Source: an uncultured Planctomycetota bacterium (lineage in GTDB: Bacteria; Planctomycetota; Phycisphaerae; Tepidisphaerales; Tepidisphaeraceae). From it: 64,000 nucleotides of DNA. The stretch is from the NCBI GenBank assembly GCA_963841915.1, contig CAWJEN010000005.1, positions 384,001-448,000 on the forward strand. Direction: 5' to 3'. Below are positions 1-64,000 of the stretch, in pieces. How positions within the stretch are numbered: position 1 is the first letter of the stretch; each line of letters opens with the position of its first letter. The translations under genes and the position numbers were made by a program. The notes under the pieces were generated by a model. The model ran no database searches, was not told the DNA's origin, and saw nothing but the letters and a program-made list of their open reading frames with translations.

Positions 1-123
1 ATCGATGGGCACCGTCTGAAGATTTGAGCCTGGCGCGCCGGTATCCGATGAAATGGATACGTCGCCCGTGGCCGAAGCGCGTTGTCCCACGCGCCACCGC
101 TGCCGCGACACCACCCGCACCTC

Positions 124-3100
124 ATGAGTTACACGAGCCGCCCTGCCCTTCGCCCCGACGCAACGCCTTTCGAGCAGCTCGAGGCCCGGCGGCTCATGAC
201 GAGCGTCGCCCTGCCTTTCACTCTCGACTTCGACACGGATGCAGGCGGGCTTAACGACAAGGACGGCACCGGAACCGGCTTCGACCGCACCCAGACCAAC
301 ACAGGCACCGCCTCCGACTTCGACGCCTCGCTCCTCGACATCGCAGGCGGCCGGCTCACCGTTGAAAGTCTCAGCGGTAACGACGGCACCAACAGCGGCT
401 CGATCAACACCCTCGTCAACGCCCTGCAGGTCGGCTTCGACGCCACCAGCTCCTTCGTCGTCGAGACTCGCATTCTTCCCGCAAGCGGCGACAGCAACCT
501 CGGCCAGCTCAACGCGACCTACGAACAGGCAGGTCTGCTCCTTGGTGCCGACGGTGACAACTGGGTCAAACTCGTCGCCCTCTACCACGACAACGGCCCG
601 TCGATTCAGTTCCTCGATGAGTTCGATGTCAGCGGCAACCTGACCAGCTCCGCCCCTTCGGGTGGCGGCCTCGTCGCCACAAACGCCTGGTCGACCGTCA
701 CGTCACTCGACCTCCGCATCGTCGGCGACCCGAGTGACGGCACGCTCAGCGCCAACTACCGCATCAACGACGGCTCGTGGCGGACCGTGCCGCACGAACT
801 GACCGTGCCGGCCGGCAAGCGGGCTGCCTTCTTCGCCAGCGAATCGACGGCAGGCGTCGTCGCCTTCCACCGCAACACGAGCCCGACCCGTGGGCTCACC
901 GTCGCCTTCGACAACTTCTCGATCGAGCGACCGGCGGTCGGCGTCGGTGAAGGCCCGAGCGTCGCTGCCGTCCGCCCGGCGGCGGGGACGAGCAACGTCA
1001 ACCGCGACGCCTTTGTGGCCGTCGATGTCGTTCTGCCCAGCGGCGCGATCGATCCTTCGACCGTCACGCCGAGCGTCGTCTTCCTGCTCGACAATTCCAC
1101 CGGCCAAGTCGTGCCATCGAGCACGACGGTCAGCGGTGGCGGCGACGCGATCACGCTCACGCCGACCGGCCTGCTTAAGGCCAACACGTCGTACACGTTC
1201 CAGATCACGGATGCCGTTCAGGACGTCAACGGCAACGCGTTCACCGCCTACCAGGGTGCATTTACGACCGGCAGTGCGGTTGCAGAGTCGCTGCCCCAGG
1301 TCGCCTTCGAGCAGACGCCGCAGAGCGGCACGGTCGGCACCGCCTGGACAGGCGTGACGTTCGGCCCCGACGGCAAGCTCTACGCCGTCACCGCTGACGG
1401 CGAAGTGCACCGCTTCGGCATCAACGCCAGTGGCAGCCTCACGGCCGGCACCTTGCTCGCCAGCCTCACCGAAAGCGACGGCACGACGCCACGGCTCATC
1501 ACCGGTCTCGTCTTCGACAACTCGCAAGGCACGCTCACCGCCTACGTCAGCCACGGCGCGTACATCGACCCCGGTGATGACACCGACCGAACCGCCCCCG
1601 AATGGAGCGGCAAGATCACGCGCCTCAGTGGTGCGAACCTGGAGAACGAGCTCGACGTCATCGTCGGCCTGCCACGCAGCGTCTACGACCACCTCAACAA
1701 CCAGCCGATCTTCGGCCCCGACGGCAGGCTCTACGTCGTCTCGCCGAGCAATTCGGCCATGGGTGCGCCCGACAACACCTGGGGCAACCGTCCGGAGCAA
1801 CTGCTCTCGGCGGCAGTTCTGGCCATGGATGTTCGGTCCATCAGCAGCACGCTCGACGTCCAAACCGCTGACGGCGGTACGTACGACCCGTACGCCAGCG
1901 GCGCAAAAGTCACGCTCTACGCGACCGGCGTCCGCAACGCGTACGACCTCGTCTGGACGGCAGGCGGACACCTCTACGCCCCGGCCAACGGCAGCGCGGC
2001 AGGTGGCAACACGCCGACCGATCCCGATCAGGCCAACACCGCCATCTTCGGCGTCAACGAAACGCAGCACGACCTGCTCTACCGCATCGTGCCGGGCGGC
2101 TACTACGGCCACCCCAACCCGCTCCGCGGCGAGTACATCCTGGCAGGCGGTAACCCGACAAATGCCGTCGACGCCAACCAGGTCAGTCAGTACCCCGTGG
2201 GCACCCTGCCCGAGCCCAACTACCAGGGCTTTGCCCATGACTTCGGCCTGAACGTCAGTCCAAACGGTGCGATTCAGTACGACTCCAACGGCGCTCACTT
2301 CAACGGTGCGCTCGACGGCAAACTGGCGGTCGTCCGCTTCAGCGGTGGTGACGATCTCATGTTCCTCAGCGTCGACGAGGCCACGGGCGCGATCACGCAG
2401 TCGTTTGCTGGCAGCTTCGGCGCCGGTGGTCTCAGTGACCCGCTCGACGTCGCACAAGATCCGGCGACCGGCTTCCTCTACGTCGTCGAGGCCGGCTTCC
2501 GCACCAACGGCGGTGACCTGCAGCTCACGCTGCTCAAGCCCATCCAGGCGGCGCCGCTGACGGTCACGTCGCCCGCCCGCGACTATGGCAACGGTGCGTC
2601 ACTCTTCTTCAGCTCGGTGGGCGGAACGACGGGCACCGACGCGCTGACGATCAACCTCGCCCACGGCGGTGGTGGTGGAACCGTCGCTTTCCCAGACGAT
2701 GCCGTCGTCATCCGCGGGACCGACGCCAGTCGCTTCCGCATCGTCAGCGGTGACCCGGCAGGCACGACCCTTGCCACCGGGCAGTCGAGCAACCTGCTCA
2801 TCGACTTCGACGCGCCCTCCGTCGGCCTCTTCGACGCAGAACTCGTCATCAAGAGCAACGACCCCAGCGTGCCCGAACGCGTCATCCGCCTGCGCGGCCT
2901 CGGCACCGCGGGCGAAGGTGGCAACCTCGAGCCGTCCCTGCAGCGCGTGCTCGATCTGTACGAACTGCAGGTCAACGTCGCCGACCCTGACCCGGCGACG
3001 ACGGACTACCCGCAACAGAAGAATGTCACCGGCAGTGACGAGATCCTCGCCCAGCTCTTTGAAAAGGCAGGCACCGGTAGCGTCACGATCGAGCTGCTGG

Positions 3101-6100
3101 CCAGCCTCGGCACGGCCAACAGCAACGGCTTCAGCAACACGTCTGCCGTGTCGTGGTACACCGACGGCAACAGCGGGTCGGCGACGCAGCTCTTCACCAT
3201 CGCCAAGGCCGATGCCCAGACGGTGCAGGTCGCGCCCAGCGGTTCGCTCAGCTTCAACCCGGGCTCCAGCGAGTTCGGCTTGACCGCCCGCTTCTTCGAC
3301 TTCGACAGCGGCAACCGTCGTGTCTACCAGCAGGACGACCTCAACACCTATGAGGCCAACGCAGACGAACAACGCAAGCTTCGCCTGTTCCCGCTGCTCG
3401 ACGCGAATGGCAACAGCGTCGCCAACGCCTACGTCTTTGCCTTCGAGGAGTGGGACCAGGCGACGGATCAGAACGACATCGTCGGCATCATCCGCAACGT
3501 CAGTCCGGTGGGCGTCAACGCGACGGTCTCGCTCGTCAACGCCGAGCACCCGGTCTTCGGCAGCAACCTGACGATGCACCGCATCGACAACGTCGACAGC
3601 GTTGTCGGCAACAAGGTGCGTGACGAAGCGACGCTGCTGTTTACGAACGAAGGGGCAAGCGACCTGCAGATCACCGGTGTCTCGCTCGACTCGCCTGACT
3701 TCATTATCGTCTCCGGCGGTGAATCGGGAACGCTTACGGCAGGGGCGACGCGGTCAATTACGGTCCGCTTCGTCTACAGCGATCCGTTCAACAACAGCAC
3801 GGCCCCCGGTGGGCAGCCGCGGATGATCGACCGGGTCGTCAAGACCGGCAACCTCATCGTCGCCACCAACGACACCGACGAGCCCAACAAGGTCGCCCGC
3901 GTCGGTGGCATCTGGCAGAGCCACAGCGAAGAAGGCAACACCGGCACGAGTCAGGAGCCGGTGCTGAACGAGCTCGTCGCCGCCTTCGGCTGGGACATCG
4001 ACGTCGGGCCGTTCACCGGCTTGTCCAACTACGACACCGGCCAAAACACCCAAGGCCAGCGGATCGCCATCGGTGAAGAAGTGCTCAGCGACTTCTGGTT
4101 CAAGACCGGCAGCAACGTCGAGGTGCTCCAGATCGCAGCGTTCCACCAGCAGCGTGACCCGCAGTGGAACGGCACCGGCTCGCCTCGCTACGTGCCCAAC
4201 ACGACCTTCCGCTGGTACAACACGACCGGCGGATACAACCAGGTCTTCAAGCACGACGCCGACTACGGCCAGTCGATCCTGCCGCTCATCGACGGCGAAA
4301 GTGGCCTGTCGTACGGCACGTTCAACCCCGGCACCGGCAGCTTCGGTGTCAGCGTCGACCAGACCTGGAACTCCGACCGCACCCGAAACGGCCAGAACGC
4401 CCACGCGTTCCGCTTCTTCGCCCTCAAGGACAGTGACGGCAACATCATTCCCGGTGCCTACCTCGCCGCAGAGGACAACGCAGGCACCGGTGACGGCACA
4501 CAAGCGGGTAACGGTTCCAACTACGACTATCAGGACAACGTCTACGTCCTGACCGGCGTCCGACCGGCAGAAGGCCCGACGGCCATTGAAAGCCTCGCCG
4601 CCAACGGCACATCAGGCGGCGTCAGCCTCACCTGGAATGCCAGCAGCGAAGGCAACGTCACGCAATACCGCGTCGCCCGGGCCACGGCTGTCAACGGCAC
4701 GTACAGCACGATCGCCACCGTCGACTCGCCCGACTACGTCGATGCTTCTGCCGTCGCAGGGACCCAGTACTTCTACCGCGTCAACGCCCTCGACTACCAC
4801 AACACGATCGGCGCGTCGGCCACCAGCGTCAGCGCCACCCGGCCCGTCGGCGGCTCGGCACCGACCGCACCGTCAGCCCTCGCCGCCACGGCCAACTCCA
4901 CCGACAGCGTCTCGCTCGCCTGGACCGACAACAGCGGCGACGAAACCGGCTTCAAAGTCCTTCGCAACATCGGCGGGGGCAGCTACAGCCTCATCGCCAC
5001 CCTCGGCAGCAATATCACCAGCTACGTCGACAGTACCGTCGACGGCGGCACGAGCTACGGCTACCGCGTCGTCGCCACCAACGCCAACGGCGACAGCGGC
5101 TTTGCCTCGGCCAGCGTCAGTACGCCAGACGACCTCTCTGCCGCCGTCAACCTCAGCGCGACGGCGACGGCATTTAACACCGTCAACCTCACCTGGGCAG
5201 ACACCAGCGACAACGAAACCGGCTTCCGCGTCGAACGCAACGGCGGCATGGGCTTCACCGTCGTCGGCACCACGTCGCCCGACGCACAGTCTTTCACCGA
5301 CACCACCGCCAGCGGCGCGACGACGTATACCTACCGCCTCGTCACCCTCGGCGACAACGCCACCGTCGGTGGCACGAGCGCGACCGCCAGCGTCACCACG
5401 CCCGCTAATCCGAGCAACGTCGACGCGCCCACCAACGCCCGCGCCACGAGCGTCGGCCACGCCAGCGTCGCCCTCGCCTGGGATCACGTCGGCACGAACG
5501 TCACCGGCTTCGAGGTCAAGCGAAACAACGTCGTCATCGCCACCCTCGCCAGCGGCTCGACCCGCAGCTACACCGACAACACCGTCTCGCCGCAAACGTC
5601 GTACAGCTACGTCGTCACGGCCCTCAACGGCTCGTTCCGCAGCAGTGGTTCGTCGGCTGTTTCGGTGACAACCACGGCCGACCCGGCCGTTTTAACCGCG
5701 CCCGGCAGCTTCACCGCCACGCCTATCTCGCGGACGCAGGTCGACCTCGACTGGAACGCGGTCAGCAACGCCAGCTTCTACGTCGTCGAGCGTCGCCTGG
5801 CCAACACGTCGACGTTCAGCGTGCTGTCGAACGCAGTCCCTGCGTCGCAGACCGACTACGTCGACAACACCGTCGCCGCCGGCACGACGTACGTCTATCG
5901 CGTCCGCGCCCGCAACGCCGCCAATCCGTCGAGCGGGCCTTACAGCACGACGACCGCCTCGACGCCTTCCGCCGATGCCATCGTCTTTACCGAGATCGGC
6001 AGTGCGACCGGCTCGTTCACCGGCACCGCCGCCGACTTCACGCTCGCCGCCACCGGCACGTCCGACGCGACCGACCTCGGCAGCGACGACGACATCGGCT

Positions 6101-8133
6101 TCGCAGGCCGCATCTTCGTCGGTGACTTCGATGTCGCCATTCTCCTCGACTCCTTCACCAAGGCCGACAGCGCTTCTGCCGCGGGCCTGATGGTGCGGGC
6201 CGACCTGTCCGACACCGCCACCAACGTCTTCCTCCGCACGAGCGGCCAAGTCGCGATGAGCTGGCGTGACACGACCGGTGCCGAAACGCGTGCACCGACC
6301 GGTGCCCAGAACGCACCGTCGCCGACGCACCTCCGCCTGGTTCGAGACGGCAATGTCTTCACCGGCCTCACGTCGGCCGACGGCATGAACTGGACGACCG
6401 TCGCAACCAGCAGTTCCATCCCGATGGGCGCCAGCGTCCACGTCGGTGCTGCCATCGCCAGCTACTCGACGAGCAGCTCGACCGCCAGCTTCAGCGACTT
6501 CGGCACCTATCAGCAGCAACCACCCGTCGCCCCGACCGGCTTTGCCGTCACGACGACGGCCGGCACGCGACTCACCTGGACCGACGCCTCGCCCAATGAA
6601 ACGGGCTTCCGCGTCGAGCGTCGCGTCAGCGGCGGCACGTTTGCCACGATCGCCACCCTCGACGCCGGCTCGACCGCCTACACCGACGCGGCCACATCGC
6701 CGGGCGTCACGTACGACTGGCGGGTCGTCGCCTTCAATGCCGCCGGCTCCAACGCCAGTGCGGTCGTGACGAAGACGACGCCCGATAACCGACCCGCCGC
6801 CCCGGGTGACGGCACGGCCCCTGTCGCCACTCCACCGCCGGCCGACGTGGTCGTGCCCGACGGCAACCGCATCGGATGGGTCGCAACCACCGGTGACGCC
6901 GACGGCTACGTCGTCCAACGCCGCGTCGGCTCGGGCGAGTGGATCACCGTCGCCAGCGTCGGCCCCGACGGCACCGCACTTCGTGACGGCACCGCACAGC
7001 CGGGCGTCACCTACCAGTACCGCGTCGCCGCCTTTAACAGCGACGGCATCGGTGAGGCCACCACGCCAACCACCGTCGTCACGCCCGCCGCCCCGGTCGC
7101 AACCGCCGCCGACGTCGCCGTCCGTCGCACGCCCGGTGGTGTGGTCGTCAGCTTCGACACGAACGGCGAAAATGCCATCGTCCAACGCCGCGTCAGTGAC
7201 GAGTGGCTCACGCTCACCAACGGCGCCACCGGCACGTTCGTCGACAGCGGCGCACCCGTCGGCAGCCGCATCGAGTACCGCGTGCGGCCGGTCCTGGGCA
7301 GCACGTTCTCCGCGCCCGTCGTCCTCGCCGCCGACGCACCGGCGAGCGATCCGACGTCCAGCAACCTCGGCGATGCCTCCGGCAGCGTCACGTTCATCCG
7401 CGGGTTCGAGCACATGAACGTCACCGCCACCGGCGGCGACGTCTGGAGCTTCGAGGACGGCGCCGTCTTTGCCGGCCTCGATCTAACCGGTGACTTCGAC
7501 GTCGCCAGCCGCGTCTTTGCCACCGGCGACAACGGCTCGTCGGCCGGGCTGATGGTCCGGGCCAGCGACGCACCCGAAGCGCCAAACGTCTTTGTCAGTC
7601 GTCGCGGCAACAGCGTGTCGATGACGCACCGCCAGCGATCCAGCGGCCAATCCGCCACCGCCGCCGCGGTGTCGACCGACGCCTCCTGGCTACGCCTGGC
7701 CCGTCGCGGCGACACCGTCTACACACTCACCAGCGTCGACGGCACGACGTGGACTCGCCTCGGTAACGTCAACGTCGAACGGCTCGGCGACACCGTCCGC
7801 GTCGGCGTCGCCGCCGCCGGTGGCGTCGCCTCGACCGACGCCAGCGTCGACGCCCGCTTCCGAGAGTTCCGCCACCTTGACGCCACCGCAGGCCCCGACA
7901 CCCTCACGGCCGACAAGGTCGCCGGGGGCATCAGCCTCACCTGGCCCGCCGCTGGGACGTCGCTCTTCCACACGCTCGAACGTCGCGATCCCGACGGCGG
8001 TTGGGTCGTCCTGGCTCGGCCGACGAACGGCATGTTCCTCGACACGACCGCGGCCACCGGCGTCAGCTACGTCTACCGCGTCGCCGCCGAGTCAGGCCGC
8101 GCCACCGCCTCGACGCTACCGATCATCGCATGA
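124..8133 (+). CDS. Giant secreted/surface protein: Planctomycete extracellular N-terminus, Ig-like domain, sugar dehydrogenase-like beta-propeller, multiple FN3 repeats, DUF1349-like lectin domains
   Basis: 2683-aa ORF (ATG at 124 preferred over TTG at 82). FEQLEARRLM motif; YATGVRNAYDL and GGYYGHP propeller motifs; repeated L-x-W-x-D-x-S-x-x-E-x-G-F...Y-x-Y-R-V FN3 signatures; AGLMVR...LRLxRxG domains twice. Confidence 0.8.
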   Translation: MSYTSRPALRPDATPFEQLEARRLMTSVALPFTLDFDTDAGGLNDKDGTGTGFDRTQTNTGTASDFDASLLDIAGGRLTVESLSGNDGTNSGSINTLVNALQVGFDATSSFVVETRILPASGDSNLGQLNATYEQAGLLLGADGDNWVKLVALYHDNGPSIQFLDEFDVSGNLTSSAPSGGGLVATNAWSTVTSLDLRIVGDPSDGTLSANYRINDGSWRTVPHELTVPAGKRAAFFASESTAGVVAFHRNTSPTRGLTVAFDNFSIERPAVGVGEGPSVAAVRPAAGTSNVNRDAFVAVDVVLPSGAIDPSTVTPSVVFLLDNSTGQVVPSSTTVSGGGDAITLTPTGLLKANTSYTFQITDAVQDVNGNAFTAYQGAFTTGSAVAESLPQVAFEQTPQSGTVGTAWTGVTFGPDGKLYAVTADGEVHRFGINASGSLTAGTLLASLTESDGTTPRLITGLVFDNSQGTLTAYVSHGAYIDPGDDTDRTAPEWSGKITRLSGANLENELDVIVGLPRSVYDHLNNQPIFGPDGRLYVVSPSNSAMGAPDNTWGNRPEQLLSAAVLAMDVRSISSTLDVQTADGGTYDPYASGAKVTLYATGVRNAYDLVWTAGGHLYAPANGSAAGGNTPTDPDQANTAIFGVNETQHDLLYRIVPGGYYGHPNPLRGEYILAGGNPTNAVDANQVSQYPVGTLPEPNYQGFAHDFGLNVSPNGAIQYDSNGAHFNGALDGKLAVVRFSGGDDLMFLSVDEATGAITQSFAGSFGAGGLSDPLDVAQDPATGFLYVVEAGFRTNGGDLQLTLLKPIQAAPLTVTSPARDYGNGASLFFSSVGGTTGTDALTINLAHGGGGGTVAFPDDAVVIRGTDASRFRIVSGDPAGTTLATGQSSNLLIDFDAPSVGLFDAELVIKSNDPSVPERVIRLRGLGTAGEGGNLEPSLQRVLDLYELQVNVADPDPATTDYPQQKNVTGSDEILAQLFEKAGTGSVTIELLASLGTANSNGFSNTSAVSWYTDGNSGSATQLFTIAKADAQTVQVAPSGSLSFNPGSSEFGLTARFFDFDSGNRRVYQQDDLNTYEANADEQRKLRLFPLLDANGNSVANAYVFAFEEWDQATDQNDIVGIIRNVSPVGVNATVSLVNAEHPVFGSNLTMHRIDNVDSVVGNKVRDEATLLFTNEGASDLQITGVSLDSPDFIIVSGGESGTLTAGATRSITVRFVYSDPFNNSTAPGGQPRMIDRVVKTGNLIVATNDTDEPNKVARVGGIWQSHSEEGNTGTSQEPVLNELVAAFGWDIDVGPFTGLSNYDTGQNTQGQRIAIGEEVLSDFWFKTGSNVEVLQIAAFHQQRDPQWNGTGSPRYVPNTTFRWYNTTGGYNQVFKHDADYGQSILPLIDGESGLSYGTFNPGTGSFGVSVDQTWNSDRTRNGQNAHAFRFFALKDSDGNIIPGAYLAAEDNAGTGDGTQAGNGSNYDYQDNVYVLTGVRPAEGPTAIESLAANGTSGGVSLTWNASSEGNVTQYRVARATAVNGTYSTIATVDSPDYVDASAVAGTQYFYRVNALDYHNTIGASATSVSATRPVGGSAPTAPSALAATANSTDSVSLAWTDNSGDETGFKVLRNIGGGSYSLIATLGSNITSYVDSTVDGGTSYGYRVVATNANGDSGFASASVSTPDDLSAAVNLSATATAFNTVNLTWADTSDNETGFRVERNGGMGFTVVGTTSPDAQSFTDTTASGATTYTYRLVTLGDNATVGGTSATASVTTPANPSNVDAPTNARATSVGHASVALAWDHVGTNVTGFEVKRNNVVIATLASGSTRSYTDNTVSPQTSYSYVVTALNGSFRSSGSSAVSVTTTADPAVLTAPGSFTATPISRTQVDLDWNAVSNASFYVVERRLANTSTFSVLSNAVPASQTDYVDNTVAAGTTYVYRVRARNAANPSSGPYSTTTASTPSADAIVFTEIGSATGSFTGTAADFTLAATGTSDATDLGSDDDIGFAGRIFVGDFDVAILLDSFTKADSASAAGLMVRADLSDTATNVFLRTSGQVAMSWRDTTGAETRAPTGAQNAPSPTHLRLVRDGNVFTGLTSADGMNWTTVATSSSIPMGASVHVGAAIASYSTSSSTASFSDFGTYQQQPPVAPTGFAVTTTAGTRLTWTDASPNETGFRVERRVSGGTFATIATLDAGSTAYTDAATSPGVTYDWRVVAFNAAGSNASAVVTKTTPDNRPAAPGDGTAPVATPPPADVVVPDGNRIGWVATTGDADGYVVQRRVGSGEWITVASVGPDGTALRDGTAQPGVTYQYRVAAFNSDGIGEATTPTTVVTPAAPVATAADVAVRRTPGGVVVSFDTNGENAIVQRRVSDEWLTLTNGATGTFVDSGAPVGSRIEYRVRPVLGSTFSAPVVLAADAPASDPTSSNLGDASGSVTFIRGFEHMNVTATGGDVWSFEDGAVFAGLDLTGDFDVASRVFATGDNGSSAGLMVRASDAPEAPNVFVSRRGNSVSMTHRQRSSGQSATAAAVSTDASWLRLARRGDTVYTLTSVDGTTWTRLGNVNVERLGDTVRVGVAAAGGVASTDASVDARFREFRHLDATAGPDTLTADKVAGGISLTWPAAGTSLFHTLERRDPDGGWVVLARPTNGMFLDTTAATGVSYVYRVAAESGRATASTLPIIA

Positions 8134-8139
8134 CGCCGC

Positions 8140-9333
8140 TCACCAGTTCGTGAATCCGCCGTCGCTGCGGTGAAAGGTCGGGCATTCCCACGGTTCGTAC
8201 GGGTGGTGCTTCAACGCCGCCTCATCGACCTCGATGCCGAGGCCCGGGCCGTCGGGTACCGTGTAGCACGTCCCATCGAGGCGCGGGCGAACCGGGATCA
8301 CATCGTCTGACATGAAGGCGACGCGTTCCGTCGGTGCCTCGCGGGTTTCAAGGCAAGCAAAGTTCGACACCGCCGCCGCGAGGTGCACGCTCGCGGCCGT
8401 CGCGATCGCCCCGAGCGGGTTGTGCGGCATGAGGTCGACATAGTGCGTCTCTGCCATGGCCGCAACTTTCTTCGCCTCCGTCAGACCGCCCACGTTGCAG
8501 ACATCGAGCCGGCAATAGGCCGACAAGCCTTGTTCCAGGAACGGCGCAAACTCCCACTTGCTCGGCAACTCCTCGCCGATCGCAAAAGGGATCGGCGTCA
8601 GTGTCCGCAGGTGCGCGTACGCCGCCGGTGACTGCGTGCGGATCGGCTCTTCGAGATAATCGAGTGTGCCGGCCGGCATGCGCTGACAGAACTGCGCCGC
8701 CTCGGCAACCGACAGGCGGCTGTGGTAGTCGATGCCGAGCTCGAAGTCGTGGCCGCACGCATCACGGATGGCGACCATGAGCGCCGCCGTCGGGCTGATC
8801 GAATCACGCGGGTCATAGGTCGCCCGCTGGTGATTGGCCGTCCCCGTCGGGGCCGGCTCCGTACCGGCCGGCAGGATCGGATACGCCCGAATCGACCGCC
8901 ACCCTGCCTCGCGCAGCATCTGCACCTCCTCGATCACCGACGCCTGATCGGTCGCGACGGTACTGGCAAAGGTCGGCACGCGGTCGCGTTGCTTGCCACC
9001 GAGGAGCTGGTAGACCGGCACGTTCAGGTGCTTGCCGACGAGGTCATGCAACGCGATGTCAATGGCAGCGATGGCGGCGGACAAGATGTTGCCGCCCTCG
9101 AAGTACTGCCCGCGATACAGGTCCTGCCAGATCGCGCCGATCTGCATCGCGTCGCGTCCGACAAGGCGGGCGGCGTAGTGCTCGATCGCACCAGCCACGG
9201 CATACTCGCGCGACGAGATCCCCGACTCGCCCCACCCGTGCAGGTCGCCGGCAGTGACCTTGACCAGAAGCTGATTACGATGCCCGATGCGGGCAGGAAA
9301 AGCCTCGACGCCAGTGATGGGAAGCGGTTGCAC
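8140..9333 (-). CDS. Mandelate racemase/muconate lactonizing enzyme family protein (acid-sugar dehydratase, DgoD-like)
   Basis: GWGE, AIDIALHDLVGK..VPVYQLLGG, DYH, EEP, GEE, PHNPLG and PGLGIE motifs. Confidence 0.85.
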   Translation of the reverse strand: MQPLPITGVEAFPARIGHRNQLLVKVTAGDLHGWGESGISSREYAVAGAIEHYAARLVGRDAMQIGAIWQDLYRGQYFEGGNILSAAIAAIDIALHDLVGKHLNVPVYQLLGGKQRDRVPTFASTVATDQASVIEEVQMLREAGWRSIRAYPILPAGTEPAPTGTANHQRATYDPRDSISPTAALMVAIRDACGHDFELGIDYHSRLSVAEAAQFCQRMPAGTLDYLEEPIRTQSPAAYAHLRTLTPIPFAIGEELPSKWEFAPFLEQGLSAYCRLDVCNVGGLTEAKKVAAMAETHYVDLMPHNPLGAIATAASVHLAAAVSNFACLETREAPTERVAFMSDDVIPVRPRLDGTCYTVPDGPGLGIEVDEAALKHHPYEPWECPTFHRSDGGFTNW

Positions 9334-9342
9334 GCCGCATTG

Positions 9343-10146
9343 TTAGCGGTCTGCCTGCTCTGCCGCGGCCTGCTTTGCAGCAGTCAACAACGGCTCGGGC
9401 ATGCCGGTCGGCCAGAGATCCTGGGGCGTGTAGCCGAGCCTGTCCCAGAAGGTGTCGCTGCCGTTGCAGTCGGCGAAGCCCGCGCCGATGGCGTCGGCGA
9501 CGGCGAATCCGTCAAACTCGGCCGTGATGGCGGCCAAGAAGAATCGGCCGCAGTCGTCGGGGCTCAAGTACGCCCCTCTGCCGCCAGGGTGCACGGCCTG
9601 CCGCGTGGCCTGACTGACGTCACGCGGGATCCAGCCGATCCTGGCCGACAGGACAGAGACGTTGTTCATGCGGGCGTGCATCTCACCGGCTGTTTCCGCC
9701 CAGGCCTTCGTCAGGCCGTAGGCGTTGCATGGTGCGACAACGCCCGGCCGCGTCGGGATGACGCCGTCGGAAAACTGCTCACGCCTGAGCCCGGTCCGGA
9801 CGTGCCCGGAGCTGCCTAGCACGATCCGCGGCACCTCGTGCTTCCGGGCAGCGTCAAACAAGCGCATGACACCGACGATGTTGGGGTCGAGCAGCTCGGT
9901 GTAGAAGTCGGCATCCGCCCGCGGACAGGCGGCCAGGTGGATGATCGCATTCATGGTGGCGACCGCCGCATCAAGATCACCGGCCGCAGCCAAGTCGCCG
10001 ATGACGGCTTCGTCGACGTCACCGGTATCGTTCAAGTCGAAGCCGCGGACGAACCAGCCCGCGCTCCGCAGCCGCGGACACGTTGCCCGTCCCAGCACCC
10101 CCGCCGCCCCCGTGACCAGCACTCGCCGTTGCGTCGTGTGTGACAT
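9343..10146 (-). CDS. NAD-dependent epimerase/dehydratase (uronate dehydrogenase-like SDR)
   Basis: VLVTGAAGVLG Rossmann motif, IIHLAA, YGLTK catalytic YxxxK, RIG. Confidence 0.8.
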   Translation of the reverse strand: MSHTTQRRVLVTGAAGVLGRATCPRLRSAGWFVRGFDLNDTGDVDEAVIGDLAAAGDLDAAVATMNAIIHLAACPRADADFYTELLDPNIVGVMRLFDAARKHEVPRIVLGSSGHVRTGLRREQFSDGVIPTRPGVVAPCNAYGLTKAWAETAGEMHARMNNVSVLSARIGWIPRDVSQATRQAVHPGGRGAYLSPDDCGRFFLAAITAEFDGFAVADAIGAGFADCNGSDTFWDRLGYTPQDLWPTGMPEPLLTAAKQAAAEQADR

Positions 10147-10218
10147 CGTCGGTAGTCGTATGTCCGATCTGTCCCGTCAGAGCATTTGCGTGTGGTAGCC
10201 GCGGGGTCGCAAGGGGGC

Positions 10219-10878
10219 TTACTCCTGCGACTCGATCGGCTCGACGGGCAGTTGCAACTCGTACCACCGCATCTTGATCGGGACGTAGGGCCCGTTGTAC
10301 CCCAGCAGACGCGGGCCGCCGGTAACCTGGTATCGGCCATCCTCTTGGATCCACGCCTCGAGTTGAGCCTGCAGGTTGCCGAGTTGATCGCGATCGTCTG
10401 GGCCGTTGAAGCCGACCGAAAGGACGGTCATGGCCTCGGTGTCGATGACGCGGACATTGTCTTCTGCCTCGCCGGTCGGCCCGAGGTCGGTCGAGCGGTA
10501 GAGGAACTGCATCGTGCCGCCCTCAGCGTCGGCGTCGCCTGCCATGCGGCCTTCCATTACAACCGGTGCGGTCATGGCAATCTCGCGCTGCTGGATGTGG
10601 CGGAACAGCGGGAAAAACGCGCCGCGATCGGTCTCGCCACCGTGGATGGCGGCGCGGACGGACGGGTAATGCTTGAGCTCCATCGCGCCGGGCGGCGTCG
10701 GAGCGGGGTAACCGACGGGCAGCGGCGTATCGATGACCGACATGCCGGCCTTGTAATAGGTGTCGCCGTCCTTCTTCATCTCGACGAGTTCCGCCGCCTC
10801 ACCGCCGACACGTTCGACAGCAGGTTGTGTGGCAGGTGACATGAGGGCGAGGACAACGACGGCGGCGGACACTGACAT
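10219..10878 (-). CDS. SOUL heme-binding family protein, secreted
   Basis: Signal peptide; FFPLFRHI..IAMTAPV, MQFLY and LLGYNGP motifs. Confidence 0.8.
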   Translation of the reverse strand: MSVSAAVVVLALMSPATQPAVERVGGEAAELVEMKKDGDTYYKAGMSVIDTPLPVGYPAPTPPGAMELKHYPSVRAAIHGGETDRGAFFPLFRHIQQREIAMTAPVVMEGRMAGDADAEGGTMQFLYRSTDLGPTGEAEDNVRVIDTEAMTVLSVGFNGPDDRDQLGNLQAQLEAWIQEDGRYQVTGGPRLLGYNGPYVPIKMRWYELQLPVEPIESQE

Positions 10879-11110
10879 GTGCTTAATTTATCACGACGGT
10901 CGAATGACCAGAAGGAGCAAACCGGCGGTCGTCGTAGCTTTCAAGCGGTTTGACTGCGCCGCCGCGGCCGCGACGGCGCAATGCTGTAACGCACACGCCG
11001 GTGCAGGACCCCGTGCCAAAAGGCCCGGCCGGATGACGCCGAATTGGATCGTCCTGCACGATTTAGACACGTCGGCCGACGACCCGCCGACGCAGTGGCG
11101 GGCTTGAGAT

Positions 11111-11126
11111 TGTTCCACGTGGAACA
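11111..11126. promoter_or_regulatory. parS site
   Basis: Perfect palindrome TGTTCCACGTGGAACA matching the chromosomal parS consensus. Confidence 0.85.
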
Positions 11127-11184
11127 TTCTGCGCCCTCTCCGGACGACAAAACCCTCGCCACGACCCGCCGATGGGGCTCGAGA

Positions 11185-11200
11185 TGTTCCACGTGGAACA
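11185..11200. promoter_or_regulatory. parS site
   Basis: TGTTCCACGTGGAACA. Confidence 0.85.
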
Positions 11201-11277
11201 TTGGGCTTGAATAGAGATTGCCGACCCCCACTTGGCCGCCGCCGCGCAACACAAATTCGAGTTTGAGCGCAGCAAGA

Positions 11278-11305
11278 GGGCCGGAAGCGTTGAAGCTTCC
11301 GGCCC
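11278..11305 (-). terminator. Probable terminator hairpin after the RRM gene
   Basis: GGGCCGGAAGC/GCTTCCGGCCC 11-bp stem just downstream of the minus-strand gene. Confidence 0.55.
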
Positions 11306-11347
11306 GTTTGGATGTTGCTGGGTGAAGTAGTGAGGCTGGGGGGAGGA

Positions 11348-11860
11348 TCAGTAGCGATCGCCGCCGCGGTTTCCACCGCCGCCGCCACCACCACCGCCGT
11401 AGCCACCACCGCCCCCGCGGTTGCCGCCACCACCACCGCCACCGCGGTAGCCGCCGCCACCACCGCTGCCACCGCCGCCGTAGCCACCACCGCCGCCGCC
11501 GCGGTTTCCACCGCCGCCGCCGCCGTAGCCACCACCGCCGCCGCTGCCACCGCGGTTTCCACCGCCACCACCGCCACCGCGGTAGCCGCCGCCACCACCG
11601 CCACCACCACCACGCTCTTCGCGCGGCTGGGCCTCATTGACCTTGAGAGGCCGACCTTCGATCGGCTTCTGGTCAGTGCCCTCGATGGCGGCCTTGGCCT
11701 CTTCATCGTTGTTCATCGTGACGAACGCGAAACCACGGCTACGGCCGGTTTCCCGGTCGCGGGCGAGGAACACGTCATCGACAGTGCCGAACTCGCCAAA
11801 CATGGCCATGAGTTCGGGCTCTTCGGTCCGGTAGGGAAGGTTCCCAACAAACAGTCGCAT
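11348..11860 (-). CDS. RRM RNA-binding protein with long glycine-rich tail
   Basis: RNP2 LFVGNL, RNP1 RGFAFVTM, LKVNEA, then G-rich YG/YR/NR repeats. Confidence 0.95.
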   Translation of the reverse strand: MRLFVGNLPYRTEEPELMAMFGEFGTVDDVFLARDRETGRSRGFAFVTMNNDEEAKAAIEGTDQKPIEGRPLKVNEAQPREERGGGGGGGGGYRGGGGGGGNRGGSGGGGGYGGGGGGNRGGGGGGYGGGGSGGGGGYRGGGGGGGNRGGGGGYGGGGGGGGGNRGGDRY

Positions 11861-12080
11861 CGCAGTCTCTTATCTGATCAGCCGGGCGACGCAATCGTCG
11901 TGCGGCAAGGTGTCGCCGGGCGGGAAGGTGTTCAGGACGAACCGCTTCGAAGCCGCAGGGCGAGTCTCGAACATTGCGAACGGCACGGTGCCGAACGCCG
12001 CGGCAGTCTATGCGGACTCCGCGGCGTCTGCCGGACAAACAGTCGATTCCCCAGCTTCGGTCATTCGCACCGACGGTCGA

Positions 12081-12096
12081 GGTTCCACGTGGAACA
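12081..12096. promoter_or_regulatory. parS site
   Basis: GGTTCCACGTGGAACA, 14-bp perfect core, just upstream of fba. Confidence 0.8.
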
Positions 12097-12121
12097 AAAA
12101 TTACGCCTAGGCTGCCGCAAT

Positions 12122-13135
12122 ATGCCCCTGATGACTACCAAGCCGATGTTTGACCTCGCCTACGAAGGCGGCTTTGCCGTCGGCGCGTTCAACGTCAACA
12201 ACATGGAGCTGGCCCAGGCGATCATCGACGCCTGCGTGGCCGAGAAGTCGCCTTGCATCCTGCAGATCAGCAAGGGTGCCCGCTCGTACGCCAACATCCG
12301 CTACCTCAAGCACATCATCGACGCAGCCGTCGAGGACAATCCCGAGGTCCCGATCGCCATCCACTGTGACCACGGCGACACGGTCGAGCTCATCAAGGAC
12401 TGCATCGACGACGGCTACACCAGCGTCATGATTGACGGCAGCCACCACGAGTACGACGAGAATGTGCGGCTGACCAAGGAAGCCGTCGACCTCGCCCACC
12501 AGCACGGCGTTGTTGTCGAAGCCGAGCTCGGCATGCTCGGTGGCATTGAAGAAGACGTCGTCGGCCTCGACGCCGCCGAGTACGAGAAGAACATCGAGAA
12601 GTTTCTGACCGATCCCGAAGAGGCCAAGGACTTCTACGAAAAGACCGGCATCGACAGCCTCGCCGTTGCGATCGGCACGAGCCACGGCGCCTTCAAGTTC
12701 ACGCACGAAGCCAAGCTGGCCTTCGACCGCGTCGAGCAGATCATGAAAACGTGCCCGGGCCTGCCGCTGGTCATGCACGGCAGCTCGAGCGTGCCGGCGG
12801 AGTTTGTCGACCTTGTCAACAAGTACGGCGGCAAGATGCCCAACGCCAAGGGCGTACCCGAGGACCAGATCTCGATGGCCGTCCGCAACTACGGCGTCTG
12901 CAAGGTCAACATCGATACCGACCTTCGCCTGGCCATGACGGCCAAGATTCGTGAGGTCTTCCACACGAAGCCCGAAGAGTTTGACCCTCGCAAGTACCTC
13001 GGGCCGGCACGCGATGCCATCACCGAGATGGTGAAGCGCAAGCTCCACGTGCTCAACAGCGCCGGCAAGAGTGCGGATGTTGTCAAGCAGTGGGAGAGCC
13101 TCGGCAAGCCGATGCCAGGCTTCTACAAGAGCTGA
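12122..13135 (+). CDS. fba: Class II fructose-1,6-bisphosphate aldolase
   Basis: AVGAFNVNN, HCDH, SVMIDGS, VEAELG, LAVAIGTSHG, LVMHGSS, KVNIDTD and DPRKYL motifs; real start ATG 12122. Confidence 0.95.
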   Translation: MPLMTTKPMFDLAYEGGFAVGAFNVNNMELAQAIIDACVAEKSPCILQISKGARSYANIRYLKHIIDAAVEDNPEVPIAIHCDHGDTVELIKDCIDDGYTSVMIDGSHHEYDENVRLTKEAVDLAHQHGVVVEAELGMLGGIEEDVVGLDAAEYEKNIEKFLTDPEEAKDFYEKTGIDSLAVAIGTSHGAFKFTHEAKLAFDRVEQIMKTCPGLPLVMHGSSSVPAEFVDLVNKYGGKMPNAKGVPEDQISMAVRNYGVCKVNIDTDLRLAMTAKIREVFHTKPEEFDPRKYLGPARDAITEMVKRKLHVLNSAGKSADVVKQWESLGKPMPGFYKS

Positions 13136-13156
13136 GGGGCTCGCAGAAGCCAAGCC

Positions 13157-13193
13157 GAAGAGGCCGCACCCGACTCGGGTGCGGCCTCTTCTT
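13157..13193 (+). terminator. Intrinsic terminator
   Basis: GAAGAGGCCGCACCCG/CGGGTGCGGCCTCTTC 16-bp stem followed by TT, after fba. Confidence 0.75.
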
Positions 13194-13220
13194 GCGCGGC
13201 CCTGGTCCTAGAACCTGCTG

Positions 13221-14096
13221 ATGCACAAGACCGCTGACGGGCTCGAGTCTCTTGGTTCGATGATGACCCTGCGCCCCGGCGAGTCTGGCTGGCAGCGGGA
13301 GCTGTTTCATGTGATCTTCGGGCACAAGAGCGCCGCCGGTCGCTGGTTTGATGTCGCCCTCCTCGTCGCAGTGCTCGGCAGCGTCGTCGCTGTCATGGCT
13401 GAAAGCGTCGACTCGATCCAGACAAACTACGGCCCGCTGCTTGTCGGCGTCGAGTGGTTCTTCACGATCCTCTTCACCATCGAGTATGTCCTGCGGCTAG
13501 CCTGCCTGCAGCGCAAGAGGGCCTACGCGGGCAGCTTCTTCGGCATTGTCGACTTTCTGGCCATCCTGCCGACGTTCCTGACGCTAATACCCGGCGTGGA
13601 GACGCAAGCGCTCGCCACCATCAGAGCTCTTCGGCTGCTACGCGTCTTCCGCATCCTGAAGCTCGTGCCGCTCGTCCACGAAGCGACTGCTCTACGCGAC
13701 GGGCTGTGGCAGAGCCGTTCGAAGCTGGCCGTGTTCCTACTGGCCGTGTTGATCGCGGTGACGATCATGGGTTCGCTCATGCACGTAGTCGAGGGCAGCC
13801 ACAATCCTGACTTCGGCAGCATTCCGGCGAGCATCTACTGGGCCGTCATCACCATGACCACCGTTGGTTACGGTGACGTCGTGCCGCTGACGCCGTTCGG
13901 CAAGTTCCTTTCGGCCGTCCTGATCATCTTCGGCTACTCGCTCATCGTCGTGCCGACGGGCATCGTGTCGGCAACGATCAAACAGCCTGACGCCTCCCCG
14001 ACGGGCTCGCTTCGTGTCGGCCTGCCCTGCCCGATCTGCGGCGGCAGCTGCATTAAAGAAGCACCGCTGTGTCCCTGGTGTGGGACACAGCGGTGA
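13221..14096 (+). CDS. Voltage-gated potassium channel (ion transporter)
   Basis: S4 segment IRALRLLRVFRILK; selectivity filter TTVGYGD; C-terminal CxxC..CxxC. Start may be 13260. Confidence 0.92.
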   Translation: MHKTADGLESLGSMMTLRPGESGWQRELFHVIFGHKSAAGRWFDVALLVAVLGSVVAVMAESVDSIQTNYGPLLVGVEWFFTILFTIEYVLRLACLQRKRAYAGSFFGIVDFLAILPTFLTLIPGVETQALATIRALRLLRVFRILKLVPLVHEATALRDGLWQSRSKLAVFLLAVLIAVTIMGSLMHVVEGSHNPDFGSIPASIYWAVITMTTVGYGDVVPLTPFGKFLSAVLIIFGYSLIVVPTGIVSATIKQPDASPTGSLRVGLPCPICGGSCIKEAPLCPWCGTQR

Positions 14097-14164
14097 AGTT
14101 TCAGGGGCGAGCTTAACAGGCCGAGCTCGGATGTTGCGAGCGAAGTTGCCATGCCTCTTGAGAA

Positions 14165-15352
14165 TCAGTAGCCGGCGCTGCCGCGTGCAAGATCCGTGTT
14201 GCCTGGAACCTTCAAGCGGTAGTAAGAACGCTTGAACTCATTGTCGGCGAAGTTCTCCGTGTCCTCAGGGTGGCCACCAGTCGACTTCCACGTAAGGCTT
14301 CGGACGCTGCCGTCATTGAAAGCAACGTTGGCAGCCGAGTCGGAGCGGTGACGCCAGCGGACGGTCCCGATCTGAGCGACCAGAGCTTGAAGACTGCCCG
14401 ATCCTGAAGGCTGCTCGTAGCCCAAAGGTCCATTCGCGTACTCACCAGCACCTGCAAAGAGAGGCGAGGAGGCAGCGACTTGATAAATCGGGAAGCTGTC
14501 GCCATACACCGGATTAGCCTGAAGGCTGTCCGGAATGGCTTCGCGGTAACGAAGCCGCTGTCCCATGGCCGTGCCGTAGGGATCGACGCCGTAGACGCCG
14601 ATGAGTCCCGTGTTGTCGAAATCGATGTAAGACTGGGCGAAGAAGCTGATCCAACGGTTGCCGAGGCCAGTTGGGGTTGAAGCCCACACAGGTTGATCCC
14701 AGAAGAGCGCGTTGTCGGAGTACATGTTGCTGGCTTTTGCCGGCTTCTGCATCTTTGTCAGCAGGTCCGCGGTCACCTTCGTCGGGGGAATCAGTGCAAT
14801 GGACGGATTACCGGTACCGCCGGCTACTGACACAGCTCCGAAGACTTCTGCAACGACGTTGCTGAACACCGTCGGGTTGGCCGCATAAGCAATCCGCTGC
14901 GCACCCGGGGCTTCTGGACATTCGAAGCTGGGATTGATCGCCTCGTCAGGCAACAAACCCGCGTTGGCCGAAGGCTGCGATGCGATCTCATTGCCGAATT
15001 CACTACCGCCCATGTAGTCAGACAACGTCGTCACCCAAGTGACCCGGCGGTTGCTCGGCGCAGAGGCAAGGCTCTGGAACTGAAGCCGGTTCTGGAACGC
15101 GAGTCCCCAAGGCATGGAGAACTGATTCTCACCAGAATAACCGGCAGCCGCCTGCGAGATCGACCGGAGGTTGGCACCACACTTGACGCTGCGACCGCTA
15201 TCCTGCGCACGCCCGAGCGTCGGGAGCAAGATGCCCACGAGCAAAGCAATGATGCCGATGACCACCAACAGCTCGACGAGCGTGAAACCTCGGCCTGCGT
15301 GGTGAAATAGTTGCCTCGTGCTGGCAGGACTGGTTGAACTCAGCTTTTTCAT
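14165..15352 (-). CDS. Prepilin-type N-terminal cleavage/methylation protein with H-X9-DG C-terminus (DUF1559-like)
   Basis: GFTLVELLVVIGIIALLVGILLP...C..NLR; RHRSDSAANVAFNDG. Confidence 0.9.
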   Translation of the reverse strand: MKKLSSTSPASTRQLFHHAGRGFTLVELLVVIGIIALLVGILLPTLGRAQDSGRSVKCGANLRSISQAAAGYSGENQFSMPWGLAFQNRLQFQSLASAPSNRRVTWVTTLSDYMGGSEFGNEIASQPSANAGLLPDEAINPSFECPEAPGAQRIAYAANPTVFSNVVAEVFGAVSVAGGTGNPSIALIPPTKVTADLLTKMQKPAKASNMYSDNALFWDQPVWASTPTGLGNRWISFFAQSYIDFDNTGLIGVYGVDPYGTAMGQRLRYREAIPDSLQANPVYGDSFPIYQVAASSPLFAGAGEYANGPLGYEQPSGSGSLQALVAQIGTVRWRHRSDSAANVAFNDGSVRSLTWKSTGGHPEDTENFADNEFKRSYYRLKVPGNTDLARGSAGY

Positions 15353-15781
15353 GAAGAGGATTGGTTAGGAGTTGAAAATATGGAGAGGCGAGGCGGGCGT
15401 ACTCAGCCGTCCAATCGTAGCGAAAGGTAGCCTGCAGGATATCACGTCAGGGGGACGTCAAAGCCCTGTTCCGCTGACTTCACCCGCTTCTTGTTCGCCC
15501 GAGCTTCCGCCTGGGTTTCGTGAACAGAGTATTTTTTGCAGACGTGGGCACCCAGGCTCGACTGCGATCTGGGGCCGACCGACATCGCGGCCCCTTAGCT
15601 TACCGAAGGCCAGTCAATCGACGTGCCTGGCGAACCTTCCTGCTTGACGCACGTCCAAAGGTCGGCGAAGCTCGGAGCGTCGGGGTCATCCGACGCTGCC
15701 GCCTTTGCTGGTCTGAGTTGCTCCTACTGCGTCTCAAGGCCATCTTCGACATCTGCTCGCCTCCATCCAATCCGACTCATC

Positions 15782-16186
15782 ATGATGAAGCTCCCTCAAG
15801 CCCTGTTCGTCGTTGCAGCCCTTCTCACCTGCTCCACATTGCCACATGCGTCTCAAGCCGCCGATTCGACCGCAGCGTCGCCTTTGGTTGCGCAAGGCGT
15901 CGGAACTGTCAAAGGCAAAGTCACTGGTAAAGACGGTAAGCCGGCCGAAGGTGTCCCGGTAAAGTTCTTCGGGGCGATCTCGCATCCCGGTAGTGATCGC
16001 GACGAAGCCATGCTGCTGTCTCAGATGGCGGCCACGACAGACAAGGAAGGCAACTTCGAGATCAAGTTGCCTGCCAACACCTACAAGTTCGAGGCCAACA
16101 AGTTCGGACATCCGGACGGTTACGCTTCCGGACGCCTTCGCGTGACTGCCGGCGAGATCCAGGAGAAAAAAATCCAGTTGCAGTAA
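15782..16186 (+). CDS. Secreted carboxypeptidase-regulatory-like (transthyretin-fold) domain protein
   Basis: Signal peptide; GTVKGKVT..DGKP..GV.V and TTDKEGNFEI.LP..TY motifs. Confidence 0.75.
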   Translation: MMKLPQALFVVAALLTCSTLPHASQAADSTAASPLVAQGVGTVKGKVTGKDGKPAEGVPVKFFGAISHPGSDRDEAMLLSQMAATTDKEGNFEIKLPANTYKFEANKFGHPDGYASGRLRVTAGEIQEKKIQLQ

Positions 16187-16201
16187 CACGCATCTACTCG
16201 C

Positions 16202-16492
16202 TCACCTGACCCCGCGGCCGACGCGGGTGGCGTTGGACAGACCGTCCTCGCCGCCTGTGTCGGCCGCTTTGCCTTTGCCGCCTCCGGTCATGGCCGCGCC
16301 GCCGACGCTGCCGGTTGGGGCGATTTTGTCGGCACCAATTTTGCCCGTCGGGCCCAGAACCGGCGTCTGACCACGTGCGGCCGGGCCGCCGCTGAGCTCG
16401 CGATGACGCAGCCAGGCACTGACGAGCTCGAAGCCGAGGTAACCGAGCAAGGCTGCAACGAGAAGGCCGACGGCCGATTTGGTGTTGAACAT
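16202..16492 (-). CDS. Small hypothetical membrane-anchored protein
   Basis: ATG start, N-terminal hydrophobic helix, Gly-rich tail; fills the gap between neighbouring genes. Confidence 0.5.
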   Translation of the reverse strand: MFNTKSAVGLLVAALLGYLGFELVSAWLRHRELSGGPAARGQTPVLGPTGKIGADKIAPTGSVGGAAMTGGGKGKAADTGGEDGLSNATRVGRGVR

Positions 16493-16590
16493 GATCGCGA
16501 CGATAAGTCTCCGCCGACACGGCGTCTGCGCCGAACGTTCTTCCCGCGAGCAGCTGCCCAGCCCGCTCGTGCGCTGCTCTAGTGTCGGCA

Positions 16591-17103
16591 ATGGACCTAG
16601 CCATTCGTCCCGCCACGCCCGCTGACGTGTCTGCGGTCAACGCCCTGCGGAACCACTTCATCCGCACCTGCCCCGCCATCTACACCACGGTTGAGCGGCC
16701 GGACGACCAGGCCATGGACGACTTCGATCGTCGCGATCAGACGCGGCACCCGCTACTGATTGCGACGCTGGATGGACAGTTCGCCGGTTACGGCTCTTTG
16801 TCTGCCTTCGACCCGAACCTGTGCGGGTATCGCGACACGGTGGAAGACAGCGTCTATGTCGATCCCGAGTCGGGCGGTCGCGGCGTCGGTCGTGCTTTGC
16901 TGACGGCCCTTCTCGATGCGGCTCGCGATGTTGGTCATCGAAACGTGATTGCCCGTATTGATAGCAGCGTCGGGCCGAGCCTCGCCCTGCACCGCAAGCA
17001 CGGATTTATCGACGCAGGCACGCTCCGCGGCGTCGGTGAGAAGTTCGGCCGCCGCCTGGACGTGATCTATCTTCAGTATCAAGTTGACACGCCCGCCGCC
17101 TGA
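16591..17103 (+). CDS. GNAT N-acetyltransferase (phosphinothricin acetyltransferase/YncA-like)
   Basis: IRPA, TVEDSVYV..GRGVG, SLALHRKHGF..G..VGEKFGR.LD. Confidence 0.9.
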   Translation: MDLAIRPATPADVSAVNALRNHFIRTCPAIYTTVERPDDQAMDDFDRRDQTRHPLLIATLDGQFAGYGSLSAFDPNLCGYRDTVEDSVYVDPESGGRGVGRALLTALLDAARDVGHRNVIARIDSSVGPSLALHRKHGFIDAGTLRGVGEKFGRRLDVIYLQYQVDTPAA

Positions 17104-18743
17104 CGCAGCTTGTCGAGCGCTTCTGCTTCGATCTGCCTCAGGCGACGACGGCTGACGCCCATCCGCTCGGCCAATGCATCGGGCTCGACCGCCATACCGC
17201 CATCGAAGAGGCCCCACCGAGAGCACAACACCTTTCGCTCACGTGACCCGAGCGTGTCGAGCAGCACATCGATCTCGTCACGACACGCCACGCCCTCCGG
17301 TCCTGCGTCGTTGCAAGCGCTTTCGAGAAGGCTCGAGGGCTCGCCTCCGATGGCCTGCCGGTCGGTCTGCAGCTCGACAACGCCGCGGGCAAAGCCCTTC
17401 ATGAGAGCCAGCGTTGCGTAGGTGCTGAACTTGAAGCCCCTGGCGACGTCGAAGCCTTCGACTGCCCGCATCAGGATGACGTTGCCTTCGCTGACGAGGT
17501 CCATCAGCTCGACGCCCTCGCGGCCCGGCTTGAGGTGCTTTCGGGCGACGTGGACGACGAGCCGCAAGTTGGCGGTCAGCAGCCGGTTTCGAGCCTCGCG
17601 TGCGAGGCGTAGATGCCGTTCCATGCGGGTCAGGTCCCGACGACGACACAGGTGCGGATCGAGCCGGCGACGCATCTCTGCGAAGCGACACTTGTGGAAG
17701 TTGTACGACAAGAAGCCCGCCCGCTCTTGCGTGGGCGTCAGTAGCGGCGTGCGGTAGAGATCCGCCAGGTAAGGCGGCAACCCACGCGGCGGAGCAACCC
17801 GCTCAACGTCGCTCGAACCCAGCGAGGACGACGCAGCGGCTACCAGCGCATTGACCTGTCGCTCGGCCTCCTCAGGATCGCCGTGGAACAGGTCGTCATC
17901 GTGATACTTTACCGTCGCCGCCGCCAGCCGATCAGCCCGCGCAACGACGGCAGCGCGATAGACAGCAGAACGAGGACGACCCAGCTCGGTCGCTAGTGTG
18001 CCCACGGCCTCGCCAGCATTCAGGCGGGCGCAGATGGCGTCACCAGCAAGGGGCTCAGGGCACGCTGCCAACAGTTCCGCATCTGCGGCCTCTATTGCCG
18101 ACCGGGTCGCCAACGTGGTCCGATCTGCTGCCTTTGCGACGCGGAGGACGATCTCGCGACGGTCGTGCCCCGCCGCAGCCAGGCAACGTGCACGTTCGAC
18201 TAGTCGGGCCGACTCCTCCACGTTAACGGCCGCCGCGTGGGCAGAGCCGGGCGTTGCGGATGCGGCGTCGTGCGTGGCGAAGAACCGCTCGGCGCACGAA
18301 AGCCGGAAGCCGACCCGCTGCTTGCCGTCTGCAAAAACTAAACGCCGAGCCGGCAAGCCCTTACGCCGCCACCGCTGCAGCGTCTTGCTCGTGACGCCGA
18401 AACGATCGCACGCAGCGGCAAGGTCCAAGACGGGCTCGCCTTGCAATGACGTGTCATCGACAGCCAGATTACTTTCGCCGCTGACCGTCTCGCACAGCAG
18501 GCCCAGATCGTGCTGAAGTGCAACACCAGCCAGTTGGCTTCCGCCGGCGACGCTTTTGACATCTGCCTCGCGGGAGCGGTATCCGGTCACGCCCTGCAGC
18601 ACGAAAGCAGGCGGGTAAGCCTGATCGGGATCAATTTTGAGTAGCAGCTCTTCGGCTGAGGCGAGCTGTTCCAGCCGCTTTGCGCGCGGCGTGTACCGCA
18701 GCTGCCTGCACAACTCGGCGAGACTCTGTAGCTTAAAGGCCAT
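17079..18743 (-). CDS. Sigma-70 family RNA polymerase sigma factor with N-terminal HTH extension (planctomycete type)
   Basis: YL..L...PLLT..QE, ANLRLVVHVA, DLVSEGN..LMRAVE.FD..RGFKFSTYAT, and region 4 GVSRRRLRQIE..AL.KLR. Confidence 0.9.
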   Translation of the reverse strand: MAFKLQSLAELCRQLRYTPRAKRLEQLASAEELLLKIDPDQAYPPAFVLQGVTGYRSREADVKSVAGGSQLAGVALQHDLGLLCETVSGESNLAVDDTSLQGEPVLDLAAACDRFGVTSKTLQRWRRKGLPARRLVFADGKQRVGFRLSCAERFFATHDAASATPGSAHAAAVNVEESARLVERARCLAAAGHDRREIVLRVAKAADRTTLATRSAIEAADAELLAACPEPLAGDAICARLNAGEAVGTLATELGRPRSAVYRAAVVARADRLAAATVKYHDDDLFHGDPEEAERQVNALVAAASSSLGSSDVERVAPPRGLPPYLADLYRTPLLTPTQERAGFLSYNFHKCRFAEMRRRLDPHLCRRRDLTRMERHLRLAREARNRLLTANLRLVVHVARKHLKPGREGVELMDLVSEGNVILMRAVEGFDVARGFKFSTYATLALMKGFARGVVELQTDRQAIGGEPSSLLESACNDAGPEGVACRDEIDVLLDTLGSRERKVLCSRWGLFDGGMAVEPDALAERMGVSRRRLRQIEAEALDKLRQAAGVST

Positions 18744-19002
18744 GCCACTCCTGTTGTGACGCCAGAGACCGGAACAGCCGCTGTCGCATGTGAAACGCCC
18801 TGGCAGGGTCGGCTGAAGCCGATGGACGCTTCTGGGTGATGTCACAGCCGGCCTCCTCTGACCGACTGCAACGGGTCGGCTCCTCCTCAGAAGCCGACGG
18901 GTAGTATGCGCCGTCGGCCCCGTATCCGTCAAGCCGCACCCCGCAGACGGCACGACATCCTCCTTCTTGCTTCGCGCCTGAATCGAGCTACGGTGGTGGC
19001 GT

Positions 19003-19073
19003 GCGGGTGTAGCTTAGTGGTAAAGCACCGGCTTCCCATGCCGACGATGAGGGTTCGATTCCCTTCACCCGCT
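19003..19073 (+). tRNA. tRNA-Gly(CCC)
   Basis: Acceptor GCGGGTG/CACCCGC, D-arm AGCTTAGTGGTAAAGC, anticodon loop TTCCCAT, T-loop GGTTCGATTCC; no encoded CCA. Confidence 0.95.
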
Positions 19074-19099
19074 TGCGAGCGTCCCCGCTACGGTCGGCC

Positions 19100-19684
19100 A
19101 TGCCTGAGTCTGCAGTACGGTTTGCGGTCACCTGCTATTGCAGCAGTTGCAAGGTGGACCAAGCGTTTCACGACGCTGCGGCGAGACTGGGACACGAGAT
19201 CGGCACCCGCAGCTGGACGCTGATTTACGGTGGAAACTACTGCGGACTCATGGCAGACGTGGCCGACGGCGTAAGGAACGGCGGCGGCCGCGTCGTCGGC
19301 ATCTCGCCGCCCTTCTTCGGCGACGTCGACGACAAGCTCGCCGACGAGTTCGTCGTTGCCACCGACATGCGGCACCGCAAGGCCGAGATGGAACGCCGCG
19401 GCGACGCCTTCGTCATCCTGCCCGGCGGCATCGGGACGCTCGAAGAGTTCTTCGAAATCCTCGTCGGTCGACATCTGGCGGTGCATGACAAGCCGGTCCT
19501 GCTCGTCAACATCAATGGCTTCTACGACCCGCTGATCGCTTGGCTACGGCAGAGTACCGATACCGGCTTTGTGCGGCCGGCGGTGTGGGATCAACTCGAA
19601 GTGGTTGCCGATGTGGAGGCGGTGGCGAGGCGGCTTTCGCAGGCGGCCACCGCTACGGTGGCCGGCGATGCAGCGACCGGATGA
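19100..19684 (+). CDS. LOG family protein (TIGR00730)
   Basis: LIYGG...GLM, MRHRK, PGGIGTLEE and KPVLLVN.NGFYD motifs. Confidence 0.92.
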   Translation: MPESAVRFAVTCYCSSCKVDQAFHDAAARLGHEIGTRSWTLIYGGNYCGLMADVADGVRNGGGRVVGISPPFFGDVDDKLADEFVVATDMRHRKAEMERRGDAFVILPGGIGTLEEFFEILVGRHLAVHDKPVLLVNINGFYDPLIAWLRQSTDTGFVRPAVWDQLEVVADVEAVARRLSQAATATVAGDAATG

Positions 19685-21353
19685 AATTCCTGCTGTTCCC
19701 TCGAGGACGCCCATCGTCGTCTCGTGGCTGCCGACGCTGTTGCTGGTGCCGACGCTGCTGGCGCTGTTTCTGACGCAGGACTCAGCCTGGGATCGATGGG
19801 CGTTGCAGGTCGCTTGCGTCGTCGTCCTGCTGGCCTCGGCTGTAGTCGTCGTGCTGTCGATGATGCTTGGCCGACGTCGCGTTGCGATGCCGCCCATGGC
19901 CGTGCTGGGAATCGTCGCGGCCAGCGTGTGGCTCTGGTGCTACGTCAACAGCGGCTTTGTCGACTGGGCTCAGGCGGCCCGGGCGGGTGACGGGCCGGGA
20001 TCGCGCGACCTCATCACGCGAAAGACGGTGCTCAACTATCACTGGCCTAATTACGGCACCGTCACGTCACCGGCGACATGGCTGCGGACGCTTGCCGTTA
20101 TTGCGGGCACGGTAACGGGTGCGGTGCTGGTTTGGCTTGCCGTGCACGCCCGTCGGCCGTTCATGGTGGCCGCTCTGGCGTCGCTCGCCATGGCCGCTTC
20201 GGCGGCGGGTGTGGCCCTGGGTGATCGGCCAGATCGCTGGTCGGGCGGCATGAGCGTTCAGGTCTGGAACGACCTCTACGTGGGCGTCACCGGCACAAAC
20301 GACGTCAATGGCATACCGACCCTGTTCCGAGAGTTCCATGCGTACCAGCGTGGCGACCTCGATCATCGCATCGGGCGCCTGCGGCAGTCGCACTACCCGA
20401 TCGGCCCGATCCTGCTGTACGGGCCAATGGGCGTGGTGCCGGGAAAGGTTCTGGTCTTTCTGCTGGCGTGCGGGTCGCCGATGCTGCTGTTCTTCGGTAT
20501 TCGAGCGTGGGGCGGGAGTTGCCGCGTTGCGTCGCTGTCGGCAGCGGTGCTGGCGGTCGACACGGAGCTGGTCCTGCAGGCGTCGCTGTACGTCGGTTCG
20601 CTGCTGCTGCCAGCAGCGTGCGGCGGGATCTGGCTCTGCGGCATTGCTCTCGGGCTCGGCCAAACTACATCGGTCCGAAGGCGAATGGCAGGTGCATTGG
20701 GACTCGGTGTGCTCGTGTGGGCAACCGTGCTGTTCACGTTCGGCATCGGCTTCTGGACCATTGCCACGGGCCTCGCCGGGCTCTGCATGGGGCTGCTTGG
20801 CCGAACCACTGCCAGTCGCCTCTCCATCACGGCTTTGCTCGCCTTGATCGGCCTCGTCAGCTTTACCCTGCTGACGTGGCTTCTGACCGGCTACAACGGC
20901 TACGACGCACTTCACACCGCACGCGGAGGCCACCACTCGGGCGTCATTCCGCCGATCTGGCGTGTCGGCGAATCCCTCTATTACTACAAGTCCGTCGGCA
21001 ACGCGATTGGCTTCTGGAGTGGACATGCCGTCGTGCTGGCTTTTGCGGTGCTCGGATTGCTGACGGTGGCCGTGCGGCGTGGGCCAAGCACTCCTGTCGC
21101 CGACGATGCAGGGCCGCTCGCCCTCGCGGCTGTGGCAGTGCTAGCCATTCCGGCTCTGGCCTTCAGCGGCAACTTCGCACTGGAGACTGAACGCGTCTGG
21201 CTGTTTCTCGCCCCCGCTTTGGCAGCCGGTGGCGGGTGGTGGCTGAGCCGCATCGAGCAGCAAAGCACCAGCAAAGGCGTCGGGATGGCGCTACTGACCT
21301 CTGCTGCGGTGACGGTGGTAACGTCCCTCGTTTACCGCAATACGCTCGGCTAA
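19668..21353 (+). CDS. Polytopic membrane protein, possible GT-C-type glycosyltransferase
   Basis: Many TM segments; HYPIGP loop and ETERVWLF motif. Function is inferred. Confidence 0.55.
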   Translation: MQRPDEIPAVPSRTPIVVSWLPTLLLVPTLLALFLTQDSAWDRWALQVACVVVLLASAVVVVLSMMLGRRRVAMPPMAVLGIVAASVWLWCYVNSGFVDWAQAARAGDGPGSRDLITRKTVLNYHWPNYGTVTSPATWLRTLAVIAGTVTGAVLVWLAVHARRPFMVAALASLAMAASAAGVALGDRPDRWSGGMSVQVWNDLYVGVTGTNDVNGIPTLFREFHAYQRGDLDHRIGRLRQSHYPIGPILLYGPMGVVPGKVLVFLLACGSPMLLFFGIRAWGGSCRVASLSAAVLAVDTELVLQASLYVGSLLLPAACGGIWLCGIALGLGQTTSVRRRMAGALGLGVLVWATVLFTFGIGFWTIATGLAGLCMGLLGRTTASRLSITALLALIGLVSFTLLTWLLTGYNGYDALHTARGGHHSGVIPPIWRVGESLYYYKSVGNAIGFWSGHAVVLAFAVLGLLTVAVRRGPSTPVADDAGPLALAAVAVLAIPALAFSGNFALETERVWLFLAPALAAGGGWWLSRIEQQSTSKGVGMALLTSAAVTVVTSLVYRNTLG

Positions 21354-21483
21354 ACCGGCAGTGGTCACACAGCGTGTCACACAATGGCCCTGTACGATTA
21401 GGCAGGTGTGGGGCCGACGAACGGCTGCAAGAAACATCCCCAAACCAGCGTTAAGCGGCTTTTAAAGCTGCATTCGCAACCCG

Positions 21484-22117
21484 GGGCAGACAAAGGAGTC
21501 GCGGGCCTGTTGTTCACCTTGATGGCGAATAAAGGGGTCGCGAGCCTTGTTGTGGCTTACCCGGCATTAGCGGGCCGACATCTGGGCGGCGAATAAAGGG
21601 GTCGGGCGAATAAAGGGGTCGCGAGCCTTTGTTTTGGCTCACCCGGCGGCGAATAAAGGGAGGCGGCGAATAAAGGGGTCGCGAGCCTTTGTTTTGGCTT
21701 ACTTGGCATTAGCGGGCCGACATCTGGGCGAATAAAGGGGTCGCGAGCCTTTGTTTTGGCTTACTTGGCATTAGCGGGCCGACATCTGGCTTGGTGGAGG
21801 GCTGCCGCACGCGGTTCATCTTAATGGATTCCGCCCGTGTCGGACACCGGGCGACGGCGGGCCCCGCGGCCGCAGGACGAGGTGCCAGTGGTTCGGCATC
21901 AGGCACCACGCCAACACGTCGACCCGCTTGGCCTTGCCGGCGAATAAAGGGGTCGCGAGCCTTTGTTTGGGCGAATAAAGGGGGGCGAATAAAGGGGTCG
22001 CGAGCCTTTGTTTTGGCTCACCCGGCATTAGCGGGCCGACACCAGGCATGGTGGAGGGCTGCCGCACGCGGTTCACCGTAATGGATTCCGCCCGTGTCGG
22101 ACAGCGGGCGACGGCGG
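21484..22117 (+). repeat. REP-like array: 9 copies starting GGCGAATAAAGGG plus one degenerate copy
   Basis: Starts at 21524, 21588, 21605, 21648, 21665, 21727, 21939, 21970, 21984; degenerate GGGCAGACAAAGGAGTCGCGGGC at 21484; hairpin AATAAAGG..TCGCGA..CCTTTGTT. Confidence 0.9.
21861..21938 (-). pseudogene. REP-associated tyrosine transposase (RAYT, Y1 HUH) internal fragment
   Basis: Translates VDVLAWCLMPNHWHLVLRPRG, the HUH motif of IS200/RAYT-type transposases. Confidence 0.8.
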
Positions 22118-22449
22118 ACGCTGCGGCAGCGTTCGGAGGGGCGGCGGCACGTTGGGAGCTGCTGCTGGTCAACATTTCTGGCGTCGTGGTGGGATGACGG
22201 GTCTGCTTGCCGAAGGCGTCGGCTGATTCGTCGACGAGTCACCGCTGCAAAGGGCTAGTACGCGATTGGAAGCGGTCCTATCAGGCGACTGTGTTGCGCG
22301 TTGGCGGCCGCGGCGGCGGGTATGTTCTACGACCGCAAACACACGTACGGCGGCCTTCCCTTGTGTTACGGCAAACGCAATCGGTGGCGCTCCGCTTACT
22401 CAGTAAGAACGACCCGTCGACGCGTTTTCATGTGCCGGGCGGTGCCCAT

Positions 22450-22465
22450 TGTTCCACGTGGAACA
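22450..22465. promoter_or_regulatory. parS site
   Basis: TGTTCCACGTGGAACA. Confidence 0.85.
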
Positions 22466-22525
22466 GCGGCCGAGCCTCGGCGACGGTGGCAGACCCGTCT
22501 GGCGGGTCCTGGCGAGGGTGGTCCA

Positions 22526-22541
22526 TGTTCCACGTGGAACA
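22526..22541. promoter_or_regulatory. parS site
   Basis: TGTTCCACGTGGAACA. Confidence 0.85.
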
Positions 22542-22637
22542 TTGGACGCTCGGATCGCGATCTGCCCCCCACGTTGGCCGCCGCCGCGCAACGGTTGAAA
22601 TGGCCTCGACGGAAGTTTCTGCGGCTTTTGTGCATGC

Positions 22638-22662
22638 AAAAGGCCGATCGTTGATCGGCCTT
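22638..22662 (-). terminator. Terminator after tRNA-Ile
   Basis: AAGGCCGATC/GATCGGCCTT stem with a T-run on the minus strand. Confidence 0.7.
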
Positions 22663-22678
22663 GCGGGATCTACTTCAG

Positions 22679-22752
22679 TGGGCGCACGTGGACTCGAACC
22701 ACGGACCTCGTCCTTATCAGGGACGCGCTCTAACCAGCTGAGCTATGCGCCC
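22679..22752 (-). tRNA. tRNA-Ile(GAT)
   Basis: Minus strand reads GGGCGCATAGCTCAGCTGGTTAGAGCGCGTCCCTGATAAGGACGAGGTCCGTGGTTCGAGTCCACGTGCGCCCA. Confidence 0.95.
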
Positions 22753-22797
22753 GGTTAGCGGGCCGGGACGGTAGGACGCCGACCCGCGGTGTCAAGC

Positions 22798-25467
22798 CTA
22801 GCGGCTTGCCCGCTCCTCGGTGGAGGCGAAGATCGATGCCGGACGGCTCAGCGATTGGCCGAACCCGCCGCGGAGCAGGGCGAAGTCGAGGATGCTGGTG
22901 CTGGCGTCGTAGTTGAAGTCGCCCTCGGACCAGACGGTGTCAGGCTGCCCGAAGCCGCTGCGAAGGCGGGCGAAGTCGAGAATGCTGACGGCGGCGTCGA
23001 GGTTGGCGTCTCCGTAGAGGGATCGTTTGAGCAGCACGTCGTCTTGGTCGAGTGCGAAGCCGAGATCGTCGTCGAGCTCCACATCACCCGCCGAGCCGTA
23101 GCCGACACCGACGAAGGAGGAGGTCGCGTTGCTGACGATGCCGAATCCGTTCCAGGCACCGCCGGCGTAGCCGCTGGCGACCTGGTCGGCGACGAAGGAT
23201 TCCGCCCCGCCGCCGGTCGCGGTGAGCAGGACGATCTGGTCGCCGATGTCGAGTTGGCTGTCGCTTTCGATATCGAGCCCGGGCGCGGTTGCGGTACCGA
23301 CCGGTCCGCTGACTCGCCAGGCGGCGTCGGCGGGACCGACCAGCGTCGCCTCGGCCCCGTCAAGGACAGACAAACCGGCGAGTCGCACGGCTTGGCCCGG
23401 ACCAGGCGTCTGCGTCAGCAGCAGTTCGCCGTCGAGCTCAACGGAGGATTCGTCGAAGGTGACCGTCGGAGCGTTGGCGTACGTGCCAACGGGCACGATC
23501 AGGTCATCAGCGTCGAACTGCACGACACCGCCCCTTGCCGACGCGTTAAGTGACTCGAAAGGCAGTTGGACGCGGATGGGGCTGCCGGGGCGGGCGAGCA
23601 CGGAGAAACCGTCTTGCACGTCGCCACCCAGGTCGGGGACGTAGCCGTCGACGTCAGCCGTCCAGAGTCGGAAGCTTGGCTCTGAAGGTGACGCAGAGTC
23701 ACCGATCGTGGTGCTGAGGCCTCCGCTGGCGACATTGACGTTGACGAAGTTTGCATCGCCCGCGTCGCCAAGGATGCGGACGCCGTTGCCGTTGTAGCTG
23801 TCGGGCAGCAGGACGACCGGCGTGTTGCTCGTGACCGTGTCGCCAGCGATTCGGATGACGTGGTCCTCCACCTCGCCGACACCGCCAAATCCGCCCGGAC
23901 CGGTGACTGCGTTGCCGCGGCTGAGGCGATAGCGTGCGTAGGTGTCACCGACGAGGGCACCAGCGGGCACATCGACAGGTGCCGTGATCACAAGGGCGTT
24001 AGGTGACACGGCAACACTGTCGACCGCGTGTTCACCGGCATCGTTCCAGTCGCCGTCGCGGTTCCAGTCAAACCAGGCGTCAAGTCGTGCGTCGCTGAAG
24101 CTGTTGCGCAGGTTGACCCTCACGGCGTTCTTCAAGCCGCGGGCAAAGGCCTGCGGGAAAACAGCGTCCTCGTCATCGCTGCCGCCGATGTCATCGCCTG
24201 TCGCGTTGATGCTCGACTGCCCGTCGGTCTCGAGGTCACCACCGACGGCACCGAGGGAGAAGCCGGGCGTCACCGAGTGCCTCGCGCCGTCGCTGGCCAG
24301 GAGCGTCGGGTATCGCAGGATCGAGCCGGAGAACTCGGGTGCATCGCCGAAGTCGAACGTCTGAACGGGCGGCGTGAAGGTGTTGATGGTGACCTGGTAG
24401 TCCTCGACCTCGCCGAAGCCGCCGTCTTCAATGGGTGATGTGACAACCTTGTCGCTGAATCGGAACCGCATGAACGTCTGCCCGGCACTTGCACCGCTGG
24501 GAACGCTGATATCGATGTCGTTCGCACCGGCCCGAATGACATCCTGGAACACGAGGTCACTTTGATCGAACTCGCCGTTGCCGTCGAGGTCGAGCCAGAC
24601 GGACAGTTGGCCGTCGTCGCCTGCCGTCACTCGGACGGTGTCGGTGCGGTTCTGACGGAAGTCATCTGAGAACTCGACGCCGTCCTCGTCGTCAACGGCC
24701 TTTGGATTCTCGTCGTCCTTGTCGGCGTTAGGGCTGGGCTGGCCGTCGTTTTCGCTGTCCCAGGCCTCACCGAGGATGAGTTTGGACTGGAACTGGTGGC
24801 GAGCGCCTTTACCAGCCAGGGTGGTGCCGTAGCTGTCAGGAGCGTCACCGAAATCGTCCTGCGTGACCGGGGGCACCCCGTCGTCGATGCGGATGCGGTA
24901 GTCCTCGACTTCGCCTGCCGCTCCGATGCCGGTGGCGCCGGGGATCACATCGTTGGAGACGCGGAAGCGGGCGTAGGTGTCGCCGTTCTTCGCACCTGCT
25001 GGTACCGCGACGTTGAACGTGTTACTGCCCTGCTGCACCGGGCCGTCGTAGATGAGGTCGCCTGCGTCGAACCGACCATCGCCGCCGAAATCGATCCATG
25101 CCATTGCCATACCCGGCTCGTTGGCGACCAACATCGTGACCGGGAACGAGCTTCCGGGTGGCACGGCGGCCGGCAGGCTCACGCCGTCTTCGTCGTCAAC
25201 GTTGTCAGCGTCATCGCCAAGGGCGTTTGTGCTGGGCAGGCCGTTACTTTCGATGTCGATACTGGCACCGAAGCGAATCTCCGCCGGGGCCACCTCGTGC
25301 ACGGCACCGTTGTCAGCTCGAAGCGTTCCGTACGAGGCGGGTGCGTCGCCGAAGTCGCTCTCACCGCTCGGAAACGGATACATCTCGGCTACCGGGTTGG
25401 CGGCAAGCAGGACGCGGCGGTCAAGACGTTCGATGCGAGCAGTAGCAGCGAGTGTTTCTCTCTCCAT
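22798..25467 (-). CDS. Extracellular protein with three GEVED domains and C-terminal dockerin-like repeats
   Basis: IERLDRRVLLA N-terminus; DFGDAP...DDED...GEVED three times; GDANLD..VSILDF and GDFNYD..TSILDF. Confidence 0.85.
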   Translation of the reverse strand: MERETLAATARIERLDRRVLLAANPVAEMYPFPSGESDFGDAPASYGTLRADNGAVHEVAPAEIRFGASIDIESNGLPSTNALGDDADNVDDEDGVSLPAAVPPGSSFPVTMLVANEPGMAMAWIDFGGDGRFDAGDLIYDGPVQQGSNTFNVAVPAGAKNGDTYARFRVSNDVIPGATGIGAAGEVEDYRIRIDDGVPPVTQDDFGDAPDSYGTTLAGKGARHQFQSKLILGEAWDSENDGQPSPNADKDDENPKAVDDEDGVEFSDDFRQNRTDTVRVTAGDDGQLSVWLDLDGNGEFDQSDLVFQDVIRAGANDIDISVPSGASAGQTFMRFRFSDKVVTSPIEDGGFGEVEDYQVTINTFTPPVQTFDFGDAPEFSGSILRYPTLLASDGARHSVTPGFSLGAVGGDLETDGQSSINATGDDIGGSDDEDAVFPQAFARGLKNAVRVNLRNSFSDARLDAWFDWNRDGDWNDAGEHAVDSVAVSPNALVITAPVDVPAGALVGDTYARYRLSRGNAVTGPGGFGGVGEVEDHVIRIAGDTVTSNTPVVLLPDSYNGNGVRILGDAGDANFVNVNVASGGLSTTIGDSASPSEPSFRLWTADVDGYVPDLGGDVQDGFSVLARPGSPIRVQLPFESLNASARGGVVQFDADDLIVPVGTYANAPTVTFDESSVELDGELLLTQTPGPGQAVRLAGLSVLDGAEATLVGPADAAWRVSGPVGTATAPGLDIESDSQLDIGDQIVLLTATGGGAESFVADQVASGYAGGAWNGFGIVSNATSSFVGVGYGSAGDVELDDDLGFALDQDDVLLKRSLYGDANLDAAVSILDFARLRSGFGQPDTVWSEGDFNYDASTSILDFALLRGGFGQSLSRPASIFASTEERASR

Positions 25468-25599
25468 GCGTCGCAACCTATCGCTAAGGCCGGCTGGGCA
25501 ACATCTTTTTGCCGCAGTTGCCGTCATTTTTGCTGTTCTACGCTGCCGCGTGACCGCTCCGTACCACTTCGACAGGTTCTAACGCTTACGACGACCTGC

Positions 25600-26904
25600 T
25601 TGCAGGGCAACTGCTGCGTCGTCGGCCTCCAATGGGGCGACGAAGGCAAAGGCAAGATCGTCGACGTTCTCACCGAGTCGGCCGACGTCGTCGTCCGCTA
25701 CTGCGGCGGAGCTAATGCAGGTCACAGCGTCAAGATCGGCGACAAGCGCTACGCTACCCACCTGCTGCCCGTCGGTGTCTTCCGCGACGGCGTCATGAAC
25801 TACCTGGGTAACGGCGTGGTGATCGACCCCGACGTACTCATCCGCGAGATCGACACGTTGAACAAGGAAGGCGTCGCCGTTACGCCCGCCAACCTGCGGA
25901 TCAGCTACAAGGCGCACGTCGTCATGCCGTACCACAAGGTCGCCGACGCCGCCCGCGAGATGCGCATGGCAGGCGAGGCCATCGGCACCACGCGTCGCGG
26001 CATCGGTCCGGCCTACAGCGACAAGGCCACCCGTTCGACGGCCATCCGCGTGGCCGACCTGGCCGGCGTTGTCGACCTGCCCGACGGCGAGAAGCGGCTG
26101 ATGGACAAGGTGTATGCCATCGTCGAGGAGCGGAACATCGTGCTGGCCGCCCTGTACGAGACGCCGCCGACGGATCCGGAAGAGGTGTATCAGCAGTGTC
26201 TTGAATGGGGCCGCCGTTTGCACCCCTTTGTCAGCGATACGGGCAGGCGGCTGCTGCTCGATCGCGAGGCGAACAAGAAGATCGTCTTCGAAGGAGCTCA
26301 TGCCGTCCTGCTCGACCTTGACCACGGCACGTTTCCGTACGTCACGAGCTCCAACTGCTCTGCCCTTGGCCTCTTCACCGGTGCTGGCGTCCCGCCGCGG
26401 AGCGTGGAGCAGTTCGTCGGAGTGCTGAAGGCATACTCGACCCGCGTCGGCGGTGGACCGTTCCCGACGGAGCTGCACGACGACGTCGGCAGCGCCATCC
26501 GCGAGCGTGGGCGCGAGTACGGCACGACCACCGGTCGCCCACGTCGCGTCGGTTGGTTCGACGCCGTCGCCGCCCGGTACGCCAGCGATCTGTGCGGCTG
26601 CACGTCGCTGACGATCAACCTGCTCGACGTGCTCAGCGGCATCGGCACGCTGCAGATCTGCACCGGCTACACACTCGGCGGCGAGCCGCTCGACTACTTC
26701 CGGGCCGACATGGACACACTCGCCGGTGTCTCGCCCGTCTTCGAAGAGCTGACCGGCTGGGACGAAGACATCAGCGGCTGCCGCAACTACAGCGACCTGC
26801 CTGCCGCGGCCAGGGCATACGTCGAACGCATCGAAGCTGCCTGCGGCGTCCGCGTGGCCATGGTCAGCGTCGGCCCGGAGCGTGACGCCATCCTCCGTCG
26901 TTAG
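25600..26904 (+). CDS. purA: Adenylosuccinate synthetase
   Basis: QWGDEGKGK, GGANAGH, IGTTRRGIGPAY, GTFPYVTSS and EYGTTTGRPRRVGWFD; start inferred at TTG 25600. Confidence 0.95.
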   Translation: MQGNCCVVGLQWGDEGKGKIVDVLTESADVVVRYCGGANAGHSVKIGDKRYATHLLPVGVFRDGVMNYLGNGVVIDPDVLIREIDTLNKEGVAVTPANLRISYKAHVVMPYHKVADAAREMRMAGEAIGTTRRGIGPAYSDKATRSTAIRVADLAGVVDLPDGEKRLMDKVYAIVEERNIVLAALYETPPTDPEEVYQQCLEWGRRLHPFVSDTGRRLLLDREANKKIVFEGAHAVLLDLDHGTFPYVTSSNCSALGLFTGAGVPPRSVEQFVGVLKAYSTRVGGGPFPTELHDDVGSAIRERGREYGTTTGRPRRVGWFDAVAARYASDLCGCTSLTINLLDVLSGIGTLQICTGYTLGGEPLDYFRADMDTLAGVSPVFEELTGWDEDISGCRNYSDLPAAARAYVERIEAACGVRVAMVSVGPERDAILRR

Positions 26905-28676
26905 AACGACACTTCTTCGTCGCCTGCTTGCAGCAGGCCCCGCAGATCGACGGGCGGCAGCTCCGGAGCTGGCAGCATCACCCCAGGCAAAACGCCAGAT
27001 GCTGGCCCGCTACCGACACGGATAAGCGTGACATCGCCGCGTCGCCACAACACGCGATCCTTCGGCGGCTGATACATCACCGGCACGACCGGTTCACCGG
27101 CCGCCGTGTTCGTCACCTCCCGACGCACCGCCTCGATCGCCATCTGCCGCATCGGCTCGACCTGTGGCAAGCGATCAAGCATGTGGGCACGAAACAGGAA
27201 CACGTCCACCCCGTACACGTCCGCCAGCTGATCGACCGTCGCCCAATCGGTTGCGTAGTACGCGTCGAAGCTCGCCTGCAGACGTGGCACGAAGTAGGTC
27301 TCGAAAAACTGCGGGTAATACGGTTGCGCTACCTCGTAATTAACGAGCACCGGCCGCCCCGTCCGCAGCGGCACGTCGTCGACCTCGTCGGGCAGAGGCA
27401 AGCCCGCGATCAGCGTGTCCGGCGGCGTCGTCTGCAGATAGGCATACGTACTCGCATTGCTGGGATTCTCGCCGCGGTTGCGCAGTGCGTCGACCGACGG
27501 CTTGACCTGCATCGCCAGGTATACAGCCCACAAAGCCGCGGTGACGTAAGGCCGGAGGCTGGGCTTCAGCTTCCACCAGTCGGCCACGCGACGCCCGGCC
27601 GGAACACACAACACGCCCATCACCATCGCTAGCGACAACGGCAGCGTGATCACCACGTGCCGGTTTGGCAGATACAACATGAACAGCGTCAGGTGCGCGA
27701 TGACGAATAGCACCAGCCCTACCGCAGCCGGCAGCCACGTCATCGGCGGCAGTCGCTTGATGGCGTCGCGACCCGCGAGCAGCGCCAGAACGGCGATAAC
27801 GCCGAGACCGCCAAGCAGCCAGCCGACGCTGAGCCGCAGGCCGGTCCGGTGGTGGTCGAAGTACGTCTCGATCGGGTCGTCGAGGAACAGCGCGTTGCGT
27901 CCGTCTGGCCCGAACGAGGGCAGCGACATCGCCTTGTCGTACGTCACGACCGGCCCGTATTCCGCAGGTGGATTGCGGAGAAACAGAATGAGACTCATGG
28001 CAATTACGCCGCAGATGGTGGCGACCCACCAGTACCTCGGCAGGCGTCGGTCGCGCAGAAGCCGCCACGACTCGTAGACGACGGCGATCGCGCCGATGCT
28101 GATGATCGTGATCGGGTACAGCAACGCCGCGGCGAGGAAACAGAGGCCCAGCACGATCATCTGCCGGGCGTGCAGCGCGTATATAGCCAGTACGGTGATC
28201 GGAAGCGAGAAGCCGCGTTGCAGCAGGCCGCCCGGCATCCAGCCGTTGAGGATCGATATGCCTCCGCACGCGGCGACGCCCACGAGGCCGACCCAAGGCG
28301 AACCGCCACCGATGCGCTTGAACAGTCGCCACATCAGCCACGACGTCAGGAAGAACAAACCAAGCCCCGCCAGCTCGGCCACCATCTGGATCTCTCCCAG
28401 CCGCCCCATGACCTGAACAATGACCCGCCACAGAGGCGGCGATGCAACGTCCGACGCCTGAAACCGCGCGATCGGGTCGACCGCCAGCAAGTCCGCGCCC
28501 CAGGCCCGTTGTCCCCAGAACACGTGCTGCCGAAGGTCACCGTCGAGCGACTGGTCACGCAATAGCAGCCGGACGTACCGCCGCGTAGCGAACAGCAGCA
28601 CGAGCACGATCGCCAGCAACGCCGGCAGGCGTGAGGCCAGGGACGGTCCGGAAGGTGTGCTGTCAACATCTCGCAT
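26901..28676 (-). CDS. Polytopic membrane protein, possible GT-C-type glycosyltransferase
   Basis: D.RQHVFW N-terminal loop, many TM helices, LYLPNR, soluble C-terminal domain (TPPDTLIAG.P...D.VP). Confidence 0.6.
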   Translation of the reverse strand: MRDVDSTPSGPSLASRLPALLAIVLVLLFATRRYVRLLLRDQSLDGDLRQHVFWGQRAWGADLLAVDPIARFQASDVASPPLWRVIVQVMGRLGEIQMVAELAGLGLFFLTSWLMWRLFKRIGGGSPWVGLVGVAACGGISILNGWMPGGLLQRGFSLPITVLAIYALHARQMIVLGLCFLAAALLYPITIISIGAIAVVYESWRLLRDRRLPRYWWVATICGVIAMSLILFLRNPPAEYGPVVTYDKAMSLPSFGPDGRNALFLDDPIETYFDHHRTGLRLSVGWLLGGLGVIAVLALLAGRDAIKRLPPMTWLPAAVGLVLFVIAHLTLFMLYLPNRHVVITLPLSLAMVMGVLCVPAGRRVADWWKLKPSLRPYVTAALWAVYLAMQVKPSVDALRNRGENPSNASTYAYLQTTPPDTLIAGLPLPDEVDDVPLRTGRPVLVNYEVAQPYYPQFFETYFVPRLQASFDAYYATDWATVDQLADVYGVDVFLFRAHMLDRLPQVEPMRQMAIEAVRREVTNTAAGEPVVPVMYQPPKDRVLWRRGDVTLIRVGSGPASGVLPGVMLPAPELPPVDLRGLLQAGDEEVSF

Positions 28677-28747
28677 AGCGACTCGACGGTTGTAGGCGGC
28701 ACGTGATGTCGCCCCGGCGGGCTTCGACCCGCTACCGTCGCGGCCGC

Positions 28748-30367
28748 GTGAATCTGCTCCGCCTCGCATCTCGCCACCGCACAAAGACCCGACGCGTCAT
28801 CCCACGCGCTCGGCGTGACTTGTCGCCGGCACAGCTGTTCGTCCTGAGTTTCGTCGGCCTTGTGGTCGCCGGTGCCGTCGGCTTCCGCGTGCTACCTGGG
28901 CTTTACGCCCCCGGGGCCGATCGGCTGTCGTGGATCGACGCGCTCTTCACCTCGACCAGTGCCGTCTGCGTGACCGGCCTCATCGTCGTCGACACCGCCA
29001 CCCACTTCTCCAGGCTCGGGCAGGCATACGTCCTGCTGCTCATCCAGCTCGGCGGCCTCGGCATGCTCGGGCTCGCCAGCTTCGTCATCCTGACCTTCCG
29101 CGCCCGACTTTCGCTACGACAAGACTCCATCGCCTCGGGTGGCGGCGCAGGCGGGCCCAGCCAAAATGTGCGCACGCGGACGCTCGTTCGCGACGTGCTG
29201 CTCTTCACCTTCTTGGCAGAGTTCATCGGCTTCGTCGCCTTATGGCTGCTGTGGATCGACGACTTCGGCACCATGCACGCCGCTTGGCACGCTTTGTTCC
29301 ACTCGGTCAGCGCCTTCTGCAACGCCGGCTTCAGCACGTTCAGCGACTCGCTCGTCGGCTTCCAACGCGAGCCGCTCACGCTGCTCGTCATCTCCGGTGG
29401 CGTCATCGTCGGCGGCATCGGATTCCTCGCTCTCGAAGAGCTTCGCCTCTGGCTGCGAGCCTGGCGAAAAACCGACGTTGCCCAGTTTCGCCTGTCGCTT
29501 CATACAAGGCTCGTACTCGCCACGACGCTCGTGCTGCTCCTGATCGGCTTTGTCCTCTTCGGTGCTCTCGAGTGGAACAACCCGCAGACGATCGGCCCGA
29601 TGAGCACGATCGACAAGCTCAAAAACGCCTTCTTCATGAGCGTCACGCCCCGAACGGCAGGCTTCAACACGATCGACTACGGGCAGACCCTTCAGGCCAC
29701 GAACTTTACGACCATCCTCTTCATGTCCATCGGCGGAGCCCCGGGCGGCACGGCGGGCGGGCTCAAGGTCACCACCGTCGCTGTCCTCGTCATGATGGCC
29801 TGGTCACGCCTCAAGGCCCGCGCGACCGTCGACGTCTGGGACCGCACGATCCCGTCTGTCACCACGCTGCGAGCGGTCGGATTGTTCGCCTTCAGCTTCG
29901 CCCTCGTGACGGCGGGCATCTTCATGGCAGCCGTCGTGGAGCTCGATCAACGCAGCGAGCAGACGGTCGCGCTGGAGGCCGACGGCTCAGCGACAGCCGT
30001 CGACCTTGCGCCGGAGCAGCCGTTCTCCCCGGCCACGATGCCCTCGACGCAGCCGGCCAGCACGCAACCGTCGACCCAGCCGGCCCAGGAACCACCCGCC
30101 CGCGACGTCCGCCCCGTTCCGCCGGTCCGCCCGATCGAGCCGACCGCCTTCCTAGACGTAATGTTCGAGGCCGTCAGCGCATTCAACACGGTCGGCCTCT
30201 CCACCGGCATTACGCCCAGCCTGACCGACTCAGGTCGCGTGCTGACGATCCTGCTCATGTTCGTCGGCCGTGTCGGCCCCCTCACCATCGCCGCCGCGCT
30301 GAGCCGCAACCTGCCCACCAGCCGCAGCTTCAAGCGCTACGCCCACGAAGACGTCGCAGTGGGCTGA
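28748..30367 (+). CDS. ktrB: Ktr/Trk potassium uptake membrane subunit
   Basis: LFTSTSAVCVTGL, SVSAFCNAGFS, TPRTAGFNT, GGTAGGLK, SAFNTVGLS and MFVGRVG pore motifs. Confidence 0.92.
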   Translation: MNLLRLASRHRTKTRRVIPRARRDLSPAQLFVLSFVGLVVAGAVGFRVLPGLYAPGADRLSWIDALFTSTSAVCVTGLIVVDTATHFSRLGQAYVLLLIQLGGLGMLGLASFVILTFRARLSLRQDSIASGGGAGGPSQNVRTRTLVRDVLLFTFLAEFIGFVALWLLWIDDFGTMHAAWHALFHSVSAFCNAGFSTFSDSLVGFQREPLTLLVISGGVIVGGIGFLALEELRLWLRAWRKTDVAQFRLSLHTRLVLATTLVLLLIGFVLFGALEWNNPQTIGPMSTIDKLKNAFFMSVTPRTAGFNTIDYGQTLQATNFTTILFMSIGGAPGGTAGGLKVTTVAVLVMMAWSRLKARATVDVWDRTIPSVTTLRAVGLFAFSFALVTAGIFMAAVVELDQRSEQTVALEADGSATAVDLAPEQPFSPATMPSTQPASTQPSTQPAQEPPARDVRPVPPVRPIEPTAFLDVMFEAVSAFNTVGLSTGITPSLTDSGRVLTILLMFVGRVGPLTIAAALSRNLPTSRSFKRYAHEDVAVG

Positions 30368-30567
30368 GCTCGTGGTTCTTTTCATTGAGCCGCAAGCGAC
30401 CTGAAGGCATCAATCCCCAATTGGGCACAGGGTCTTCTTTCTGCTCTCGGATGACATGCCTCCCACGCCTGCCGTTAAAGTTCTGCCTCCTATCCGGGTG
30501 CATGCCTCCCTTGCCACGCCGCTACCCGCCGCGTCGCCCCGCCGACAGGTACACGTCTTCCAGACGT

Positions 30568-30590
30568 GCCCGCGACCCCTTTACCTGCCC
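30568..30590 (-). repeat. REP copy, left boundary of the cargo
   Basis: Reverse complement reads GGGCAGGTAAAGGGGTCGCGGGC, same family as the 21.5-kb array. Confidence 0.75.
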
Positions 30591-30759
30591 GATAACGGTC
30601 GCCCCGCAGGCATTGCGGTAGAAGTCGGCCGGCCCCGCGCCGCCTATCCTGGCGTAGGCGTAACCGGCCGCTTGCATGGCGTGGAGACCCGGTGCCACGG
30701 CTTGAGCCGCCGTCTGAGGCGGGCAAGCCGTGTAGGGTTAGGAGCGTCACGGACACGGG

Positions 30760-31467
30760 TTGCCCGCATCGGAATGCGGCTCAATCCGTGGCACCGGGCT
30801 TACTGGCGGCTACTACCTTCGTGCGCCCGCACCGGTGAAGACGCTGACCACGTTTGACCCCGTCAACCGTCCTTCCGGCATTCCCTTCTTCGACACGATC
30901 ATCCGCAACACGATCCAAGGCACGGGCCCGCTGCGGTCGAACGTCAATCGCTTCGTGAACCTGTTCCAAGGCGAGAATAACGGCAAGAGCCCGGCGGACG
31001 GCGTGGACGATCCGACCTCACCCTTCAGCTTCACCCGCTTCGGCACGAGCGAGCCGCGGCCCGGCCACGGCGAGCGACCCGACGAACCTGGCTGGCAGGA
31101 CGTTACTGCCGCCACGGCAGCACCGGGCTCCGGTGCCTGGAACATGCTCCAGCCGTCCTTCACCGGCAATGCCTTCGACGCCTCGGCAGCTGCCGACGTG
31201 GTGCAGATCGACGTCAACCGCAGCGGCGGGGAAGACCCGGGTGTCGCGGGCAACGAATATGCGTGGAAGGACCGCTTCTACTACACGAACAACTTCTACC
31301 TTGACGGCACGGGACAGACCTACGGCCCCAGCGCCTTCAATGACAACGGCGGCGTGTATGGTCGTCACGCCAACCATACGCTGATCGTGCCCTACGCCTA
31401 CGAGTGGCTCTTCGCCGAGATGACCGGCTATGAGCAGGACTATCACCAATACGTGGTGCAGCGATGA
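30760..31467 (+). pseudogene. 5'-truncated C-terminal domain of a putative alpha/beta-hydrolase (lipase-like) toxin
   Basis: No convincing start; VKTLTTFDPV..NV..F.NLFQ...NHTLI pattern; stop codon overlaps the next ATG (ATGA). Confidence 0.5.
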
Positions 31468-32022
31468 GGCAAGTGATCTACCTCCTAAGCGTTCTTCTCA
31501 TGGTCTCAACAGGCTGCTCCAGCCGTCAGCGTCCGACACTTGCGGACGAGCGGATGCCGGAACTTTCGCAGCGAATGGGGCTGGGACAGGAATGGAGTGT
31601 ACGAGGTAACACATAAGATCGAAGTGAGAGGAAGTAAGGAGTTCAACACCACCCTTATCCTCCATGCTCCAGGAGTCAGCAATCCTGTCGGGGTGTCGAC
31701 AGATACGTTCCTTGCTCCCGGCACTCGCCTCCGCACGGATCACGTATGGTTCACACCACCTGAAAAAGGAGTTGGTGTGGCGTCAAGCGTCATCGTCACG
31801 ATGAGGGTGCTACCGGATCACCCCTTCGACCTGCCGCTTTCGCCTGGCAACCTACCCCTGAACTGGATCGCCGCCGGCCAGACGGGCCGGGCTAACGCCT
31901 ACCTCTTACCGGCCAGCCATGCCCGGCTCGTGGAGGATCACGAGCGGACGCCGGAGGATCTAGATCGTGCCCCTGACGAAGAAGCAGGAATGGCCCAAGG
32001 CGCCGGTTCAAGCGGTTTGTGA
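31464..32022 (+). pseudogene. Putative lipoprotein immunity gene, copy 1 (frameshifted)
   Basis: MRQVIYLLSVLLMVSTGC lipoprotein-type signal; frameshift near 31590-31600, continues YEVTHKIEV...NWIAAGQTGRANAYLLPASHARLVEDHE. Confidence 0.6.
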
Positions 32023-32164
32023 GCAGCGCCTTCATGACAACGACAACGGCGGCGTGTATGGCCGTCACGCCAACCATACGCTGATCGTGCCCTACGCCTG
32101 ACGAGTGGCTCTTCGCCGAGATGACCGGCTATGAGCAGGACTATCACCAATACGTGGTGCAGCG

Positions 32165-32831
32165 ATGAGGCAAGTGATCTTCCTAAGCGTTCTTCTCATG
32201 GTCTCAACTGCGAATTGGAAGGCGACAGCCGATGCTGTGACAGAGGATGACGAGGCTGCTCGCAGCCGTCAGCGTCCGACACTGAGTGCGGACGAGCGGA
32301 TGCCGGAACTTTCGCAGCGAGTGGGGCTGGGACAGGAGTATGAGGTAACAGAGAAGAATTCATCCCTCGGAGATCCTGCGGAGCACAGACGGATTCGATA
32401 CTTTCGCGGCTCAAGCTGACACAGCGGAGCAATCATCTCGACGAGAGCCGGCCGCCTCTGTCGGAGTTCCTCGGAAAGTGCAATTGCTCAAGAGCGGGCC
32501 TAACACGGGGACGCACCTTGGCTGACAGTCTTCTCCCGGTCCACGTGTCCGGCGAACACGTCTGGTTTTTGGCTCGGCCGAACGAGGCGTGGGAGTCGCA
32601 TCAGGCATCGGCGTCACGATGCGTGTCTTGCCAGAGCACCCCTTCGAGTACGCTCTGAAGCCTGGCGACCTCCCAACAAACTGGATCGCCGCAGGCCAGA
32701 CGGGCCGGGCTAACGCTTACCTCTTGCCGGCCAGCCACGCCCGGCTCGTGGAGGATCACGAGCTAACGCCGGAGGACGAGATCACGCCCCTGACGAAGCA
32801 GCAGGAGTGGCCAAGGGGCTTCAAGCGTTAG
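32165..32831 (+). pseudogene. Putative lipoprotein immunity gene, copy 2 (disrupted)
   Basis: Paralog of copy 1 with an insertion of about 44 nt at the lipobox and internal stops; ends ...QQEWPRGFKR* at the REP. Confidence 0.6.
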
Positions 32832-32856
32832 GGCAGATAAAGGGGTCGCGAGCCTT
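32831..32856 (+). repeat. REP copy, right boundary of the cargo
   Basis: GGGCAGATAAAGGGGTCGCGAGCCTT. Confidence 0.85.
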
Positions 32857-32878
32857 GGATGCCTTGGTAGCGTGCCTG

Positions 32879-33019
32879 ATGCCACGCACGCCTCGTGAAG
32901 CGCCCGGCGAATTCGTCTACCACGTGCTCAATCAAGCCGTTGCCCGTCCCGCTACCTGCGAGTCAGGCGGCGACGACGCAGCGTTCGTCTAGGTCTTTCG
33001 CCAAGCCGTCGAGCGGCAG
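32879..33019 (+). pseudogene. RAYT transposase N-terminal fragment
   Basis: MPRTPREAPGEFVYHVLNQAVAR...DDAAFV*VFRQAVERQ; matches the MPR..R....YHV.NR start of Y1/RAYT transposases; premature TAG at 32990. Confidence 0.75.
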
Positions 33020-33106
33020 GATGGACTGGCCAACGAGGGCAAGGCGAACCGGGTCGATGTATAGGCGTGGTGCCCCACCCCCACCCCCACCTCCACCCAT
33101 CCCCGT

Positions 33107-33140
33107 CGGTCGGCGGTCGGCGGTCGGCGGTCGGCGGTCG
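33107..33140 (+). repeat. Heptamer tandem repeat (CGGTCGG)x4.9
   Basis: Read directly; preceded by CCCCCA-type repeats at 33073-33104. Confidence 0.8.
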
Positions 33141-33224
33141 TGGGTTAGTGTTCTTCTGTTACCCGCCTGCCGCGGCCGCAAATCGGTCGCGGCTTGGCGA
33201 TCAACACGCTCGTAGCCTCTGGCG

Positions 33225-33878
33225 ATGAAGCGTTACGTCATTGTCGGCCTCGGCAACTTTGGCAGCAGTGTCTGCGAGACGCTGTACGCCCGCGGGCATG
33301 AGGTCATCGCCGTCGATATGCGGGAAGAGGCGGTCGATCGCGTCGCACAATTCGCCAGTCGGTCGGCAGTGGCGGATGGCACGGACGTCTCGGTCCTGCG
33401 GCGGCTCGGGGCCGAGGGGGCGGATGCAGGCGTCGTCGGCACGGGTGACGACATCTCAGCGAGCATCCTGGCGTCGATGGCGCTCAAGGACATCAAGGTC
33501 GAGCAGACCATCGCCAAGGTCATCTCCAATGAGCACGACCGCGTCATGAAAAAGCTCGGCGTCGACGAGACCGTCTTCCCCGAACGCGACACGGCCCAAA
33601 ATCTTGTCGCCCGCATGCTCGGGCCGGCGTTGCTGAACTATGTAAGGCTCGGGCCTGACTACGGGTTGCAGGAGATGGCGGTCCCCAACAAGTGGGACGG
33701 CCGCACGCTTCGCGACCTCAACCTGCGGCAAAAGCACGGCGTCCTCGTCGTCGGCATCCACGACGTGCTCACCGACACCGTCCGCAGCCCCGACCCCGAC
33801 GCGGTGCTGACCGACAGTGACGGCCTGCTCATCAGCGGAAGCATCAAAGATCTCGAGCACGTGGCAGAGATCAAGTAG
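33225..33878 (+). CDS. ktrA: Ktr/Trk potassium uptake RCK regulatory subunit
   Basis: VIVGLGNFG, VIAVD, VFPERD motifs and a TrkA-C domain. Confidence 0.92.
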   Translation: MKRYVIVGLGNFGSSVCETLYARGHEVIAVDMREEAVDRVAQFASRSAVADGTDVSVLRRLGAEGADAGVVGTGDDISASILASMALKDIKVEQTIAKVISNEHDRVMKKLGVDETVFPERDTAQNLVARMLGPALLNYVRLGPDYGLQEMAVPNKWDGRTLRDLNLRQKHGVLVVGIHDVLTDTVRSPDPDAVLTDSDGLLISGSIKDLEHVAEIK

Positions 33879-33879
33879 A

Positions 33880-34650
33880 TCACGTCAGCACCGTGCTGAG
33901 CCGCTCCATGCGATCGGGTGCGGTCAGGTCCAGCTGTAGGGGCGTGACCACCAGGGCCTTGTCGCGGAGGCCGGCGACATCGGTGCCTTCGGCCCCGCCG
34001 GTCAGGCGGAAGACGCCGCTGTTCCAGTAGTAGCTTTGGCCGCGTGGGCTGGTGCGTTTCTCGAAGGCGTCGTCGAGCGGGCGGATGCACTGTGGCACAA
34101 CGCGGGTGTCGACGGGCTCTTCGCCCTGGGCGACGGCAGGGACATTGATGTTGACGACCTCGCCGGGCTTGACGGCTTTGGCATCCCACAGCGGCTCGAT
34201 CACCCGCATCGCCAGCGTGGCCGCCCAGTCGTAGTCGTCGGCAACGTCCTTGTGGAGGTACTTGCTGACGGCGATTGAGGGCTTGCCGAGGAAAGCGCCT
34301 TCGACGGCTGCGGCGACGGTGCCGCTGTAGAAGACGTTGATACCGGCGTTGGCGCCCATGTTGATGCCGCTGACGACGAGGTCGACGTCCGGGCACAACT
34401 CCACGAGGGCGAGCTTGGTGCAGTCGGCCGGTCTGCCACCGACGGCGGTGCCGGTCATGCCGTCGGCGGTGGTGACCTGGGCGACCATGAGCGGTTCAGA
34501 CAACGTCACGCCGTGACCGGTGGCCGACTGGTGTGTTTCGGGGGCGACAACGGTGACATCAGCCCACTTGGACAAAGCTCGCCACATTGCGGCGATGCCG
34601 GGTGCGCGAAGGCCGTCATCATTCGTCAGCAAAACGCGTGGGCGAGGCAT
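33880..34650 (-). CDS. surE: 5'/3'-nucleotidase SurE
   Basis: LLTNDDG..APGI, VVAP...QS, PADC, VVSGIN.G.N..YSGTVAAA. Confidence 0.95.
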   Translation of the reverse strand: MPRPRVLLTNDDGLRAPGIAAMWRALSKWADVTVVAPETHQSATGHGVTLSEPLMVAQVTTADGMTGTAVGGRPADCTKLALVELCPDVDLVVSGINMGANAGINVFYSGTVAAAVEGAFLGKPSIAVSKYLHKDVADDYDWAATLAMRVIEPLWDAKAVKPGEVVNINVPAVAQGEEPVDTRVVPQCIRPLDDAFEKRTSPRGQSYYWNSGVFRLTGGAEGTDVAGLRDKALVVTPLQLDLTAPDRMERLSTVLT

Positions 34651-34757
34651 GCGACGAGGCTACGGGGCCCAATCGGTGACGCTGTACCCAGCCGCGCCAT
34701 CAGGAATGACGCGAAGATCTGATACAGCCTCCTATGCTGCCCGCCCGTCTCTCCATC

Positions 34758-35666
34758 ATGCCCGATCTCCAGGCAAAGCTTCGCGGCGCGTTCACGGCCC
34801 TCGTCACACCGTTCGATGAGAGCGGCAAGCTGGACGAACATCGCTTCCGCGAGCAGATCGACTTCCAGATCGACGGCGGCATCGACGGCCTCGTGCCCGT
34901 CGGCACCACGGGCGAGTCGCCGACGCTCGCATTTGACGAGCATAAACGCGTCATCGAGTTGGCGGTCGAGCAGGTCGCCGGTCGGGTGCCGGTCATCGCC
35001 GGGGCCGGGGCAAACAACACAGAAGAGGCCGCCGAGCTGCACGCCTTTGCGGCAAGTGTCGGCGTCGATGCCGTCTTGAGCGTTAATCCGTATTACAACA
35101 AGCCGACGCAGGAAGGGCTTTACCGCCACTTCATGACGCTCGGCGAGCGGGCAGATGTGCCGATCGTGCTGTACAACATTCCCGGCCGAACGAACGTGAC
35201 GATGGCACCCGACACCGTCGCCCGCCTGCTGAAGAATGGCCGCGTCGTCGCCATGAAAGAGGCGACCGGCGACGTCGGCATGGTCACGAAATACTTCGAA
35301 GCGTGCGACGACGCAGACGCCGGCGACCTCATCGTTCTCAGCGGTGACGATCCGCTCACGCTTCCGATGATGGCGGTCGGCGCGACGGGTGTCATCAGCG
35401 TCGCCAGCAACCTCATTCCGGGTCGCGTCGCAGACTTGTGTCGGCTCGCGCTAGCCGGTGAGTTCGGGACAGCGCATGCGGTCCACCGAGAGATCTGTCG
35501 GCTGAGCGTGCCGTTGTTCCTTAATGGCAACCCCGCAGGTGTGAAGCACGCGATGAAGCAAAGCGGCCGTGACAGCGGCGTGCTGCGGTTGCCGCTCGTT
35601 CCGGTGAGCGATGACGTTGCCGCCATGATCGACGCCGCGTTGGGTCGCGTGGAGACATCGTCATGA
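34758..35666 (+). CDS. dapA: 4-hydroxy-tetrahydrodipicolinate synthase
   Basis: ALVTPF, GTTGESPTL, PYYNKP, YNIPGRT, KEATG and SGDD motifs. Confidence 0.95.
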   Translation: MPDLQAKLRGAFTALVTPFDESGKLDEHRFREQIDFQIDGGIDGLVPVGTTGESPTLAFDEHKRVIELAVEQVAGRVPVIAGAGANNTEEAAELHAFAASVGVDAVLSVNPYYNKPTQEGLYRHFMTLGERADVPIVLYNIPGRTNVTMAPDTVARLLKNGRVVAMKEATGDVGMVTKYFEACDDADAGDLIVLSGDDPLTLPMMAVGATGVISVASNLIPGRVADLCRLALAGEFGTAHAVHREICRLSVPLFLNGNPAGVKHAMKQSGRDSGVLRLPLVPVSDDVAAMIDAALGRVETSS

Positions 35667-37267
35667 CGCGGTTGTGTGTTCCGATTTTCGTCCGATCGGC
35701 TGAGCAGGCCCAGCGGGATGCGTTTGTCGCCGTCGAACGCGGTGCCGAGGTGATCGAGCTTCGGCTCGATGCGCTGGCCGACGAAGAGCTTGACGACATC
35801 GACAGCTTCGAGATCAAGATGCTCGTCGAGCTGGTCCAACGGCTCGCCGAGGCCAACGTCCGCTGCATTCTGACCCTTCGCGGCGGTGACGAGGGTGGCA
35901 AGACAGACGCCGACGACGGCACCCGCTTCACACGACTGGCCCACCTGGCGTCGAAGGTCTCGGCCTACGTCGACCTCGAATGGCGACCGATGAGCCGGGC
36001 CGGCGGGTGGCCGATGGCCTTTCTGGATCTTGCCGGGGATGGGCAGTTGAAGTTCGTCGTCAGCGCCCACGACTTCGACACGCGGCCGAGCGATCTCATC
36101 GGCGTCTTTGCCGAGATGAGTCAGAGCCGGGCGGATGTGGCCAAGATCGCCTGGCGGGCGCGGAGCGTCCGCGACAACGTCGAGGCCTTTGAGCTGCTGC
36201 GCGAGGCCGCCAAGCCGAGCATCGCGATTTGCATGGGCGAAGCTGGCCTGCCGAGTCGCGTGCTGGCTCGAAAGTTCAACGCGCACCTGAGCTTTGCCAG
36301 CCTCGACGGCGAGGCGGCGACGGCCGACGGGCAGGTGCCGATCGACTCGATGAAGCGGCTGTACCGCTGGGACGCGATCGGCAGGGCGACAAAGGTCTAT
36401 GGCGTTGTCGGTCACCCCGTCGCCCACAGCCGCAGCCCTCACGTCCACAACGCCGCCTTTGATGCCCTGGAGCACGACGGCGTCTATCTGCCGTTGCTCG
36501 TCGAGCCCGGTTACGAGTCGTTCAAGGCACTCATGGAGACGTGGCTGCCGTTCGAGCCGCTCGACGTGTGCGGCCTGAGCGTGACGCTTCCGCACAAGGA
36601 GCACGCCCTCCAGTACGCTCGTGAAGTCGGCGCAGACGTCGACGAAGTCTCTGACAGCGTCGGGGCCGTCAATACGTTCTCTATCGAGCGGTCCAACGGC
36701 AAGCCGCAACTGGTGGCTCGCAATACCGATTTCGGCGCGATTCTGGCGACCGTTGCCGAAGCACTCGACATGCCGAGCGATCGACTTCGCGGCACGAGCG
36801 TGGGCATACTCGGTGCCGGTGGCACGGGTCGAACCGCCGTCGCTGCCTTTGCGAGCCTGGGGTGTGACGTGACGATCTACAACCGCACGCGTCAGCGGGC
36901 CGATGACCTCGCTGAAGAGTTCAACGGCGTGGCAGGCAGCGACATCAAGGCTGCCGGTGTCGGCGCGATCGCTGAAGGCAAGCACCGAGTCTGGGTCAAC
37001 ACCACCAGCCTCGGCATGTCGCCCAAGATCGATGAATCCGCTTTCGGCGATGCCGCCCCGGCATCGATCGACGGTGACACGCTCGTCTTCGACACGATCT
37101 ACACACCCGCCGAGACGAAACTGCTCAGACAGGCCAAAGACGCCGGGGCTACCACGGTCAACGGCAGCGCGATGTTCTTGCACCAGGCGGCTGCACAATG
37201 CCGGTTGTGGACCGGTAGCGACGCCCCGCTCGACATCATGCGGCAAGCGTTCACCGCTGCCCATTGA
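35663..37267 (+). CDS. aroDE: Bifunctional type I 3-dehydroquinate dehydratase / shikimate dehydrogenase
   Basis: ELRLD, SAHDF, MGEAGL.SR; then G.PVAHSRSP.VHN, VTLPHK, GAVNT, NTD and GAGG. Confidence 0.92.
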   Translation: MTRLCVPIFVRSAEQAQRDAFVAVERGAEVIELRLDALADEELDDIDSFEIKMLVELVQRLAEANVRCILTLRGGDEGGKTDADDGTRFTRLAHLASKVSAYVDLEWRPMSRAGGWPMAFLDLAGDGQLKFVVSAHDFDTRPSDLIGVFAEMSQSRADVAKIAWRARSVRDNVEAFELLREAAKPSIAICMGEAGLPSRVLARKFNAHLSFASLDGEAATADGQVPIDSMKRLYRWDAIGRATKVYGVVGHPVAHSRSPHVHNAAFDALEHDGVYLPLLVEPGYESFKALMETWLPFEPLDVCGLSVTLPHKEHALQYAREVGADVDEVSDSVGAVNTFSIERSNGKPQLVARNTDFGAILATVAEALDMPSDRLRGTSVGILGAGGTGRTAVAAFASLGCDVTIYNRTRQRADDLAEEFNGVAGSDIKAAGVGAIAEGKHRVWVNTTSLGMSPKIDESAFGDAAPASIDGDTLVFDTIYTPAETKLLRQAKDAGATTVNGSAMFLHQAAAQCRLWTGSDAPLDIMRQAFTAAH

Positions 37268-37325
37268 CCGCCGCGTGCACGGGCCTACAGTGCCCGCCCG
37301 CCCTTCCCAAAGCGGAACCAGACCG

Positions 37326-37760
37326 ATGAGCACGACTTCCTACCTGGCCAAACCCGGCGAACTGACCGCACAGTGGCACGTCGTAGACGCCACCGACCTC
37401 GTGCTGGGCCGCCTTGCTGCCAAGCTCGCGACAGTCCTGCAGGGCAAGCACAAGCCGACTTACACCCCGCACGTCGATACCGGTGACTTTGTCATTGTCC
37501 TCAACGCTGACAAGATCAACGTCACCGGCAAAAAGGCCGAGCAACGGACGTATCAGACGTACAGCGGCTATCCGAGCGGCCAGCACATCTATTCGTACGA
37601 GGCGATGAACGAGAAGCACCCTGAGAAGGTCATCGAGCTCGCCGTTCGCCGGATGCTTCCCAAGAGCAAGCTCGGCCGCCAGATGCTCTCGAAGCTCAAG
37701 ATTTACAGTGGCACCGACCACAACCACCAGGCCCAGCAGCCGACGCCGCTGTCGATCTGA
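37326..37760 (+). CDS. rplM: 50S ribosomal protein L13
   Basis: WHVVDA...LGRLA, GKHKPTYTPHVDTGD, AVRRMLPK, HQAQQP. Confidence 0.97.
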   Translation: MSTTSYLAKPGELTAQWHVVDATDLVLGRLAAKLATVLQGKHKPTYTPHVDTGDFVIVLNADKINVTGKKAEQRTYQTYSGYPSGQHIYSYEAMNEKHPEKVIELAVRRMLPKSKLGRQMLSKLKIYSGTDHNHQAQQPTPLSI

Positions 37761-37788
37761 GTTCCTGCACCCTCTTTAAACGCCACCG

Positions 37789-38403
37789 ATGAGCGACCAG
37801 ACGACCGAGCCGCAGGATCAAGACCTGCTTCAAGCCGACCAAGGCGAATCCGCCATTGAAGGCGATCCCGAAGTAGTCAGCTACGAAGACGTTCAGCCCG
37901 GCGAGGGCGAGGAATACGCTGTCGATCTCGACGGAACGGCGCCCGTCGACGACAGCCAGGCTTACGCCGACGGCTCGTACGGTGCGCTACCGACGGTCGC
38001 CACCGGCTACGTCTGGGGCACCGGCCGTCGCAAGAGCTCCGTCGCTCGTGTCCGCATCAACCAGGGAAGCGGCACGATCAGCATCAAGCGCAGCGGACAC
38101 GACCTCCGCGAGCTCAACGACTACTTCCACAACGAGCGCGACCGCAAGGCCATCTTCGGCCCGCTTGAAGTCACGCAGTACGGCGGCAAGGTCGACATCT
38201 TTGTCAACACCTCCGGCGGCGGTTCGACCGGCCAAGCCGGTGCCATTGTCATGGGCATCGCACGTGCCCTCATCAAGTACGATCCGCAGAGCGAAGCCTC
38301 GCTTCGCGAGAACGGCTTCATGACCCGCGACAGCCGCATGAAAGAACGCAAGAAGTACGGCCAGCGTGGTGCCCGTCGTAAGTTCCAGTTCAGCAAGCGA
38401 TAG
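37789..38403 (+). CDS. rpsI: 30S ribosomal protein S9 with acidic N-terminal extension
   Basis: GTGRRKSSVARV, GGGSTGQAGA, TRDSRMKERKKYG..GARRKFQFSKR. Confidence 0.97.
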   Translation: MSDQTTEPQDQDLLQADQGESAIEGDPEVVSYEDVQPGEGEEYAVDLDGTAPVDDSQAYADGSYGALPTVATGYVWGTGRRKSSVARVRINQGSGTISIKRSGHDLRELNDYFHNERDRKAIFGPLEVTQYGGKVDIFVNTSGGGSTGQAGAIVMGIARALIKYDPQSEASLRENGFMTRDSRMKERKKYGQRGARRKFQFSKR

Positions 38404-38425
38404 TCGTCGCTTCGCGTCAAGCAAC

Positions 38426-38458
38426 AAAAGCCGCCGACCCGATGGGTCGGCGGCTTTT
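38426..38458 (+). terminator. Intrinsic terminator
   Basis: AAAAGCCGCCGACCC-GAT-GGGTCGGCGGCTTTT. Confidence 0.9.
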
Positions 38459-38559
38459 CGCTTGGAAGTGACGGTTCAGGCGGTACCGCCGGACGCCAAG
38501 TCGCTACCATGCCCGCGGCCGTGCCGCATCTGGCGTCGTGGCTGTTGCCCCACTGCGAT

Positions 38560-41500
38560 ATGACGAAGCTGCCTTGCCCTTGCGTTGCCCGTTGGACCGT
38601 TCTGGCCTCGCTTGCCGTCACCACGACGGTTGTGGCGCAGGTGCAGATCCAACTGGCTCCGACCGATGCCGACCCGACGGCGGCCGGTGTGTACGTCGAC
38701 GACTCGACGCAGGCCCTCGATCAATTCACCCTTGCCGATCGCTTGTCCGACCTCGGCGAATGGCGGAAGGCGGCAGGGGTCTATCAAGAAGCCAGCAGCC
38801 GATTCGGTAACCGCCTCATCGCCGGTGACGTCAACGGCTCGACGCAGCAGTATCGGCCGGTCCGTGAGGCCGTCCGCGCTCGGCTCGCTGCGTGGCCGGC
38901 TGAGGGACTTCTTGCTTATCGCGAGCGATTCGAGCCTGAGGCTCAGCAGTCACTTGAGGCCGCCCGACGCATCGACCTTGACGCCTCACGCCGCACGGCT
39001 TTAGCGACGCTAATCGACCAGTACCCGCTGACCGTCGCCTCAGCGGCAGCAACGATAGAGCTGATCGACCTGCACCTTGCCCGTGGTGACGTGGCCACGG
39101 CCAGGCGTACCGCGTCGGTGGCCGCGGCATCTTCTCAAGCCTTTGCCGGTTTGAACGTCGACGGCATCACCTCAGATGCCGCTGCGGCGTTCACGTTTCG
39201 ATTGGCGTTGTCGGCCGCATTAGTTGGTGACGCCGAAGCAGCCGAAGCAGCCGTCGCCACATTGGCCGAGACATACAGCCTGGCAACGGGCACGGTTGCG
39301 GGGAACACGGTGAACCTCGCCGACACTGCACGGCAAGTGCTCGACAACGGCATCGCCCGACGCGACGCGACCGCTGATCCGACCGTTGCCGCGACGCTCT
39401 GGCCGACGTTTGACGGCGCCAGCGACCGGAACCGACTCGCCGCCTCTGCTCCGGGAGCATTGAGCCCACAGTTCGCGGTCGACGCTCTTCAGCCGACGTC
39501 ACCCGAGCAATCGCAAGGCGACGCCATCGCGCGGCGCAACGGCAGCCGACTGACGGGACAGATGGCGGGCGTGTTTCCGGTGGCTCAAGAGGGTGTGATC
39601 TACTGGAGCGACAACGCCAGCCTGCACGCCGTCGACCTCATCTCAGGCGAGCCGCCGACTGCTTGGTCGGCGAGTAACCCGGTCAACGACGGGCATTTAT
39701 CTGTCGAGCCCAACGCCACCCTCACGCCCCGCGGCGTTGCTTTAGCGCCGACACTTATCGATGGCCGCCTCATCGCCACGATGGGTAGACGCGACTTGAG
39801 GCTCGAAGAAGCGTCGCGGAACCGCCAGCCGCTTGAACCGAGCGTCGTGGCGGTTGATGCGGCGACGGGTGTGCCGCTTTGGACGCTTCGCGTCAGCGGC
39901 CTGAACGCCCAGGCCATTGCAGCTGCACTCGGGACCGACGACGAGGGCGATGTTGTCAACGCCCTTGCCGAGTGCGTCATCAGCTCTCCACCCGTCGTTG
40001 CCGACGCAAAGGTGTGGGTCCTGGCGGCGACCGATTCACGGCGGGGGCGTCCCTTCGAGCAGTCGTTTGCTTTGGCCATCGACACAGCGACGGGTGAGTT
40101 GCTGCACGTGCGACCGCTGGCGACCACAGGTGGCGGGCAGATGCAGATGCGCGGCAACGCCTTCATCGACCCGCCGCCCGACGTCATTCCGGCGGCGTCG
40201 GGTGGAGTCGTCTACCTGCCCACCGGGCGCGGCGTCCTGGCGGCCATGGATGCGACCTCCGGAGACCTGCTGTGGCTCAACATCTACGGCGTCGACCAGC
40301 CCGAGAACAACGGCCTTGCCAACAACGGCCGCTTCGGAAACAACAACGTAACTACCAGCCGAAGGCGGTTCACCTCGTCGCTGCCGTTCCACGCCGCAGC
40401 GCCTGTCATTGACAACGGCCGCATCTTCTTCCGCCCGCCCGACGCCGAGGCCGTCCTCATCTTCGACGCCACCGACGGCAGTGAAATCGCTCGTCTTCCT
40501 GCCGCGCCCGAGAACGTCATCGAGCTCGACAGGCGCCAGTCACCTGCGCCGCAGTACGGGCCCGACGTCGTCCGCACGGTGTTGGCTGTTGATGGCGACC
40601 GGCTTTACGCGCTAGGCGGCCGCAAGGTCTATTGCCTGAAGTGGCGTGACAACATCGAGGCCGTCCGTGCCGGCACGTTCGACGAGCTCGCGCCAGAAGC
40701 CTGGGCCCACTGGATCAGCACGTTCGAGCTCATTCCCGCGTTGCGTGGTGCTGCCGTCGAGACCATTGTCGGGCGGCCCGCGGTCACGCAGACACACGTG
40801 GTCGTACCGACGGCGGATCGGCTTGTACTCATCGACAACGAGACCGGCCTGCGCGACGAATCACGCTTGGGCAATCAGGCGGCGTACGTGAGCCTGCCGC
40901 CGTCGCAGACAGCCATCGACGGTGAACGCGGTTTAGCGGGTAACGTCCTCGTCCTTGACGACCGCGTCGTCGTTGCCGGCCAGACGACGATTGGCGTCTG
41001 GTTCGATCGCGCCACCGTCCGCCGCCGGCTTCTGGTGCGGATCGAGCAGACGCCCGACGACCCGCAACCCGTCATCGAGCTGGCGAGGATCGACTACGGC
41101 TCGGGTGACGTCGACGGGGCGTTGGCAGGCCTGCGTCAGGCGGCACAGATGTCAGGCGGACGCGAGCTCGCCTTCGACGCCGCCGTTGCGCTCGCCACGT
41201 CGCGGGCGGGCGCAGGCGTCGGGGTATTGCTCGATTATGCCGAAGAACTTGCACAAACGCCCCGCCAGCAGGTCGTCGCCCGGCTGGCACGGCTCGACAG
41301 CCGAGATGTGCCCGGCGGTGCCGACGAACAGCTGGCCGCGTTGCGTGATGTGCTGGACGTAGCCGAGTGGCGAGGCGTTGATCTGGGTGGAGAGAACGCT
41401 GGCTTCACCGCCCGTGACGTCATTGCCGGTCGCATCGAGGGATTGGTGGCCCAGAGCCGGTCCGGCCTGCACCTGCCGATCGATGATCGGGCGGCGGCCC

Positions 41501-43281
41501 AGCTCGAGCAGGCGGGGAACGATGTGGCTGCGTTGAAGGAAGTCGTCTCAGCCTTTCCGAACAGCCCGGCCGGCGTCAACGCGGCCTTACGGTTGGCGTC
41601 GCTCTGCGACGCCCCCGTTGCCCGGGCCGAGTCGCTTCGTCAGGGATACGCCATCGCCCGACGGCTGCGGGACGATTCGCGGTTGAACGATGTTCTGGCG
41701 CTGATGGCGCAATCCGACCGCGCTAGCGATCGGCTGGATGATGCGGCAGCTCGCCTGCGCGTCATCGCCAGTCGCGACGCCAACCGTCTGCTGAGCGATG
41801 GCAAGACGGCGGAGCAGGCTGCTTACGCGACGGGACGTGAGGCGGTCGAGGCCGACGCGGCGTTGTCGCCGATGCTCGATCTGCCTCAAGGCCTTGCCGA
41901 TGCGCCTTTCGCCGATGCGGTTATCGACATCGCAGACGTCGATCGACTCGTGGCGGTTCCACGTGGAACAGGTCGCGACGACCGCCTCGTCTTTACCCGC
42001 GGCACCACCGTCGGCGTCGCCGATCTCCAGGGTGAGCAATGGGCGACCGACGCAAAGCAGCGTGCCGAAGCGGCTGCCTGGATCGACGACCGCTTGCTGG
42101 CGTGGGGCGAAAGCGGCATCGTCAGCTTCGACGACACAGGAGGGCTTGTCTGGCGAAAGTCGGTCAACGAGCTACAGATTGGTGGCGTGACGGCGGCGAC
42201 CGTTGCCGCCGACGCGGTCGTGCTCTTCGACGGCCAGACGCTCGTCGCCGTCGCCTCCGACGGCTCGACCCGCTGGTCGACCTCGACACCGCTCATCGGC
42301 AGTGGGTCGCTGCAGGGCGCGGCCGACTTCGTGACGCTGTGGTCAGGAACCGAACTCGCATTTCACGACGCGGCAACCGGTCGGCTTCTAGCCCGCCGGT
42401 CGTTTGATGCGTCCGCAGAGCTCGGGGAGGTCGTCGACGTCTTGCCGATCGATGGCGGTCGCGTGGCCGTCGTGACAGAGGCGGCGGTCCTGTTCCTCGA
42501 CCCGCTCGACCCGACCCAGCGGCTCGGCGGCGTCGTGGCCGTTACCCGCGTCGACCGCTCCAAGGGCGCAACCACCTTCGCCGTTGCTGGCCCTACGCCG
42601 GCCAGCGACGAAGCGTTCCGCTGGACCGGCGATCGTCCGCAGCGACGGGTGCGAGAGGTCGCCGGACAGCTCGTCGTCTCGTCTGATCTCAGAAACGCTG
42701 GGCGACGAGACGGCATCATCATCGACCCGCTCGATGGCACGCTCCTGGACGTGCCGACCCCGGTCGATGACGAGCGATTGCCCGTGCTGCTGACAGGTGA
42801 CACGACTGACCCCGCAGCCCTGGGCGAGCTGGCACCACGACTCCTGCAGCGGGCGAATCCGACGCTCCGCAGCGACGAGACGGACGGGCCCGGTGGCGAC
42901 ATCTTCGCCGACGGCACCCGGATCTACGTCACCGGCCTGCGCGGCATCACCGCCTTCGACCTCGACGCACCGGGAGACAATGTCGGGCCGCACTGGTGGC
43001 GGGATGATGACGCCTTCTCTCGCGCCGTAGACCCGTCCCTCATCACCGGCGTGCTGCTGGGTCGCGACTACGTGCTGGTGCTCGACGAGCCGACCTCGGG
43101 TGGTATGCGGATCATTCCGTTCGGTCGTCAGCTCGTGCCCGACAAGGGATACGAGAGCGGACTCGTTCGGCCAGCGCTCGAACTTGATGAGGTGCCGCGT
43201 CAGGTGCAACCGATGCAAGGCGGCATTGCAGTCTTGAACGAAGAAGGCACGCTGCGTCTCTACCGAGGGGCAGGCCAGTGA
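38560..43281 (+). CDS. Large secreted PQQ-like beta-propeller / TPR-like repeat protein
   Basis: Signal peptide; WPTFDG...RNR; repeated A.D..TG..LW motifs; helical repeat segments. Confidence 0.75.
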   Translation: MTKLPCPCVARWTVLASLAVTTTVVAQVQIQLAPTDADPTAAGVYVDDSTQALDQFTLADRLSDLGEWRKAAGVYQEASSRFGNRLIAGDVNGSTQQYRPVREAVRARLAAWPAEGLLAYRERFEPEAQQSLEAARRIDLDASRRTALATLIDQYPLTVASAAATIELIDLHLARGDVATARRTASVAAASSQAFAGLNVDGITSDAAAAFTFRLALSAALVGDAEAAEAAVATLAETYSLATGTVAGNTVNLADTARQVLDNGIARRDATADPTVAATLWPTFDGASDRNRLAASAPGALSPQFAVDALQPTSPEQSQGDAIARRNGSRLTGQMAGVFPVAQEGVIYWSDNASLHAVDLISGEPPTAWSASNPVNDGHLSVEPNATLTPRGVALAPTLIDGRLIATMGRRDLRLEEASRNRQPLEPSVVAVDAATGVPLWTLRVSGLNAQAIAAALGTDDEGDVVNALAECVISSPPVVADAKVWVLAATDSRRGRPFEQSFALAIDTATGELLHVRPLATTGGGQMQMRGNAFIDPPPDVIPAASGGVVYLPTGRGVLAAMDATSGDLLWLNIYGVDQPENNGLANNGRFGNNNVTTSRRRFTSSLPFHAAAPVIDNGRIFFRPPDAEAVLIFDATDGSEIARLPAAPENVIELDRRQSPAPQYGPDVVRTVLAVDGDRLYALGGRKVYCLKWRDNIEAVRAGTFDELAPEAWAHWISTFELIPALRGAAVETIVGRPAVTQTHVVVPTADRLVLIDNETGLRDESRLGNQAAYVSLPPSQTAIDGERGLAGNVLVLDDRVVVAGQTTIGVWFDRATVRRRLLVRIEQTPDDPQPVIELARIDYGSGDVDGALAGLRQAAQMSGGRELAFDAAVALATSRAGAGVGVLLDYAEELAQTPRQQVVARLARLDSRDVPGGADEQLAALRDVLDVAEWRGVDLGGENAGFTARDVIAGRIEGLVAQSRSGLHLPIDDRAAAQLEQAGNDVAALKEVVSAFPNSPAGVNAALRLASLCDAPVARAESLRQGYAIARRLRDDSRLNDVLALMAQSDRASDRLDDAAARLRVIASRDANRLLSDGKTAEQAAYATGREAVEADAALSPMLDLPQGLADAPFADAVIDIADVDRLVAVPRGTGRDDRLVFTRGTTVGVADLQGEQWATDAKQRAEAAAWIDDRLLAWGESGIVSFDDTGGLVWRKSVNELQIGGVTAATVAADAVVLFDGQTLVAVASDGSTRWSTSTPLIGSGSLQGAADFVTLWSGTELAFHDAATGRLLARRSFDASAELGEVVDVLPIDGGRVAVVTEAAVLFLDPLDPTQRLGGVVAVTRVDRSKGATTFAVAGPTPASDEAFRWTGDRPQRRVREVAGQLVVSSDLRNAGRRDGIIIDPLDGTLLDVPTPVDDERLPVLLTGDTTDPAALGELAPRLLQRANPTLRSDETDGPGGDIFADGTRIYVTGLRGITAFDLDAPGDNVGPHWWRDDDAFSRAVDPSLITGVLLGRDYVLVLDEPTSGGMRIIPFGRQLVPDKGYESGLVRPALELDEVPRQVQPMQGGIAVLNEEGTLRLYRGAGQ
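41955..41970. promoter_or_regulatory. parS site inside a coding sequence
   Basis: GGTTCCACGTGGAACA. Confidence 0.7.
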
Positions 43282-43787
43282 GGTTCCGCGTCGAACGCCT
43301 TGCCCTGCTCGTCGCCCTGCTGCTGGCAGGTTGTGCGAGCGGTCCCGCATATGTCTCGTACAATGGCAGCTCGGGCTACAGCGAGGTCGAGATTCGACCA
43401 GACGTGTTCGACATCAGCTACCACGGCCGCGAGCGGATGAGCGACGGCCAAGCCATGCAGTACGCCAAACTCCGCGGGGCCGAGCTGGCCCGGCAACGAG
43501 GTCGTGCGCACTTTCGCATCCTTGGCAGGAGCATTGAAGGACGCACCACCTACCGCACCTTCACCCGCGACGTCCGCCTTCAGAGCGACGACCGGCTGGC
43601 GACTATGCGGGTGCCCGTGACGGACATCGACATCGGCCAGCGACCGGTTGCGCTGCTGACGGTCTACATCCTGGACGAGCCGGCCGACGACACGTTCGAG
43701 GCCGAGGCGGTGCTACGGCAGGCTGTCAATGAAGGGCGTGTCGAGCCCGACCGGTTCGCGCTTGCACCAATCACGCGGCCGAATTAG
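43278..43787 (+). CDS. Lipoprotein (CC0125/CC1285-like)
   Basis: LLAGC lipobox; GYSE..I....F.I.Y.G and LRGAELA...G..HF.I. Confidence 0.75.
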   Translation: MRFRVERLALLVALLLAGCASGPAYVSYNGSSGYSEVEIRPDVFDISYHGRERMSDGQAMQYAKLRGAELARQRGRAHFRILGRSIEGRTTYRTFTRDVRLQSDDRLATMRVPVTDIDIGQRPVALLTVYILDEPADDTFEAEAVLRQAVNEGRVEPDRFALAPITRPN

Positions 43788-43838
43788 GCAAAACGCGCTG
43801 CGCGGCGGCGGCCAAGTGGCTCGCGGCGGAGCGGCAAA

Positions 43839-43854
43839 TGTTCCACGTGGAACA
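43839..43854. promoter_or_regulatory. parS site
   Basis: TGTTCCACGTGGAACA. Confidence 0.85.
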
Positions 43855-43905
43855 TTGGACGCTCTGGCGGCGCGTGGCGAACGTTTTTCCCGCGGCGGAG
43901 GTCGT

Positions 43906-43921
43906 TGTTCCACGTGGAACA
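43906..43921. promoter_or_regulatory. parS site
   Basis: TGTTCCACGTGGAACA. Confidence 0.85.
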
Positions 43922-44158
43922 CGTCCAGAATCGACCGCCGGTGCGTCGGCGGCGATGCAGGGGTGCAGAAAACCTCATACCTGCTAATGCACAATTTCAG
44001 GGACAATGTGGTCATCTCCGCTTGCGGGTGCGACGCACCACGACGCCGTGCGCCCTGCGCCGCGGCGGCCGCCTTTGCGCATCAGCATCACGTCGTTCAC
44101 GCAAGGTTCCTCGGCTGCGCACGGGATGACGGAGGAGCACGTCGACGTGCAGGCCGCC

Positions 44159-46330
44159 CTACGCCGACCCGTTCGACGCGGCGTCGGCCAGACGGATGAC
44201 GAAGATCTTGCGAACAGCCGGCAGACACCTTGACTCGTCGCAAGCCTGATACGCCAGCGCCAGCTCGAGCTGACCGCCCGGACTCATCGGTTCGATGAGG
44301 TGGGCCGACAACCGCACGCGGCCGACCAGCTTGCCCTCTGCCGACTGCGGGTAGTCGACGTGGGCGAGCTTGCTGGTGTCCGTCGCCGACAGCTCGACGA
44401 CACGTTCCTGGCCGTCGTGATTCGGCGCGTAGAGGTGGAAGCCGCCCTGGATCTCCAGCACGACGTCGACCTGTCGTTCATCGATCCACTCGCCGGTCAG
44501 GCTCACGACGCGGCCGGCTTCGTCGTCGACGCTCGGCAACTGCGCAGGTCCCTCGCTGCCCTTGACCTCGAAGTTGCCACCCTCAGCCACAACCGCTCGG
44601 GCGGCCCGGGCGAGCGTGCTGGCGTGGCCGGGCTGGTCGGTAATCTGGTCGGCAAACGTGCGGACGATCTTGCGGGCGTCGTTGGTTCGACCGAGGTTGA
44701 CAAGCAGCAACGCCGCCGACCCGTTGCCGCTGGGCAGCGGCGTGTCACCTGCCGTCCGCCTGCGGATCCCGCTCATCAGCACCACGTCGGGATCGTCGGC
44801 CGCGGTCAACGCCAGCGCCCGGCCCGCGACGCCGTCGACGGTAAATCGCTCCAGCATCGCGTCGGCCAGCAAGTCGGCCTCATCGGTCATGCCACAAGCC
44901 AACAGTCCCGCGCCGAAGTGCGCGTAGTCATCGAGTGTCGCATCAGGGCCGGCAGCGCCATCGCGTGACGTGCGAACGAGCGTCTTCGTTGCATGATGAT
45001 CGAGCAGCCACCGGGCGGCACGCGTTGCAGCATCGCGATACCGCGGCTCGTTCAGCAGATCACCGCATGTGGCCAGCGCCTCGATCATGAGACCGTTCCA
45101 GCTCGTGATAATCTTGTCGTCGAGGATCGGCTGTTTTCGCTCGCCGCGGGCGACGAGCAGGCGGTCACGCCACGCCGCCGCTTCGTCCTCGGCGGCGGGC
45201 TCGGCGAGGTACAGCACGTTGGTGTCCGGTGACGTCGGGTTCGGCCCGTGCGGGTCGGCAAAGTTGAAGCCGCGGTCGAGCCCGTAGATCGCGTTGAAGC
45301 GGTCGGCGTCGTCGCCCAGCACGTCGCGCACGTCGTCCGGTGTCCACAGGTAGTTCTTGCCTTCGCTGCCGTCGACTTCAGCGTCCAAGGCCGTGTAGAA
45401 GACGCCGTCGGGCGAGGTCATCTCACGAAGAACGAAGTCGAGGCAGCGCCGGGCGACCTGCTCGAAGCGCGGCTCGCTCAGCTTCGCTGCCGCGTGTGCG
45501 TAGACAGGTGCGAGCATCGCCTGGTCGTAGAGCATGATCTCGAAGTGCGGCACAAGCCACTTGGAGTCGGTGCTGTAGCGATGGAACCCACCACCGAGGT
45601 GGTCCCGGATGCCACCGTCGGCCATGGCGTCGAGCGTGTGGCGGAGCTTGCCTTCCTGTCCGCTGGTTTGGAGCAGGAAGGCCAGCAGCGTTTGCCGCGG
45701 GAACTTGGGTGCTCTGCCGAAGCCGCCGTGCACGGGCTCATAGTCGCTTGCCGCTTCGGCGGTGAGCTTGTCGAACAGGCCACGCTCAAACGTCACGTCG
45801 TGCGTCGGCGGCCTGGGTTCTGCGATGCGGCGAAGCACGTCGGTCACGTTCTCGACCGTCTGCATGACTTCGCCCCGCTTGTCGCGCCACGCTTCGGTCA
45901 TGGCCGTCATCAGCGTGCCGAACCCCGGACGGCCTTGGTGTGGGGGGGCGTCGGTCGGTGGGAAGTAGGTGCCTGCGTAGAACGGCGCACCGTCGGGCGT
46001 GAGGAAAACGCTCATCGGCCACCCGCCCTGCCCGCTGATGACCTGCGTCGCAGCCATGTAGTGCTCGTCGAGGTCGGGCCGTTGTTCGCGGTCGACCTTG
46101 ATGCAGACGAAGCCGTCGTTCATCTGCTTCGCGAGCGTCGCGTTCTCGAAGACCTCACGCTCCATGACGTGACACCAGTAGCACGTCGCGTAGCCGACAC
46201 TGAGAAAGACCGGCACATCGCGTCGCCTGGCCTCGGCAAACGCGGCCGCCGACCAGGGTCGCCAATCGACGGGATTGTCCTTGTGCTGTAGCAGATAAGG
46301 CGACGTCTCACCGGCAAGCGCGTTGGGCAT
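44159..46330 (-). CDS. Thioredoxin domain-containing protein (YyaL/SSP411 family) with C-terminal DsbD-N-like domain
   Basis: [62 protein letters not shown]...CLP. Confidence 0.92.
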
Positions 46331-46360
46331 GCGACGACGGTATGGGTTACCGGCATTCCG

Positions 46361-46520
46361 CCGGAGGAACGCGAAAGCGCGAAGAAGCGAAGGGACGCGA
46401 AGAGGAGAGAACTGAGAAAAGGCAGACGAAGCGCTCGCCGATAGATTTCTCTGCTGCGTCTGGACCCTCTTTTCTGCACTTCGCGGCCCTTCGCCTCTTA
46501 GCTTCTCCGCGTTCCTCCGG
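46361..46520. repeat. Palindromic REP/MITE-like element
   Basis: Perfect 13-bp terminal IR CCGGAGGAACGCG; imperfect arms of about 42 bp built from GCGAAG units. Confidence 0.75.
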
Positions 46521-46527
46521 ATCGGCC

Positions 46528-46911
46528 TTACGCGTAGCCGAGATGATCCAGGTCGTCCTCGTCCAGGCCGAAGTAGTGACCCAATTCGTGCAACAGCGTG
46601 ACGCGAACCTGCTCGACCAGATCGTCGGCGTCTTCGGCAAAATCTTCGATGTCCTGGCGGAACAGCCAGATGCGATCGGGCACCATCGCCGGCATGTCGG
46701 CCAACCGGTCGGGAAGCGGCACGCCTTCGTACAAGCCCAGTAACAACTCGTCGGCAGGCACGCCCACCTCGGCCAACTGCTCGCGTGTCGGCCGATCCGT
46801 CACGCCCACCGGCACGTCGTCTCGGATCACGCGGCGGTAGTCGTCGGGCAGTTGCTCGATCGCCGTCTCGACCAGTCGCGCGAACTCGTCCTCGGACACC
46901 TCGTGCGGCAC
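46528..46911 (-). CDS. Zincin-like metallopeptidase (DUF1025)
   Basis: F..LV..A...[18 protein letters not shown] and HELGHYFG motifs. Confidence 0.9.
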
Positions 46912-46954
46912 GCACCTTTGTAGGGCCGGCTGTCCGTTCAAGGCTGCGTAGAAC

Positions 46955-47941
46955 ATGGGCATGCTGCGACGACTCGTGCCGATCTTCCTGATCGCGTTCC
47001 TGGCCGGCGGGTGTTCGCTGCCGAGCGTGCTCGTGCAGCCGGTGTCATCGTCGCCGGCGCTCGAAGAGACGACGGTGCTGGCCGGTAAGACGACGCGGCA
47101 GAAGATTGCCGTCATCGAGGTCGAAGGCATGCTTATCAACGCCACGACAGGTGGCGGCCTGCTCGGTAGCGAGGAGAACAAGGTCAGTCTGTTCCGCCAG
47201 CAGCTTGCCAAAGCCGCCAGTGATGACCGTGTCAAGGCCGTCGTGCTTCGCGTCAACTCACCGGGCGGCACGGTCAGTGCCAGCGAGGTCATGTACAACG
47301 ACCTCATGAAGTTCCGGGCCTCGTCGGGTAAGCCCGTCGTCGCCCACTGCCAGGACGTTGCTGCCAGCGGCGGGTATTACGTCGCCGTCGCCGCCGACGA
47401 GATCCACGCGACGCCCACCAGCATCGTCGGCTCGATCGGCGTGATCTTCAACACCATCGACGCCTCCGAGCTCATGGAGAAGGTCGGCGTGAAGGTCGCA
47501 CCCGTCACCAGCGGTCCGCTTAAAGACATGGGCAGCCCCTTCAACGGCCTAGGCGACGTCGAACGCGGCGTCATCGAGGGCATCGTCGACGACCTGTACG
47601 GCCAGTTCACCGGCGTGGTCCTGTCGCGACGCGAGATCAAGGAGCAGGACATTGCCTTCGACGGCCGCGTCTTTACCGGCCGGGACGCGATGCGGATCGG
47701 GCTTGTCGACACGTTGTGCGACCTGGACGCCAGCATCAAGCGGGCCCGCGAGCTGTCGGGGGCCGACGGCGCAACAGCAGTCATGTACAAGAGGCCTTAC
47801 GGCTACCGCGGGAGCATCTACGCGACCTCACCCGCCGGTGGCGTGGGAAGCGCGGGTGGACCGACGGTGATTCACGTGCCGGGATTAGCGGACCTGACAC
47901 GGATGCTTTCGCCCGGCGCGTACTACCTGTGGATGCCGTAG
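46955..47941 (+). CDS. sppA: Signal peptide peptidase SppA (S49), lipoprotein
   Basis: [26 protein letters not shown] and DGRVFTG motifs. Confidence 0.92.
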
Positions 47942-47981
47942 AGTATCTGCTACGAGGCGCTTAATGCCTTCTTGAACGCTC

Positions 47982-49061
47982 ATGATTCGATTGCGATGCG
48001 GCAATTGCGGCCAGACGTTGGAGGTGGATGACGCCTTCGCGGGCGGTGTGTGCCGTTGTCGACACTGCGGGACGATTCAGACGGTCCCTGAAGATGCCAA
48101 GGCGGGCGAAGCAGGCCTCGTTGAAGGCGCTGCCTTGCCCGGCGCGGTATCGACGTCGAAGCCCAAGCCGCTGTACCGGCGTGAAGAGCAGCAGGACCAG
48201 GTCGCAAGCGGCCTCGATGAGCTGGCGGACGTGGTGGCCAGCAGCGGCGCGTTGTCGAGCGGCCTGCACCGCACCGCCGCCCGCTCACGTCGCAACAGGC
48301 GATCACCCACCACGTCTGCCAGTCCCGATCTGGCCGCACGCAACGCAGGAGGCAGGCCGGGGCCCGACAAGAAGCTGATCGGTGCCATTGCCGCCGCGGC
48401 TGGACTTGCGGTGGTCGTCGTCATCCTCGCGATCGCGCTGCTCGGCGACGACAAGTCGCCCGCCGACGGCAATACGCCGACACCTTCGCGTGGCTCGACG
48501 ACCTTGGCGGGCATCCCGCTTCAGCCACGCATTTCGTTTGTCGTCGACACCGGCTCTGCCACGCAGGAAGACTTTGCCGAAGCGATGGCGCTCGTGCTGG
48601 ACGTGGTCGAGAAGCTTCCGGGCGACGGTGCGTTCCAGATCGTGCTGTGGCCGCGGCAGGAGATTGGTAATCCTTCACCTGACCCGACGGCATTGCCTTC
48701 AAACGAGCTGCGGACGGCCGGTGAGCGGACGATCTCCAACGTCCGCGATCGCATCGCCGACCTGCCGCTCGGTGGCAGCACGACAGCCGTGCCGGCCCTA
48801 CGCCGAGCCATTGCCGCCAACCCTGACATGATCGTGCTCATAACGGGGAACACTGCATTTCTTGGTGACGACTTTGCCCGCAGCGTGTTGACGGCTTGGC
48901 GTGAGGCGGAAACGACCATACCTGTGCACACCATCGCCGTCGGCACGCGGACGCCGCCCTCGTCGCTCGGCCTCATCGCGGATGAGACGGGTGGCACAAC
49001 GGTTGCCCTTTCGCAGTCCGATCTTCGCCAGGCTCGCCGCGAGCTCGGAGGCGGATCATGA
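47982..49061 (+). CDS. Membrane-anchored protein: N-terminal Zn ribbon, TM helix, vWA-like C-terminus
   Basis: CGNC...CRHC; hydrophobic segment; ISFVVDTG, IVLITG and VHTIAV motifs. Confidence 0.7.
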   Translation: MIRLRCGNCGQTLEVDDAFAGGVCRCRHCGTIQTVPEDAKAGEAGLVEGAALPGAVSTSKPKPLYRREEQQDQVASGLDELADVVASSGALSSGLHRTAARSRRNRRSPTTSASPDLAARNAGGRPGPDKKLIGAIAAAAGLAVVVVILAIALLGDDKSPADGNTPTPSRGSTTLAGIPLQPRISFVVDTGSATQEDFAEAMALVLDVVEKLPGDGAFQIVLWPRQEIGNPSPDPTALPSNELRTAGERTISNVRDRIADLPLGGSTTAVPALRRAIAANPDMIVLITGNTAFLGDDFARSVLTAWREAETTIPVHTIAVGTRTPPSSLGLIADETGGTTVALSQSDLRQARRELGGGS

Positions 49062-49480
49062 ACCGGTCGCTGACCGTCGGCCTTGTCGCTTTAGGTGGCC
49101 TGGCGTTGACGACGCTGTTGCTGTGGCTGCTGGCCCCGCCGACGTCTCGCGTCGACGTCCCGTTGGCGGCAACTGTCGAGCTGCGGGACGGCACCGCGTC
49201 AAGCACCTGGACATCAGTCGATGTTCGGGCGTCGGGTGGCAGGCAGCTCAGCGTCGACGGCGCGGGCCAATGGCCTTGCCACTTCATCATCGGGCCGGAC
49301 GGTGACGTGCAGGCGACGGAGCGGTGGCATACCCAGCAATCGGCGGACGCGTCATTCGGCCGCACCGACGCCATCTGTGTCGTTCTTGTCGGTAGCGCCG
49401 ACCGCCTGAGCAGCGAGCAAGTCGAAGCCGCCCGGCAGCTGAAAGCGATGCTGACGCGTCGTTACGGACTGATGCAATAG
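49058..49480 (+). CDS. Degenerate Amidase_2/PGRP-like membrane-anchored protein
   Basis: HFIIGPDG.V..T.RW..Q, ICVVLVG, Q......L...L..RYG; Zn-ligand motifs absent. Confidence 0.6.
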   Translation: MNRSLTVGLVALGGLALTTLLLWLLAPPTSRVDVPLAATVELRDGTASSTWTSVDVRASGGRQLSVDGAGQWPCHFIIGPDGDVQATERWHTQQSADASFGRTDAICVVLVGSADRLSSEQVEAARQLKAMLTRRYGLMQ

Positions 49481-49747
49481 TGGCATTTGCCGAACAATCG
49501 ACGGTGCGAACGAAACCGACAGCCCGGTTCGGTCGATGGTAGCTGTAGGTTCTGCCTGCTCCGCCCAAAGGTCGGCAGTTGCCTTGCCGGTACAACCGGC
49601 ACATGATCGCCGGACCGTCCCGGCGTGAAGTTGCGGCTTATGCTGTGACCCGCTGCGACGAATCGACCGCTGCTGACTGACCTCCGACGCACCCACCAGC
49701 CGCCCCGCCGCACTTACCCGACCGACCGCCGACCGCCGCGCGAGTTC

Positions 49748-50632
49748 ATGGCCGACCGACTTCTTCATTACGACTTGCTCGGCACGCTGGGCCAAGGTGC
49801 CGGTAGCACGATCTACCGCGCCAAAGACTCGCAAACGGGACGGCTCGTCGCGATCAAGCACGTCAAGCGGGTCAAGCCCAAAGACTTGCGGTTCGTCGAG
49901 CAGATGGAGACGGAGTTCGACGTCTCGCGCAACTTCACGCACCCTGCATTGCGTCGCTCGTACTCGCTGAAGGTCACCAAGACGATGCTCGTCAAGGTGA
50001 CCGAGGCCATCCTGGTGATGGAGTACATCGATGCCCTGCCGCTGGAGCGTGGTCTGCCCAGCGACCTGCCGGGCGTGATCAGCACGTTCATCGACGCCGC
50101 CGCGGGTTTGGGTGCCATGCACCGCATGGGCTGGGCGCACTGCGACATCAAGCCCAACAACATTCTCCGTGCCGCCGACGGCACGGTGAAGGTGATCGAT
50201 TTCGGCCAGGCCTGCCGCATCGGCACGGTGAAGGAACGCATCCAGGGCACGCCCGACTACATCGCCCCCGAGCAGGTCGAACGCCTACCCATCAAGGAAG
50301 CGACCGACGTCTTCAACCTCGGGGCCAGCATGTACTGGGCTTTGACCGGCAAGCACGTGCCGACGCAGTACCACGCCAAGCGTGCCGGCGAGAACAGCTT
50401 CGTGCTCGACACGCTGTTCAAGAGCCCTCGCGAGCTGAACCGCTCGATCCCGCAGATCGTGAGCGACGTCGTGATGCAGTCGGTCAGCACGAACTCGAAC
50501 AAGCGGCCCCAGACGATGGAGGCGCTCACGCACAAGCTCGAGCTCGGCCGCCACATTCTCGAACGCGACGAAGGCAGCAGCCTTAACGACAGCTTCGACG
50601 AAGACGGCGTCTTCGACGACACAAGGCATTAG
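49748..50632 (+). CDS. Serine/threonine protein kinase
   Basis: LGQGA, VAIK, HCDIKPNN, DFG, GTPDYIAPE and DVFNLG motifs. Confidence 0.95.
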   Translation: MADRLLHYDLLGTLGQGAGSTIYRAKDSQTGRLVAIKHVKRVKPKDLRFVEQMETEFDVSRNFTHPALRRSYSLKVTKTMLVKVTEAILVMEYIDALPLERGLPSDLPGVISTFIDAAAGLGAMHRMGWAHCDIKPNNILRAADGTVKVIDFGQACRIGTVKERIQGTPDYIAPEQVERLPIKEATDVFNLGASMYWALTGKHVPTQYHAKRAGENSFVLDTLFKSPRELNRSIPQIVSDVVMQSVSTNSNKRPQTMEALTHKLELGRHILERDEGSSLNDSFDEDGVFDDTRH

Positions 50633-50678
50633 TTCCTGCCGCGGGCGTCGCGACGATGCACAGTCATCACGATCAAGT

Positions 50679-51239
50679 TCACGAGGCGTCGATCCAATCG
50701 ACCTGCAGTTCGAAGGGGCCGTCCTTCGTGTCGTTGAGGTTGATGCCGATTTGATCGATCTGGGCAGGCTCGACGGGGCCTAGCCGTTCGAGGCTGTAGG
50801 GGTCGCCTCGCCACGACGGAACCATCTTGCTCAGCTCGATCGTGACGGTCTGCCATTCGCCGACCGGGCCATCTGCCTTGATGTCGCCGCGGTAGGTGAT
50901 GTCTCTTCGGCCGGTGAGTGTGGAGCCGTCGTAGGCGAGCACGCGGTAGGGGCCGCGGCCGTCCGGCTTGATGCGCAGGATCAACGTCGTCTTACCCTCG
51001 AGCGTCCCCCGCTCGATCGGTAGCCGAACGCTGGCAAAGCCTCCGCCGTTGGTGTTGATCGAGCCGGCGAAGGTCATTACGCCGTCGGCGAATGAATGGT
51101 CGCCAAGCGAGCGGCCACCCATGACGTTGTCGTTCACGTTCTGCCAGCGGGCGTTCGCCTTGTCATTGTCGAAGTCGGTGAGGCGGACCGCGTCGGCGGG
51201 TGCCGCGAGAAAACCGGCGAGCAGGAAGGCAGCAATCAT
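50679..51239 (-). CDS. CIA30 family protein, secreted
   Basis: W..VND.VMGGRS, NGGGFASVR, DGR.Y and GPFEL.VDWI motifs. Confidence 0.9.
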   Translation of the reverse strand: MIAAFLLAGFLAAPADAVRLTDFDNDKANARWQNVNDNVMGGRSLGDHSFADGVMTFAGSINTNGGGFASVRLPIERGTLEGKTTLILRIKPDGRGPYRVLAYDGSTLTGRRDITYRGDIKADGPVGEWQTVTIELSKMVPSWRGDPYSLERLGPVEPAQIDQIGINLNDTKDGPFELQVDWIDAS

Positions 51240-51277
51240 GCGCCTTCAGGCCGCAAAGCGGATGCCGATGGACTCGT

Positions 51278-53530
51278 TCAAATCGCTTGACGCCGCCTGA
51301 GCAGGCCGCCCAGCAGCAGTACGCCACCAAGGCTGGTCGGCTCGGGCACCGTTGCCGCCCAGGCGTCCATCAGCTGCAGGTCGGCTGCTGCGACGACGTC
51401 GCCTGACAGGCCGTTGCCGAAGTTGGCCCGCAAGATGGCAAAGTCGAGAATCGAGACGGTGCCGTCGCCGTTGAAGTCACCGGTCCGCCAGTTGCCGTTG
51501 CTACCGAAATTGGCCCGTAACAGTGCAAAGTCGAGGATCGACACGGTCCCGTCCAGGTTGGCGTCGCCGTCGATGAACGCGCTGGCGACGACGGAGCTGA
51601 TGCCCTCTGCCGTCACGAGGTCAAGATCAAGTCCGGGCAGGCCGAAGTCGTGGGCCAGTGTGATGGACGAGCCGTTGAAGGTGCCGTGCGTCAGGATAGC
51701 GGTTGTCGTGCCGGGCACCGGAACTTCGGAGCTTGTCAGCAAGATTTGGCCGGCACCCGACACGTTACCGACGACGTCGAGCGTCAGGCTGTCGAGCGCG
51801 TCGGCTAGATCCACGAGCAACGTGCTGCCGTTTGCCAAAACAAGGTCACCCAGCACGGTGCCGCTCCCGGCGATGGTCGCTCCACCTTCTATGGTGGTGA
51901 TGCCGAGTCCGGTGGTGCCGTCGACGAGCAGCGTCCCACCGCTGATTTTGGTCGCGCCGCCGTAGCTGTTCGTGCCGGCGAGGTTCAACAGGCCGTCGCC
52001 GACCTTGGTGATGTTGAAGTCTGGCCCGCCTGCTGCCTGGAACACGCTGCCGCGGAGCGTCAGGTCTTTGCCCGCTTGCACATCAATGCGGGTGAACTCA
52101 TAGCCGAGCATTTGAAGGTCACCTGTGAGCTCGACGGCCACGCCGTCGACGTCGATGGTGCCGCCGCGGAGCTGCATGTCCCAAGGCAAGGTGAAGCCCC
52201 AGTTGTCGGTCTCGTTTCCGAGCCGGAGCGTGGTGTTCTGATCGACGCGAACGGTGCCGTCACCGGTTGCGTTGGTGCCGGGGCCGTGAATCCAGAGCGT
52301 CCCGCCGTTGCCACCGTCACCGTAGAGGCGGATCGTGCCGTCGTTACGGATGTCGTTGCCGCGGAACTGAATTGTGTTGCGGTCCTGCTTGCGAAGCAGC
52401 GCGTTCTCGGCGACGTAGACGGTGCCGGTGTTGCGAAGTCCCCAGTCGGCAGTACCACCGATGAAGCTTGCGGTGAACGAGTCGTCGTGGCTGGCGAGGG
52501 CGAAGATGTGACCGACGCCGTCTTCGGGGTCCATCGATGCGTCGTTGTTCCACAAGGATCCGCCGCGCATGTAGATGAAGTCGTCCGGCCGTGCCTGACC
52601 GACAAGGTTGAGCCCTTGGTTCGGCAGCAGCGTGCCCACGTATTCGTCACCGAGCAGCGACGGCACGTGCATGCCGTCTTTGACTTCCATGACCTGCGTC
52701 TCCCGGCTGCTGCCCAGGCCCCACTGCCACCACATGTGTCCCCTGACGTAGCTCCGCCGCTCCAGCTCGGGCACCACGATGTCCAGGAAACGACGGTTGG
52801 CGTCGGCCTGCTGTTCGGTCGTACGATTGTTGCCCCAATCCATGCCGGCAAACTCCGTGATCCATACCGGCTTGTTGAAGCGGTCGCGGTACCACTGCAC
52901 AGCCCCGAGGAAGTTGTTGGCCGAGCCCTGCACGTTGTTCGGGTCGACGTTGCCGTACCAGTGGAAGGCCACTTCATCGACCTGCAGATTGTTCGTCGGG
53001 TCGTTATCCGAGTTCCGCTGGTTGACCTGATTCATGAACTGCTGAATCCACTGACGACCCTCCGACGTGTCGCTGACTGCCGGGCTGACGAGCTTCAGGC
53101 CCGTGCCGGCAACGCGGTCGGTGACCTGCTTCCAGCTCCAGATGGCGTCGTTGACGTTGTGGTTAGCCTGGTCGGGCCGCTCGGGCTCGTTGTAGCCAAG
53201 GATGCGGGTGACGTTGAGCTGGTCCTTGTAGCCGAGGATGCGGTCGATGCGGGTGTCGACGCCCCAGCGATCCCAGAGCATTGGCATGTACTGACCGTTG
53301 AGGCCGCTCATGGCTGCGACGTTGGGGTTGTTGCCCCAGTCGTAGTAGAACCGGGCGTTTTGCCGATTAACGGCTTCCGGTCCGCCGCCACCGGCACCGT
53401 GCTTCGTCGGCGAGTTCCCCGCCATCGCCAAGCTCGGCCAGCACGTCGCAACAGCAAGCGCAGCGGCACACAGCGTGCTGACCATCGACGGGCGACGATG
53501 ACCGACAACGGACGAATTTGGCTTCCTCAT
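51278..53530 (-). CDS. GH128-like glycoside hydrolase with passenger-associated beta-strand repeat, dockerin-like repeats and PEP-CTERM sorting signal
   Basis: YYDW, MPMLW, LGYNEPE..DQAN, FHWY, KPVWITEF; TKVG.G.L.L.G.NSY.G.T; GDANLDG; VPEPTSL...RRR. Confidence 0.85.
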   Translation of the reverse strand: MRKPNSSVVGHRRPSMVSTLCAAALAVATCWPSLAMAGNSPTKHGAGGGGPEAVNRQNARFYYDWGNNPNVAAMSGLNGQYMPMLWDRWGVDTRIDRILGYKDQLNVTRILGYNEPERPDQANHNVNDAIWSWKQVTDRVAGTGLKLVSPAVSDTSEGRQWIQQFMNQVNQRNSDNDPTNNLQVDEVAFHWYGNVDPNNVQGSANNFLGAVQWYRDRFNKPVWITEFAGMDWGNNRTTEQQADANRRFLDIVVPELERRSYVRGHMWWQWGLGSSRETQVMEVKDGMHVPSLLGDEYVGTLLPNQGLNLVGQARPDDFIYMRGGSLWNNDASMDPEDGVGHIFALASHDDSFTASFIGGTADWGLRNTGTVYVAENALLRKQDRNTIQFRGNDIRNDGTIRLYGDGGNGGTLWIHGPGTNATGDGTVRVDQNTTLRLGNETDNWGFTLPWDMQLRGGTIDVDGVAVELTGDLQMLGYEFTRIDVQAGKDLTLRGSVFQAAGGPDFNITKVGDGLLNLAGTNSYGGATKISGGTLLVDGTTGLGITTIEGGATIAGSGTVLGDLVLANGSTLLVDLADALDSLTLDVVGNVSGAGQILLTSSEVPVPGTTTAILTHGTFNGSSITLAHDFGLPGLDLDLVTAEGISSVVASAFIDGDANLDGTVSILDFALLRANFGSNGNWRTGDFNGDGTVSILDFAILRANFGNGLSGDVVAAADLQLMDAWAATVPEPTSLGGVLLLGGLLRRRQAI

Positions 53531-53791
53531 CACCACCTAATTTACCTCAGTCGGGACGCGTTGTTCGGCAACGCGTGCGGCAAAGTCTTGTCAATATTCC
53601 CCAGGTAGCGGCCCATCATGACGGCCACGCGTCGACGAAGGCGTGGTCGCGGGTGCAAGGTTGACTATGAAGCGCTCCTCTCAATGGCTCTCCAGAGCGC
53701 GTCGCACGGCCCGAGCAGGATGAGCGTTCGATGACGTGAACCCGTGCGGCAACACAGGTGGCGGCGACCTTAGGGCCTATGTTCGGACCAC

Positions 53792-55012
53792 TTGTCCAAG
53801 TCTCCAAAGAAGATCGTCCTCGCCTACTCCGGCGGCCTTGATACGAGCGTCATCCTGCCGTGGCTCAAGAACCGCCACCCGGGCTGCGAGGTCGTCGCCT
53901 TTGCAGCCGAGTTGGGCCAGGGCAGTGAGCTCGAAGGCGTCGAGAAGAAGGCCCGCGAAAGCGGTGCGGACGACGTTGTCGTGGCTGACCTTCGAGAGGA
54001 GTTTGCACGCGACTACTGCTTCCCGATGCTGCGGGCGCATGCGATCTACGAGCGGGATTACCTGCTGGGCACGAGCATCGCCCGGCCACTGATTGCGGCC
54101 AAGCAGGTCGAGGCGGCCCGGCAGACGGACAGCGATGCCGTCGCTCACGGTGCGACCGGTAAGGGCAACGACCAGGTTCGCTTCGAGCTGACGTTCATGG
54201 CCTTAGCCCCGGACCTGCAGATCATCTCGCCCTGGAAGGACCCGACCTTCGAACTGCGTGACCGTGAGGCGGCCATCGATTACGCCCACGAGCACGGCGT
54301 GCCGGTCGCCCAGAGCCGCGAGAAGATCTACAGCCAGGACCGCAACCTGTGGCACATCAGCCATGAGGGTGCCGAGATTGAGGACCCGGCCGGTGAGCCC
54401 AAGTGGGAGCGGATGCTGACCATGACCAGCCCGATCGGCGAGACGCCCAACGAGGTCGAGCGCGTCACGGTCGAGTTCAAGCAAGGCGACCCCGTCAGCA
54501 TCAACGGCGAGAAGCTCAGCCCGGCGGCACTGATCGAGAAGATGAACACCATCGCCGGCCGGCACGGCGTAGGCGTTAAGCTTCTCGTCGAAAACCGCCT
54601 CGTCGGCATGAAGTCACGCGGCGTCTACGAAACACCAGGCGGCACCGCTCTGTACGTCGCCCACAACGCCCTCGAACAGCTCACGCTCGAGCGTGATTTG
54701 TTCCAAGCCAAGCAGAAGGTCAGCCTCGACTACGCCAAGCTCGTCTACAACGGCCAGTGGTTCCACCCGCTGCGCGACGCGCTGCAGGCGTTCGTCGACG
54801 ACAGCCAGAAGGTCGTGACCGGACAGGTCACGCTCAGTCTGTACAAAGGCACCTGCGACGCGATCGGCGTCAAGAGCCCGTTCAGCCTGTACGATCCGGA
54901 ACTGGCTAGCTTCAGCATGGACGGCTACGACGTGACCGCGGCCCGCGGGTTCATCGACTGCTTCGGTTTGCCGATGAAGGTCGCGGGCATGCGGGCACGA
55001 CGGGAGGGGTGA
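53792..55012 (+). CDS. argG: Argininosuccinate synthase
   Basis: LAYSGGLDTS, YLLGTSIARP, HGATGKGNDQVRFE, ENRLVGMKSRGVYETP. Confidence 0.97.
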   Translation: MSKSPKKIVLAYSGGLDTSVILPWLKNRHPGCEVVAFAAELGQGSELEGVEKKARESGADDVVVADLREEFARDYCFPMLRAHAIYERDYLLGTSIARPLIAAKQVEAARQTDSDAVAHGATGKGNDQVRFELTFMALAPDLQIISPWKDPTFELRDREAAIDYAHEHGVPVAQSREKIYSQDRNLWHISHEGAEIEDPAGEPKWERMLTMTSPIGETPNEVERVTVEFKQGDPVSINGEKLSPAALIEKMNTIAGRHGVGVKLLVENRLVGMKSRGVYETPGGTALYVAHNALEQLTLERDLFQAKQKVSLDYAKLVYNGQWFHPLRDALQAFVDDSQKVVTGQVTLSLYKGTCDAIGVKSPFSLYDPELASFSMDGYDVTAARGFIDCFGLPMKVAGMRARREG

Positions 55013-55032
55013 GCCGCTCCAGGCATGGCGGC

Positions 55033-55725
55033 TTACTCATCTGCGAGTATGTCGGCCAGCTTGACCGCAAATCCCGGCACTACGTCGCCGCCATCGAGCG
55101 TGCCGGCAGCGTCGACTGTCGTGACGTCGTCAGCCGACGTGTAGCGTCGTGCGGCCTGTTGTTTCGGGTCGATGACGTACGCGAGACGGCAGCCGCTTGC
55201 GAAAAGCTCGCGGAGCTTCATGTCGATCTCGGCCGGGGTGTTGTCTTCGCTGAGGACTTCGACCGCGAGCCGCGGCGGGAGCGTTGGGACCTTATCTTTT
55301 GGCCGCTGGCCCTCCGGGTAATCGGCTCTGAGATAAACGGCAACGTCCGGCATCCTTCGGTTGCCCCCCGACATCCTGACGGTCCCGGCTTCTCCCGCAA
55401 CGAAGCCAAGCTTTTGCTGCCGCACAACGACGTTGAGGTCCGTTAAGAGGTTGGCGGCAATTCGACTTTCATCCAGACCCACAGGCTTCTCCACAAGCGT
55501 TCCATCGACGAGTTCGACCAGATGCTCCCCGAGTCGACCCTCGATCGCGTCGTAAAAGCTGCCGCTCACCGTGCGGGGCGGCGGGTTAAAAATGATGCGG
55601 TGCCACGGGATACCTCCAAGTGACGCTCTGAAAGCATCGCCGTTTCGCAACGGAGGCGATTGTCGCTCGGCTACGTCGCCCACCCGGTTCGCTGCGACAG
55701 CGGGAGGATCGACGAGAAGCGTCAT
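55033..55725 (-). CDS. Uma2 family (PDDEXK) endonuclease
   Basis: ELVDG.LVEK, RMPDVA, P.LAVEVLS, K..E.F..G and VPGF motifs. Confidence 0.9.
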   Translation of the reverse strand: MTLLVDPPAVAANRVGDVAERQSPPLRNGDAFRASLGGIPWHRIIFNPPPRTVSGSFYDAIEGRLGEHLVELVDGTLVEKPVGLDESRIAANLLTDLNVVVRQQKLGFVAGEAGTVRMSGGNRRMPDVAVYLRADYPEGQRPKDKVPTLPPRLAVEVLSEDNTPAEIDMKLRELFASGCRLAYVIDPKQQAARRYTSADDVTTVDAAGTLDGGDVVPGFAVKLADILADE

Positions 55726-55743
55726 GCCGTGACTATACCAGCT

Positions 55744-57027
55744 TCAGGCCATTCCTGTCACGGCCGCCCGGCCGGCGAGGTAACCCGTCGCCCAGGCCCA
55801 TTGGAAGTTAAACCCGCCGATGCGACCGTCGACGTCGATGATTTCGCCGGCCAGGTGCAACCCGTCGCACGTGCGGCTGCCCATCGTCTTCCAGGCCACC
55901 TCGCTGAGCGGCACGCCGCCCGCCGTCACCTCGGCGTGGTTCCAGCCGCGTTCCTGTTCGACGGGCAACGGCAGCTCGACCAGGTTCCGCACGAGGCTGC
56001 GCCGATCGTCGCGTCTCAGCCGGGCGAGCGGCGTGTTGCCGTCGATGCCGAGCATGTGCAGCACCGCGTCGCTGACCTTCTCCGGCAGCGTCGGCCGCGT
56101 GCTGACGCCGCCCGAGGTCCACTGCTTCGTCAGCCCGCGGATCGGCAGCTTCGGGATCTGCTCGGTCATGTACAGGAGCGTCGCCTCGACCGTCTCGAAC
56201 CGCTCACCGGGCAGCAGGTTCGCGAACCACTGCACGCTGCGACCGGCTTCGCGGTTGGCCAGCCAGTGGCGACTGGCGTCCATGACGACCGGTCCGCTCA
56301 GGCCGAAGTGCGTCCACAAGAGTGAACCGCTGCGACGGTCGATCGGCTTGCCGTCGGCCACGGTGGTGATCTCCGTCTCGTGACTGATCCCGGTCAGGTC
56401 GGCGTGGAAGAAGTGCTGCTGCAGCGTCATGGAGACGAGGGCAGCGTGGGTGTCGCTGACGGTGTGACCCAGCCCGCGTGCGATGCCGTAGCCGCCGCCG
56501 TCGCTGCCGGTCTTGGGCAAACTCAGGCCGCCGGTGCAGAGGATGAGCTTGTCGCAGCGGTGCAACCCTTGCGGCGTGTTCAGGACAAACGCCTCGCCGT
56601 CTCGCTGAACGGACTCGACGCGGTGTTCGGTCAGTAACGTGCCGCCTCGCTCGTGCAGGCGGTTCAGGAGCGCGTCGAGGACGGTACGTGCCTTGTCGGT
56701 CGTCGGAAACAGCTTACCTGTCGGCTCGCGTTTGAGCCGTACGTCCATCGACTCGAACCACGCGACGCACTGTTCGACGGTAAAGCTCGCCAGAACGTTC
56801 TTGACGAAGTTGCGGGTGGCTGCGTTGTAGTCGCGGGTGTCGACCTTGTGGTGCGTGACGTTGCATCGGCCTCCACCGGCGACAAGGAGCTTGGCCCCGA
56901 CCTTCTTGGCTCCGTCGAAGACGGCGACGCGCGCGTCGGGATTGGCCTCGGCGGCGAAGATGCCGGCCGCCAACCCCGCCGCCCCGCCGCCGACGATGCC
57001 GAGGTTCCAGTGCTTGGCCGTGTCCAT
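55744..57027 (-). CDS. HI0933/BaiN family flavoprotein
   Basis: GGGAAGL, GGGRCNVT, TGGLS.P.TGSDG.GY, THFGLSGP, VTAGGV, GGFNFQWAWATG. Confidence 0.92.
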   Translation of the reverse strand: MDTAKHWNLGIVGGGAAGLAAGIFAAEANPDARVAVFDGAKKVGAKLLVAGGGRCNVTHHKVDTRDYNAATRNFVKNVLASFTVEQCVAWFESMDVRLKREPTGKLFPTTDKARTVLDALLNRLHERGGTLLTEHRVESVQRDGEAFVLNTPQGLHRCDKLILCTGGLSLPKTGSDGGGYGIARGLGHTVSDTHAALVSMTLQQHFFHADLTGISHETEITTVADGKPIDRRSGSLLWTHFGLSGPVVMDASRHWLANREAGRSVQWFANLLPGERFETVEATLLYMTEQIPKLPIRGLTKQWTSGGVSTRPTLPEKVSDAVLHMLGIDGNTPLARLRRDDRRSLVRNLVELPLPVEQERGWNHAEVTAGGVPLSEVAWKTMGSRTCDGLHLAGEIIDVDGRIGGFNFQWAWATGYLAGRAAVTGMA

Positions 57028-57048
57028 CGAGCGCACGCTACGGCCGAC

Positions 57049-59001
57049 TCAGCCGGCGAGCTGGCGGACCTTCTTGGCAATGCCGTCGGGGTCGAGGCCT
57101 TGGTACCCCATCTGCTGCCAGAGGCCGCCGGGGCCTTCGCGGTAGGTGCCGATGTGGTTGTACTTCACGTGGGCACCGGCCTTGAGCAGGTAGGTGCCGA
57201 ATCGGCTGCCCAGACCCGTTTTGACGTTCCACTCTTCTGCAACGAGGCAGAAGCCTGTTTTGCCGATGCGGGCGAGGGTGTCGTTGTCGACGACGTTGAG
57301 CGTCGACTTGTTGATGAGGCCGACGTCGAGGCCGTCTTTGCGGAGTTGCTCGACGGCCCCGAGGGCGCGGTAAAGCGTGCTGCCGTAGCTGACGACGTAG
57401 CCGGCCGAGCCTTCGCGGATGACGTCATCCTTGCCGACTTCGAAGGTATACCCGCCGGCCGGGTCGAAGAACTCTTTACCGTCGCTGCCGAGGATGTTCG
57501 GGACGGCCGAGCGGTTCGAGTAGACGAATCGGCAGCCTTCGTCCCAGAAGATTTTCTCCAGGCACGCCTTCATTTGGTGACCGTCGGCCGGGAAGTAGAG
57601 GCGCGTCTTGTCGGGCGTGACGTCCTTGGCGGGTTCTTCGTCAAGGTCACTCTCGGGCAGGCCGTTGTCGGCGAAGAGGTTGTTGATGCCGAAGTGACAC
57701 GTGGAGTCGGCCATGTCGTCGACGCCGCTGTGGCTGAAGTGGCACAGCACGTTGCTCTTGTTGAGCCGAGCCATCGTCAGTTCGCTCAGGATCATCTCCT
57801 GAAATGCACTGAAGGTGGCGAAGATGCCCTGCTTGCCGTTGTGGTTCATGCCGAACCCGGCGGCGGCGCTGAAGGCGCCGCGCTCCATGACGCCCGTCTT
57901 GTGGTAGATCTCGGGGTAGGCCTTGCGGATGGCAGCAATGCCGGTCGAGCCTTCGAGGTCAGGGTCGATGACCATGACCTTCGAGCGGCGGTCTTCGTCG
58001 CTCATGGTGCCGAGGATGTCGACGACGATCGAGCCGAACAGGCTGCGGTTTTTGCTCTCGTTCTCGCTGGAGCCCTCGTACTTGGGCTGCTTGGGACCCT
58101 TCGAAATCTGCGTGTTGAGGTATTCCAGAGCCTTTTCGTACTTGCCCTGCTTCTCGAGGTAGGCGATGGCGGCCTTGACCGGTATGACGTCGTGGGCCTC
58201 GGGCTCGCCCTCGAGTTCTTCGCCCATACCGACGGCCATGCGGCGGACGTTGATCAGCGCCGCCGGCCCCTTTTTCTGCATGATCTTGTGGATGCGAAAG
58301 TGCAGGGCCTCAAGGTCTTCAGGATCGCCCGTGTCGACGAGCATGCCGTGGCCGGCAAGGGTCTGGCCGATGTCGTAGCCGGGAAGGTAGCGGCTGGGCT
58401 TGCCGGCAATCGTGACGTCGTTGGCGTCGACGAGGATCTTGATGTTGATGCCCAGCGACACCGCGATGCGGGCGGCCTCGGCGTCGTTGCCCTCCATCTC
58501 GCTGCCGTCGGAGCCGAAGACGACGACCGCCTGGTCCGGGTGGGCGAGTGCGACGCCATTGGCGTAGGGCCACATGTGACCGAGACGGCCCGAGCTGAAG
58601 GCGATGCCGGGCGTGTGACCGAGTTCCGGGTGACCCGGCAGGTGCTTTTCGAACTCGCGATAATGCAGCAATTGTTCCGCGTCCATGTGGCCGTTGATGA
58701 CCGACATGAGGTACTGAATGGCCACGCGGTGGCCGGCCTCGTCGAAGTAGATCGGGACGATCGGCTTGGAGTCGTGCCGCATCATCGCGTCGACGAGGAC
58801 GACCTCAGGCACGATGTCGAACGCCCCACCCGTGTGCCCGCCGAGTCCCTTGCCGGCGGCGATGGCGGTGAAGAAGACCAGAGCGTCACGGCACAACTGC
58901 ACGTTGTGCTTGATGGCGGCATGCTGCTCGTCGCTCATCGAACCCGCGGCCGGGTCGATGACGATTTTCTTGTAGCTCGACAGGTCGATCGGGAAGCTCA
59001 T
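57049..59001 (-). CDS. Transketolase family protein
   Basis: GGHTGG, DEAGH, LPGHPE, SSGRLGH, GSDGSEMEGN (ThDP motif variant), DLEGSTG. Confidence 0.85.
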   Translation of the reverse strand: MSFPIDLSSYKKIVIDPAAGSMSDEQHAAIKHNVQLCRDALVFFTAIAAGKGLGGHTGGAFDIVPEVVLVDAMMRHDSKPIVPIYFDEAGHRVAIQYLMSVINGHMDAEQLLHYREFEKHLPGHPELGHTPGIAFSSGRLGHMWPYANGVALAHPDQAVVVFGSDGSEMEGNDAEAARIAVSLGINIKILVDANDVTIAGKPSRYLPGYDIGQTLAGHGMLVDTGDPEDLEALHFRIHKIMQKKGPAALINVRRMAVGMGEELEGEPEAHDVIPVKAAIAYLEKQGKYEKALEYLNTQISKGPKQPKYEGSSENESKNRSLFGSIVVDILGTMSDEDRRSKVMVIDPDLEGSTGIAAIRKAYPEIYHKTGVMERGAFSAAAGFGMNHNGKQGIFATFSAFQEMILSELTMARLNKSNVLCHFSHSGVDDMADSTCHFGINNLFADNGLPESDLDEEPAKDVTPDKTRLYFPADGHQMKACLEKIFWDEGCRFVYSNRSAVPNILGSDGKEFFDPAGGYTFEVGKDDVIREGSAGYVVSYGSTLYRALGAVEQLRKDGLDVGLINKSTLNVVDNDTLARIGKTGFCLVAEEWNVKTGLGSRFGTYLLKAGAHVKYNHIGTYREGPGGLWQQMGYQGLDPDGIAKKVRQLAG

Positions 59002-59050
59002 AGGAACAACTTACGCAGCCTCCAACCAATGTCCTGCAAAGGGTGCCGGC

Positions 59051-60157
59051 TCAGCCGAACAACTCTAATTGTGCCGGCGGCTTGGCGAGCCGCACGTCGA
59101 AGCCGAGCTTCTCGGGCAGACCAAGCTTGTGCAAATGCTTCGGGAAGTCGGCAAAGCCGTGATGAGCGACCACGTGTTTCGGCCGCACGATTTCGAGCGT
59201 CTCCAGCAATTCGTCCCAGCTGGCATGGTCGCTCAACGGCAACACGTGCTCGACGCCGTAGCGGAATTGCGCGCCGCTCGTCAGGGCCCAGCCGCTCATC
59301 ATGATGCGGACGACGTTCTCGCCGAACTGAGCCGTCATGGCGCCGCGAGCGTCACGTGGCGGGCAGACGAGGACGCCACGCTGGCGAAGATCAAGCTGTT
59401 TGTCGCCGGAGAAGTCAGCCTTGTTGTACCTGCGGAGCTGCTCGTCGCGGCCGAGGTGCACGCCGAACTTGCGGTAGAACTGACTCATCTGCCAGATCGC
59501 ACCGTGCATCGTCACGGTGTGGCCGGCGTCGGTGAGAATGCGGATGTTCTCCTGGCTCTTGCCGAGCGAATAGCCGTGGACGACCGGCTGCTTGCCTTCG
59601 GCAAAGGCGACTTCCACCAGTTCGAGCAGTCGCTCCTCGACCTCGCTGGCCGGTGGGAAGCTGAAGTACGGGCTGCCGTAGGTCGACTCCATCACGAGTA
59701 CGTCTGCATGCCGCGGCTCGGCCTGGCGAATCGTGCGGCTGGGGCGCAGCTTGTAATCGCCGGTGTAAAGCAGTGTGCCGGCGTCACGCTCGATGAACGG
59801 CATCGCGCTGCCCAGTACATGACCGGCCGGCAGCAACGTGCAGCGGACGCCGTCTTCGAGATCGAACGGCTCGTCGTAAGGGTGCTCGACAACGCGTTGA
59901 GCGAGTCCGCAGCGATAGACGCCGATCGCGGCGGTTTCGGGCGTGCAGACGACGCGGCCGTGCAGCTTGCTGACGTCCGGCTCGGGTCCACGGTCGCCGT
60001 AGCACAGGTGATCGCTGTGGGCATGACTGACCAGGCAATTGGGCCGCGGCTTGCGGGAATCAAGGTGCCAGGGCAAACCTGCGAGTTTCAGGTCGTCCTT
60101 CCACTCGAACAAATCCTCAACACGCGGCACGAGTTGTTCTATGCCTGTACGGATCAC
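59051..60157 (-). CDS. MBL-fold (beta-CASP-type) nuclease
   Basis: SHAHSDH, AGHVLGSA, YTGDYK, MESTYG.P, YSLGKSQE, LSDHA..EL and HHG motifs. Confidence 0.88.
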   Translation of the reverse strand: MIRTGIEQLVPRVEDLFEWKDDLKLAGLPWHLDSRKPRPNCLVSHAHSDHLCYGDRGPEPDVSKLHGRVVCTPETAAIGVYRCGLAQRVVEHPYDEPFDLEDGVRCTLLPAGHVLGSAMPFIERDAGTLLYTGDYKLRPSRTIRQAEPRHADVLVMESTYGSPYFSFPPASEVEERLLELVEVAFAEGKQPVVHGYSLGKSQENIRILTDAGHTVTMHGAIWQMSQFYRKFGVHLGRDEQLRRYNKADFSGDKQLDLRQRGVLVCPPRDARGAMTAQFGENVVRIMMSGWALTSGAQFRYGVEHVLPLSDHASWDELLETLEIVRPKHVVAHHGFADFPKHLHKLGLPEKLGFDVRLAKPPAQLELFG

Positions 60158-60176
60158 AGGGACGCTACCGTCGGCC

Positions 60177-61436
60177 GTGGACCTCTTCGCCGGGCAACGC
60201 GACTCTAACCGCCGGCGGGCGATGCCGCTCGCGGCGAGGGTGCGGCCGCGGACGCTGGACGAATTCGCCGGTCAGCGTCACTTCCTCGCTGAGGGCATGT
60301 TGCTTCGTCGCCTGATCGACAGTGATCGGCTCGCCTCGCTGCTGTTTTACGGCCCGCCGGGTACAGGCAAGACGACGCTCGGACGCATCATTGCCGACAC
60401 GACCGCCAGCGCGTTTCGCCAGCTCAACGCCGCCTCGGCGACAGTAAAGGACGTTCGCACGATCCTCGACGAAGCCCGCCGTCGCGTCGAAGACGGCGGC
60501 GAGCGGACATTGCTGTTCCTCGACGAGATTCACCGCTTTTCCCGTAGTCAGCAGGACGTGCTGCTGGGCGATGTCGAAGAAGGCATCATCGTCCTGATCG
60601 GGGCGACGACGGAGAACCCTTTCTTCAGCGTCAACAGCGCGCTCGTCAGCCGCAGTCAGATCTTCCAGTTTCAGCCGCTGAGCCACGAAGACGTCGTCGC
60701 CCTGCTGCGACGGGCGGTTACCGACGAACGGGCATTCGGCGGAAAAGCGGTTGAGGTGGAAGAAGATGCGTTCGCCCACTGGGCCACCGTCAGCGACGGC
60801 GATGCCAGGCGCGCGTTGTCGGCCCTCGAAGTGGCGGTGCTGAGCCAGCCGAGCGGCAAAATCGACCTGGCCGCCGCGGAGCAGTCGATTCAGCGGAAGG
60901 CACTTCGCTACGACAAGCTCGGCGACGAGCATTACGACCACGCGTCGGCGTTCATCAAGTCCATGCGCGGCAGCGACGCCGACGCGGCGCTCTACTGGCT
61001 GGCCCGCATGCTCGAGGCAGGCGAAGATCCACGATTCATCGCCCGGCGACTCGCCATCTTCGCCAGCGAAGATGTCGGCAACGCAGATCCGCGGGCCATT
61101 GTCGTTGCCGACGCGGCGTGGAACCTCGTCGCCAAGCTCGGCCTGCCCGAAGGCAAGCTCACGCTCGCCCAGGCGACGATCTATATGGCGACAGCCCCGA
61201 AGAGCCGCGCGACTACAACGGCGATCGGCCGGGCGACAACGGATGTCAACGAGAACGGCACCCTGCCGATCCCGCGGAAGCTGCGGGACGCCCAGTATGC
61301 CGGTGCCCAACGTCTGGGCCATGGCCCGGCGGCAGCAGAGGATCAGACGGCCGACTACTTCGGCGTCGACGCGACGTACTACGAACCGGCCGACGCCGGC
61401 GAAGAGGCCGCGCTGCGATCTGATGAAGCGCCTTGA
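60177..61436 (+). CDS. rarA: Replication-associated recombination protein A
   Basis: PLAARVRP, GPPGTGKTT, DEIHRF, GATTENP, SAFIKSMRGSD.DAA, ASEDVGNADP. Confidence 0.95.
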   Translation: MDLFAGQRDSNRRRAMPLAARVRPRTLDEFAGQRHFLAEGMLLRRLIDSDRLASLLFYGPPGTGKTTLGRIIADTTASAFRQLNAASATVKDVRTILDEARRRVEDGGERTLLFLDEIHRFSRSQQDVLLGDVEEGIIVLIGATTENPFFSVNSALVSRSQIFQFQPLSHEDVVALLRRAVTDERAFGGKAVEVEEDAFAHWATVSDGDARRALSALEVAVLSQPSGKIDLAAAEQSIQRKALRYDKLGDEHYDHASAFIKSMRGSDADAALYWLARMLEAGEDPRFIARRLAIFASEDVGNADPRAIVVADAAWNLVAKLGLPEGKLTLAQATIYMATAPKSRATTTAIGRATTDVNENGTLPIPRKLRDAQYAGAQRLGHGPAAAEDQTADYFGVDATYYEPADAGEEAALRSDEAP

Positions 61437-61446
61437 GCTGTGCTCA

Positions 61447-61899
61447 TCATGCTGCCCGGCGGGCGCTGCCGACGGCTGACAGGATCTCGACGCCACAGAT
61501 GAGCTTCTTGTCGACGCGCCGGACCCAGATGTACTTCACCGGGAGCATGGAGCTTCTTGAGACCAGGCCGCGGCGGTCGGGGGCGGCAACGTGCAGGTAG
61601 GCGGTGCTGCCGGGCACGGCGGGGACGCGGTCGGGCAGTTCGAGCCCGATGCCGCTGTCGCTGATGTCGATCGTGTGGCCGGCGAAGTAGTGGCCGCCCA
61701 TCGGGTCCAGGAGCTTGACGCTGCGGATTTCGTGATGCCGCGGGCGACGACGGCGATTGCGGTCATCGAGCCGAGGGAATGCCGCCCCACCAGGCACGAG
61801 CCGGGGAAAAACGGGAGCGGTCGAATCGAGGGCGGCAGGCATCACCTTGTCTGTATCGGACGACGGCCGTCGAAACTTGAGACGCGACTTCGCGGCCAC
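61447..61899 (-). CDS. PilZ domain protein
   Basis: NRRRRPR (RxxxR) and DISDSG (DxSxxG) c-di-GMP motifs. Confidence 0.75.
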
Positions 61900-61950
61900 A
61901 AAACGGTTGTTCTCGGACCATCTACACTGACCACCCGCACGCGACTATCT

Positions 61951-64000
61951 ATGGCCTACCCCTTTCAAGAGATCGAGCAACGCTGGCAGCAAGCCTGGCG
62001 AGACCAAAGCGTTTACCGCGCTGCTGACCCGGACCAGACCGACAAGCCGGCGTTCTACGTGCTCGACATGTTCCCTTATCCCTCGGGCAGCGGACTGCAC
62101 GTCGGCCACCCGGAGGGGTACACGGCTACCGACATCGTCAGTCGGTACAAGCGCATGCGTGGCTTCAACGTGCTGCACCCGATGGGCTGGGACGCTTTCG
62201 GCCTGCCGGCCGAGCAGTACGCCATCAAGAACAACGTCCACCCGGCCGAAACGACAGCGAAGAACGTCGAAACCTTCCGCCGCCAGATCGAGATGCTCGG
62301 CCTGGGCTACGACTGGTCACGCGAAGTCAACACGACCGATCCGGCGTACTACAAATGGACGCAGTGGATCTTCCTGCAGATCTACAACAGCTACTTTGAT
62401 CCGCAGGAAAACAAGGCGATGCCGATCGCCCACCTCGAAAACGAACTGTTCAACGGCAACTACGTCGTCGCCCCCGACGGCTCGATCGTCAACAACCCCG
62501 TGCAGGAAGGCCTCGAAGCCATTGCCGGCGAAGCACACCTGTTCCGTCACTTCGAGAACCTGACCGATCAGGAGCGACGCGACGTCATCGACAACCAACG
62601 ACTGGCATTCGTCGACAACGTGCCGGTCAACTGGTGCCCCGAACTCGGCACGACGCTGGCCAACGAAGAAGTCGTCGACGGCAAGAGCGAGGTCGGTGGC
62701 CACCCCGTCGAGCGGCGGCCGCTTCGTCAGTGGATGCTGCGCATTACCGCCTACGCCGACCGGCTCATCGAAGACCTCGACGACCTGCAGTGGAGCGACT
62801 CGCTCAAAGACATGCAGCGGAACTGGATCGGCAAGAGCGTCGGCGCGACGATCGACTTCGACATCCGCGGGTTCGACGCCGCCGTTGAGGTCTACACGAC
62901 GCGGCCTGACACGCTTTTCGGTGCCACGTACATGGTGCTGGCGCCTGAGCACGAGCTGGTCAACCGGATCACAACCGAGCCGCAACGGGACGAGGTCGAG
63001 GCCTATGTCGCCGCCGCAGGCAGCCGCAGCGAGCGCGACCGTCAAGCCGACGCCAAGGAGAAAACCGGCGTCTTCACCGGCGCTTACGCGATCAACCCTG
63101 CCAACGACGAGGCGATACCGATCTGGATCGCCGACTACGTGCTCACGGGATACGGCACGGGCGCCATTATGGCCGTCCCGGCACACGACGAGCGCGACTT
63201 TGCGTTTGCCCGGAAGTTCGACCTGCCGATCGTGCAGGTGGTCGACACCGGCAAGCCGCTCGAAGACGCCGCCATCGCCGGCGAAGGCACGGCCATCAAC
63301 TCCGACTTCCTCGACGGAAAGACGACCGAGCAGGCCAAGGCGTCGATCATCGACTACCTCCACGACAAAGGCGTCGGCCGGCCTCGCACGAATTACAAGC
63401 TGCGCGACTGGCTCTTTTCACGCCAGCGGTACTGGGGCGAGCCGTTCCCGATCCTCCTCGACGCCGACGGCAACCATCACGCGGTCGACGAGAGCGAACT
63501 GCCTGTCACACTGCCCGAACTCGAAGACTTTAAGCCGACCGGCAGCCCTGAGGGTCCGCTGGCCAAGGCGACGGACTGGCTCACGGTCGAACGCGACGGC
63601 AAAACCTACCAGCGCGAGACGAACACAATGCCCCAGTGGGCGGGCAGCTGCTGGTACTACCTGCGTTACCTTGACCCCGACAACGCAGACAGGTTCATCG
63701 ATCCGGCTAAGGAAGCGTACTGGATGCCCGTCGACCTCTACGTGGGAGGCGTCGAGCACGCGGTGCTGCACCTGCTGTACGCCCGATTCTGGCACAAAGT
63801 GCTCTATGACCTGGGCCACCTCGGCACGAGCGAGCCGTTCCAGCGGCTCGTCAATCAGGGGATGATCCTGGGCGAGACCGAGTACAGCGTCGGCGACGAA
63901 TCCGTGGCAGCCGACGAGGTCGAAAAGCAAGGCGACGGCTTCGTGCGGAAAGCCGACGGCCAGCGGGTCGACGCCAAGGCCCACAAGATGAGCAAGTCGC
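61951..64000 (+). CDS. leuS: Leucine--tRNA ligase (runs off the window end)
   Basis: [55 protein letters not shown] at the window end. Confidence 0.97.

Follow-up and report, generated by a model that had tools for sequence, protein, structure and literature searches.

The window, that is, the whole 64,000 nt stretch of DNA analysed here (G000:C5:384001-448000), comes from a metagenome-assembled genome of 3.63 Mb in six contigs, with 64% GC and 93.8% completeness; the nearest relatives of its transposase suggest a planctomycete. Its potassium transporter gene ktrB/trkH and its ktrA/trkA gene are separated by 2.86 kb. In a gene-order comparison, the same two genes are 75, 28, 118 and 87 bp apart in 4/4 congeners, and they are also adjacent in two more family genomes; because the gap is only 28-118 bp in all four congeners, the insert in the window is a derived feature, and the congeners present its empty site. 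The insert is a decayed patchwork (Table 1). Its pieces are the remnant of a GNAT acetyltransferase gene, a hairpin from a second repeat family, a likely toxin tail with two lipoproteins that likely confer immunity, and a TIRtron's left end. The 200 bp between ktrB and the left repeat match neither the congeners' ktrB-ktrA spacers nor other compared loci, and a search of the insert for promoter-like sites found none.

Table 1. Coordinates of the features at the ktrB-ktrA locus and of a second repeat cluster in the window.
Feature	Position	Strand	Details
Second TIR cluster in the window	21484..22130	+	same-direction stuttered copies; one copy joined to the middle of a transposase fragment
ktrB/trkH potassium transporter, left flank	28703..30367	+	Pfam TrkH, E 1.5e-55
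Stretch outside the left TIR, 200 bp	30368..30567	.	between ktrB and the left TIR
Left TIR	30568..30590	-	lone copy; inner (3') end shortened; 5' end abuts the GNAT remnant
GNAT acetyltransferase remnant	30591..30686	-	32 codons; 81-86% nt identity to intact genes in two congeners
Second-family hairpin, 111 bp	30688..30798	.	46-nt arms; z -11; 37 merged genome matches
Headless alpha/beta-hydrolase (lipase-fold) tip tail, likely toxin	30799..31467	+	40-44% identity to C-termini of FN3/dockerin proteins
Lipoprotein-like gene, copy 1	31464..32022	+	start overlaps the hydrolase stop; signal ends in GC; frameshifted
Tandem duplicate	32038..32831	+	last 130 bp of the hydrolase gene plus lipoprotein copy 2; several small insertions
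Right TIR, left end of a decayed TIRtron	32831..32858	+	spacing to start codon as in the intact C6 copy
TIRYT (RAYT-family Y1) transposase gene, 5' remnant with in-frame stops	32879..33110	+	78% nt identity to the intact C6:1462938-1463678
ktrA/trkA, right flank	33225..33878	+	Pfam TrkA_N, TrkA_C

The preliminary description of this locus reported two outward-pointing copies of one repeat around a 2.24-kb cargo, the right copy beginning on the last base of the final cargo stop codon and followed by a transposase remnant, all between genes that are normally neighbours. These observations hold. The 23-nt inverted arms lie at 30568-30590 and 32831-32853 with 2240 nt between them, the final cargo stop ends at 32831, leaving 0 nt to the right repeat, and the remnant is in place behind it; the left copy, however, borders the GNAT remnant and not the toxin tail.

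The repeat is the TIR of a TIRtron, a known Y1-transposase element, and the earlier reading of it as a REP has to be withdrawn. A classical GTAG-type REP (groups 2 and 3) is ruled out by the missing GTAG foot, which here reads GGCAGAT and variants, and by the weak hairpin of about -2 kcal/mol (-2.1). In the accessible parts of Di Nocera et al. 2013 (PMC3733652), TIRtrons consist of a Y1 (HUH) transposase gene, the TIRYT, between inverted repeats with a GGGGWSAS core, and these repeats also occur as dimers and clusters. The element described here shares the Y1 transposase and the arrangement in dimers and clusters; its core, GGGGTCGC, agrees with 7 of the 8 consensus positions, one change away, and no HTH family matches the tail of its transposase at E 0.05. 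The exact GGGGTCAG core is present in the TIRs of relatives. Further, an intact Y1 transposase of 246 aa (median 238) is encoded at C6:1462938-1463678 with a TIR just upstream; it scores above the Pfam Y1_Tnp cut-off, carries NHWH and YVEQN motifs, and falls below the cut-off of the NCBIfam RAYT model (E 5.8e-14). The TIRYT probably corresponds to TnpA-Y1 subclass 2.1 of Quentin et al., which is marked by long proteins with an HTH-like domain at the C-terminus. The right TIR and the following 230 bp align to this intact copy at 78% without a frame change, and the right TIR is therefore the left end of a dead copy.

The source genome contains 62 TIR copies at <=5 mismatches. Motif matches number 72, compared to 1 in the reversed genome, with 8 of the 72 being isolated poor matches; the resulting set of about 64 copies is grouped in 12 clusters. 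The 5' border of the TIR is sharp and lies 10 nt before the GGGG core, stutters restart at this -10 border, the target duplication is 0-1 nt at 7/7 TIR doublets, and element pieces of variable length sit behind the TIRs. Within the genus, repeat and transposase are both found in G000 (the source genome), G001, G002 and G004, and neither is found in G003; the intact copies in G000 and G001 have an upstream TIR and no matching TIR directly behind the gene. Most of 79 related transposase genes are flanked by inward repeats, and a repeat core was located at 76 of them; the cores are GGGGTCAG, GGTGTCAG or GGGGTCGG, mostly in inward pairs and often stuttered. On a quick tree of the transposases (50 of 58 rows, 8 having been dropped without a motif match), the repeat type undergoes 11 changes versus a shuffled mean of 25.5, which shows clustering only, as kin share repeat labels. 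A search for the exact TIR in metagenome contigs gave 0 matches. REPtrons, RAYT-REP systems and REPINs employ the same enzyme family, with repeats that outnumber a single intact gene (PMC5581495 and PMC8266576, in their accessible parts); compared to them, the copies here lack the GTAG foot and a strong hairpin, and are gathered in clusters tied to foreign DNA instead of being spread through intergenic space.

The left border of the pair is a joint to a gene native to the genus. The GNAT remnant, about 97 bp in length, lies inside the TIR pair and adjoins the left TIR, which cuts it before the gene's last codons; the intact gene of a congener matches Pfam Acetyltransf_1. The end of the GNAT gene was sought beyond the left TIR and is absent there, and other pieces of it were sought in the source genome without a find. 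On its other side, the GNAT remnant meets the toxin tail head to head at the 111-bp hairpin, where both are cut, indicating that the toxin gene was cut at the hairpin and not at the TIR. The hairpin belongs to a repeat family unrelated to the TIR, and the toxin's head was likely removed by a separate deletion at this hairpin that took both heads. The two cuts, one at each repeat family, do not support the earlier view of the insert as one captured unit.

The tail at the hairpin belongs to a lipase-fold tip family. It matches the C-termini of 1768-aa and 714-aa FN3/dockerin proteins, keeps the conserved Asp and His, and lacks the GxSxG serine; since it starts after the serine, it cannot be active. 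A profile search finds 70 relatives, in which the GxSxG serine, Asp and His are near-invariant, and whose carriers are FN3/dockerin/Calx-beta proteins of up to 1918 aa, plus one RHS protein. No Pfam family covers the domain, and full-length members occur in about 14 of 140 family genomes. The predicted structure of the full tip domain (pLDDT 74) is an alpha/beta-hydrolase, a first model from 3 sequences having been unusable (pLDDT 34). Tle1 and TleB are among its top fold matches (Z 10.2-10.8), tied with ordinary lipases, and Foldseek gave no match to the model at E 0.001 or better. The full-length parent gene, whose recovery the preliminary description proposed, was not found in the source genome, 93.8% complete, by tblastn or profile searches. 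Scans of genome and metagenome contigs for the tip family returned no relatives, a narrow tip profile across 401 genomes of the phylum matched only the source genome, and a broad tip profile returned 30 loci.

The arrangement of these loci is consistent with a toxin followed by its immunity gene. Among the 30 loci of the family search, the 17 strongest matches were examined, with the source genome excluded; by a fixed rule, a small lipoprotein-like gene is next on the distal side of the hydrolase in 12/17 loci, compared to 12/758 long genes of the source genome, and by eye such a gene lies behind the hydrolase in 17/17. A homologue of the window's own lipoprotein was also sought, and none was found. 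The cargo points to a toxin-immunity-like family of lipase tips and lipoproteins that has no Pfam model, and its tail likely derives from an antibacterial lipase, with the two lipoproteins likely conferring immunity to it; we infer that the enzyme would be toxic and that the lipoprotein would bind it. In the accessible parts of Zhang et al. 2012 (PMC3482391), polymorphic toxins have a large secreted carrier, a variable C-terminal enzyme tip, a toxin-then-immunity gene order, headless cassettes and alpha/beta-hydrolase tips among their enzymes. The secreted carriers with an enzyme tip, the downstream immunity-like gene and the headless copy are alike here. However, cassettes of the known kind recombine with the full gene and thereby exchange its tip (PMC3482391), whereas here the source genome yields no parent gene, stubs begin at repeat joints and the carrier is of the FN3/dockerin type. 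Lipase effectors with lipoprotein immunity are also known as Tle/Tli (10.1101/2023.03.28.534661, in its accessible part), and the predicted alpha/beta-hydrolase followed by a lipoprotein gene may be similar; compared to Tle1, there is no DUF2235 match among 34 proteins scanned, and the fold scores do not separate the Tle proteins from ordinary lipases.

The headless toxin tail and the two tandem lipoproteins of the preliminary description are all present, but both lipoprotein copies are frameshifted, and the second one lies in a duplicate that also carries the end of the toxin gene. The duplicate is 97-99% identical to the original at its 5' end, has a diverged middle, and is about 80% identical at its 3' end. 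Across 33 orthologous genes, covering 35.5 kb of the assembly, there are 0 frame changes, and decay is therefore a more likely cause of the frameshifts than assembly error. The wider proposal, that the duplicate, its insertions and the stuttered repeats are errors of the metagenome assembly, is highly improbable. In its favour, small insertions account for almost every difference in copy 2; yet the middle of this copy has diverged in a way that a noisy copy would not, stutters recur in many independent assemblies, tandem lipoproteins are also found in another genus (L256), and an assembly error would at most affect the state of the lipoprotein genes. With the catalytic serine absent, the lipoproteins frameshifted and the transposase copy dead, the module in the insert no longer works. 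The pattern is real and testable, but the ktrB-ktrA locus illustrates it only weakly and in a decayed state.

At spacings of 200-3000 nt, the source genome contains 11 outward, 0 inward and 5 direct TIR pairs. The outward pairs do not count as independent, since one array holds three of them and any two doublets that are neighbours produce one. The chance of two independent TIR loci lying within 2.3 kb is about 0.015-0.045, which, together with the single motif match in the reversed genome, places the flanking at ktrB-ktrA beyond what repeat frequency alone would give. The cargoes of 9 of the 11 outward pairs are in the lowest 5% of GC; the ktrB-ktrA cargo is not low-GC (0.62, 11th percentile). 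Moreover, 6 of the 12 TIR clusters touch a low-GC island versus 0.19 expected; the second repeat family gives 0 of 24 by the same measure. The congeners add 10 outward pairs, giving 21 in the genus. The main ORF was scanned in 19 of these 21 cargoes, and 3 exceeded a Pfam cut-off (ankyrin, DUF1559, DUF4304) while 16 did not. Only 2-4 of the 21 are toxin/immunity cargoes: the ktrB-ktrA locus and L079, in which the TIR marks the start of an HNH tail and a YrhA/SMI1-like gene comes next, are firm; one further case, a TIR-fenced stub and gene directly behind an Rhs locus, is assigned by position; and the fourth possible case carries DUF4304, which we take to be an immunity family. The accessible part of PMC3482391 has 0 mentions of DUF4304. 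Searches did not confirm a "CdiI-like" label for the gene behind the Rhs locus. Short stubs at the other cassettes have no Pfam match, and we read them as toxin-derived. Around the 76 transposase loci, 22 TIR pairs point outward, 9 are direct and 4 point inward; 5 of the 22 outward pairs lie in one locus (L090), part of which is congener DNA included in the counts above.

Repeats of this class also cut toxin tails outside the source genome, at L243/L256, L079 and L114. For example, L243/L256, from another genus, contains in this order a toxin-like gene and small downstream genes (both read from ORFs), an intact TIRYT, a fenced gene, a headless hydrolase of the same tip family that starts at a TIR, and two lipoproteins. 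Mid-gene joints at a TIR affect the GNAT gene, the HNH tail, the hydrolase tail in the other genus, an Rhs core and the transposase itself; genes are cut in mid-frame at the TIR, and no continuation lies on the other side.

The ktrB-ktrA insert likely, if far from certainly, arose when the TIRtron transposase linked the ends of its repeats to DNA unrelated to them, and the best reading of the joints across genomes is that such joining traps and trims foreign DNA. The TIRYT would nick the TIR at its 5' border, 10 nt before the GGGG core, and hold the 5' end on its tyrosine, and this end would then be joined to available 3' ends. Related RAYTs form a 5'-phosphotyrosine link that is joined to a 3'-OH in vitro (PMC8266576, in its accessible part), and the nick-and-join chemistry supposed for the TIRYT is borrowed by analogy from such other RAYT subclasses. 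Joining of this kind could create stutters, one-ended pieces and adjacent deletions, and two joints facing away from each other would leave foreign genes fenced. Selection may keep the immunity genes and drop the toxin heads, so that pieces of toxin loci would keep reappearing with no need for a system dedicated to them. Points against this reading are the dependence among the outward pairs, the ktrB-ktrA cargo that is not low-GC, the single clean empty site, and the many TIRs of distant genomes that stand alone beside ordinary genes.

Some loci resemble integrons, in which co-oriented, promoterless single genes are stacked by a recombinase gene, with their stops near the repeat, one attC each, and a tyrosine recombinase as the enzyme. 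In particular, C6:1459.7-1463.7 kb contains three co-oriented low-GC single-gene cargoes, each TIR-fenced and separated by 154-163-bp doublets, that end in the intact transposase; a closed Singulisphaera genome has one similar array (L214), and in each of the 8 cargoes measured the stop codon either falls within the TIR or lies at a distance of 0-40 nt. These likenesses argue for a dedicated capture system, as do the locus of another genus in which an intact TIRYT is accompanied by a TIR, a headless hydrolase and two lipoproteins, the fenced stub and gene behind the Rhs locus, and the asnS-groEL interval, whose TIRs have different contents in four genomes. In such a system, each TIR pair would mark out a mobile cassette of toxin tail and immunity gene that the transposase could excise, stack and reorder, and the ktrB-ktrA insert would be one old cassette. 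We nevertheless consider this unlikely. Among the source genome's segments and the compared loci, none of the cargoes recurred at a second site or in a second genome, although this is a weak test, as the sample consists of five different species. The two cassettes with similar stubs that adjoin the transposase, one in G000 and one in G001, contain genes that are unrelated. The ktrB-ktrA toxin is cut at another repeat family, the right edge of L256 is a DDE insertion sequence and not a TIR, and the cargo at transposase loci is mixed, including an Rhs core with an LRR gene as well as fasciclin, AraC, acyltransferase, sulfate permease and CsrA genes. Compared to integrons, the enzyme here is of the HUH type, there are two outward ends per cargo, and many cargoes begin with gene stubs. 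The earlier proposal of immunity capture by a REP/RAYT system survives in part, as the insert is derived, its flanking exceeds chance, its cargo is a module like a toxin tail with immunity genes, and the same repeat class does cut toxin tails elsewhere; with few toxin/immunity cargoes in the genus and no repeated cargo, neither a specificity for immunity genes nor the movement of whole cassettes is supported.

Somewhat more doubtful still is that TIRs are passive markers, where TIR copies and doublets would simply land in foreign DNA, AT-rich or free of selection, that had come in by other routes, and later deletions would mimic cassettes. Cargo of this kind does occur in relatives without repeat borders, which the preliminary description regarded as evidence against its proposal and which holds in part: 15 of the 17 lipase-lipoprotein loci have no adjacent TIR. 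Moreover, at L257 a TIR doublet lies 3-4 nt behind the lipoprotein stop of an intact toxin-immunity pair, 15 of 21 low-GC islands in the source genome have no TIR, and 26 further TIR sites in six distant genomes are mostly lone copies beside ordinary genes and include the one Singulisphaera array. However, after a simple insertion the cut gene should resume beyond the TIR, where the end of the GNAT gene is absent; the first base of toxin stubs coincides with the TIR border; and the second repeat family shows no link to the islands. Among the loci compared in congeners, only ktrB-ktrA gave a clean empty site, as five other TIR loci showed synteny breaks or long variable intervals.

TIRtrons and orphan toxin-immunity modules are each already known. 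A link between them was not found in the open-access library searched, where the TIRYT branch is treated in only two works, and it is not described in the accessible parts of two preprints (10.64898/2026.07.13.738213; 10.1101/2024.07.17.603846); the supplements of the TIRYT papers may list flanking genes. The accessible parts of PMC3733652 and PMC6006769 (Quentin et al. 2018) likewise give no account of passenger genes, of toxin stubs or stutters, or of fenced genes in arrays. Transposases of the RAYT family are widespread, and the reason for their retention by hosts is described as an open question (PMC5581495, in its accessible part). If TIR ends join foreign DNA, then enzymes of this family would gain a testable job, namely the acquisition and trimming of accessory genes, notably immunity genes, without homology. 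A broader and only tentative possibility is that the TIRtrons of Planctomycetota carry out HUH-based gene capture, in which the transposase would activate its repeat ends, ligate them to incoming DNA on either side and stack the pieces in arrays, and the ktrB-ktrA insert would be a fossil with a module of a lipase-toxin/lipoprotein family. Should this be true, cells would collect immunity genes from their rivals' toxin loci without any need for sequence homology.

The secreted FN3/dockerin proteins of loci L226-L243, from family genomes, form one unnamed family bearing a Ser-Asp-His hydrolase tip, and variable lipoproteins come after them. Near-full-length matches to these proteins number about 14 across 140 family genomes, and Pfam holds no model for the hydrolase tip or for the lipoproteins. 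At locus L039, a TIR stutter lies directly downstream of a frameshifted Rhs gene and its partner, for which a family search returned no match.

Within the window, the transposase remnant ends at a low-complexity tandem tract, C-rich and with GGTCGGC units; the ktrB-ktrA spacer of congeners contains different short tandem tracts. In KtrB itself, some 70 residues ahead of the last membrane segment are rich in Pro and Thr, and relatives mostly do not align there. The second repeat family, a hairpin, has 37 merged hits in the genome under study (G000).

The end of a DDE insertion sequence recurs fused to the TIR core, at locus L040 and in congeners, which suggests that this element targets the TIR. 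At locus L089, an ORF of 1365 codons whose reading is valyl-tRNA synthetase contains, in frame, a Y1-transposase domain with palindromes of its own. A second TIRYT-like gene, at locus L041, is diverged and low in GC, and its catalytic Tyr motif appears altered.

Coordinates of the features discussed
Feature	Location	Strand	Detail
KtrB	window 28703-30367		
Second repeat family	window 30688-30798		~110-bp hairpin, 46-nt arms
Low-complexity tract	window 33075-33140		
Rhs gene and partner	L039:3741-6500		nuclease-like tip; partner 268 aa
DDE insertion-sequence end	L040:5827-6040		
Y1-domain ORF	L089, G000:C3:46778-49990		
Second TIRYT-like gene	L041, G000:C5:936100-936750	minus	
Housekeeping-gene 3′-end repeats	G000:C5:864300-866320 and 572897-572978; L072; G001 asnS-groEL interval		

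Housekeeping genes (thiG and, in the congener G001, ychF, asnS and groEL) have 3′ ends that recur several times with other DNA in between. The pattern resembles a second mechanism that stacks DNA where genes end.
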